A stretch of 34,489 nucleotides of DNA from Pseudomonadota bacterium (GTDB lineage: Bacteria > Bdellovibrionota > FAC87 > UBA2466), in NCBI GenBank assembly GCA_043718025.1, contig JAYSWN010000078.1:1-34489 (forward strand), given 5' to 3'. Below are positions 1 to 34,489 of the stretch, piece by piece. The position numbers and the translations under genes were made by a program. The notes under the pieces were generated by a model, which saw only the letters and a list, made by a program, of their open reading frames with translations, made no database searches and was not told where the DNA came from. Within the stretch, counting starts at the first letter, position 1. The number at the start of each line of letters is the position of its first letter.

Positions 1-95
1 GAGATCCTTCGGCTGCGCCTCAGGACACGTTCCGGTCGGGAAGAAATTTAGGACCGCCCTTCGGGCGGATATTTTCATTTCCCGACAGGAACTAA

Positions 96-1712
96 TTAGG
101 GCGTCGCAGGCTTGCGGGTAGGGCTTTCATTGTCGGCGCCGTTGGTCTCCAGGCGACGCTCTCGCTTCTTGTCACCGCCGACGTAAAGGTCAATTTGCGG
201 CAACACATCGACGCCACGAATCTCAACGCTCTTTACCACTTCCGCAATCCCCAGCAGATCGGCACTCCGGTAGGTAAGCTTCATCTTCTTCTTGGTCGGA
301 GAAATGCTTAACGGCGACGAATACCGTTTATACGGCCCACCATCGATACTGTAGTAAGTGCCTTCAATTGCCAGTGGGTGAGTGTCTACCGATAGCGTGA
401 ATTGATTTGGAATTGGCGAGTACAGCAAATTATCTTTAGTGGTAAGCGGGATGGAGGCCCGAAATTGCGTTTCGGGCGCGGCAATTTGAATTGCCACGGT
501 AAAGATTCGGGTGGGCTCTACGTTACCAATTTTATCTACCGCACGAAAATTTACCGACTGCAGTCCCGCGTTCTTAAACTCAATCGGTCGGTCGTAAACT
601 CTAAAATCGGTTTCGTCGGCCATCTTGTATTCGACGCGCTCAATGCCCACGGCATTATCGCGAGCTTCTAGCTTAAGCCGAAAGCCGGCCGTCGCAAAAT
701 AGGTGCCGCCCGAGTTCACCAGTTTACCTAAGGGCACGCCTTTGGTCTGGGGCGGTTCAGAAACCGTGTAAAGCGTCGCCACCCGCGCCGCCTCTTTGTT
801 GCCCACGTTATCTTCGGTCAAAAAAGAAAGCTGGTGCGGGCCTTCTTTAAGTAAAAAAATGGTTTTTAGATACGGGGCCCAGTGGCCACCGTCGATTGAA
901 ATCCAAATCTGTTTTACTCCGGCGCCTTCGTCTTTGGCTTCGATGTCGAGGCCGGCCGAATCGCTTACGGCTAAATAGGTTTTGTTTTTGATCTGTAACT
1001 CTTTGCCTTTGCCTTGAACTTTCAGTTCGGAGCTTGGCACCGAGTCGTCGTAATAAATTTCTTGAGATTGGGTCGCCTCAACATTGCCGACCTTATCGTG
1101 AGATCGGAAGCTCAGCGTGTAATTGCCCTTCTTTTCGAAACGAATAGGTTTTTCATAAGGATAAAAAATTTTTCCATCTAGCGCGTATTCGGTCCGCCCC
1201 ACGCCGCTTAAATTGTCTTGCGCGTTTAGGGTTAGCCCGCCGCCGTGGCCCAGATAAACTTTTTCGCCGGTGCGGAACATGTGCTTCTCAAACCATTTGA
1301 TTTCGGTGCGCGGAGCAGACAGATCCACAAAAATTTCTAGGTACTGCACCGGTGACCAGTGGTTTACGTGATTCTTGGCGCGAAACCTAAGGCGATGCTT
1401 GCCCTCTTTATTGAAGTTGAAAGCGTCTTTGTAAGAGTTGAAATCGCCGTCGTCTAATGCCACTTCAATCTTATCGAGTGAGTCTTCGTTTTCACGCGTA
1501 CGTAAGAAGAAGCTGGTGCGATCGCCTACAAAGTACTTACGGCTTCCCGGGTCAAAGATTAACGGCAAGTCGTTGGCGGTGGGGGCGGATAGCGTGCCGC
1601 TGGCGTAGGCTCGGCCAAAGAAATCGGTAAATCTATCGCCAAAGACGTCGATAGAAGTCGGGATTATTGGTAAAATAATCAGGACCAGCAAATTCTTACA
1701 CCACACCCTCAT
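96..1712 (-). CDS. Exported/membrane-anchored protein with five tandem Ig-like (OmpL47-type) beta repeats
   Basis: N-terminal hydrophobic segment, then five ~95 aa repeats with a D-x-x-(S/A)GV..EY.(L/I)DG...Y..P...G...(L/V).FR..D.VGN.E pattern. Confidence 0.75.
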   Translation of the reverse strand: MRVWCKNLLVLIILPIIPTSIDVFGDRFTDFFGRAYASGTLSAPTANDLPLIFDPGSRKYFVGDRTSFFLRTRENEDSLDKIEVALDDGDFNSYKDAFNFNKEGKHRLRFRAKNHVNHWSPVQYLEIFVDLSAPRTEIKWFEKHMFRTGEKVYLGHGGGLTLNAQDNLSGVGRTEYALDGKIFYPYEKPIRFEKKGNYTLSFRSHDKVGNVEATQSQEIYYDDSVPSSELKVQGKGKELQIKNKTYLAVSDSAGLDIEAKDEGAGVKQIWISIDGGHWAPYLKTIFLLKEGPHQLSFLTEDNVGNKEAARVATLYTVSEPPQTKGVPLGKLVNSGGTYFATAGFRLKLEARDNAVGIERVEYKMADETDFRVYDRPIEFKNAGLQSVNFRAVDKIGNVEPTRIFTVAIQIAAPETQFRASIPLTTKDNLLYSPIPNQFTLSVDTHPLAIEGTYYSIDGGPYKRYSSPLSISPTKKKMKLTYRSADLLGIAEVVKSVEIRGVDVLPQIDLYVGGDKKRERRLETNGADNESPTRKPATP

Positions 1713-1719
1713 GTATACG

Positions 1720-1747
1720 TTTTCGGCTTAATTCGAGCCACGCATAA
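1720..1747 (-). promoter_or_regulatory. Possible sigma28 (FliA)-type promoter
   Basis: GCCGAAAA (-10-like, 1720-1727) ends 7 nt before the ATG at 1712; the -35 (TTATGCGT) is a poor match. Confidence 0.35.
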
Positions 1748-1772
1748 GCCTTAAGGCTACTAGGAGTTTTTC

Positions 1773-2444
1773 ATGGTAATTCAAACACTTAATACGCTAC
1801 GTCATGCCTTTGGCGAAGGTGGCTGGGGAATGTACCCCATCTTTTTCTTGGGCGTGGTGGGCTTTGCCATCGCCACCGAGCGCACGTTTAGCCTGTATCT
1901 GCGCATGAATTTAGATAAAGAGCACTTCTTCAAAAGCCTTACCACCTGTCTGCTGCACGGCGACTTAGAGGGAATGGTAGCGGTGTGCGACGAAAACCCC
2001 GCCCCACTCTCGAAGGTGATTAAGAATTGTTTGATTCGCCTGATTAACAAAGGCACCGATGCTGAAATTCAAGCCGCGCTCGATGAAGGCGTTTTAATTG
2101 AAGTGCCACGCATTGAACGCCGCATCGGATTTTTGGCGGTAATCGGCAACGTCGCCACGTTGATGGGTCTTTTGGGAACCATCACCGGCCTAATTCAAGC
2201 CTTTGGCGCCGTAGCTAATTCGGATCCGGTTACTAAGGCCGCGATTCTCACCAAGGGTATTTCTGAAGCGATGAACTGTACGGCCTTTGGCCTAATTGTG
2301 GCGGTGCCTTCGGTGCTGATCTATTCCATTCTTCAAGCCCGCGCCCAGACCGTGATCGACGACATTAACGAAATTAGTATTCGCACGTTCAACTTCATTC
2401 TCGCCAACCGCGAACGGTTCGGCATCGAATCTAAGGCGGCATAA
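1773..2444 (+). CDS. MotA/TolQ/ExbB proton channel protein (AglR-like)
   Basis: Three TM segments, TLMGLLGTITG and GISEAMNCTAFGL motifs; AGGAG RBS upstream. Confidence 0.92.
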   Translation: MVIQTLNTLRHAFGEGGWGMYPIFFLGVVGFAIATERTFSLYLRMNLDKEHFFKSLTTCLLHGDLEGMVAVCDENPAPLSKVIKNCLIRLINKGTDAEIQAALDEGVLIEVPRIERRIGFLAVIGNVATLMGLLGTITGLIQAFGAVANSDPVTKAAILTKGISEAMNCTAFGLIVAVPSVLIYSILQARAQTVIDDINEISIRTFNFILANRERFGIESKAA

Positions 2445-2450
2445 GTGGGA

Positions 2451-2894
2451 ATGAGCGGCGATTCGGGCGAGAAACTTAACGTCGAGCTTAATCTCGTACC
2501 GTTTATCGATCTGTTAAGTTCCCTCGTCTTGTTTCTATTGCTCACCGCCGTCTGGGTTCAAGTCTCCACCATCAATTCGCAGATTGAAAAGAAAGGGCCG
2601 GCCGCCTCCGCCGCAAAAAGAGAAGATAGCCAGCTCTCCATTCGTCTCACTGCCGCCGGATTCTCGCTGTCGTGGCCAAACCAGTTGGCAGGCTTTCCTG
2701 CAGAAATTGTGAAAAGCAAAGGGCAGTTTGATTACGCCGCCCTGGAAACCAAGCTTAAAGAGGGGCGTCAAAAATTTCCTGAGGTGAACGCTTCGGTAAA
2801 TGCCGACGATGAAGTGGATTACGGCGAAGTGATTCGAACCATCGACACCGGTAAACAGAGCGGTCTCACTACCGTTGGAATTGAGGCAGGGTGA
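2451..2894 (+). CDS. ExbD/TolR family protein
   Basis: LNLVPFIDLLSSLV single TM with conserved Asp; C-terminal ADDEVDYGEVIRTID motif; start either GTG 2445 or ATG 2451. Confidence 0.9.
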   Translation: MSGDSGEKLNVELNLVPFIDLLSSLVLFLLLTAVWVQVSTINSQIEKKGPAASAAKREDSQLSIRLTAAGFSLSWPNQLAGFPAEIVKSKGQFDYAALETKLKEGRQKFPEVNASVNADDEVDYGEVIRTIDTGKQSGLTTVGIEAG

Positions 2895-2895
2895 G

Positions 2896-3411
2896 ATGCC
2901 GATAAAGAAGGCCCGTCTAAAAATCAGTGACTACAGCGTCAACCGCAAGGGTCGGGTAAGTACCACCGAACGTAAGATTCGGATGGTGTCGCTATCGCTC
3001 ACTTCGATGGTCGACATGTTCGCCATCCTGGTTATCTTTCTGCTCTCCAGCCAAGATACCGCTACCCCCATGCTCGATTTTGGCCACGGCGTTCAGCTAC
3101 CCAAGGCCAAAACCGCGGCTCCGCCGCCCCAGGGAGTGACGTTAGAAATGGCCAGAAATGGAGTGTTTTTTGAGTCGAAGAAGTTGGCCGACCTCGACCA
3201 ATTGAAATCGACCGATGCAAAAACTCTGGCGCCGCTACGCCGTTGGTTAGAAGACCAGATCAAGGCCGATCTCGCCAATCCGGCTTCCGCCAAAAGGCTA
3301 AACTTGGTTGCCGACGAACGATTACCCTACGGTACGGTGAAGCGAGTGGTGGCCATGGCCAAACGATCGGGCTACGCCGAACTAAGTTTAGCCGTTGAGC
3401 CCAAAAAGTAG
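2896..3411 (+). CDS. Second ExbD/TolR family protein (AglS-like)
   Basis: LSLTSMVDMFAILVIFLL TM with Asp, LPKA and ADERLPYGTVKRV motifs; ATG at 2896 directly follows the previous stop. Confidence 0.88.
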   Translation: MPIKKARLKISDYSVNRKGRVSTTERKIRMVSLSLTSMVDMFAILVIFLLSSQDTATPMLDFGHGVQLPKAKTAAPPPQGVTLEMARNGVFFESKKLADLDQLKSTDAKTLAPLRRWLEDQIKADLANPASAKRLNLVADERLPYGTVKRVVAMAKRSGYAELSLAVEPKK

Positions 3412-3412
3412 A

Positions 3413-4240
3413 TTATTTTTTATAGCGGCAGATCGACATCAGCAAATACCCACCGAAAATCCTCGATAGAATTTTATCGACCCAAAATACCAATTGGCGA
3501 GTGGGTTCACTCTTTAGCAATGCCACGACCGTGCCATTTACCGCGCGATGAGACAAACCGCCCACCGTTCTCAATCCCGGAAAATTCGCGAAGAGTTTAA
3601 AAACATTAAAAAATAAAATGAGAAAACCGATGCTCTTCTCACTCCCCACCATCTCCATGTCGTCGGGCAACACCGGCCGTAGGGTTTCTACCGGCACTTC
3701 ACGCCCGTAAGGAAACTTACCCATCGCTTCCAAGGCCGCCTTGCCCACCAGGTATAAGAACGACTTAGAATAGGGACACAGCAAAAGCAGCAATCCATTT
3801 TTAGTGGCAACGGTTCCCATTTTGCTTAGCAATGCGCGCTGTTCAAGCGCGGTAAAATGCTCGAGCACCCCAGCATTCCACACCAATTCATAGACTCGAC
3901 CGATCTCGTTGCGGGTGAACTTAAACAGATCAGCCTCAAAATAACGCACTTCGCGGCGTAACCCTTGATTGGCGTGGGCCGCGAGCTTTAACGCCTCGGG
4001 GCTAAGATCTAAAATTCCGGTTTCAGCACCACGCTCGTTTAAATAACGGCTGGTACGCCCTGAACCCGCGCCCATTTCAATGGCGCTATTGGGCGTGCGC
4101 CCTTTTAAACGGCGAAACGCATCTTCAATCGCGTACGAAAGAAAAAGACACATCGCGTCGTCACGCGAAGGCGACTGGTTTTCGCGTGTCCAATAATTTT
4201 GCCAAACCTGCGTTTGGTCGGGAGAGTGTTCTATTTTCAT
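3413..4240 (-). CDS. Class I SAM-dependent methyltransferase
   Basis: EMGAGSG motif I, LDLS motif II, VWNAGVLEHF; ATG at 4240 preferred over the 4264 ORF start. Confidence 0.85.
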   Translation of the reverse strand: MKIEHSPDQTQVWQNYWTRENQSPSRDDAMCLFLSYAIEDAFRRLKGRTPNSAIEMGAGSGRTSRYLNERGAETGILDLSPEALKLAAHANQGLRREVRYFEADLFKFTRNEIGRVYELVWNAGVLEHFTALEQRALLSKMGTVATKNGLLLLLCPYSKSFLYLVGKAALEAMGKFPYGREVPVETLRPVLPDDMEMVGSEKSIGFLILFFNVFKLFANFPGLRTVGGLSHRAVNGTVVALLKSEPTRQLVFWVDKILSRIFGGYLLMSICRYKK

Positions 4241-4265
4241 AGGGGGTGACAGTGATTCTAACACA

Positions 4266-4312
4266 AAAAAAAGCCCCTTCCCTCGTCGATATAACGGAGA
4301 GAAGAGGCTTTT
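4266..4312 (-). terminator. Probable intrinsic terminator
   Basis: Imperfect AAAAGCCCCTTC...GAAGAGGCTTTT hairpin with a T8 tail on the minus strand, downstream of 4332..4877. Confidence 0.6.
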
Positions 4313-4331
4313 CGAAATTATCAGTTCTTAA

Positions 4332-4877
4332 TCAACCTTTGCGGGTGATCACTTTCAAATGACGCTCAGAAAAATCAGGCTTCACGTTGTCGCGGTTAAT
4401 GCACGGTGCTTTACCCGGAGCGCCCACTTCAGTTTGAAAGAAGCCCAATTCGCTACCGCCGTTGTAATAACGGACGCCGCGATTAGGAACTTCAACCTTA
4501 ACCACTAAATTCAGGCCGTTGCGGTACTCCGAGCTGGTACGGGCGTGTAAGGTAGCCTCAATTTGCGTCGACCAATTGAAGGGAGAAACCGATTTCATTT
4601 CCACCTCTTCGCGATACATCCACTCTTTGTTCTGAGGCGGATGTCCCCATTTTTCTACGTTCCAACCGTAAATCAGGGTGAGTTTTGTTCCCCAGGGCAG
4701 ACTTTCGTCCTTAAAGGTGACGTCGTAATCGCCCACCATCGCTGAAAAATAGCCGCACGAATAAACATATTCCCGGCCCATTACCTTTAACGTCTCGGCC
4801 ATGCCGGCCGAAGACACGATCATAAACAGCCCCAACCACTTCAACTTCCCAACCACAGCTACCCCCCGGTTAATCAT
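4332..4877 (-). CDS. Hypothetical secreted beta-rich protein
   Basis: Signal-peptide-like N-terminus (AGMA-E); ATG overlaps the upstream TAA (TAATG coupling). Confidence 0.7.
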   Translation of the reverse strand: MINRGVAVVGKLKWLGLFMIVSSAGMAETLKVMGREYVYSCGYFSAMVGDYDVTFKDESLPWGTKLTLIYGWNVEKWGHPPQNKEWMYREEVEMKSVSPFNWSTQIEATLHARTSSEYRNGLNLVVKVEVPNRGVRYYNGGSELGFFQTEVGAPGKAPCINRDNVKPDFSERHLKVITRKG

Positions 4878-5494
4878 TAAATAACGCGATGCTTTTTAAG
4901 ATGGAGTTCCAGATCAAGGGGAGAGAGTGCGACCAATTCCGCTTTCATCCCCACGTTTCTGGCCGCATCGACATTTTCTTGCCGATCGTCAAAAAAAAGT
5001 ATCGCGCCAGCGGTGATTTTGGTTTTACGCAGTACGAAGTCAAACGCTTTTTGTTCGGGCTTACGGGCGCCAATCTCGAAGCTGGTAAAAAGATGCTCAA
5101 GGTGCGTCAAACAGGGGAAGTTTTTCAGGGCATACTCGATATGAACGTGGTTCGAATTACTCAAGCCGAATAAACGATATTTGGGTTTGAGGCTTAGTAG
5201 CAAGCGGTTAACGCCTTCCACCTCACCCACCAATACCGAATTCCAGATCGCCAGAAATTGCTCCCAAGTGGCGTCCTTCAAGCCCGCGGTGGAAACTCGC
5301 TCTTTGGCCGCATTAAAAAATTGTTTGCCATCAATTTTTCCACGTTCAAATAAATCGTAAGGCGGCCAAGTCCCAAGCTGGTGCAAAGTTTCGCCAGCAC
5401 CGCCCCCCTGCTTAAATGCCAACGCTTGCACTAATCGCGAAGGGTCGAGTTTCAACAACACCTCACCAACATCAAAAAGTAGGGCTTCAATCAT
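4877..5494 (-). CDS. HAD family phosphatase (YihX-like)
   Basis: LLFDVGEVL motif I, LSNSN motif II, KP motif III, FFDD motif IV. Confidence 0.9.
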   Translation of the reverse strand: MIEALLFDVGEVLLKLDPSRLVQALAFKQGGGAGETLHQLGTWPPYDLFERGKIDGKQFFNAAKERVSTAGLKDATWEQFLAIWNSVLVGEVEGVNRLLLSLKPKYRLFGLSNSNHVHIEYALKNFPCLTHLEHLFTSFEIGARKPEQKAFDFVLRKTKITAGAILFFDDRQENVDAARNVGMKAELVALSPLDLELHLKKHRVI

Positions 5495-5536
5495 GTCTTA
5501 GAATACACGCGCGGAGTACGCTGGTACTATCGCGTA

Positions 5537-6265
5537 ATGTCGAACGTAGTCGTTACTCCCATCCCCTGCCTCACCGACAATTACGCCTACCTCATTGAGC
5601 GCAATGGCAATGCGGTAGTGATCGACCCCAGCGAAAGCGACGCGGTGGTTAAAGTGGTGGAAGAACGCAAGGTAAAGCTCACGCAGATTTGGAACACGCA
5701 CCACCACTGGGATCACGTTGGCGGCAACCGTGATTTAAAAAACAGGTACGGCTGTCAGGTGATCGGAAGTTGGATTGACCGCTACCGCGTTCCCGAAGTG
5801 GATTCCACTTACGAAGACAATCAGGCCTTTTTATTCGAAGGGCTGACGGTACAAATACTGGCGGTACCCGGACACACCATCGGCGCCATTGCGTTTTACC
5901 TTCCCGAAATCAACGCCGTATTTACCGGTGACACTCTATTTATCCTGGGCTGCGGACGCTTATTCGAAGGAACCTCACAACAGATGTGGGAAAGCCTCAA
6001 ACGGCTTTCCGCGCTTCCGCCCGACACCTTGGTTTATTGCGGACACGAGTACTTTCGCCAAAACGCGGAGTTTGCGCGCGCCGTGAATCCTCATGATGAC
6101 CGAATGATGGAGCGCATCACCGACATTGAAGCGCGGGTGAATGCCATGCATTACAGCGTGCCGGGCACCATCGGCACTGAAAATAACTCCAACCCCTTTC
6201 TCACCGCCGGATCGGCCGACCGCTTTGCCGAATTACGAAAGATAAAAGACTCGTTCAAAAAATAG
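5537..6265 (+). CDS. gloB: Hydroxyacylglutathione hydrolase (glyoxalase II)
   Basis: DNYAYL, THHHWDHVGG, PGHT, FTGDTLF..GCGRLFEG, CGHEY, NPF motifs. Confidence 0.95.
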   Translation: MSNVVVTPIPCLTDNYAYLIERNGNAVVIDPSESDAVVKVVEERKVKLTQIWNTHHHWDHVGGNRDLKNRYGCQVIGSWIDRYRVPEVDSTYEDNQAFLFEGLTVQILAVPGHTIGAIAFYLPEINAVFTGDTLFILGCGRLFEGTSQQMWESLKRLSALPPDTLVYCGHEYFRQNAEFARAVNPHDDRMMERITDIEARVNAMHYSVPGTIGTENNSNPFLTAGSADRFAELRKIKDSFKK

Positions 6266-6501
6266 CGGTGTCACTTCGCCTGTAGAAAACTCTCGATCAG
6301 AGCCACATCGTCCCCATTGAAACATTTGTTAAGCGTGCTTTGAGCGTAAAAAATTGCCCGCCGTTGGCTCAAGACTTGCTCACTGCAATGTACTTGGGAA
6401 TAGCTCGATTGGGCTTCCCTCGCTGCCGCTTCACTTCGCTTCCCCGCTGACGAAACCAAATCGAGCTAGCAAAGACTTGCCAATATTGGGGGACAACAGT
6501 G

Positions 6502-8757
6502 ATGTCGAGAAACTTACGCCACAAACACGTGCTTAAAGCCTTAGCCGGAATCGGTATCGGCCTCTGGCTTGCCGGCTGCGCCAAGTCAGGCCAGCTCGAA
6601 CCTAACCGCAGCAACCTGGTTGAAATAGATGGCGGAGATCAAAAGAAAACTATTGGCGAAAACGGCCAACAGTTCGACGTCATGAACCAAGGTCAACTCA
6701 ACAAAGAGATCGCCAAAGGAAAGGTGTTGAGCCTCACCTCGAGCGAAGGGCAAAAAGCTTTGCTACGAATGGTGGAGCTCAGTCCCGCAATGGCCGAGGC
6801 GACCGACGACGTCACCAACCTGGCGGACGACTCACTGTTGGTAGGCTTTCCGGTGGGATTACTTTCCGAACGCCATCTGTTCGGCGGAGTGATCACCAAA
6901 GTAACCGATACCAAGAGCGAGAAACTCGGCGGATTAAAGCTAACCGATTTGGATCCGCTGCACGTACAGCTGGTGGTTAGCAAAGGAAAGGAAGGCGGGT
7001 ACTCGCTCGTTCTGCTGGGCTGCCCCTCGAAGTGCGCCGAGGGGGCGGCGTTGTCGCCTATCTTGGGGATTCCCATTGCCGGCGTCGACGAAGCCAAGGG
7101 TCAGTTGGTGCTTGATCTAAAAACGTTGGGCAACGAGTTGAACCTCATCGAGATGCTCGATCCTACGGGCGACTACACCGAATTAAAAACGGTGTCATCG
7201 AGCGTAGTTTCCTTAGACTACTCATTGTCGACCCTGGTGTTCGACATTCAGGTGAAGATGGTTCCCAAAGCCGAACCCGTGGCCGGAACGGCCGTGCCGG
7301 AAACCACCTTTACCATTCGCTGGTACCTGCGTTTGACCTCGGTGTTTGATTCAAGCTTTGTGTCGCGTCCGGCCACCGACGGGGTCGGATTTTTTATGAC
7401 TGCACGAAGCGCGACCCCGAAGATTCAACGCTTCGCGATCCCTAGCACTTCGGGCACTCAGGTGATGGGCATTAAGTACTATCTAAAAAACGTACCCGTG
7501 GCCCACCAACCGGCCTTCGCCTCGGCATTCGACGCGTGGAATAAAAAGTTTACCGCGATAATCGGTAAGCCATTAATGACCTACGAATTCGTCGAACCCG
7601 GTAGCGAGAAAGACAAGCTGCTGGTCACCGGTGATATCCGCTACAAAATTATCGAGTGGGACATTACCAATCTTGCCGGCTACGGCGGCCTTGGGCCCTC
7701 AATTGCCAACCAAAATACCGGTGAGCTCTTAACCGCTAACGTTCTGGTGCAAGGGCCAAAGATCGTCGAGCTCTATTCAAAATGGTTCGCCGTAAGTACC
7801 CTGGCCGAAGAACTGATGGACGAAGGTCGAGTGGTCGAAGCCCAAACGCTTTTAAAAACCACCAAGCAATCGCTTAAAGGATTGATGGGCGAAACTTCAT
7901 CGGCCAAGCACGTTCTTAAATTGGGCAAGGGGCTGGTGTTTCGCGTGCCTTCGCAAACGCCGGAGCTTCAAGATCCGTTAGCGCAGCGGGACGACTTCGA
8001 ACCGCTGCCGGCCGGCATCACTTACGAAAAATACATGGCCGGTTACTTTCACGAGTTAGTTACGCACGAGATGGGACACAACGTCGGCTTGCGCCACAAC
8101 TTTCGCGGCAATCTGGCCTACACGGCAGTGGCTCCCGGAGCGGTGAGCAACTCGGTAATGGAATACCAAGGGCGTAACTTCCGCTATGTAAATGACATCG
8201 GCGCCTACGATGTGATGGCACTCGAGTATGGTTATGCCGGAAAAAAACCCGGAGTGATGGGGCTCTTCTGCACGGATGAAAACGTTGCCGACGACTCTAC
8301 GCCCAATAACTCGCCCGAGTGCTCACGAGACGATGCCACCGCCGATCCCGTTGGCTTCTATTTAGTGCGGGCGGCGCGCATCATCGATCTCATCACGTTG
8401 AAGGGTTCAACCGAGGCTCCAGTGTGGATGCCGGCCGACACCGCAAAGGAGATCAAGGCCTATTACAGTAACCTTGGCCTCTACGCGGCGAGAGCCGAAA
8501 CCACCGGCGCCACCTGGACAAATTTCTTTACCGGAGGGGATCGTCCGGCCAGTGCGGCGGGCGTCAAAGCCTACGTCCTCAACCAGGTAAAAAGTCAGCT
8601 CTGCGGACCAAACATTGCGGCGGTGGTGGCAAGCAAAGCCACGGCGGAGGGCAAAGCCAAAACCGAAACCAATGTTATCGAGCTCCGTAAAAAAGTGGCC
8701 GAAGCCCTGAAGCCCTACAAGGTGTTTAGTGACGAAGAGTTAGCGTGTACTCCGTAA
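6502..8757 (+). CDS. Zinc-dependent metalloprotease lipoprotein (metzincin, EcxA-like)
   Basis: Lipobox LAGC; GDIRY motif; HEMGHNVGLRHNF zinc-binding motif; SVMEY Met-turn; start GTG 6499 or ATG 6502. Confidence 0.88.
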   Translation: MSRNLRHKHVLKALAGIGIGLWLAGCAKSGQLEPNRSNLVEIDGGDQKKTIGENGQQFDVMNQGQLNKEIAKGKVLSLTSSEGQKALLRMVELSPAMAEATDDVTNLADDSLLVGFPVGLLSERHLFGGVITKVTDTKSEKLGGLKLTDLDPLHVQLVVSKGKEGGYSLVLLGCPSKCAEGAALSPILGIPIAGVDEAKGQLVLDLKTLGNELNLIEMLDPTGDYTELKTVSSSVVSLDYSLSTLVFDIQVKMVPKAEPVAGTAVPETTFTIRWYLRLTSVFDSSFVSRPATDGVGFFMTARSATPKIQRFAIPSTSGTQVMGIKYYLKNVPVAHQPAFASAFDAWNKKFTAIIGKPLMTYEFVEPGSEKDKLLVTGDIRYKIIEWDITNLAGYGGLGPSIANQNTGELLTANVLVQGPKIVELYSKWFAVSTLAEELMDEGRVVEAQTLLKTTKQSLKGLMGETSSAKHVLKLGKGLVFRVPSQTPELQDPLAQRDDFEPLPAGITYEKYMAGYFHELVTHEMGHNVGLRHNFRGNLAYTAVAPGAVSNSVMEYQGRNFRYVNDIGAYDVMALEYGYAGKKPGVMGLFCTDENVADDSTPNNSPECSRDDATADPVGFYLVRAARIIDLITLKGSTEAPVWMPADTAKEIKAYYSNLGLYAARAETTGATWTNFFTGGDRPASAAGVKAYVLNQVKSQLCGPNIAAVVASKATAEGKAKTETNVIELRKKVAEALKPYKVFSDEELACTP

Positions 8758-8767
8758 CGTAAGGCGT

Positions 8768-8797
8768 GATGGGCCGGTGAGCAATCACCGGCCCGTC
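8768..8797. terminator. GC-rich hairpin between convergent genes
   Basis: GGGCCGGTGA-GCAA-TCACCGGCCC perfect stem with GNRA loop; no strong U tract. Confidence 0.55.
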
Positions 8798-8816
8798 AAC
8801 GTTCTTCTCACCAAAC

Positions 8817-9317
8817 TTAAGGACAAGCGGCTCCTTCAAATCGATCAATACCAAAATGAACATCGGGCGTCGTTTGCAGCTTCACCCGAAAATCGTAGTA
8901 GTCGGCATCACTATTGTCGTTCAGCCACATATCAACAAACGACGGGGTGCGATGATTCACGTGGTAATTTAAATCGGCGATCAAACCGGCGTGATTTGAA
9001 TTCAGGCTCTGATGTACAACGCCTCCATCCTTACCTTCGCTATAGACTCTCAGGCGAACCTGGTTACATCGGCCAGGATAGTCAAAAAAATCTACGCTGC
9101 CCTGTATTCCGCCGGGGCTAAAGCAATTGCCCAAAGCGCGTTTGTTACACCCGATTTTTTGAAACGGGCCGTTGTTTACCGAAACATGCAGGCAATTTCG
9201 ACTACAGGCCCGATCTTCCCCGCTTACGAAGCGAAGCGTTCGACGCACCAACACCGGATCGGCCCAAGCGTTCGCGATGAATAAAAAAGACACCAAAAAA
9301 GACGTCAGTCTCAACAT
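8817..9317 (-). CDS. Hypothetical secreted cysteine-containing protein
   Basis: Signal peptide ending AWA-D; six Cys; acidic NDNSDADYYD motif; ATG at 9317 preferred. Confidence 0.7.
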   Translation of the reverse strand: MLRLTSFLVSFLFIANAWADPVLVRRTLRFVSGEDRACSRNCLHVSVNNGPFQKIGCNKRALGNCFSPGGIQGSVDFFDYPGRCNQVRLRVYSEGKDGGVVHQSLNSNHAGLIADLNYHVNHRTPSFVDMWLNDNSDADYYDFRVKLQTTPDVHFGIDRFEGAACP

Positions 9318-9468
9318 ATAAAGTAACCCCAAGTTTTCCCGTGGTGAAGCCTCACACTACGACAGTAAAAGAGTTTGGCAACTCTGAACATTGGGGCTGA
9401 CTACGCCGGTGAATTTTAACCGGCCTGATGCTAAGCTCCCTTCCAATTGTGAACCTAGGAGGAATGCT

Positions 9469-10182
9469 TTGAGTCGATTAGCCATTGTTACCGGGGGAAA
9501 CCGTGGGTTGGGGTTTGAAACCTGCCGCCAGCTGGCGATGCGAGATGTGCAAGTCATCCTCACCTGCCGATCCGCCGAAAAGGGCGAAGAGGCGACGCAG
9601 CGATTAAAAGAGGCTGGTCACGCCGCCACTTTCCACCCGTTAGATGTTAGCGATCCCACCAGCATTCAAATTTTATTTGAGTACGTCGAAAGTAAGTTCG
9701 GCTGGCTCAATATTCTGGTGAATAACGCAGGAATTTATTTAGATAAGCGCGAGGCAAGCGAAGACCATGAACTGATCGGCAGTTCCTACGAAACCGTGGC
9801 CACCACGTTTCAAACTAACACTCTGGGGGCTTACCATATGTCGCAACTGGCGCTGCCCCTCATGCGGCGCGCCGGCTACGGCCGCATCGTGAACGTATCT
9901 AGCGGCATGGGACAACTCTCTGAAATGGGAAAAGGGTCGGCGGCGTACCGTATTTCGAAAACCGCATTAAATGCGGTGACCAAAATTTTTGCGGAAGAGA
10001 GCCAAGGCACCAATGTGCTGGTGAACTCCGTATGCCCCGGCTGGGTGCGCACCGATATGGGAGGGCCCGGAGCCCAACGTACGGTTGAGCAAGGCGCCGA
10101 AACCATTGTCTGGGCGGCAACGCTTCCCGATGGCGGTGCAAACGGTGGATTTTATAGGGATAAAAAACAGATCGCTTGGTAG
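9469..10182 (+). CDS. SDR family oxidoreductase (carbonyl reductase-like)
   Basis: TGGNRGLG, NNAG, YRISK catalytic motif, CPGWVRTDMGG; TTG start 6 nt after AGGAGG. Confidence 0.92.
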   Translation: MSRLAIVTGGNRGLGFETCRQLAMRDVQVILTCRSAEKGEEATQRLKEAGHAATFHPLDVSDPTSIQILFEYVESKFGWLNILVNNAGIYLDKREASEDHELIGSSYETVATTFQTNTLGAYHMSQLALPLMRRAGYGRIVNVSSGMGQLSEMGKGSAAYRISKTALNAVTKIFAEESQGTNVLVNSVCPGWVRTDMGGPGAQRTVEQGAETIVWAATLPDGGANGGFYRDKKQIAW

Positions 10183-10221
10183 GCCATCTCGCCCGCCGGA
10201 GCCCACACGAGCCAAAAATAG

Positions 10222-10258
10222 AAAAGCCCCCGTGGACACTGTCCAACAAGGGCTCTCT
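10222..10258 (-). terminator. Probable intrinsic terminator between convergent SDR and arsM
   Basis: AGCCC...TGGACACTGTCCA...GGGCT hairpin, T-run on the minus strand. Confidence 0.5.
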
Positions 10259-10328
10259 ATTATTAATTAATCCTACCCTAGAATCGGGAAGTCAATTAAC
10301 GCATCGCGCTAGCGTTTAGCGTTACTTC

Positions 10329-11381
10329 TTAGCAACAGGCGCCGGCCGGTCCCGTAGATCCAACCACGTTCGACGCCGTTGGCCCGCAATCAAACAGACC
10401 TAAATGGTTTGTCTTTTCGCCCACCACTTTAAAATGCGCCTTTAGCCGAGTTTGACCAACCATGTCGGCAGTGTTTCCGCACACCAGCATCGGCGCACCA
10501 GTTTTAAAAATGTGGTGATCATCTAACTTAAACTCATGGGGATGATGGGCAATGCTGCCCTGGTAATAAGCCACCTGTCCGTAGTCTTCGCAGCGGTCTT
10601 CGAGCGGCAACTTAAACGCCCGAATGGTTTTAGAGGTAAACGTAACCATGCCGGCCTTACGAATAATCTCTTCATTCTGCAGCGTGACGACTCCCGATTC
10701 TACCGCCCGCACGTCGAAGAATCCGGTTTTCTCCATGACCCGCCTAAAGTCTTCTAGGTACAAAGCACCGCCCAGACACTCTCCTAGCAATAACGGATCG
10801 CTATTTTGAGCCGGAGTGAGTCGTCGACTGGCAAAAATGTCTGAAAAATAGAGCTCACCGCCCGGCCTCAGCACCCGAAAAATTTCTGAAAACACCCGCT
10901 CTTTTTGCGGCGAAAGGTTCAGCACGCAGTTAGAAACCACCACGTCGACTGAATGGTCCGCAATGTCCAAAGCCGCCAAGTCTTCCATGTACCCTTGCTT
11001 AAATTCAGTGTTGGTTTTGCCGTAACCAAACCGCTCGGCATGAAAGGCCGCGTGTTTTTTAGCGACATCGAGCTGTTCGCCAGTCATGTCCACGCCAATC
11101 ACGCGACCCCGGGCCCCGACCAGCTTAGAGAGAAGAAAAACATCTCGACCGGTACCGCAGCCCAAATCTAAGACGGTGGTGCCATCAAGCACATCGGGAA
11201 TGGGGGTGCCGCAGCCATAAAACCGCTCGCGCACTTCGGGATGCAAATCCTGAATAATTGCCGCCAGATGGGGGGCCACCGAATCAATCGGGCAGCAAGC
11301 GCTGGTCTGAAGATCCTTGGACGATTTCAATACTTTGCCGTAATACTCTTGAATCGACGAACGGGTGAATTCCACCTGCAT
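10329..11381 (-). CDS. arsM: Arsenite S-adenosylmethionine methyltransferase (ArsM/AS3MT family)
   Basis: YYG..L..S.DL.TSACC, FYGCG, LDLGCGTGRD, VSNCVLNL, GECLGGALY motifs and C-terminal CC; ATG at 11381. Confidence 0.85.
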   Translation of the reverse strand: MQVEFTRSSIQEYYGKVLKSSKDLQTSACCPIDSVAPHLAAIIQDLHPEVRERFYGCGTPIPDVLDGTTVLDLGCGTGRDVFLLSKLVGARGRVIGVDMTGEQLDVAKKHAAFHAERFGYGKTNTEFKQGYMEDLAALDIADHSVDVVVSNCVLNLSPQKERVFSEIFRVLRPGGELYFSDIFASRRLTPAQNSDPLLLGECLGGALYLEDFRRVMEKTGFFDVRAVESGVVTLQNEEIIRKAGMVTFTSKTIRAFKLPLEDRCEDYGQVAYYQGSIAHHPHEFKLDDHHIFKTGAPMLVCGNTADMVGQTRLKAHFKVVGEKTNHLGLFDCGPTASNVVGSTGPAGACC

Positions 11382-11470
11382 GGGCCATCCTTTTTTTCCT
11401 GATGAAAGCCTAAAATGGGATGAAGCGTTGTAATGGTATCTCGTCGCACGACGAAAAAGGAAAACAAAAT

Positions 11471-13015
11471 ATGAAACGCTTTTTAATTTCAGCACTCCTA
11501 TCCTTAGCCACCTCCTGGTCTAACTCCGCCCAAGCGGCGATTCCCTTAGGCGGTTTCACCTCCCGGCCCAAATTGATTGTGCTCATTGCCGTAGATCAGC
11601 TGCGCGGAGATTTTTTGACCCGCTTAGCCCCCCGTTTCTTAGGGGCAAAAGGGGCCCACGGCTTAGGCGGCTACCGCTACTTAATGAATAACGGGGCCTA
11701 TTTTCCCTCGGCGCAGTACACTCATTTGCAAAACATGACCGGCCCCGGCCACGCCACCATGCTTACCGGCGCATTGCCCTATCAGGCCGGCATTCCACTG
11801 AATTACTGGTTCGACACCACCCTGAAACGAAAGTTTTATTGTGCCGAAGACGTTACCCAAGCGCTCGTGCCCCCGGCCCTCGAAGGGGTAAAGTCGGGCA
11901 CCTCGCCCAAAAATCTTCTGGCCGATACGGTCGGCGATGTTCTTAAAACCACGGGCTACCCCACGCGCGTGGTTTCGTTGGCCCTTAAAGATCGCTCGGC
12001 GATTTTCATGGGCGGCCATCAGGCGGATCTGGCGCTGTGGTTTGAACCAAAATCTTTTCAATGGGTTTCAAGCCGATTCTATCTTCCCGAGGGTCAACTT
12101 CCCGAATGGATCAGCAAATTAAATAAGTCCATGGATCCCGCCAAGGCCAAGTTGGGAAAAAAAGCGCTCATCGGTGTTTACGGCAATGAGATCACCATGG
12201 AGGCCGCGCGGCAAGCCGTCATTCAATACAAAATGGGAAGTGGTAAAGCCACCGATCTAATGGCGGTCAGCCTTTCGGCGCACGATTACGTTGGCCACCT
12301 CGTGGGGCCCAATAGTCCTGAATTGGATTTGATGACGCTCGACGAAGATCGCCACCTCTCGCAGTTTTTTAATTTTTTGCAAAAGACAGTACCGGGCGGA
12401 ATGAAAAATGTGGTGGTAGTGCTAACTTCGGACCACGGCATTCCCCCTAAACCTGACGTGCTTAAAAACAAACGTTCCCCGTCGGGATACGTAAACGAAG
12501 AAAAAATAGCTCAGCGTCTCAATGACGTGTTGGTCGAAAAGTGGGGTAAGCCCGCCGACGGAAAGTGGATTGCCTACGCCGAAGAATTCAACTTTTACTT
12601 CAACACCAAAAGCCTCGAATCAGAAAATATCTCGGCCGAAAAAGCCCAAAATGAACTTAAAAGCTTACTGCAAAAAGAAGACTGGGTTGCCTTTGCTTTT
12701 ACCGCCGGTGACGTTATCAACCGTCGCCTCCCCCCCGGAAAGCTAGAGCGCCAGATTTTAGCTACCTACCGCGCTGATCGCAGTGGCCACGTAATCGCGA
12801 TTCCAAAGCCGTACTACATGCCCGATGAAGACACCGTCACACATTTGACGGGTTACTCCTACGACAGCACCGTGCCGCTTCTTTTTTCGGGTCCAAATAT
12901 CAAACCGGCAACACGTAGCGGCGGTGAAATCATTGACATTGCGCCGACACTTTCCTTTCTGCTGGGCGTCGTTCCCCCGGCCATGTCGGAAGGCAAAGTT
13001 TTAGATATCTTCTAA
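11471..13015 (+). CDS. Alkaline phosphatase family protein (PafA/PhoK-like, Thr nucleophile)
   Basis: Signal peptide; VDQLR, TGPGHA, KDRSAI, DYVGH..GP, TSDHG motifs. Confidence 0.9.
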   Translation: MKRFLISALLSLATSWSNSAQAAIPLGGFTSRPKLIVLIAVDQLRGDFLTRLAPRFLGAKGAHGLGGYRYLMNNGAYFPSAQYTHLQNMTGPGHATMLTGALPYQAGIPLNYWFDTTLKRKFYCAEDVTQALVPPALEGVKSGTSPKNLLADTVGDVLKTTGYPTRVVSLALKDRSAIFMGGHQADLALWFEPKSFQWVSSRFYLPEGQLPEWISKLNKSMDPAKAKLGKKALIGVYGNEITMEAARQAVIQYKMGSGKATDLMAVSLSAHDYVGHLVGPNSPELDLMTLDEDRHLSQFFNFLQKTVPGGMKNVVVVLTSDHGIPPKPDVLKNKRSPSGYVNEEKIAQRLNDVLVEKWGKPADGKWIAYAEEFNFYFNTKSLESENISAEKAQNELKSLLQKEDWVAFAFTAGDVINRRLPPGKLERQILATYRADRSGHVIAIPKPYYMPDEDTVTHLTGYSYDSTVPLLFSGPNIKPATRSGGEIIDIAPTLSFLLGVVPPAMSEGKVLDIF

Positions 13016-13105
13016 GGCACTTGGCGCGGGCAATGGGTATAATAAAAGGGTAAGTATTCCACGCCTTACCTCTTTGGCCTTACTCATTTAATTGCCAGCC
13101 CCGCA

Positions 13106-15436
13106 ATGAAAAAACAGCACCTCTTTCTCTATCTCGCGATCATTTGCCTGTTCACGGGATTTTATTGCGTGCACGAAATCGGAAGTTCGAGCCGTCTTAC
13201 CAATCCCTTTCTTTACCAAACCGTCTTTCCGCCGCTTCGCCGGCTTTCTTCGCTGCTGACCGACTTAAAGTTTAAGATTCGTGGCACCGTTCCACCAGCC
13301 TCTCCCGTGGTAATACTCGAGGTGGATAGTCGCTCGATTGAGGAGTACGGACGGTGGCCGTGGTCGCGAATTCTCTTATCCGAATTAATTCAAAAGACAT
13401 TTCATCAGGGCGCCCTGGTAATAGGGCTCGACATGGTGCTGTCGGAGCCTGAGAAAAATATTCCCGACGGCCTTTCTGACACATTAAAAAATAAAGGCCT
13501 CGGAAAGCTGGTCAACCAATTTCAAACCGACCCGAAGCTGGCGGCAACGATTGGGCGACGGCAGAACCAATTGGTACTGGGCTGGATGACCGAGAGCCAT
13601 TGCCAACCCCTTTTTTCCAGCGAAGAAGCTTGCCCCGTCAGTAACCAGGATGCGATTGAACTGCTGCCCCAAACTTTGCATAATTTTGAATACGGCAACA
13701 TCACCGGGTTAAGCAATTTCAACCGGACTAAAACCCCAATCAGCTCGGCGTTCTCGGTGATTTCAAACCTTGAGATGTTTGACGCGGTTTCTCTACACCA
13801 GGGGTTTCTCAACTCCTTTCGCGATCCCGACGGTATCATCCGCCGTACCGGTCTCGTTATGATGGTTGACGGGTTACCGCACCCCTCATTCGCCTTGAAG
13901 ATGGCTGAAGTGGCGAAGGGGATAGCCCCTCGACTAGTGATTAAAGACCAACGTTACGTTGATGGCATTTTTCTGGATGGAAAAAATGGGGCACTTCCGG
14001 TCTCCTCCTCGGGAATTGCCGACATCAATTTTCGAGGTCCCGAGAGAACCTTTTCCTACGTTTCAGCCAGAGACGTATTAGAAACCGACCCCAACAGTGA
14101 AGAGACTTCTCGGTCTCTGGCCGGAGAATCGCCACTGCAAAAATTAAAAGGGGCGGTCGTAGTCCTCGGAGTCACCGCTTTAGCCGTATCTGATTTCACC
14201 GCTACACCCTTCGACGGAGTGGTGGCCGGTTCAGAGGTTCAGGCCACGGTCATCGATAACTTATTATCGGGACAGCTTATCGTGGGCAGAACCGCATTCT
14301 CATTTTGGGCAACGTTTCTGCTCATGACCATAGGCGCGTTTCTTTTCGTCTGGATTAGCGAAAAGCTGGAAGCTATCCCCGTAATTGGTTGTGCCGGTGG
14401 CACTTTGGGGGCTACTTTTCTGATCGATGCCAAACTGCTCTTTCCCGCCAACTTCAATTGGAGTTCTGGCTTTCTCTACGCTGAAGTTTTAACTCTATCC
14501 GCTTTCATCATTGCTAAAAAGTACATGGCCGAAGAGGGCAAGCGTAAGTTCATTCGAACCGCATTCTCCAAATACGTTTCACCGGCGGTAGTCGATACGC
14601 TAATGAAAGATCCAACTTCACTCCATCTCGGCGGCCATAAGACCAACCTCACCATGCTATTTTCCGACATCCGAAACTTCACCACCTTTTCTGAAACGAT
14701 GGACGCCAACCGACTGGCCGAGTTTCTAAATGAATATTTCAATTTGATGACGTCAATTCTTTTTCAATTCAACGGCACCCTCGACAAATTCATCGGGGAT
14801 GCGGTGATGGCCTTTTTCGGTGCTCCGCATGGAGATCCCGAACACGCCCGTAAAGCGTGCGAAGCCGCCCGCACCATGCAGCGAGTTCTCACCGCCCATC
14901 GATCGTTGTTTAAGTCAAAATATGGAATCGAAGTAAAGATTGGCATCGGCCTAAATTCTGGCCCGGTCAGCGTCGGTAACATGGGCTCAAACCAAAATTT
15001 CAACTACACGGTTATTGGTGACGCCGTAAATCTGGCTTCGCGACTAGAAGGCGCCACCAAACAATACGGCGTCGGAATTCTCACCACTCACCTGACGCTA
15101 GCCGAGGTTCAAGCCGCGGGTGAAATGGCGCCACCCTTTCGCCTCGTCGATGTGATTCAGGTTAAGGGAAAAAGCGAAGCCGTACAGCTGTTGCAACTCT
15201 TAGAGGAAGAGGCAAGCCCCGACGGGTTGATGCTATTTGAGGAAGGGCGCGAGCTGTACCACGATCGAGCTTGGGATAAAGCCATCGAGAAATTCAGAAG
15301 CGCTTCGGTGATCCTAAGTCACGAACCACAAAAAATGGACGGCCCCAGCGCCGTGTTCATTGAACGCTGCGAACTTCTCAAAACCTCTCCGCCACCGCCC
15401 GACTGGGACGGAACCTGGAGCCTCGATAGTAAGTAG
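13106..15436 (+). CDS. CHASE2 domain class III adenylate cyclase
   Basis: GRWPWSR and DPDGIIRR (CHASE2), three TMs, FSDIRNFT, DKFIGDAVMA, YTVIGDAVNLASRLE (K/T specificity residues point to ATP). Confidence 0.93.
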   Translation: MKKQHLFLYLAIICLFTGFYCVHEIGSSSRLTNPFLYQTVFPPLRRLSSLLTDLKFKIRGTVPPASPVVILEVDSRSIEEYGRWPWSRILLSELIQKTFHQGALVIGLDMVLSEPEKNIPDGLSDTLKNKGLGKLVNQFQTDPKLAATIGRRQNQLVLGWMTESHCQPLFSSEEACPVSNQDAIELLPQTLHNFEYGNITGLSNFNRTKTPISSAFSVISNLEMFDAVSLHQGFLNSFRDPDGIIRRTGLVMMVDGLPHPSFALKMAEVAKGIAPRLVIKDQRYVDGIFLDGKNGALPVSSSGIADINFRGPERTFSYVSARDVLETDPNSEETSRSLAGESPLQKLKGAVVVLGVTALAVSDFTATPFDGVVAGSEVQATVIDNLLSGQLIVGRTAFSFWATFLLMTIGAFLFVWISEKLEAIPVIGCAGGTLGATFLIDAKLLFPANFNWSSGFLYAEVLTLSAFIIAKKYMAEEGKRKFIRTAFSKYVSPAVVDTLMKDPTSLHLGGHKTNLTMLFSDIRNFTTFSETMDANRLAEFLNEYFNLMTSILFQFNGTLDKFIGDAVMAFFGAPHGDPEHARKACEAARTMQRVLTAHRSLFKSKYGIEVKIGIGLNSGPVSVGNMGSNQNFNYTVIGDAVNLASRLEGATKQYGVGILTTHLTLAEVQAAGEMAPPFRLVDVIQVKGKSEAVQLLQLLEEEASPDGLMLFEEGRELYHDRAWDKAIEKFRSASVILSHEPQKMDGPSAVFIERCELLKTSPPPPDWDGTWSLDSK

Positions 15437-15446
15437 TTTTTGTCAC

Positions 15447-16334
15447 TTAGCGCGGAGAGCGCGCGGGAGATCGCTGGGGAATGTGCGAGAAGTAGTCGTA
15501 ACGTACGTATTTTTGGTAATCAGCCTCAGAAATAAACTCTTCGTAATACATGTCGCGCAAGATTCGTTCTAGCCGCTTTTTCTTCTGGCGTGAAATATTT
15601 CGGTTTTCAACGATGGCGTAATAATACCGCTTCGGTGACGGCAAAAGCACCGCTAGTAAGGCCCCTTCCGCGGCATTCATGTCGATCGGCCTCTTACGAA
15701 AGTATATTTCACTGGCCGCGGCCACGCCGTAAATGTCGGGACCAAATTCCGCGATATTCAAATAAACTTCTAAAATTTCGTTCTTGCTGAACTTACTTTC
15801 GAGAGAACGCGTAATAAGAAACTCTTTAATTTTTCGCTTATACGACTTGTCGCTCTCCAAAAACACGTTCTTCACTACCTGCTGACTAATGGTGCTGGCG
15901 CCCGAGGCATTTCGCCGTTCGCGCAAATTTTCGGCCAGTGAATCCACCATGGCGTCAAAGTTAAAGCCGCCGTGCTCGAAAAAAGTTGAGTCTTCGCTCA
16001 TCACGATGGCAAACAACAGATCGCGACTAATGTCCTTTAAAGCGACCCAATGGTGCCGGTATCGCTTGTTTACTACCTTAAGCTCCACTCGTTTCACGGC
16101 CTGAGTTTTAAGATCAGCCAGCTGCATTTTTTCGGTCTGCGGCAGAGAATGAAAAAAACTCATGGCCACAAAATAGGCCACCGCCAGCGATCCCATGACC
16201 GACAGCCCCAAAAAAAACACCAGCTTCTTAAACACGCGCCAAGGAGTCGTAAGTACCTTTTGTACTTTTTTCTTGGATTGTTTGAGCCAAACGCCGGTGT
16301 CTTCGCGAGTTTTATCTAACCGCTCACGCCACAT
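15447..16334 (-). CDS. Monofunctional peptidoglycan transglycosylase (GT51, MtgA-like)
   Basis: SEDSTFFEHGG, GASTISQQVVKN, RKIKE, KNEILEVYLN motifs; single N-terminal TM; no transpeptidase domain. Confidence 0.88.
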   Translation of the reverse strand: MWRERLDKTREDTGVWLKQSKKKVQKVLTTPWRVFKKLVFFLGLSVMGSLAVAYFVAMSFFHSLPQTEKMQLADLKTQAVKRVELKVVNKRYRHHWVALKDISRDLLFAIVMSEDSTFFEHGGFNFDAMVDSLAENLRERRNASGASTISQQVVKNVFLESDKSYKRKIKEFLITRSLESKFSKNEILEVYLNIAEFGPDIYGVAAASEIYFRKRPIDMNAAEGALLAVLLPSPKRYYYAIVENRNISRQKKKRLERILRDMYYEEFISEADYQKYVRYDYFSHIPQRSPARSPR

Positions 16335-16341
16335 GCTCTAC

Positions 16342-16369
16342 TTATCGCCCTAAAACCCGCAAAACTTTA
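16342..16369 (-). promoter_or_regulatory. Sigma28 (FliA)-type promoter
   Basis: TAAAGTTT-N12-GGCGATAA versus consensus TAAAGTTT-N11-GCCGATAA; 7 nt upstream of the ATG. Confidence 0.65.
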
Positions 16370-16516
16370 TGCACCGGGCCACACAATAGCTGAGTGGTAG
16401 CTCCACGGTGGCCAACCCCGCGAAACGTCGGCCTAATTGCAATTGTGCTGAAATCTCAAAAATTCTGCCCTCGGTCTGTGTCGTTTTGGGCAGAGAGTTA
16501 AAGTCAGAGGTGGCAA

Positions 16517-16795
16517 ATGCGATGGATGTTTATTGTCCCGTTGATGCTTGTCTACAACTTAGCGTACGCAGGCAATGAGAGCCCGCCCGAATTGAGCTAC
16601 GTGCCCATGGGGCTCGAGATCTCAGAAGGCCCCCCCGTGGTGGGGGAACTCGTTCCCCTGGGTGGCATCGCCCAAATGATCTCTAGCGCCGCCAGCGAAA
16701 AGAGCTGGTTGCCTGACTTCAGCTTCGTGCGAGCGGCCGATCTGAAATGGGAAAACTGGTTCGCTCCGACACGCAATGACTCTGACGAATGGTAA
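16517..16795 (+). CDS. Small hypothetical secreted protein
   Basis: GAGGTGG RBS, signal peptide ending AYA-G, followed by a terminator. Confidence 0.6.
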   Translation: MRWMFIVPLMLVYNLAYAGNESPPELSYVPMGLEISEGPPVVGELVPLGGIAQMISSAASEKSWLPDFSFVRAADLKWENWFAPTRNDSDEW

Positions 16796-16796
16796 T

Positions 16797-16836
16797 AAAA
16801 ACGTCCCTCCACAAAATCCGGAGGGGCGTTTTTTTA
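16797..16836. terminator. Bidirectional intrinsic terminator
   Basis: AAAAACGTCCCTCC...GGAGGGGCGTTTTTTT between convergent genes. Confidence 0.8.
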
Positions 16837-16849
16837 GAAGCGTAATATT

Positions 16850-17590
16850 TTAAAACTTTGCTACGAGAGACGTCGTAAACGTAGTGTCGGTGGTTTGCGC
16901 AGGCGCCGATGGGTTGTTGTTGTAACGAAGTAAATAGCCGGTCTTAAGCGACAAAACTTCGCTCAACAGCACGCTGATGGAAAGTTCAGTGTTGATCAGC
17001 GCATCCTTCCCATTTTCAACGCTTTGAATGTATTCAACCCAAAGCTTCCCCGAAACGCTCTTAGTAAAAAGGTATGTTGCCTCAGTATAAACACGAGCAT
17101 TGCTTCGATTGTTACTAGCGCCGGCAACCAATTTTTCAGCAATATGCCGGTAACCAGCTTCAACGAACCAGGTGGTGGATTCGTCTTTCACAATGTTGTA
17201 TTTCACGCCAAGGTCAGTGTTGAAACGGTTATCGTAACCCGCAAACACATCACTCTGATAAGTTTCGGCGGCGAAGAGACTAAAACTATCGGAAAGTGCT
17301 CGTTCATAGCGAAGGCCTAAGTTAAAAAACCTGGCGTTCTCAGCCCCATTGTTAGTGCTTCCTAAAAAACGCCCATCAAACTTCACCGAATTTGCATCCC
17401 ACACGTATGCATTTAGCTGTTTAAAGTTAAAGGCTCGAATCGATGAGTTGCCGGTCGACAAAACCACGCCGGCTTCAGACTCGTTCGAAAATTTTCCGTC
17501 GCCCGAAGGCGTTTCCGCCGCGATGAGAACCGAGGCAACCAAATTGAGCGACGCAACTGTAAAAAAAATAATTTTTCGATGGGCAAACAC
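16850..17590 (-). CDS. DUF481 (YdiY-like) outer membrane beta-barrel
   Basis: Signal peptide, STGNS motif, D.FAGY..R, alternating beta strands, C-terminal Phe. Confidence 0.82.
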   Translation of the reverse strand: MFAHRKIIFFTVASLNLVASVLIAAETPSGDGKFSNESEAGVVLSTGNSSIRAFNFKQLNAYVWDANSVKFDGRFLGSTNNGAENARFFNLGLRYERALSDSFSLFAAETYQSDVFAGYDNRFNTDLGVKYNIVKDESTTWFVEAGYRHIAEKLVAGASNNRSNARVYTEATYLFTKSVSGKLWVEYIQSVENGKDALINTELSISVLLSEVLSLKTGYLLRYNNNPSAPAQTTDTTFTTSLVAKF

Positions 17591-17663
17591 GATTCACTAC
17601 TCCCGTTAAATTTCAAACTCGGAGTAATGTTCCACTGAATACAGTCGCGGTCAATTCTAACGC

Positions 17664-19334
17664 TTAGAGATCAGAACCGCTGACGTACTCCCAACGCAGG
17701 CTTGCCTGCTTTTGGTGGCAAGCTAGAGCAAAACGGGCCGTATTGAGAGCGGCGTCAGTTTCGGTTTCAAGCAAATAATCGGCTTGGTCTTTCACGCACT
17801 CCCGCAGCGCCGAGAAGTCTCGGGCGGCTACCTTGCGAGCCCCAATCACCTGAGTAGGATTCAGATATAAATCTGCCAAACGCACCGAGCTGTGCGCCTC
17901 GGGCACCGCTAAGTCTGGCTCGTTGCCACTAAGTTGATTACTTCGGCCCGAAGGAAGAAAAAAGGCGGCCCTGGTTTCAATGAAGTTAATCACCGTACTG
18001 GCTTTCCATCCGTAAGTGTATTGAACGGTCCCTTTTCCAAAGGTGCGTTGCCCCACTACCAGCGAGCGTGCATGGTCTTGCAAAGCCCCGGCTAAAAGCT
18101 CGGAAGCGCTAGCAGACGCGGCATCAACCAAAGTGACCATCGGTAGAGAGGTGGCGGCGGTAACGCTGGTATCGCCGTAAAACTCCGGCCCCGCCATACC
18201 GCTCAAGGGAATTACCGAATAGATGCGTTGGCGAACCGGAAAAAAGAGATTGGCGATACAAAGAGCGTCATTGAGTCGGCCGCCGGGGTTACCGCGCAGG
18301 TCCAATACAATTCCGGTCACCTTTCGGTGTTCAAATTCCCTTACTGCCTCACCCGCATGGTCACAATTGGCCGTTCCAGAAAAGTCAGAAATCTTCAGGT
18401 AACCAATCTGGCTTTTCCCGCGGCCGATAACTTCATAAACTACTTTAGGTCTAATTATTTTCTCGGGGGTTAACGTAATTTCGTGGACCGCCCCGTTACG
18501 AGAAAATTTTACGCTAATTTTTTTAGAACCACTGACGGTTAGCTTTTGCCCAATCGCTTCAAGCGATAGGCCGCGAACCGGTACGGAATCGACTTCCAGA
18601 AAAACGTCCATCACTTGCAAGCCAACCCGCTCCGCGGGACTGCCACCGGTAACTTTTCGTACAAAGGTTTGATCAGCTAATCTAGCCAACACCACGCCAA
18701 CCCCAAAATACTCGTCTTCACTTTTAGCGTCTTCCTCATCGCCAAAGGCTTTTGGTACGATTCTCGTGTGGGGATCACGGGAAATGCCTAAAAAGGTGTT
18801 GTACGCTCCGGCGCTGGTTTCGGCCTCTTGCTCGGTAGGCATTTTTTTTGCGAGCCAGCGCCACAGTTTTTTGAAATCGTACTGCGAACCATTCTGCTCA
18901 TAGAGTTTTTTCCAGTAGTCGCGCACGCGCTCTTGCTCTCGCTTCATCGCCGCTAAATCACGCAATGGCGCTCTGCCCGCGTCGCGAGCGGTAAGTGAAA
19001 AACCGCCAATGTTAAGAACCTTCTTAGCAACTGCAGTTTGGATTGGCCGCGCCGCGAGATCGCGTTTTAACTGCAGCTTGTTCATCACGTAACGGGCCGC
19101 CTCAACGCACGCCCAAAAATTGATGGCGCTTTGATGGCAAACCGGCGGAGACATCTCCTGGTTCACGGCCGTCCATGACAGAGCGGTCTCTTTCCAATAC
19201 TGCGCCAGCGGCTTCATCGGACTAGCAAAAACTACTGAGCAAAAAAGTAAAAGTAGAATGGCCTGCTTGAGCAGACCGTAAAACGTGCGTTCCCTTAGCG
19301 ACAAACAGCGCCTCCCCAAAATGGATCTATCCAC
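17664..19334 (-). CDS. S41 family C-terminal processing peptidase with PDZ domain
   Basis: DPHT, YFGVG, PDZ GSPAERVGL, LDLRGNPGG, SASASE (Ser) and TFGKG (Lys); exact start uncertain. Confidence 0.9.
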   Translation of the reverse strand: MDRSILGRRCLSLRERTFYGLLKQAILLLLFCSVVFASPMKPLAQYWKETALSWTAVNQEMSPPVCHQSAINFWACVEAARYVMNKLQLKRDLAARPIQTAVAKKVLNIGGFSLTARDAGRAPLRDLAAMKREQERVRDYWKKLYEQNGSQYDFKKLWRWLAKKMPTEQEAETSAGAYNTFLGISRDPHTRIVPKAFGDEEDAKSEDEYFGVGVVLARLADQTFVRKVTGGSPAERVGLQVMDVFLEVDSVPVRGLSLEAIGQKLTVSGSKKISVKFSRNGAVHEITLTPEKIIRPKVVYEVIGRGKSQIGYLKISDFSGTANCDHAGEAVREFEHRKVTGIVLDLRGNPGGRLNDALCIANLFFPVRQRIYSVIPLSGMAGPEFYGDTSVTAATSLPMVTLVDAASASASELLAGALQDHARSLVVGQRTFGKGTVQYTYGWKASTVINFIETRAAFFLPSGRSNQLSGNEPDLAVPEAHSSVRLADLYLNPTQVIGARKVAARDFSALRECVKDQADYLLETETDAALNTARFALACHQKQASLRWEYVSGSDL

Positions 19335-19365
19335 TCGGGGTAACGCAGATGGTCAACGGGATCAA

Positions 19366-19908
19366 CTACTTTGTCGGTGCAGGCTCGCGACGGGCGAAAT
19401 CGCGGTAGAGGTAGCTTGGCTGTATGTCACGGTTATCTTGATACTTACTTCGGTACTCATCAAACTGCCCTTTGATCTCGTGATAAAAAATCTGGCAGAT
19501 TTCGACTCCGGCGTAAACCCGGATAGGCTGAAGCACAAAAATTTCGAGTGTCCAAAAGCCACGAAAACCCACGTCGCCAAAGCCCGCGGTGATGTGCACC
19601 GCCATGCCCAAACGGCCAATTGACGAGCGCCCTTCCAGCATCGGAACAAAACCGCGTGTCTCGGTCAGCTCTTGAGTGCGACCCAGGTAGAGTTTTTGTG
19701 GTTCGAGCACCAAGCCTTCTTCAGGAATTTGAAAACGCTTAAGTGCCAACGGCTTCTTCATGTCGAGAATAGGGTCTTCGTACATGGCCAGATCAGGCGA
19801 GAGGCTTAAGTTGTAGCTGTTAGGCCCCACCCGTTTTGCATCGAACGGATCAATGGTGATGCTGCCCTTTTCGACTTCGGCTTGAATCTGTCGTCCCGAA
19901 AGAATCAT
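19366..19908 (-). CDS. dcd: dCTP deaminase
   Basis: MILS, PNSYNL, GRSSIGRLG, AGFGDVGFRG.WTLE, ICQI, KYQ motifs. Confidence 0.95.
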   Translation of the reverse strand: MILSGRQIQAEVEKGSITIDPFDAKRVGPNSYNLSLSPDLAMYEDPILDMKKPLALKRFQIPEEGLVLEPQKLYLGRTQELTETRGFVPMLEGRSSIGRLGMAVHITAGFGDVGFRGFWTLEIFVLQPIRVYAGVEICQIFYHEIKGQFDEYRSKYQDNRDIQPSYLYRDFARREPAPTK

Positions 19909-19952
19909 GCTGTTCTTCTCACCTAGGCCCGCAGCAATAGCAAGAGAAACAG

Positions 19953-19990
19953 AAAAAGGGCCAGCGCGCCGGTGAAGGTGCGCTGGCCCT
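19953..19990 (-). terminator. Intrinsic terminator
   Basis: GGGCCAGCGC...GCGCTGGCCC stem followed by TTTTTC on the minus strand, downstream of 20011..21183. Confidence 0.8.
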
Positions 19991-20010
19991 AGTTTAAACT
20001 GGAGCTTGGC

Positions 20011-21183
20011 TCAATTTTCTCGGCAGTACTGCGGAGAGTTAAGGCTTAAGAATCGAGTGAGCGCTGAGCGATTGAAATACTCCTCAGAACTCAAGAACTT
20101 TACTTCAACGTCGAAGCGAAACTGTCCTTTGGTCATCATCTGGTCCGTCCAATACTGAACGCCCGCCGCTTCGCCAACGCGACCTAAGTACTTGAGGTAC
20201 ATCGCCTGCGCGAATTTGATGCGGGCCTCAAAACTGTTAATAATGTCTAATGCCGTTAATGTGCGGTTGGCCCAGGTGTTCAGCGGACGAGCGTTTACCC
20301 AGTGAGTGATTTCCCATGACTGGATATAATCCGCAGGATTTTGGCTGTTGGGATTGCGACTCAACACCTTGCGGTAAATCTCCCGAATAAAGAGGCGATT
20401 ATTGCGTCTAAGGCGGGTTACGTAGTTAAGATTCGAGCCGTGAAACTCTGCCGTTACCTGCTCAATGCTGGCGCCTTCTTTCAAGCGATTAACAAAGTAA
20501 ATTCCTTCGTTCGGCCTTTGCAGCCGCTCGAGCACCGTACGGAAGAGACCGTCTACGATACGTTCGTAGTTCTCGTTAGACCGCACAATTCGTCGGGCCA
20601 ACTTTTCGCGAGTGGGCATGTCGTCTACGTTGGCGAGCTCTTTAATTGCGGCCACAAAACCGGCCGGGTCGGCCAAGCGTCCCAACACGTCTAAGTAGAG
20701 GGCTTCTACGTACGCAGCTTTGCGAGAAGCCTCATAGCCTAGCAAATCTTGAATTGAGCAGTAGTAGATATTTAGCAGTTCGGGCCGCGGAAAAAAGCGA
20801 ACGTTGGTTGGATTGATAAAAGAGGGAAGTACCGATTCGGGCGGAACTAATTTCTTGAACTTTTCAAAGTCAAAGCCCGTGGGCATCGACAAAGGAGCAA
20901 CTCCGGGAGTTTCGGTAAGGGAACTCAAGCCCTCAAATTGATTTTTCGTAGCGGGTGAGCCCATTCCAATAATGGTATTGGCCTCAGCGCCAATTTTTCC
21001 GGCCGGAGTTTCAGGGCCCTGTTTGAAATTGGTAGACGGCGTTGTGTCCGTTCCAAAATCGGAGGCCTGAACCTTATCTTCTACTTTTGTGTCCTTGCTA
21101 CCAGTTGGCGTTTGGCCGCAATTGGCGAGAGTGAGAAAAGAAAACGCAAGTAGGATCCTAGTAAACGTTCGGTGCTTATTCAT
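20011..21183 (-). CDS. Lipoprotein with four DUF4214-like helical repeats
   Basis: Lipobox LANC; low-complexity linker; repeats of the type (V/I)..LY..VLGR..D..G...W....F..S.E. Confidence 0.72.
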   Translation of the reverse strand: MNKHRTFTRILLAFSFLTLANCGQTPTGSKDTKVEDKVQASDFGTDTTPSTNFKQGPETPAGKIGAEANTIIGMGSPATKNQFEGLSSLTETPGVAPLSMPTGFDFEKFKKLVPPESVLPSFINPTNVRFFPRPELLNIYYCSIQDLLGYEASRKAAYVEALYLDVLGRLADPAGFVAAIKELANVDDMPTREKLARRIVRSNENYERIVDGLFRTVLERLQRPNEGIYFVNRLKEGASIEQVTAEFHGSNLNYVTRLRRNNRLFIREIYRKVLSRNPNSQNPADYIQSWEITHWVNARPLNTWANRTLTALDIINSFEARIKFAQAMYLKYLGRVGEAAGVQYWTDQMMTKGQFRFDVEVKFLSSEEYFNRSALTRFLSLNSPQYCREN

Positions 21184-21223
21184 TGTTGTGTCCCCCAGAA
21201 TGAATCTGTCTAGAGGTATGAGT

Positions 21224-21240
21224 ATGCAAAGGGGATACCC
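21224..21240 (-). promoter_or_regulatory. Sigma54-like -24/-12 element
   Basis: GGGTATCCCCTTTGCAT (GG-N10-GC with TTGCA) about 40 nt upstream of the 21183 start. Confidence 0.5.
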
Positions 21241-21330
21241 ACAGGCGTCAGGCCTGAAGGCAACGGCAAAAAGTTAGTTACTCAGTAAAAGGATTGAGCA
21301 GCTGCTAAAAAGATCTACGAGAAGCGAAGC

Positions 21331-21846
21331 TTATTTCGCGTCGCCGATGGCTTTTCTCACTTCCGCGAAAATTATGTCGACCGAGGCCCCAATCGCCTTA
21401 AATGCCAGTCGGTTATCCCGCCCGATGATGACCACATTGGGGATAAACAGCGGTGGCGCAAAGAAGTACCGGCCAGCGTCTTTGGGGCTGGCGGCGACCA
21501 AAAAGGGAATTTTGTGTCGTTCTTTCCAACTCTTTAAGAACTCAGCCGAGGGTGGCACCCCCTGCATGTCACCCTGGGCGGATAAACTGAAAAAAGTAAC
21601 TGGCTTGTCATCAAACTCGCTCACCCGGCGGGCCAGCTCGCCCATCTCTTTGTTACAGTCAGGGCACCAGCCCGTGCCAAAAACCAGTACGCGCACATTG
21701 CCCACGAACATAGGGTGGCAAACCAACTTCTCGGTCATCGTAAGCCAGCAAAACTCGGGCACATCGTCACCGACTTCAATTACGGCATTAGCTAGCGGCG
21801 AAAAAAGGAGTGCGAGAAACAGAAATATTGCGGCTGAATTCTTCAT
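21331..21846 (-). CDS. TlpA-like thioredoxin-fold protein
   Basis: Signal peptide, VGD.VP.F, WCPDC active site, cis-Pro motif FIP. Confidence 0.82.
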   Translation of the reverse strand: MKNSAAIFLFLALLFSPLANAVIEVGDDVPEFCWLTMTEKLVCHPMFVGNVRVLVFGTGWCPDCNKEMGELARRVSEFDDKPVTFFSLSAQGDMQGVPPSAEFLKSWKERHKIPFLVAASPKDAGRYFFAPPLFIPNVVIIGRDNRLAFKAIGASVDIIFAEVRKAIGDAK

Positions 21847-21953
21847 TTGGTGTCCCCCAACGTAAGTGTGAGCGACGACCCCTTGGGTGACAAGCCCACA
21901 GCGTCAAAGAAGATGTTCAAGCTGGTGCACCAAAAAGAGGATGCGAAGCCGCG

Positions 21954-23147
21954 CTACTGAGTGAGGTCAGGCCGAGGGGCCGAGGGGCTAACATTATAAG
22001 GGGGCAGTTCGGCGGCACGGTAATCAGGCAGTTCCGCAAACGCTTTGGGCCTTAAGAACTTAGCCAATGCCTGGTCAAACCCATCGCGAAACCGCTGTTT
22101 GAATTTTTCTCGGCTAAAATCGCGTGCCCTTGCGATACACGCCGAGGACGAAAAAGGAGGCCCCGCTTCAAACTCCACCATCGCTGCCACCAGCCCTTTG
22201 GCCGTCGCCGACGAAAAGAGAATTCCGGTTTCACCGTCCACCACGGTGTCTAACGCTCCCCCACGCCCATAAGCAATTACCGGGCGACCCATCGCCATCG
22301 CCTCGAGGGGCACAATGCCAAAATCCTCTTCACCCGGAAATAACAAAGCTTTGCAATTTTCATAAGCGCTACGAAGTTGCTCAAACGGCACACGCCCCAA
22401 AAAAGTAACGTTGGGGCCCGCTTTGGTCTTAAGCCTCGCCATTTCAGGCCCTTCGCCAACGATGAGCAAACGGCGATGCAAAATTTGACAAGCCTCAATC
22501 GCCATTTCCACGCGCTTATAGGGCACTAACGCCGACGCCACCAAATAATAATCGTTTGTCGGAATGGCCCCGGTGGGCTTAAACGCGTGCAAGTCTACGA
22601 ACGCCGGAATCACTTCAGCCTCGCGCCGATAGTAAAGGCCAATGCGGCGGGCCACCGAATGTGAGTCGGCGATAAAATGGTCGACCCGCGCGGCGGTGGT
22701 CGAATCCCACATCCTCAGGTAGTGCAAAATCAAAAAGGCAAACGGCTCCCAAGCTTTTTTTGCGAAGTAGTTCGAGTACTGATCCCACGCGTAGCGCATC
22801 GGCGTGTAGACGTAGCTTAGGTGAAACGCATGCGGCGGGGCGATCACCCCTTTGGCTACGCAATGGCTCGACGAAATCACAATGTCGTACTCTTTCAAAT
22901 CCCATCGCTCGACGGCCAGCGGAAACAGAGGCAGCAAAAAGCGGTAAAACCGATGCGCTCCAGGAATGCGATTAAGAAACGAGGCAATGATACGGTGGCG
23001 CTCAATGGTGGGGCAGACGCGGCCCTTGCGATAAAAAAGCGTGTAGATATCGGCATCGGGATAGAGTTCGCACAGAGCCTCTAATACCTTTTCACCGCCA
23101 CGATAGTGCAATAGCCAATCGTGAATGAGGGCGACCTTTTTTTTCAT
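21954..23147 (-). CDS. GT4 family glycosyltransferase
   Basis: HDWL...GGEKV, TPMRYAWD, YKR, EDFGIVPLEAMAMGRPV. Confidence 0.92.
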   Translation of the reverse strand: MKKKVALIHDWLLHYRGGEKVLEALCELYPDADIYTLFYRKGRVCPTIERHRIIASFLNRIPGAHRFYRFLLPLFPLAVERWDLKEYDIVISSSHCVAKGVIAPPHAFHLSYVYTPMRYAWDQYSNYFAKKAWEPFAFLILHYLRMWDSTTAARVDHFIADSHSVARRIGLYYRREAEVIPAFVDLHAFKPTGAIPTNDYYLVASALVPYKRVEMAIEACQILHRRLLIVGEGPEMARLKTKAGPNVTFLGRVPFEQLRSAYENCKALLFPGEEDFGIVPLEAMAMGRPVIAYGRGGALDTVVDGETGILFSSATAKGLVAAMVEFEAGPPFSSSACIARARDFSREKFKQRFRDGFDQALAKFLRPKAFAELPDYRAAELPPYNVSPSAPRPDLTQ

Positions 23148-24568
23148 CAGTAAGCGTTCCTATGGAAAAAACCGCGCATCAAAGTGAGAACCAAAATCTT
23201 GATATCCAAGGCGTGTGACCAATGCCCAATATAGTACAGGTCGTGCTTGATACGCTCTTCAATTGAGGTGTTGCCTCGCCAGCCGTTGATCTGCGCCCAA
23301 CCGGTCATTCCCGACTTCATGCGATGGCGGAGCATGTACTTAGGAACCTCTTTACGAAACTGTTCTACAAACACCGGGCGTTCGGGCCGCGGCCCCACCA
23401 AACTCATTTCACCGCGGAACACATTCCAGAGCTGAGGAAATTCGTCGACGTTCGATTTGCGTAAAAAGCGACCAAACGGCGTCACCCTAGGATCTTCAGG
23501 CCGCGCCCAAACGGCGCCGGTCAGGGTCTCGGCGTTCTGGGCCATGGAACGAAATTTGTGCATTTTAAAAACCTGACCGTCGGCGCCCACCCGCACCTGC
23601 CCGTAAAAAATGGGGCCCTTGGAAGTCAGTTTTACTAATAGCGCAATGAGAGCAAAGAGTGGCGAGAGCAGAATCATCCCCACTAAAGAGCCAATCACAT
23701 CAATCGTGCGTTTCAGAAAGCGATCGCTAGCCCCCGAGGTGGGCTCGTTCACCGCCAAAAGGGGAATACCGCACTCTTCACGCGCCTGATAAGTAAAGGT
23801 GCTATGCCGACCGTAATCAGGAAGCACTTTCACTTCTAATAGCTGATGCGAAAGAGTTTCTAAAACCGGCTCGAGTTTGGTCGACTCTTGATGTGGATAA
23901 GCCACCACCACAACGTCTACCGCGTAGTCTCCCAGCACCCGCAGCAGATCAACCTCGGTGCCCAGATCTTTAACCCGTCCGCGGGCATTGCGCTCGGCAT
24001 AGGCGGTTCCAAGGTACCCCACCCATTCAAACGGATAAGGCCGCACGCTTTCGAGCTGGTTTTGGTAGAGGTCGAGCAATTCACCGCCCCCCATGAGTAG
24101 CACCCGGCGCGGCCGCACAAACCAGGTCTCAAGAGCGTTCCAGAGCAAAAACAGTAGGGCTCGCCCCGTGGTCACCGCGGCGCCAACCATGGCTCCAAAT
24201 AGTAAAAGATAAACGCGAGAGTAATCGAGTTCGTTGCGAAAATAGAGAAGCGCAATAAACACCAAAGTGGCCAAAATGGTGCCCTCCGCCACTTTTTTTA
24301 GTGATCGGAAGCCAAAAACGATGCGATCGCGGCGATAAACTCCCACCACATGGAACACCGCAGAAAACACGATGGCGATGGGAATAGTGAGCCGCGTATA
24401 GGCCTCGAGGTTAGGAATTCCTTTGGGGGCCGCGAACCAGGTCGTCCCGAAACGCATAACCCATACGAGTCTCCAGGCGTAGGCCACCGCCGCGAGATCT
24501 AAGAGCTTAGAAATCGCCACAAAAACAAACTGGGCCTGATTGAAGTCAAGACGCCGCCGAAAAGCCAT
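23147..24568 (-). CDS. Undecaprenyl-phosphate glucose phosphotransferase (WcaJ-like polyprenyl glycosylphosphotransferase)
   Basis: N-terminal TMs, KRTID, KFRSM, DPRVT, DEFPQLWNV, SLVGPRPE, GMTGWAQ; stop overlaps the GT4 start (TGATG). Confidence 0.93.
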   Translation of the reverse strand: MAFRRRLDFNQAQFVFVAISKLLDLAAVAYAWRLVWVMRFGTTWFAAPKGIPNLEAYTRLTIPIAIVFSAVFHVVGVYRRDRIVFGFRSLKKVAEGTILATLVFIALLYFRNELDYSRVYLLLFGAMVGAAVTTGRALLFLLWNALETWFVRPRRVLLMGGGELLDLYQNQLESVRPYPFEWVGYLGTAYAERNARGRVKDLGTEVDLLRVLGDYAVDVVVVAYPHQESTKLEPVLETLSHQLLEVKVLPDYGRHSTFTYQAREECGIPLLAVNEPTSGASDRFLKRTIDVIGSLVGMILLSPLFALIALLVKLTSKGPIFYGQVRVGADGQVFKMHKFRSMAQNAETLTGAVWARPEDPRVTPFGRFLRKSNVDEFPQLWNVFRGEMSLVGPRPERPVFVEQFRKEVPKYMLRHRMKSGMTGWAQINGWRGNTSIEERIKHDLYYIGHWSHALDIKILVLTLMRGFFHRNAY

Positions 24569-24710
24569 CCGGCGAATGTAAACGCGACCCGTCTTCTTTC
24601 CCAGCCTTTTTTTCTTCCATTGATAGAGTCAAAAACTTATAATAATAAGGTACTTACCAATGTGAGTCGTTCACTCCCGCAGTCATTTATAAAAACACCC
24701 GGAGGGGGTT

Positions 24711-24986
24711 GTGACAAAATCCGAATTGATTGAGACTTTGGCGCGCAAAGCCAATCTCACAAAGAAGAAGGCCGAAGAATTAGTTAACACCATTTTCGAC
24801 GCCTTTTTCGTGTCGATGGTAAAGGGCGATCGCATCGAAATACGCGGCTTTGGGTCGTGGTTTGTGAAACAGTACAAATCGTACGTGGGACGCAATCCAA
24901 AGACCGGCGCCGACGTATTCGTGCCGGAAAAAAAATTGCCGTTCTTCAAAGTTGGTAAAGAGCTTAAGAAGCGTATCGACTCGTAA
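24711..24986 (+). CDS. ihfB: Integration host factor beta / HU family DNA-binding protein
   Basis: TKSELI, RIEIRGFGS, GRNPKTG, PFFKVGKELK; GTG start after GGAGGGGG. Confidence 0.88.
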   Translation: MTKSELIETLARKANLTKKKAEELVNTIFDAFFVSMVKGDRIEIRGFGSWFVKQYKSYVGRNPKTGADVFVPEKKLPFFKVGKELKKRIDS

Positions 24987-25021
24987 GGGTTTGTACCCGT
25001 TCATCGTTGGAGCATAAACCC

Positions 25022-25120
25022 GCGCTGGTGCCTTTTGAATTTTCAAATTTGAAAGGACCGATGGCGCGGGACAGGCGCCACTGCTCCTTTCAAATTTGAA
25101 AATTCAAAAGACACCAGCGC
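25022..25120. repeat. Long inverted repeat (36-bp arms, 1 mismatch, 27-nt loop); REP/MITE-like
   Basis: GCGCTGGTGCCTTTTGAATTTTCAAATTTGAAAGGA pairs with TCCTTTCAAATTTGAAAATTCAAAAGACACCAGCGC. Confidence 0.9.
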
Positions 25121-25156
25121 TCGTTGGGAGCTGCAGGCGAAGACTTAGTTTAAAAG

Positions 25157-25189
25157 AAAAAGGGCTCGGCTTACGCCGGGCCCTTTTTT
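25157..25189. terminator. Bidirectional intrinsic terminator
   Basis: AAAAAGGGCTCGGC-TTAC-GCCGGGCCCTTTTTT between convergent ihfB and the PuuD-like gene. Confidence 0.85.
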
Positions 25190-25217
25190 ATTTGTAATAA
25201 GCAGATTGTTCCTTGGC

Positions 25218-25832
25218 TTACGCCGGAACCGTAATTTTGGGGGCGTATTTGTACGCCAACCAGACCACACCACAACCAATGGCAATACAGGCTACCAACG
25301 TAAATCCGTTGATGCTGGGGTAGTTATTGGGAGCGATCATGCCGAAGAGCATCGGCCCCGAAAGGTACGTATTTACCTTTGACATGTGGGCGGCACGTTT
25401 CACAAGCGCGGGCATTTCTGGCGGGCTCTGGGCCGCTTTCACCCAACCCAAGATCTGTTTTTGGGCAGGCCAAATGATAAACCACACGTTGAACCACATA
25501 ATGCTTCCCAGCGTTGAGCCGAAAAGAATCCACATCGCCCGTTGAGTAAATTTGCCTTCGGTGTCGTACCAAAGGTTTCCACCCGAATATTTCACGAAAA
25601 GCAGTGTCCACCCGACGATAAAGGTGACCATTGCTCCCCAACGAAACCACCACAAAGCACGGTGTAGCAGTTGCGGATTCACCGCCGGCTTAAGCTCTTT
25701 AGCCAATTGGGTTTGAAAATTTGCATTCACGAAATTGAAAAAATAGAGATGACCAATCCACGTAATACCCGCAATCACGTGCAGCCACCGCAGAATGAAA
25801 AGTAAATTTGTATATAAATCGTCAAAGGCCAT
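25218..25832 (-). CDS. Urate hydroxylase PuuD-like (Urate_ox_N) membrane protein
   Basis: RWLHVIAGITWIGHLYFFN, ALWWFRW, IMWFNVWFIIWPAQK, NTYLS.P; ATG at 25832 after GGAGGG. Confidence 0.8.
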   Translation of the reverse strand: MAFDDLYTNLLFILRWLHVIAGITWIGHLYFFNFVNANFQTQLAKELKPAVNPQLLHRALWWFRWGAMVTFIVGWTLLFVKYSGGNLWYDTEGKFTQRAMWILFGSTLGSIMWFNVWFIIWPAQKQILGWVKAAQSPPEMPALVKRAAHMSKVNTYLSGPMLFGMIAPNNYPSINGFTLVACIAIGCGVVWLAYKYAPKITVPA

Positions 25833-26116
25833 GAGCCCCTCCACAAGTTTCGATTAGCCCCGCGCGCTGTCAGTGAAACCTACAATTGGTTTCGTCTTGC
25901 TCTACCGCGATGGCGAAAAATAATTGCAGATTCCACCACTTAAAAAAGGGTTAGGCCAGCTATTTCTCAATTGACACAGCGTCACTAAATTAGACGGCGC
26001 AAGTGCCCGAAACCCCTGACCTTCAGGCTTAAGGCCAAAGCCACCGGTTGCTGTAGACTCAAACCGCCTTTTTGGTATTCACCCCGCCCTTGAGTGCACC
26101 AAAAGAATACAAGCTA

Positions 26117-26133
26117 CGGTCCAGCGTATGCAC
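26117..26133 (+). promoter_or_regulatory. Sigma54-like -24/-12 element
   Basis: CGGTCCAGCGTATGCAC (GG-N10-GC); GC ends 15 nt before ATG 26147. Confidence 0.4.
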
Positions 26134-26146
26134 TGTTTTACGATCA

Positions 26147-27157
26147 ATGAGAGGCATCATCGTTCACAACTACCTATTGGCCGTGGGGCTTTTGCTCGTT
26201 CAGCCGCTACACGCTGAAGACGCGTTGAGTGGGGCCGCCGCCATCATCGGCGCCGCAGCTCCGATTGCCGTGGCCGGAATTCAAGCTGGCGCAGACAAAG
26301 CCATCGCCAAACTGAATGCCGCCGCCGAGTTAAAGAAGACCGAAATCAATGCCGATGTGGCGCGCGATACCAATCGTACCAATGCCACCATCGAATTAGA
26401 CCGAACCAAAACCGCCGCCGAAATCAACGCCATCAATCAAGAGGGATTGACCGATCGCCAGGCGATTGTATCGACGGAAAAAATTATTGCCACCCGAGAG
26501 GCCTATGCCACGCAGCGAGAAAAAAATTGGCGCGATTACGAATACAGCATCGCCCGCCTTCTCTCCGACGACAAAGCCCGTGAGCAGCAATTGGCTTTGG
26601 AGAAGCAAGCCCGCGACCTTCAAACTTCGATCGGAATGTTAGCGTCCACCGGATCTAATGGCGGGCTCACTATCAACCGGGTGGAGGCAGTAGCCGACCC
26701 GAGCGCGACCAATTCGCTTGCCGCCGCCGATACGTCGACAACCGCTACCGCCCTTGCCTCGGCAGGCACCCCTGAGCCTCAGCGTGCCAATACCGTTCAG
26801 AGTCGCTTAACCCGCACTTTGGCCGCTACTATCCCTTCAATGGCAGAAAAATTGACCGGCTTCCGCGCCAGTAAAAGAACCTCTTCCGTAGCTTCGCTTC
26901 CCCAGCTCGTGGCCACCGCCGCCCGGGTGGAGAAAAATAACCCGCTAGTCCGCGGGTCGCGCAGCACAAAACTTTTGCCGATTGCACTGGTGGCTGAAGA
27001 GACCCAAATTAAAACGTTGGGCAAAGTAGCTACCTCTCAGCGGGCGGCCTACTCTACTGGCATAGGCCACGGCACGATTGGTCGCCAAAACCAAGCCCCC
27101 CTGTTCGCCAGCGGCGACGGCGGCAGCGAATCAAGTCACGGTCACCACCAACATTGA
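26147..27157 (+). CDS. Hypothetical secreted protein: hydrophobic helix plus coiled coil, low-complexity tail
   Basis: Signal peptide ending LHA-E; module paralogous to the middle of 27513..29957; His-rich C-terminus; ATG 26147 preferred over TTG 26072. Confidence 0.75.
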   Translation: MRGIIVHNYLLAVGLLLVQPLHAEDALSGAAAIIGAAAPIAVAGIQAGADKAIAKLNAAAELKKTEINADVARDTNRTNATIELDRTKTAAEINAINQEGLTDRQAIVSTEKIIATREAYATQREKNWRDYEYSIARLLSDDKAREQQLALEKQARDLQTSIGMLASTGSNGGLTINRVEAVADPSATNSLAAADTSTTATALASAGTPEPQRANTVQSRLTRTLAATIPSMAEKLTGFRASKRTSSVASLPQLVATAARVEKNNPLVRGSRSTKLLPIALVAEETQIKTLGKVATSQRAAYSTGIGHGTIGRQNQAPLFASGDGGSESSHGHHQH

Positions 27158-27400
27158 GCGGTGGCGGGATGCGTATGCAGAAAACATCCGCGCGAATACA
27201 GCTAGTAACTCACTAAAATTAATCATTAATTCCTTAAAACAGCGCAACGACCAAACTCTGGACATAAGAACTTCAATGGTTCTAGGGCGTTACGATTTTG
27301 ACCAAGCAGGGGTGTAAACAATCTGCACTACCCCTTCCCTCGCTGGAGCGAAAACCTAAGGTTTCACGCAGGGTTATAGACAAGCAGTATTCACCAAAGT

Positions 27401-27417
27401 TGGCCGGCCGTGTGCAA
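27401..27417 (+). promoter_or_regulatory. Sigma54-like -24/-12 element
   Basis: TGGCCGGCCGTGTGCAA (TGGC-N8-TGC) in the long intergenic region upstream of 27513. Confidence 0.55.
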
Positions 27418-27512
27418 TTTAAACCAAGTAACAGAACCTTTATTTGCAGCTCTATCGGTACGTGCTCTTCACAGTTCAGACAGCAAAAAATCCTTTGGGG
27501 GATTTGAGTTAA

Positions 27513-29957
27513 ATGCACCGACGATTTTCCAACCTAAGCATCAAGGCCTTGACCGCACGAACACGCTCGTTCGTAGCTCACGTCATGATTGCTGCGCTAC
27601 TGCTTCCCGCGGCACCGCTGCACGCGGCCAAGCCCGGCGCCCCTCAAACTGGCTTTACCGCTGGTGGCCTAATGGGCCTCTCTGGATTTAGAACTTTAGT
27701 GCTCACAATCGCCATGGTGAACAAAGCCATGCGCGATGCTTCCGAAAACCCAATGGATGAATGGCGCCGCCAAAACGTGCGCATTGCCATGGGCCTTATG
27801 CCCGGGGCGATTGCCGGCATGGCCAAACACTTTTTCAATGGTCAGCTTGGCAATGGAGATCTTCCCGGCATTCAGGCAATGCTGGGCGGCTTCGTCGATA
27901 AGAACGCTGGCGATAATTACAAAAAGTTTTTGCTTAAGCCCGATAAGAACTTAATTCCCAAAACGGGCGCCAATTTTCCGAATGTACAAGCTCCGCCCGT
28001 GCCACGCTCCAGCGGCGATGCCGGAGTTGCCACAACCTCATCGAAGTCGGGAGACGCCAGCGTAGCCAACGGCCCAGTTTCTAAGCCCGCAGTCGACAAG
28101 ATGCCGACCAAAGAGATGGTCAGCTACTCCCAACGGTTAGAAGCTAAAACCGGCAGCACTAAGAGTGTTGGATACGATGACAGCGTTGCCAAGGCTTCGA
28201 ACGAAGGTACGGCGCCGAATTATTTGGAAGGCAAAGTTGCCAAACCCGAGGTTTCCTCCACACCGCAAGAAAATTTTGGCACTCGCGAAACCGCTTCGGT
28301 AGGCCCAACCGGTCAAGCCGGATCCTCGGCCGCGGAAGTTCCTAAAAACCGCGCCGGTTTACCTTACATTGGTAGCGAAACGGTAATGGAAGCCTCGCGC
28401 GAGATGCGAAGTTTAGAAGGCCGCGCTCCGGCTTCGTCGGGTGAAACCTCTTCTCTCTCGGTGATTCGTACGGGCAAAGAGAAAAAAGGCGACAGCGCTT
28501 CTGAGGATGAAGAGTTTTTCTCTAGCGTCGGTAAAGATGGCCAGGCTAAAAACAAAGCCAAATTAAAAAAGAAGTTAGAGCGTCGCCCCTCTACCAAGCC
28601 AACTTCGTTCCGCGGCAACAACCACTTCTTACGCTTCTTCGCCTTAGGCCTTAGCGCCATCACTACCGATGCCCATGCCGAAGGAGAAGAGGGCCAGCGC
28701 TCCGGCGCCGACGCCGGAATGATTTTAATGGGAATCGCCGCCATCATCGGAGCCATTGCGCCTATTTTTATTGCCAGCACGCAAGCTAACGCCGACAAGG
28801 CAATCGCTAAAACTAACGCCGATGCCCAGATCAAGATGACCGAGATCAGCGCCTCTACCCAAAAAGAGGCCAACAATATTGCTAGAGACGTAGCCCTCAC
28901 CCAAAGCGCCACCGCTAAAGAGGTGGCGATCACCAATAATGAAGCCGTGACTGACCGCTTGAATATTCAACTGGCTGAGCTGCGCTCGGCGAGAGGCGAA
29001 GCCCAGCAAGCCGAACGGGAACGCCGGCAATTAGATGAGTCTTACAATCAACAACGCATTGCTTTGGCCGAAAAGCAGTCACAACAAAATTTAGATCTAG
29101 CCAAAGAGACTTTGGCCGCCCAGTTAAGCGAAGCTGGCCTGCGCCAAGGCTTTTCTAACTCGGCCAATTCAGGCAATCGTTTAACGACGACAACCACGAT
29201 CGCGGCGGCAGGCAGTTCAAATTCTTCCGGCACTAGCAGAACTTCGGCCGGCGCCGGCGCCTCGGCCTCGGTGGGGCAGGCTTTTTCACAAGCCTCTGCC
29301 GCAAAGGGAACGGGTAACGTGAGTGCCTCAGGTTCGGCGGCTGCTTCCAACTCTAGTCGTGGCCCGGCTTCGGTAGAAACTAACAAAGGCAACACGATGG
29401 CAACGCGGCTTTCAGGAGTCTCGGCTCGTGGCGCTACGGGTGAGACCAGCGAACTAGACCCCAATTTTGCCGCCTCAACTACCTATGGCGAAGACGCGGT
29501 AAAAGCTTGCGCAGGATTAAAGGATAAAAAGGAAAAAAAGGATGAGTATTTAGCGTGCTTAAAATCCCAAAGCAAATCGCGCGGCGCAAGTCCGACTCGC
29601 AGCCGACTTTTAAAAGCCAACACACTAGCCTTTAGCGCTAACGCCGCGCCACGAGGATTTGCCGCTCGCTTATCGGCGGTCACCAATCCCACGGTGGGCG
29701 GTTCCACTGCCGGCAACTTGCAAGAGACCGCCGAGATGCGCGCCTTCGCCGGCAATCGGCCCAATCCTTTAAATAAAGGGAGCAGCTTTGGCGATTTTAT
29801 AGGAGGCAGTCGCGGCTCAGCGAAACCTTCAGATGATTTTGCCGGCTACCGCGCCAGCGGAGAAACCCCGCACCGCAACTTAAGCTCCGACGTTCAAAAG
29901 ATTAGCGGCGGGCACAAAGCCGAGAGTCGGGGCATTCGGGGTTTAATCGAGCCCTAA
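27513..29957 (+). CDS. Large hypothetical secreted protein with internal hydrophobic and coiled-coil module
   Basis: 814 aa ORF; signal peptide ending LHA-A; Ser/Ala/Gly-rich disordered regions; shares a module with 26147..27157. Confidence 0.8.
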   Translation: MHRRFSNLSIKALTARTRSFVAHVMIAALLLPAAPLHAAKPGAPQTGFTAGGLMGLSGFRTLVLTIAMVNKAMRDASENPMDEWRRQNVRIAMGLMPGAIAGMAKHFFNGQLGNGDLPGIQAMLGGFVDKNAGDNYKKFLLKPDKNLIPKTGANFPNVQAPPVPRSSGDAGVATTSSKSGDASVANGPVSKPAVDKMPTKEMVSYSQRLEAKTGSTKSVGYDDSVAKASNEGTAPNYLEGKVAKPEVSSTPQENFGTRETASVGPTGQAGSSAAEVPKNRAGLPYIGSETVMEASREMRSLEGRAPASSGETSSLSVIRTGKEKKGDSASEDEEFFSSVGKDGQAKNKAKLKKKLERRPSTKPTSFRGNNHFLRFFALGLSAITTDAHAEGEEGQRSGADAGMILMGIAAIIGAIAPIFIASTQANADKAIAKTNADAQIKMTEISASTQKEANNIARDVALTQSATAKEVAITNNEAVTDRLNIQLAELRSARGEAQQAERERRQLDESYNQQRIALAEKQSQQNLDLAKETLAAQLSEAGLRQGFSNSANSGNRLTTTTTIAAAGSSNSSGTSRTSAGAGASASVGQAFSQASAAKGTGNVSASGSAAASNSSRGPASVETNKGNTMATRLSGVSARGATGETSELDPNFAASTTYGEDAVKACAGLKDKKEKKDEYLACLKSQSKSRGASPTRSRLLKANTLAFSANAAPRGFAARLSAVTNPTVGGSTAGNLQETAEMRAFAGNRPNPLNKGSSFGDFIGGSRGSAKPSDDFAGYRASGETPHRNLSSDVQKISGGHKAESRGIRGLIEP

Positions 29958-30000
29958 CCATTTCTTAAGGGGGTAAGGATACGACAAACGTAGTCCTTCG

Positions 30001-30036
30001 AGGGGAGAGTTCCCAAAGACTCTCCCCTTTTTTTTT
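30001..30036 (+). terminator. Intrinsic terminator
   Basis: AGGGGAGAGT...ACTCTCCCCT followed by a long T run. Confidence 0.88.
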
Positions 30037-30252
30037 CAGTCCCCACCAAAATTAAATCACCCTCCACTGAAGACAAGCAGTAAACAGCCCGTGTACTCAC
30101 TGCATACACACCAAAGTTCAATGCTCTTAAGCAGTTACTAATTGCTGGGCGGACTTTGACCAAAGGATCCGCATGGTTTTTGGTGTTTAAGATCTATCGA
30201 TGATAAAAATGAGGTAGTTTCAAATAGATAGCCGCCAATTTTCATTCACCTT

Positions 30253-30268
30253 TGGCAAGCTTCGTGCT
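30253..30268 (+). promoter_or_regulatory. Sigma54-like -24/-12 element
   Basis: TGGCAAGCTTCGTGCT (TGGCA-N7-TGCT); GC ends 17 nt before ATG 30285. Confidence 0.6.
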
Positions 30269-30284
30269 CTATCTCTAGTTAGAT

Positions 30285-31316
30285 ATGACACTTAAGCCGC
30301 AAAACCTTTGCCTCCTTTTAGTGACGTGTGCCTTTAGCGCCACGCCCGTCTGGGCCGAGTACGCCGCCGGCGGCATTGAAGAGGCTCAAGCACTGCCCAA
30401 GGTCATTACCGACACCAAAGCCCCCATCTCTCCCGAAACGATGGCGGCGGTGATTGCTAAGGTAAAAGCCAATCCGGCCCTCACGAATGCTTTGATTCAA
30501 GCAAACCCTCGCTACAAAGCCCTTTTGGGTCTTGGTGAAAATAGTGCCCCGGCACCATTGGCCAACGTGGCTTCCGGAGCCGAGGCTCCCCCCGTGGCCT
30601 TCACACCGGCGCCACGCCACTCGCCCGCTTCAAAAGAAAGCGTTCGATTGAATGAAACGCTGCTGCAGGTACGAAATATTTTAGGCGGCGCAGAACCGCA
30701 ATTCGCCACCTCCGCTCCCAGCGCGGACCGTAACGATCAAGCTTTTGCCCAACAAAACATTCCCGACACCAACCGTTTTGGTGAACCACTCACTATTTCT
30801 GAGGCCGCCACGCCGGCCTCTGGCCGCCGCTTATTGGGCGGTTTAGATCCGCAAAATTCCCGACGCGAGCGTTCGGCAGAAATTCTCGAACTAAAAAGAA
30901 AAATCTTATTGCAGAAAGAACGCCGTTTTGCCCGGCTCTCTAATTCAAATGGGGGAGCCTCGCTTCAGGCGTCTTTAGAATTTAACCGTCGCGTTCGCGG
31001 CGCCGTTGGCCCGCAAGGCGATGGCCGCGGTTTTCAGCTTGCGATGCGCGACATTTCAGAGACCGCAGAACCGCGCCCCGCTCCAAATGATTCGATTCGA
31101 CGCCGTAAGATCATCGGCGGAGAAAATCGCGTGGCCAAGCCCGTATCGGCAACCGAAGAGACCGATCTCATTTCACACAAGTACCTATACAGCACCGCCG
31201 TGATTAAAGAAGGCGCCGAAGGCGGTGGCGGAATTGGCGAAGCCATCAAGCAGAGCGTATCCCAGTCGATCGCTAAGCCCCAAACGGCCGGGCCGCTCGA
31301 ACCCCGGCTGCGCTAA
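30285..31316 (+). CDS. Hypothetical secreted protein, largely low-complexity
   Basis: Signal peptide ending VWA-E; Pro/Ala-rich; short basic helix. Confidence 0.7.
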   Translation: MTLKPQNLCLLLVTCAFSATPVWAEYAAGGIEEAQALPKVITDTKAPISPETMAAVIAKVKANPALTNALIQANPRYKALLGLGENSAPAPLANVASGAEAPPVAFTPAPRHSPASKESVRLNETLLQVRNILGGAEPQFATSAPSADRNDQAFAQQNIPDTNRFGEPLTISEAATPASGRRLLGGLDPQNSRRERSAEILELKRKILLQKERRFARLSNSNGGASLQASLEFNRRVRGAVGPQGDGRGFQLAMRDISETAEPRPAPNDSIRRRKIIGGENRVAKPVSATEETDLISHKYLYSTAVIKEGAEGGGGIGEAIKQSVSQSIAKPQTAGPLEPRLR

Positions 31317-31366
31317 CGGCTTCCGCCCCCATCGGCGGGGCCCGCAAAAACTGATACCATTATCCC

Positions 31367-32368
31367 ATGCAAGAATCCCGACCAGCCATTTCGATTCTCA
31401 TGCCGACCTATCAGGGTGAAACTTTTTTGCCGCTGGCGCTTGAGTCGGTCTCCAACCAAAATTTTACGAACTACGAATTGCTGATTCGCGATGACGGCTC
31501 AAAAGATCGCACCCTGGCAATCATCGAGTCTTTCAAGGTGCCGCAATTCAGATTGATAAAAACCCCGACAATAAAACCGGGCCTGTTTTCCAACCTCAAC
31601 GCTCTGCTCAAAGAGGCCAAGGCCCCGCTGGTTCAAATTTTGTGTCAGGATGATGTGCTTGAACCCGATGCCCTTAAAGAGATCTCGGCCTATTGGGACA
31701 CCCACGCCACGATCGAACTGCTATTTACCAAGCACCGCATGATGGATTGGGAGGGCAACTTGGGCGCCATGCCATCGCTCACCGATTTACCGGACGTCCT
31801 CTCGTCTCAGCTCGCCCTTCAACAGTTTTTTTTTCACGGCTGCATTCCGAGCAATCTCTCTACGGTATCTTTTCGCACGCGATCGGCGTGGGCGTTGGGC
31901 GGGTTCAACGAATCGCTGCGGGTCTCGGGCGACTACGAATTTTGGGTACGCTTGGTCAATACCGGCGCCATGGGCATTTTACAAAAGCCGCTAATTCGAG
32001 TGCGTGGACATGAAGGGCAACTGAGCCGCCAAACCGCCTCGGGCCCCTACTTCGTGCGAGAAAACCGTGCGGTGCGACGGTTCATTCTCGATCAATTTCC
32101 AATGGGTTTAAAAACCGCGGCGGCCGGTTTCGAAAAGAAGCGGCACGGCGTCTTAGATTTTCACCTTGCCCTTCGCACGGCCTTAAAAGGCGAAGTGAAA
32201 AGCGCGTGGGCCATTCTCTGCAGCCTAGGAATCAAAGATTCTTTGCTGGCCGCGTTTTACTGGGTTACCACCGCGAACAACCACCTAAGGCCATCGGCCC
32301 CATTTCAGATTCCAGAAGAAGATAAGGCTAGCCAAACACCCGGCGATAAAGCGAAGCGTAGCTCTTAA
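31367..32368 (+). CDS. GT2 family glycosyltransferase
   Basis: ISILMPTY, DDGSKD, QDD motif, GGFNE...DYEFW. Confidence 0.9.
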   Translation: MQESRPAISILMPTYQGETFLPLALESVSNQNFTNYELLIRDDGSKDRTLAIIESFKVPQFRLIKTPTIKPGLFSNLNALLKEAKAPLVQILCQDDVLEPDALKEISAYWDTHATIELLFTKHRMMDWEGNLGAMPSLTDLPDVLSSQLALQQFFFHGCIPSNLSTVSFRTRSAWALGGFNESLRVSGDYEFWVRLVNTGAMGILQKPLIRVRGHEGQLSRQTASGPYFVRENRAVRRFILDQFPMGLKTAAAGFEKKRHGVLDFHLALRTALKGEVKSAWAILCSLGIKDSLLAAFYWVTTANNHLRPSAPFQIPEEDKASQTPGDKAKRSS

Positions 32369-33314
32369 CTAGATCCAATGGCTGAGGTTTTGGCAAAACA
32401 GAGAGTCTCTCTATCGCCCTGCGCATGTAATCGCCGCCCGAAAAAACCGAGGGGTTGCGAACAAAATCGTCTAACGACCACAACGAGTCCTCATCCCATT
32501 CGCTAAGCGCCCCGTGCCCTGACCAAAAAAGCACGGGAATTCCCCAGGCAATCGCTTCCCAAGCCAACATCCCGGAATCCAGGGGCCGGGCCACGTCGTA
32601 AACCAACGTCTCCGCTCGGCCGAGCAAAGTGAGCCAGGGTTTTGGACCGGTAGTTTTCAAATCATCAAGAGAGATAAAAAGCACTTCACGGTCGGGGCGG
32701 GCTTGACGCCATATTTGCGTCGCCTTCACCAAGCGGGTTGTGCCGCCGCGGCCATCCGATACAACCACCATCAAATGAGGCAACTGGGCGCGCTGCGCTT
32801 CGTGAAAAAATAAAAACCGGCGCGGCCCCGGGGTGACAACGTGAACCGTATTGGGATTGACGTCGGCAGCGTGCCGCAAAAACCAAAGTTTATCCGCCTG
32901 CGAAGGCACCACGTGCTGCTCCCACGCCCCCCCCCGAATCTTCACGTTTAGCGGCGCACGATGGCTAGGCAACCAGGTGGTTAGGGTGGGTTTAGCGAGT
33001 CGCTCGGCGGCAAAACCAAACGGGCGAAAACGGTGGATAAAGCTGACCGGCGCTCGACTGACAAACCGGCGCTCCCAAAAATGGGGAAAGGCCCAACCGG
33101 TGGGCGGCACACGCGTATCGTAGCGTTTCCATGGTCCGGCAAAAATTTGGCCTTTGTTAGAAAGCAGCACGGTGCGGTGGCGGTTCACCCACGGACTCTC
33201 TTCGTCACCGTGGTAGGCCGCCAGCTCATCCACGAACTCACCCACCTCATGCCCCGCCTGTCCCCAGAGCGGGGAAACACGGGTGTCGATGCAAAGACGG
33301 GGCGTGTGTAACAT
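32328..33314 (-). CDS. Divergent GT-B (GT4-like) fold protein
   Basis: N-terminal RLCIDTR and C-terminal GMLAWEAIAWGIPV resemble GT4 motifs; otherwise degenerate; GGGGG RBS. Confidence 0.55.
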   Translation of the reverse strand: MLHTPRLCIDTRVSPLWGQAGHEVGEFVDELAAYHGDEESPWVNRHRTVLLSNKGQIFAGPWKRYDTRVPPTGWAFPHFWERRFVSRAPVSFIHRFRPFGFAAERLAKPTLTTWLPSHRAPLNVKIRGGAWEQHVVPSQADKLWFLRHAADVNPNTVHVVTPGPRRFLFFHEAQRAQLPHLMVVVSDGRGGTTRLVKATQIWRQARPDREVLFISLDDLKTTGPKPWLTLLGRAETLVYDVARPLDSGMLAWEAIAWGIPVLFWSGHGALSEWDEDSLWSLDDFVRNPSVFSGGDYMRRAIERLSVLPKPQPLDLVKSYASLYRRVFG

Positions 33315-33364
33315 GGCCCCCGTTCATAACTCGAATGCCCGGCAAAATCCATCCCGGCATTGAA

Positions 33365-33393
33365 AGGCCGAAGGTTAAAGTAACCTTCGGCCT
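33365..33393 (-). terminator. Perfect 13-bp hairpin, probable terminator of the catalase-like gene
   Basis: AGGCCGAAGGTTA-AAG-TAACCTTCGGCCT. Confidence 0.6.
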
Positions 33394-33464
33394 CCTAATT
33401 TTTCACATTCACGCTCGACGGTGTCGCTGCGCTAGCGTTCCACATTGCGGCGGAAGTTTGAAGT

Positions 33465-34489
33465 CTAGAAGACCTCGTTGCCAGTAGGCTCGGCCAGCAA
33501 GTCCGCGGTGGTCAGCTTATGTTTCAAGTTAAATTCTCGACGCAGTTGCGAGATCGACTCGTAAATCGGCAACCGCACGCGTTGCACTCCACCCAACGGC
33601 TGATGTTCCACTCGTGAATGCCAAGGGGTGAGGGCAATATTCTCACAGAACTCGTCCTGCCGTCCCACGGTAAAGTCCTGTTTGGGAATGTTTAAACGAG
33701 CCACCCGGTACATTTTCGTTTTCCATTCCACCGTAGGATCTTCAATGGGCTCGGTGACTTTATCTTTGTCCTTGTTCTCTTGAAATTGAACATAGAAATC
33801 GAAGCACGCGCTGGCTTGGGCAAGTCCATTTTTCAGCGCCTTACGCAAATAGCGATCGTACGTAGGCGAGAGATCTTTCACGTGCGCCGCAATATCGCCG
33901 GGCGCCTTTAGATCCTTAAGCACCTTAATCAGCGGCTTCAGATCCAAGTCTCCAATGCTGTCGAAACTTTGGGTCACCGCGCAAGGACGGGCCGAGTACT
34001 TCACCGCATTTTTTCCGTAAAGCACGGGGGTCATGCTGAAGTAGCGGCTCTCGATGGGGCTTGTCGTAATCTGCATCGCAATTTTAGTTGCGATACCGGC
34101 CTCCGTCGGGTGAGACGCCATGAACTTGCCCTTATCCTGAAAAAAGGCCGCGTAGTCCTTTACGTCTTTCACAAAAAATTGGCTGTGATTGATCATCAAA
34201 AAATCTTGGGTGTGAAGTTCGTTTGTCTTTTCGAGTTTGATGCGCGGGCCTTCAACGCCCATCACTTTGATGGCCATGCCGCGGCCATCGGGAATGTAAT
34301 CTGGCTGCAATTGCCCAGAGCCATTCGAAAACCGAATATAGGCTTTGTAAGATTTGGCCTCGGCAAAAAAGCCCTGACGAAGTTTTTCGAGCGTCTCTTT
34401 GTTTACATTCAGATCCTTGTCCGAAAGCACGCTAAAACTGGCACGAACGCAGCCGTGGGCTTGGGGGTGAGCATCGCGCACCGCTTTAA
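33465..34489 (-). CDS. Catalase-like heme protein (catalase-related family), 5' end outside the window
   Basis: RDAH.xAHGC distal His, RFSN, DGRGMAIKV, QDFLMIN, PWH....PLG...R.R..IY proximal Tyr; frame stays open to the window edge. Confidence 0.85.
   Translation of the reverse strand, partial: KAVRDAHPQAHGCVRASFSVLSDKDLNVNKETLEKLRQGFFAEAKSYKAYIRFSNGSGQLQPDYIPDGRGMAIKVMGVEGPRIKLEKTNELHTQDFLMINHSQFFVKDVKDYAAFFQDKGKFMASHPTEAGIATKIAMQITTSPIESRYFSMTPVLYGKNAVKYSARPCAVTQSFDSIGDLDLKPLIKVLKDLKAPGDIAAHVKDLSPTYDRYLRKALKNGLAQASACFDFYVQFQENKDKDKVTEPIEDPTVEWKTKMYRVARLNIPKQDFTVGRQDEFCENIALTPWHSRVEHQPLGGVQRVRLPIYESISQLRREFNLKHKLTTADLLAEPTGNEVF

Follow-up and report, generated by a model that had tools for sequence, protein, structure and literature searches.

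What do three neighbouring genes do when all of them point the same way, each begins with a signal-peptide-like N-terminus and none belongs to a recognisable family? The question is raised by positions 26147–31316 of the window, the stretch of 34,489 nucleotides that was analysed as a whole, for which an earlier note had proposed a secreted, possibly hetero-oligomeric helical tube or membrane-inserting apparatus. The three co-oriented open reading frames are present as described, with N-termini that read as signal-peptide-like in the sequence. Gene A (26147..27157, + strand; 336 aa from an ATG start that is backed by alignment with genus relatives) encodes a signal peptide, a module and a tail rich in Ser/Thr/Ala/Gly and Arg with a His-rich end; gene B (27513..29957, +; 814 aa) encodes a signal peptide, an N-domain, a disordered linker, an internal processing-like site, a second copy of the module and a tail; and gene C (30285..31316, +; 343 aa) encodes a predicted secreted protein without the module. 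The predicted signal peptide of A (residues 1–23, 26147..26215, +) is read from the sequence and takes the same position ahead of the module in relatives, and that of B (residues 1–38, 27513..27626, +) coincides with a helix at residues 8–30 in the AlphaFold2 model. The earlier note missed the folded N-domain of B, its internal Ala-x-Ala, the sigma-54-type promoter of each gene and the terminator between B and C.

None of the three proteins scores above the Pfam or NCBIfam cut-off, A having a sub-cut-off TMP_2 match alone (E 0.009). The proposal would have given way to a match with a characterised unrelated family; no usable one was found in Pfam, PHROGs, NCBIfam or PDB sequences, nor did Foldseek against the PDB and viral structures return a usable fold match, the best ESM Atlas scores being 0.78 and 0.75 and the best hit of a wide VIA search (Z 7.6) being to generic four-helix bundles. 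Matches to an Rz-like spanin (1/39 module members, E 2e-4), TMP_2 and HpsJ were judged to be compositional. The literature that was searched, mainly the main text of non-subscription papers, yielded no description of this family.

A and B are related through the module, as had been suggested: the two proteins align at 39% over 184 columns (BLASTP, E 7e-16), and the glycines that had been quoted lie at 26231 and 28731. Copy 1 in gene A (26216..26641, +) begins with a weakly hydrophobic helix at around 26225–26284, and copy 2 in gene B (28707..29141, +) with a helix of transmembrane strength at around 28722–28778, each being followed by a hendecad helix. The module consists of 145 residues, a hydrophobic helix and about 120 residues of continuous helix, and exactly two copies are present in this genome. 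In the AlphaFold2 model residues 399–543 of B form one continuous single helix, and both the linker and the tail are disordered, in agreement with the disordered tail noted earlier behind the module. The module has a fixed length: 165 of the 171 compared show no net insertion or deletion. With a rise of 1.5 Å per residue, its coil of about 120 residues would measure 18 nm. As a side observation, this is close to the membrane spacing of 20 nm given for B. bacteriovorus in a figure legend (bioRxiv 2022.06.13.496000).

The 11-residue periodicity claimed for the module is above chance in the window proteins themselves (lag-11 z of 3.6 for A and 4.1 for B) and reaches z 7.1 at lag 11 and 4.1 at lag 22 when 150 relatives are compared with column shuffles; lag 7 gives z 4.5 in the whole module and 2.9 in the coil alone, and the repeat is stronger in the first half of the coil (z 6.2) than in the second (3.1). 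Hydrophobicity in the same relatives peaks at a period of 2.2, and hardly any power is seen at 3.5 and 3.67; among single sequences some but not all give a significant 2.2 peak (p 0.003 for A46–105, 0.12 for B423–543 and 0.08 for protein H of phage phiX174). On an 11/3 helix a period of 2.2 is the second harmonic, which implies two interaction faces about 165 degrees apart; these correspond to seams at repeat positions 1/5/9 and 3/7/11, with position 4, 56% of which is N/Q/R, in the narrow arc between them. In coiled-coil geometry two such faces fit sheets, wide barrels and tubes rather than small bundles, and two-seam hendecads are also compatible with staggered filaments or SPFH-type cages.

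The system is confined to one order in the genomes that were searched. A single-sequence search found the module in 26/33 same-family, 2/4 same-order and 0/23 other genomes, and the profile search that had been called for extended this to 31/33 and 4/4, with 0/263 other genomes of the phylum; the profile comprised 39 rows from the window and 19 of the searched genomes, which match by construction, and the 263 genomes may not include the nearest outgroup. The module is therefore found in 35 of 37 same-order genomes overall; of the two missed, one yields a divergent copy to a wider profile and the other has a completeness of 73%. A search of 1.84 billion representatives gave 209 matches at E 0.001 and 185 at 1e-10 (the best 150 of the 209 were used here), the named members being hypothetical proteins of unclassified bacteria, Proteobacteria or Deltaproteobacteria; a word-limited single-sequence search of 5.8 billion proteins returned A itself alone. 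The predicted synteny was also found, with at least two tandem module genes at 19 of 20 loci picked from the matches, the 20th being cut inside B. At 19 of the 20 the same divergent urate-oxidase-N gene lies upstream, and a WcaJ-type gene is present at 17. Copy number is 2–3 across genomes, sometimes more. The A/B locus is chromosomal and vertically kept, and its two core genes make up a genuine, previously undescribed system specific to this order.

GT4, WcaJ-type and GT2 genes flank the locus and may be unrelated neighbours; no immunity, motor or secretion gene, and no assembly ATPase or secretin, is found there. Genes for type II secretion and type IVa pili lie elsewhere in the genome, along with another secretin locus of pilus type and two secretins of Tad type; RpoN is encoded as well, together with 14 strong enhancer-binding proteins. 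We take this gene content to be Bdellovibrio-like, and a predatory lifestyle is inferred from it only. GspK was found in 34/38 genomes of the order. FliF was found in 0/4 genomes inside the genus compared with 33/34 outside it, and the module is kept in the genus; a flagellar part was rejected since the pair persists where FliF was not found.

The architecture of B suggests that its module is made as part of a larger precursor. The conserved N-domain (27645..28007, +), predicted as a four-helix bundle in a model with a pLDDT of 88.5, has generic structural matches only and occurs once in 17 and twice in one of the 18 order genomes searched. A 200-residue disordered linker parts it from a Lys/Arg-rich stretch, an amphipathic helix (residues 371–383) and an Ala-x-Ala ending at A389 (28566..28679, + for the whole segment), which is a predicted second signal-peptidase-I site and lies in B proteins 8–46 residues ahead of the hydrophobic helix of the module. 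By a rule set after viewing the sequences, which 14 of 68 B proteins fail, this internal site is present in 54/68 compared with 4/377 control windows from their own linkers and tails. A389 is conserved at 90% or above, and the site is retained even when the gene is divergent or its upstream part is a different one. The alanines at −3 and −1 behind a helix are those expected of a signal-peptidase-I site, but the segment is amphipathic, with E/H/K/R, in place of a hydrophobic h-region, and it contains no stretch of membrane strength. Sites of this kind number two in 1179 genes, B and one unconvincing case; a general RxPAS-type motif shows no enrichment in this genome, which encodes three signal peptidases. 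The A-type genes have an ordinary signal site at the same place (81/89 by a loose, uncontrolled pattern), so in nearly every copy the mature protein would start next to the hydrophobic helix with its N-terminus free; that both alanines are conserved makes a fusion scar less likely. B is thus likely to be a polyprotein from which the module subunit is excised at the internal site. Whether or not a tube is formed, the conserved amphipathic internal Ala-x-Ala would offer an easily tested example of signal peptidase processing a bacterial polyprotein.

Each gene appears to have its own promoter. A degenerate sigma-54-type site (−24 GG/−12 GC) lies upstream of A (26116..26132, +), in the same variant in 4/4 genus genomes, and with a matrix trained without this window the site upstream of B (27400..27416, +) is the top match in the genome and that upstream of C (30252..30268, +) the third. 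Sites scoring at least 16 (shuffle p ≤0.04) precede the second gene in 21/21 loci and the first in 16/21, one of these probably being misplaced. The matrix gives 65 matches genome-wide against 44 in a shuffle, so only the top matches are credible; 19 of the genes downstream of the top 25 sites have an N-terminal hydrophobic stretch, compared with 1461/3484 overall. Candidate sigma-70 promoters were no better than chance. An intrinsic-terminator-like site with a 12-bp stem and a T run follows B (30000..30037, +); such sites number 10 against 10.6 in shuffles, and this hairpin is distinguished by length and position only. Separate promoters and a terminator do not resemble a stoichiometric operon. 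Gene C, which had been counted with the core of the system, falls outside it: C has no module, gives no match to A or B (E 2.4 and 0.47 at best), lies behind the terminator and, with this query, was found in 4/4 genus genomes and 0/34 others. It is likely to be a co-regulated accessory. In other genera the third slot holds other small signal-peptide proteins or none, and homology of C to these was rejected, the match being confined to the signal region (hhalign 5.6%). The tails of the module proteins are Ser/Thr-rich and Arg-rich (median net charge +8 to +10) with His-rich ends, and also carry an RLL motif in 36/89 and 33/68 cases (6 and 4 expected in shuffles) and an SDLxxF-like motif in 34/89 and 31/68 (2 expected).

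The two modules appear to evolve in concert. In one genome (G035) the paralogues are identical at 113/118 positions and share 15/51 four-fold sites, with orthologues at 107–108/118. In A/B quartets between genera 80 of 108 sites are concerted and 17 paralogue-specific, these sites not being independent, whereas within genera paralogue-specific sites dominate (20.2 against 2.3 concerted); in family f2 (G035/G037) 8 species-specific residues are concerted and 2 paralogue-specific, with four-fold sites near saturation. A modules sit beside the B of their own genus in the tree (7 changes), and the B nearest to an A is that of its own genome in 11/16 genomes, while an AU test does not reject a single A clade (p 0.12, with four f2/G007 rows left out). 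Shared synonymous changes (13 to 6 and 18 to 3) suggest episodic gene conversion together with strong selection, and both genes are under strong purifying selection; recent conversion in family f1 was set aside, a four-fold identity of 0.35 against 0.29 in other genomes being unconvincing. Such concerted evolution of the paralogues fits in-register co-assembly, but would also fit repeated re-derivation of A from B.

Taking these features together, we tentatively favour an exported heteromeric, membrane-inserting helical tube about 18 nm long, resembling protein H, that would be formed by A and B. Sigma-54 would switch on A, B and C from their separate promoters. Export by Sec and cleavage by signal peptidase would free the N-terminus of A about three residues ahead of its hydrophobic helix, and B would be exported as a precursor whose amphipathic helix, on the periplasmic face of the inner membrane, presents the Ala-x-Ala; a second cut there would release the N-domain and free the N-terminus of the module. 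The released four-helix domain might act as a chaperone, nucleator or cap. The modules would then pack in parallel via seams 1/5/9 and 3/7/11, with the Gln/Asn-rich position 4 facing the lumen as in the protein H hendecads, their N-terminal hydrophobic helices, arranged in a ring, would enter a membrane, and the tube, as a conduit or tether, would span the width of one periplasm. The odds are about even between the cell's own envelope and, after type II secretion, that of a prey. The full version of the latter, in which a predatory lineage secretes A and processed B by type II secretion to build an 18-nm feeding or delivery conduit through the prey envelope, activated by signal peptidase and with the N-domain as its own chaperone, is rather improbable.

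The topology of the hydrophobic helix bears on the alternative of an inner-membrane ring or cage, in which the helix stays inserted (N out, C in, as in M13 procoat), the hendecad coil forms a cytoplasmic SPFH-like cage that scaffolds or repairs the membrane under sigma-54 control and the N-domain is shed to the periplasm. On a position-independent insertion scale, B-type helices have a median of +1.0 (n=68), like true transmembrane segments and comparable to ExbB/ExbD in the window (0.1–1.6); B could therefore lodge in the inner membrane, leaving its coil cytoplasmic. An anchored helix could keep the internal site within reach of signal peptidase at its distance of 8–46 residues, and the Arg-rich tails also speak for this reading. 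Hendecads in a pair of paralogues are likewise found in SPFH cages, and PspA is under the control of sigma-54. However, the A-type helices are far weaker (median +3.4, n=89; 2% below +1) and by these scores are too weak to halt translocation, the stretch behind the helix has no positive charge (net −0.3 to −0.4) and no SPFH domain was found. As A cannot anchor and A and B appear to co-evolve, full export is favoured, and we regard the cage as unlikely.

A surface filament or coat has a similarly small chance in our view. Here long helices would polymerize in a staggered manner, burying their hydrophobic N-termini in the core and exposing variable tails that may be glycosylated, much as tandem flagellin genes have their own promoters, gene conversion and glycosylation neighbours. 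The tandem paralogues with separate sigma-54-type promoters, the shared synonymous changes, the flanking glycosyltransferase-type genes, the Ser/Thr-rich tails and the variable copy number are all in keeping with this. Against it, module covariation is confined to helical neighbours at i+3/4/7/11, with none of the long-range or anti-diagonal signal expected of a stagger (in shallow data, with Neff only about 120), the locus contains no assembly ATPase or secretin and the glycosyltransferases may be unrelated.

A small right-handed coiled-coil bundle, a dimer to tetramer serving as a periplasmic spacer, adhesin stalk or tether, would agree with the fixed-length continuous helix and with a weak periodicity of side-chain volume at 3.62 (p 0.03), but it needs one hydrophobic stripe at 3.5–3.67, where the spectral power is 0.1–2.2 compared with 10–14 at 2.2, and it is distinctly improbable. 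Least probable is that A and B are a pair of diffusible pore-forming toxins aimed at competitors or prey, or derive from a domesticated phage pilot gene: the hydrophobic helix at a free N-terminus, the likeness of the start of A to T7 gp14 (38% over 50 aa, pairwise E 6e-4, the pair being chosen post hoc) and phrog_5158 matches in 10/39 module members (best E 4e-4) point that way, but the fixed core locus, the strong purifying selection, the lack of an immunity-like neighbour, the shuffle-like score of gp14 against the family profile (hhalign 0.23%; 96/500 shuffles as high) and the lack of any match in phage records or viral contigs, on which a phage origin was rejected, point away from it.

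If the tube is real, it would be a cell-built, envelope-spanning helical conduit made from two small exported genes without a motor or β-barrel, helical tubes of such a kind being known from phage virions. The pair would then be a concrete candidate for envelope bridging by Bdellovibrio-like bacteria. Contact structures of B. bacteriovorus, the portal and the rose-like complex among them, are described without identified proteins in passages of bioRxiv 2022.06.13.496000. The module is in addition a natural two-seam hendecad for barrel design and a marker for this order.

In comparison with known systems, homology to translocators, which the earlier note had mentioned, is unsupported; A and B have Sec-type signals, and YscJ/FliF were not found in 4/4 module-bearing genus genomes (77–94% complete). 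ClyA-family tripartite pore formers and type III translocators share with A and B the co-oriented genes for helical proteins and the hydrophobic segment, but they are folded bundles with a hairpin, whereas the module is one continuous helix; neither is among the matches listed from Pfam, NCBIfam, Foldseek or VIA, although fold searches have little power for lone helices or small bundles. SPFH paralogue cages (HflK/HflC, prohibitins and flotillins) have the same combination of a paralogue pair, a membrane helix and a hendecad coil that builds wide barrels. Unlike these, A and B have no SPFH domain, no Band_7 match being found in the family library searches, and they have cleavable predicted signal peptides and an internal processing-like site, with the module helix passing straight into the coil. 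For the processing of B, B. japonicum FbcH is reportedly a precursor cut by signal peptidase at an internal site, and in pestivirus Erns an amphipathic helix acts as a signal-peptidase site (PMC3937272). B resembles both in using an internal or amphipathic segment as a (predicted) signal-peptidase site, the sequences being unrelated, and differs in that the predicted cut would free a soluble helical domain from a structural subunit.

Like the predicted mature module, the phage ejection proteins T7 gp14 and P22 gp7 begin at a free N-terminus with a hydrophobic helix and continue into a helix rich in Ala and Gln, and gp14 is described as a hexameric helical outer-membrane pore (PMC8954989), but gp14 lacks the 11-residue repeat (lag-11 z 0.6–0.8). 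A close likeness in architecture is to the phiX174 DNA pilot protein H (PDB 4JPN; Pfam Microvir_H), the tube of which is a 170 Å decamer with a lumen lined by N/Q/R (PMC7354561). The resemblance lies in the two-seam hendecads, their common register and the spectral signature: residues 141–200 of H show the same periods as the module (5.66 and 2.2; lag-11 z 5.9), both place amide residues at the putative lumen position and the lengths are similar (about 120 residues, 170 Å; PMC7354561). Homology is unsupported: H is the best of three PDB sequence matches at E 0.089, hhalign gives 0.65% with 8/499 shuffles scoring as high, and Microvir_H matches 1/39 module members only (E 0.007). The module would therefore resemble protein H by likeness rather than by membership. 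The repeat of A and B spans the whole coil, whereas the hendecads of H give way to heptads past residue 194 (PMC7354561, Table 1). In the window and at the 20 loci the context is housekeeping and chromosomal, unlike a microvirus genome with its capsid and replication genes. In contrast to protein H, the cargo of a virion, A and B are chromosomal core genes with signal peptides, forming a paralogue pair with predicted precursor processing and long tails.

Rearranged architectures were found in two loci of genus g5 (L041, 5942–7594, and L057, 2957–4594), in two loci of family f2 (L048 and L063) and in L055 of genome G008, and these comprise genes with another N-terminal part or a swapped N-domain (the predicted four-helix bundle of B), three module genes, or two N-domain genes. 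The internal Ala-x-Ala site preceding the module of B, at which processing is predicted, is retained in most of them. Between this site and the helix, at what would be the N-terminus of the mature protein, 24 of the 68 B relatives carry a Cys pair, often CxxC, within a Gly-rich stretch; the pair is absent from the B of the window. In genome G036 the locus is present as two differing copies (contigs C283 and C70), one of which is identical to that of G035 across the module, and this duplication is probably due to bin contamination.

A gene approximately 3 kb from B in genome G016 (contig C35; L035, 1944–4193), labelled anti-sigma-like/vWA-like from sequence reading alone, contains two B-module pieces in swapped order relative to B, with DNA identities of 86% and 82% (56–57 nt) to the module of B. 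No similar insert was found in the remaining 37 genomes of the order, and the pieces look like a one-off DNA capture. In genus g12, the third slot, following the two tandem module genes, is occupied by a 200-amino-acid family (L042, 11440–12057; L039, L044, L046 and L047), which contains the RLL and SDL tail motifs and the start of which weakly resembles the module start (hhalign, 22%); by these similarities, the family is possibly a degenerate paralogue.

FliF was not found in any of the four genomes of the window's genus, g1, and is present in 33 of the 34 other genomes of the order; in g1 the A branch is also long, and the promoter of A is degenerate. Further top-scoring sigma-54-type sites in G000 (C64, C126, C166, C115 and C192) precede genes whose products are orphan proteins bearing a signal peptide, low-complexity stretches and short helices, and may represent a regulon of secreted unknowns. 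The constant upstream neighbours encode a urate-oxidase-N membrane protein (window 25218–25844) and IHF/HU (24711–24986); sigma-54 promoters are commonly assisted by IHF.

Elsewhere, the ExbB/ExbD/ExbD triplet at window 1773–3411 is arranged as in the AglRQS gliding motor, and the Tad locus of G000 (L072; C19, about 19600–28481), which encodes RcpC twice and also an RHS-associated DUF6531 protein, resembles the Bdellovibrio hit/tad region.

Follow-up and report, generated by a model that had tools for sequence, protein, structure and literature searches.

Type I signal peptidase is taught as an enzyme that needs a membrane-spanning signal. In Bradyrhizobium FbcH, one gene encodes two products that signal peptidase I separates at an internal A-x-A; in polyproteins of this type, an odd number of membrane helices is followed by an internal signal that itself spans the membrane. 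A different arrangement is described for the pestivirus Erns/E1 junction, where signal peptidase cuts after an amphipathic helix that lies in-plane and has A-(Y/N/H)-A at its end (as outlined in PMC8310223, which cites Bintintan and Meyers 2010 as the primary paper on the site). RsiV of Bacillus subtilis is an anti-sigma factor with an N-terminal membrane helix as its anchor; its signal-peptidase site is gated by amphipathic helices, which shield the site until lysozyme binds (as outlined in PMC6066255). For the region behind the site discussed here, the related structure type is the Gln/Ala-rich 11/3 coiled coil of the microvirus DNA pilot protein H (PDB 4JPN, PF04687; as outlined in PMC7354561).

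The window, which is the whole analysed stretch of 34,489 nucleotides, holds at positions 27513-29957 a single 814-codon open reading frame on the forward strand, as are all features given below. Its product (P0001) is a predicted two-product precursor, and the fused form is found in 61 homologues and also in both families of the order. The protein begins with a predicted N-terminal Sec signal peptide (residues 1-38, 27513-27626; best 12-mer 2.6 on the Kyte-Doolittle [KD] scale) with the cut predicted after A38. It is followed by an N-domain (residues 50-158, 27660-27986), a helical bundle predicted with pLDDT above 90 and without a Pfam or NCBIfam match, and by a disordered linker (residues 159-344, 27987-28544; pLDDT mostly below 50) without a hydrophobic 19-mer. 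A Lys/Arg-rich basic stretch (residues 345-364, 28545-28604; mean net charge +5, consensus K-P-K-Y-W) ends at a conserved proline, Pro363. Then come an amphipathic helix with a predicted in-plane position in the membrane (residues 371-384, 28623-28664), as judged from its moment, its hydropathy and a model helix at 371-382 that passes into coil, and A387-H388-A389|E390 (28671-28682), a predicted signal peptidase I site that is coil in the model.

Beyond the predicted cut lies a polar tip, which measures 9 residues in the window copy (28680-28706) and 2-56 residues in the family, where it is Gly/acid-rich, hypervariable and often has paired Cys. A hydrophobic Gly/Ala-rich helix of transmembrane strength with a conserved Pro417 follows (28707-28775; best 19-mer KD 2.55); 60 of 61 homologues reach at least KD 1.6 here. 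The coiled coil (residues 422-545, 28776-29147) has an 11/3 period of 3.67 in its first half (Fourier analysis of residues 422-480), and in the predicted model one continuous helix spans residues 399-544. The protein ends in a basic low-complexity tail (29148-29954; pLDDT below 50, mean net charge +8), and a terminator-like hairpin with a T run, found by pattern match only, lies 3' of the gene (30000-30039). Upstream is a short paralogue of 336 residues, read from the Met at 26147 (26147-27157), with a true signal peptide and then the same helix and coiled coil. The module behind the internal site matches it at 38% identity over 145 residues (E 6e-14), starting about 9 residues after the site, and the tandem order of short and then long gene is seen in most relatives.

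After Sec export, type I signal peptidase likely makes a further cut in the precursor at Ala389|Glu390, acting from the outside of the inner membrane, with the in-plane helix standing in for the usual spanning signal; judged from sequence, we put the probability at about 0.6. In an alignment of the 61 full-length homologues, Ala387 is kept in 56, Ala389 in 58 and Glu390 in 40, and the two alanines are the top-conserved positions of the 240-residue linker; the homologues are kin, so these counts overstate independence. Pro363 is present in 54 of 61 sequences, and Trp occupies the column of residue 373 in 38. Because the Gly columns of the Gly-rich tail also reach up to 93% in the same alignment, an alignment-free check was added: an A-x-A ends 16-22 residues past a P-x(1-2)-aromatic anchor in 25 of the 38 homologues that have this anchor (it is absent in 23 of 61), against 13% expected from the linker background. 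The A-x-A, whose conservation the sequence-only reading had named as a check, is therefore conserved far above chance. All 28 genomic long genes checked, and both of those added later, have A-x-A or V-x-A. Spacing of the A-x-A is constant to the upstream helix and not to the module, from which it is parted by 2-56 residues.

The residue pattern fits the (-3,-1) rule rather than a fold, with at least 11 residue types over positions -2, -4 and -5 and Pro at +1 in none of the 61. In 60 of 61 sequences, two of them doubtfully aligned, the residues at this column satisfy a loose form of the rule; P0064, and probably P0035 too, are without a clean site. A matrix was built from 137 signal peptides of the genome studied (G000), which had been picked heuristically; it separated the internal sites only modestly from 491 other A-x-A occurrences (AUC 0.61, p 0.005). 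His stands at -2 in 31 of 61 internal sites versus 11 of 137 of the genome's own signals, an excess that could reflect plain descent or another constraint.

The A-x-A also marks a sharp boundary in the variability of the protein and behaves like a cleavage boundary. Among 11 close relatives of one genus, identity is 0.97 in the signal and N-domain, 0.96 in the linker, 0.91 in the motif, 0.42 in the 13-60 residues directly after the site, and 0.97 in both module and tail. A second set, of three sequences, gives 0.67 after the site versus 0.87-0.96 elsewhere. The hypervariable tip points to a surface role. It also revises what an internal cut would release: the sequence-only reading proposed that signal peptidase frees the coiled-coil module with a hydrophobic N-terminus, of which we can support, by inference, the cut at AHA|E; the new N-terminus would instead be the polar, hypervariable tip of 2-56 residues, standing before the hydrophobic helix.

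In a paralogue from one genus of the sister family, position +2 of the site is probably a selenocysteine. An in-frame TGA is present there in 3 of 3 genomes of the genus, with coding conservation on both sides and synonymous changes upstream; Cys is found at +2 in 5 of the 61 long forms. A candidate stem-loop 3' of the TGA keeps the same register, has an apical loop starting with G, 23 of 24 cells paired and two compensatory pairs, and is equalled by 60 of 500 shuffles of this G-rich region. G036 encodes SelA, SelB, SelD and tRNA-Sec, and G037 (81% complete) has tRNA-Sec and a broken-looking SelD; no selenocysteine machinery over the cut-off was found in G035 (79% complete). No control hairpin of the selenocysteine type was found, the SelD of these genomes being of the Cys type, and metagenome contigs gave no further copies of the TGA-bearing paralogue.

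Both families of the order have the long gene in fused form as a rule, and stand-alone genes made of signal and module are common. In a quick tree, the latter pair with fused genes in at least four places with SH-aLRT values of 98-100, which indicates that, ahead of the module, the internal site and a real signal peptide can take each other's place. The motif is retained with a different N-terminal part in third paralogues (563 residues in G007, 552 residues in G017, and P0102), and in three genomes of one sister-family genus, where the N-domain is absent, it follows a canonical signal peptide at a distance of about 12 residues. No stand-alone N-domain gene of 68-217 residues was found. Of 27 further N-domain proteins, 22 have the module; another four come from short contigs or carry the label partial, and the last has a cluster mate of full length. 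A gene split in the sister family was considered and proved apparent only, as the N-domain genes there have both the motif and a module, though a diverged one. The earlier suggestion that two secreted genes simply fused is thus unsupported, the fused form being the rule and no intact stand-alone N-domain gene having been found. A putative kinship between the internal site and the genuine signal-peptidase site that the paralogue carries is supported. The likeness once drawn between the segment and the N-terminus of that paralogue stands for the cleavage region and fails for the "h-region," which is far weaker than in real signals.

It is unlikely, in our judgement, that the protein stays whole, with the amphipathic helix serving as a membrane tether or packing on the N-domain and the A-x-A surviving as a relic of an old fusion or for packing. 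Cleavage products have yet to be observed, decay of the "h-region" is evident, the internal site scores only modestly on the genome's own matrix, and a weak contact of the N-domain with residues 350-548 is predicted. This prediction scored 0.57, with a best control of 0.03 and with one of three N-domain complex runs at only 0.04; it is weak and gives no interface. The contact mark used (at least 70% of contacts shared between runs, with a partner pLDDT of 58 or more) is found in 116 of 157 solved pairs and 2 of 215 mismatched pairs, and scores of 0.60 or less comprise 18 of the solved pairs and both mismatches. However, a relic at -3 and -1 should decay as the h-region did, yet these alanines are the top-conserved linker positions among homologues that are 24-47% identical. 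Moreover, the motif persists where there is no N-domain in cis, and variability begins exactly past the second Ala.

Cleavage by another enzyme, either a non-S26 periplasmic or surface protease with a preference for Ala or the protein itself, seems quite unlikely. The extended K-P-K-Y-W element is more sequence-specific than usual signal peptides. A motif profile search of G000 and 45 relatives found no other protein with the motif, barring one doubtful match (E 0.006) to the N-terminus of an M16-like peptidase ORF; this fits a dedicated recognition site, and a genome-wide class of such internal sites, which we had considered, is not seen in these genomes. Nevertheless, no protease gene is conserved adjoining the locus, the residue pattern is that of signal peptidase I, and a true signal peptide replaces the motif in relatives. 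G000 has three S26 peptidases, and phylum members without this family likewise have two or three (range 1-4), so that nothing points to a dedicated enzyme.

A canonical internal signal peptide of the FbcH type, in which the linker would go back to the cytoplasm and the segment restart export, we consider very improbable. The basic stretch with its net charge of +5, the hydrophobic residues and then an A-x-A at (-3,-1) do resemble such a signal, and the window copy, whose best 12-mer has KD 1.85, is among the more hydrophobic members (17 of 61 reach 1.6). Across the family, however, the best 12-mer of the internal "h-region" stands at KD 1.29 versus 2.48 and 2.34 in real signal peptides, and a charged residue falls within the best 12-mer in 49 of 61 internal segments versus 3 of 56 N-terminal signals. 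No internal segment (0 of 61) has a 19-mer at the transmembrane level of KD 1.6. Its approximate insertion energy averages 7.2 kcal/mol, with a minimum of 4.0, compared with -2.3 to 0.2 kcal/mol for three real helices of the window. The hydrophobic moment is 1.32, versus 0.93 and 0.86 in real signals, and peaks at 100 degrees. A stop-transfer helix upstream is likewise missing: KD 1.6 is reached by 5 of 61 N-domains and 0 of 60 linkers, and no N-domain (0 of 61) has an approximate insertion energy below 1 kcal/mol. By its predicted properties the segment is an amphipathic, usually charged helix and not an export signal, and the earlier description of it as signal-peptide-like does not extend to a working signal peptide. 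Since it cannot span the membrane and no stop-transfer helix precedes it, the segment would be met from the periplasmic side.

The reading frame itself is sound. Re-reading confirmed the Lys-rich stretch, residues 367-389 and the A-x-A|E before the shared module, together with the claim that neither a stop nor an in-frame Met directly precedes the segment: there is no stop and no in-frame ATG, GTG or TTG 50 to 15 codons ahead of the site. An artefact in which a missed stop joins two genes, or a second gene starts within the first, is hardly credible: a TTG or GTG with a Shine-Dalgarno-like word lies up to 50 codons before the site in 4 of 28 relatives, but at differing positions, G000 has no in-frame internal start and none is conserved among relatives, Logan contigs (from two runs that are possibly the very source of this DNA) agree over 26000-30100 with 0 differences and 0 gaps, and the gene is a single ORF in 61 homologues, which answers the suggestion that relatives might split it at the segment. 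Among the data sets listed as containing the sequence, none is from RNA.

For a second cut by signal peptidase, the following course may be proposed. The N-terminal signal would send the chain through Sec, and the four-helix domain and disordered linker would enter the periplasm, because hydropathy indicates no transmembrane helix after that signal. The basic stretch and amphipathic helix would dock on the periplasmic leaflet and offer A-H-A to an S26 peptidase. The cut would give product A (39-389), with the bundle, the linker and the membrane-binding helix, and product B (390-814), starting like the mature short paralogue and ordered as polar tip, hydrophobic helix and 11/3 coiled coil of about 20 nm. 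Product B would probably stay anchored in a membrane through its own helix and oligomerise to form a rod of the envelope or surface whose exposed tip varies; full export of the coiled coil is slightly favoured. The bundle would probably cap the module until or after the cut, for which the predicted contact of the N-domain with residues 350-548 gives weak support. It is improbable, though conceivable, that the precursor is latent, the four-helix cap holding the module until a triggered cut arms a membrane-inserting, pilot-like 11/3 tube together with the short paralogue, with a tip that diversifies under phage or prey pressure and starts with a selenocysteine U-x-x-C in one genus.

Two domains without a known family are fixed across a whole uncultured order. 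The long protein has no match in Pfam (the short paralogue has one sub-threshold tape-measure match) and none in NCBIfam. PHROGs gave scattered weak matches, among them an Rz-like spanin in the case of the window copy (1 of 61 full proteins, 2 of 61 modules) and, in 27 of 61 modules, the unnamed phrog_5158 (E up to 0.1). The top ESM Atlas scores, 0.77 and 0.76, lie under the useful range, and Foldseek searches, with the full model in PDB and with the N-domain in viral structures, gave nothing at E 0.001. The N-domain model is closest to periplasmic four-helix sensor domains (PDB 4K0D, 2YFA and 3VA9, Z 6.1-7.3), the best match being a sensor bundle with Z 7.3 and an rmsd of 3.0 over 95 aligned residues. 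Values below about 13 are, however, generic for helical bundles, and the N-domain has neither a sequence match to these sensors nor flanking membrane helices.

The likeness to microvirus H is one of coiled-coil type only. In the PDB, the module profile matches the sequence of 4JPN alone (E 0.091), and more members match PF04687 than any other Pfam family (3 of 61, best E 0.0028), both below threshold. Homology was rejected: the profile-to-sequence probability in hhalign is 7%, the PF04687 model finds nothing in G000 at E 1, and the only two phage matches of the module by tblastn are at chance level. In contrast to H, which builds a decameric DNA-conducting tube, the members of this family are chromosomal core genes with signal peptides.

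Compared with FbcH-type polyproteins, the 814-residue protein has no helix ahead of the site, and its segment cannot span the membrane. With RsiV, as far as PMC6066255 describes it, the family shares a bacterial signal-peptidase site outside a normal signal peptide and the involvement of amphipathic helices in control, but here the membrane helix comes after the site and no sigma factor is nearby. A literature search, mostly outside subscription journals, gave no bacterial example of such an in-plane site, and the available text of PMC9360617 has nothing on this site type. The pestivirus Erns/E1 site, in the account of PMC8310223, has the following features: an internal site without an h-region, a charged in-plane helix followed by A-x-A on the exported side, and a membrane-bound partner downstream. 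The family has the corresponding features, an amphipathic helix without an h-region adjoining the A-x-A (mostly A-H-A) with Ala at -3 and -1 in 56 and 58 of 61, and its helix is predicted, from hydropathy, to lie in-plane on the exported side of the membrane. On the other hand, Erns/E1 belongs to a viral polyprotein cut by the eukaryotic signal peptidase complex and has no sequence relation to the family; its cleavage is demonstrated, whereas ours is inferred, and the bacterial helix is shorter, at about 14 residues. The family offers natural controls in its fused, stand-alone and double-signal forms. If our reading is right, there is a class of mature N-termini that escapes signal-peptide predictors, the product of a conserved bacterial core gene presents an A-x-A some 350 residues downstream of its export signal, and bacteria natively use an in-plane A-x-A mode known from one viral polyprotein.

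A single open reading frame of 814 codons (window 27513-29957) encodes the long protein, in which an N-terminal signal peptide (residues 1-38), an N-domain and a disordered linker precede an internal A-x-A site and a coiled-coil module. The segment singled out by the sequence-only reading, residues 367-389, is present in this frame with a Lys-rich stretch before it (Lys/Arg-rich at residues 345-364), and it ends in A387-H388-A389, followed by E390. That reading had noted a missing internal Met, and codons -50 to -15 before the site indeed hold no in-frame ATG, GTG or TTG. No conserved internal start was found among 28 genomic copies; in 4 of them a start with a Shine-Dalgarno-like word lies before the site, at differing positions. 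The internal site is real. Its conservation was confirmed across 61 full-length homologues that share 24-47% identity with the query: A389 (58), A387 (56) and P363 (54) are the most conserved positions within residues 160-397, and E390 is retained in 40. Substitutions are V, S, L and G at -3, and G (twice) and P (once) at -1; proline at +1 was absent from all 61. A clean site is missing in protein P0064 and probably also in P0035. Because glycines in the low-complexity tail are conserved at up to 93% too, we added an alignment-free check. Among 38 sequences carrying a Pro-aromatic anchor, an A-x-A ends 16-22 residues further on in 25, versus 13% expected; the 23 sequences without the anchor were left uncounted. 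A matrix built from 137 signal peptides that were picked heuristically from this genome ranked the internal sites only modestly above 491 further A-x-A motifs (AUC 0.61).

The site also behaves like a cleavage boundary. It keeps an almost constant spacing from the upstream helix, while its spacing from the module helix ranges from 2 to 56 residues. In 11 close relatives from one genus, aligned identity is 0.97 in the signal peptide and N-domain, 0.96 in the disordered linker, 0.91 in the 30 residues before the site, only 0.42 in the 13-60 residues directly after it, and 0.97 in the module and tail; a second set of three relatives gave 0.67 after the site versus 0.87-0.96 elsewhere. Across P0103, P0161 and P0164-P0172, the post-site segment is hypervariable in both sequence and length (13-60 aa), with all else 91-97% identical. 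The spacer holds two or four cysteines in 24 of the 61 homologues, one in 6 and none in 31. The motif is portable as well: it is retained in proteins with a different part in place of the N-domain (G007, 563 aa; G017, 552 aa; P0102), and three genomes (G035, G036 and G037) encode a canonical signal peptide, ~12 residues, the whole motif and the module, with no N-domain. Since the signal peptide already gives export there, the motif is retained for another purpose. A quick, preliminary tree was built from 132 modules, 57 of its 128 branches being open. It places stand-alone signal-plus-module genes next to fused partners (P0101/P0098, support 100; P0056/P0053, 99; P0031/P0043, 98) and also inside a clade of 11 (support 100); we claim no order of events between fused and stand-alone forms. 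The sequence-only reading had asked whether relatives split the gene; no intact stand-alone N-domain gene was detected.

The interpretation of residues 367-389 as an internal signal peptide fared less well. The best 12-mer before the site is less hydrophobic (mean Kyte-Doolittle value 1.29) than those of the proteins' own N-terminal signals (2.48, n = 56) and of the short forms (2.34, n = 62). Charged residues occur within 49 of the 61 internal 12-mers, versus 3 of 56 and 7 of 62 for these signals, and no pre-site 19-mer reaches 1.6. The hydrophobic moment of the segment is 1.32, versus 0.93 and 0.86 for real signals, its profile peaks at 100 degrees, and the structure model has a helix at residues 371-382, then coil. 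Approximate insertion energies average 7.2 kcal/mol for the internal segment (minimum 4.0) and are -2.3 to 0.2 for three real helices of the window. Upstream helices reaching a Kyte-Doolittle value of 1.6 were found in 5 of 61 N-domains and 0 of 60 linkers. With no upstream helix to bring the chain back to the cytoplasm, the segment would, by established Sec topology, be met in the periplasm. By these sequence measures, the pre-site segment is not an export signal.

We propose, with a probability of about 60%, that the long protein is exported first and that one of the genome's three type I signal peptidases then cuts at Ala389|Glu390 while the amphipathic helix lies flat against the periplasmic leaflet. 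The analysis itself documents the architecture, the conservation, the hydropathy, the variability boundary and the portability of the motif; the docking, the cut, the enzyme and the capping role belong to the proposal. The best-surviving alternative is an uncut chain with the segment as a relic or tether, which seems unlikely for a site with such boundary behaviour. Cleavage there by another protease is slightly less likely still, and the 36-genome synteny comparison revealed no conserved protease gene adjoining the locus. A canonical internal signal of the FbcH type is improbable: the predicted periplasmic location of the segment, with no upstream return helix, rules against it. An artefact is scarcely credible, window 26000-30100 being letter-identical in contigs of two runs, although those contigs are possibly the window's own source.

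Post-export cleavage would release two products. The N-domain is confidently modeled as a helical bundle (mean pLDDT 88), and its top structural matches, periplasmic sensor bundles, have Z of 7.3 or less, the generic level. The module behind the site is 38% identical over 145 residues to the upstream gene (26147-27157, start Met at 26147), and these are the genome's only two module copies. It is modeled as a single helix (residues 399-544), which begins with a Gly/Ala-rich part and continues as a coiled coil of period 3.67. In long forms the Gly/Ala-rich helix has transmembrane strength (below 1 kcal/mol in 56 of 61), and in short-like stand-alone forms it is weaker (7 of 48). In the PDB the module matches only phiX174 protein H, in its hendecad part (E 0.091), a decamer spanning the cell wall (PMC7354561); direct comparison gave a probability of 7%, so homology was rejected and the likeness is in coil type only. 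On the one hand, the strong module helix of long forms argues for a stop-transfer anchor with the coiled coil inside. On the other hand, the weak helix of short paralogues, the missing post-helix basic cluster (net -0.5) and tail cysteines numbering only 0 or 2 (56 and 5 of 61) argue for an exported coiled coil. Complex prediction for the N-domain with residues 350-548 scored 0.57 (runs 0.58, 0.04 and 0.57; best control 0.03), a mark that 116 of 157 solved pairs reach, as do 2 of 215 mismatched ones; 18 of the solved pairs and both mismatches lie at this level. Run contacts agree at least 70% and partner pLDDT is at least 58; the prediction weakly supports a contact in which the N-domain may act as a cap.

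Module and N-domain give identical counts: 31 of 33 genomes in the family, 4 of 4 in its sister family and 0 of 23 elsewhere in the phylum. A 61-row module profile recovered 35 of the order's 37 other genomes; among 213 genomes from the rest of the phylum it gave one weak match (E 1e-4). Depositors labeled the relatives as Bdellovibrionota, Bdellovibrionales, Deltaproteobacteria or Proteobacteria MAGs. The locus is syntenic, usually short gene then long; upstream, 31 of 36 genomes share a membrane-protein gene (Urate-oxidase-N-like and divergent, window 25218-25844), with IHF and sugar-transferase genes beyond. At L037 (G008) and L110 the locus has one short and two long copies, the internal site kept in both long ones, and L017 and L051 (G025) have the usual pair plus two extra tandem genes with a long-type module behind their own signal peptides. 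Downstream lie a 343-aa signal-peptide protein with no family match (30285-31316), found there only in three own-genus genomes; a 328-aa protein with no Pfam or NCBIfam match (32328-33314), conserved at this position in 17 genomes and often followed by a ComEC-like metallo-beta-lactamase gene; and a catalase-related frame cut by the window end (33465-34489, weak PF00199 match). In G016, short pieces closely resembling the coiled coil of the neighbouring module occur in a vWA-like membrane protein of 791 aa that is encoded three genes away (L044:3821-6193), which suggests local capture.

In the double-signal paralogue of the sister genus, an invariant in-frame TGA occupies codon +2 after the site (L059:8472-8474 in G035, L060:2891-2893 in G036 and L062:8367-8369 in G037), followed by Gly-Gly-Cys. 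Synonymous changes lie upstream of it, the downstream frame is intact (416-425 codons) with no signal of its own, and a same-register downstream hairpin has a loop starting with G; its stem is paired in 23 of 24 cells, two of the pairs being compensatory, a result equalled by 60 of 500 shuffles. A G in the apical loop is the bacterial SECIS hallmark (PMC1088965 and PMC13582414). SelA, SelB, SelD and tRNA-Sec are present in G036 and tRNA-Sec in G037; in G035 (79% complete) no Sec machinery exceeded the cut-off. Selenocysteine is probable in the U-x-x-C (U-G-G-C) tip. The 81%-complete assembly of G037 has apparent frameshifts, through either error or decay, in one module gene and in SelD (L062:6430-7275 and L114). 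The window's own genome has SelA, SelB, SelD and tRNA-Sec (C82 and C149), and a crude scan of it found no convincing selenoprotein gene.

Polyproteins cut by signal peptidase are a known kind. What appears new here is a putative site with no preceding spanning helix, conserved throughout an order in a core gene whose two domains match no known family; the literature searched, mainly open-access articles, contained no bacterial case. The closest precedent is pestivirus Erns/E1, where signal peptidase cuts an in-plane amphipathic helix ending A-(Y/N/H)-A, with a strict need for both alanines (PMC8310223). Among bacteria the parallel is RsiV, in which amphipathic helices control a site where signal peptidase can act (PMC6066255).
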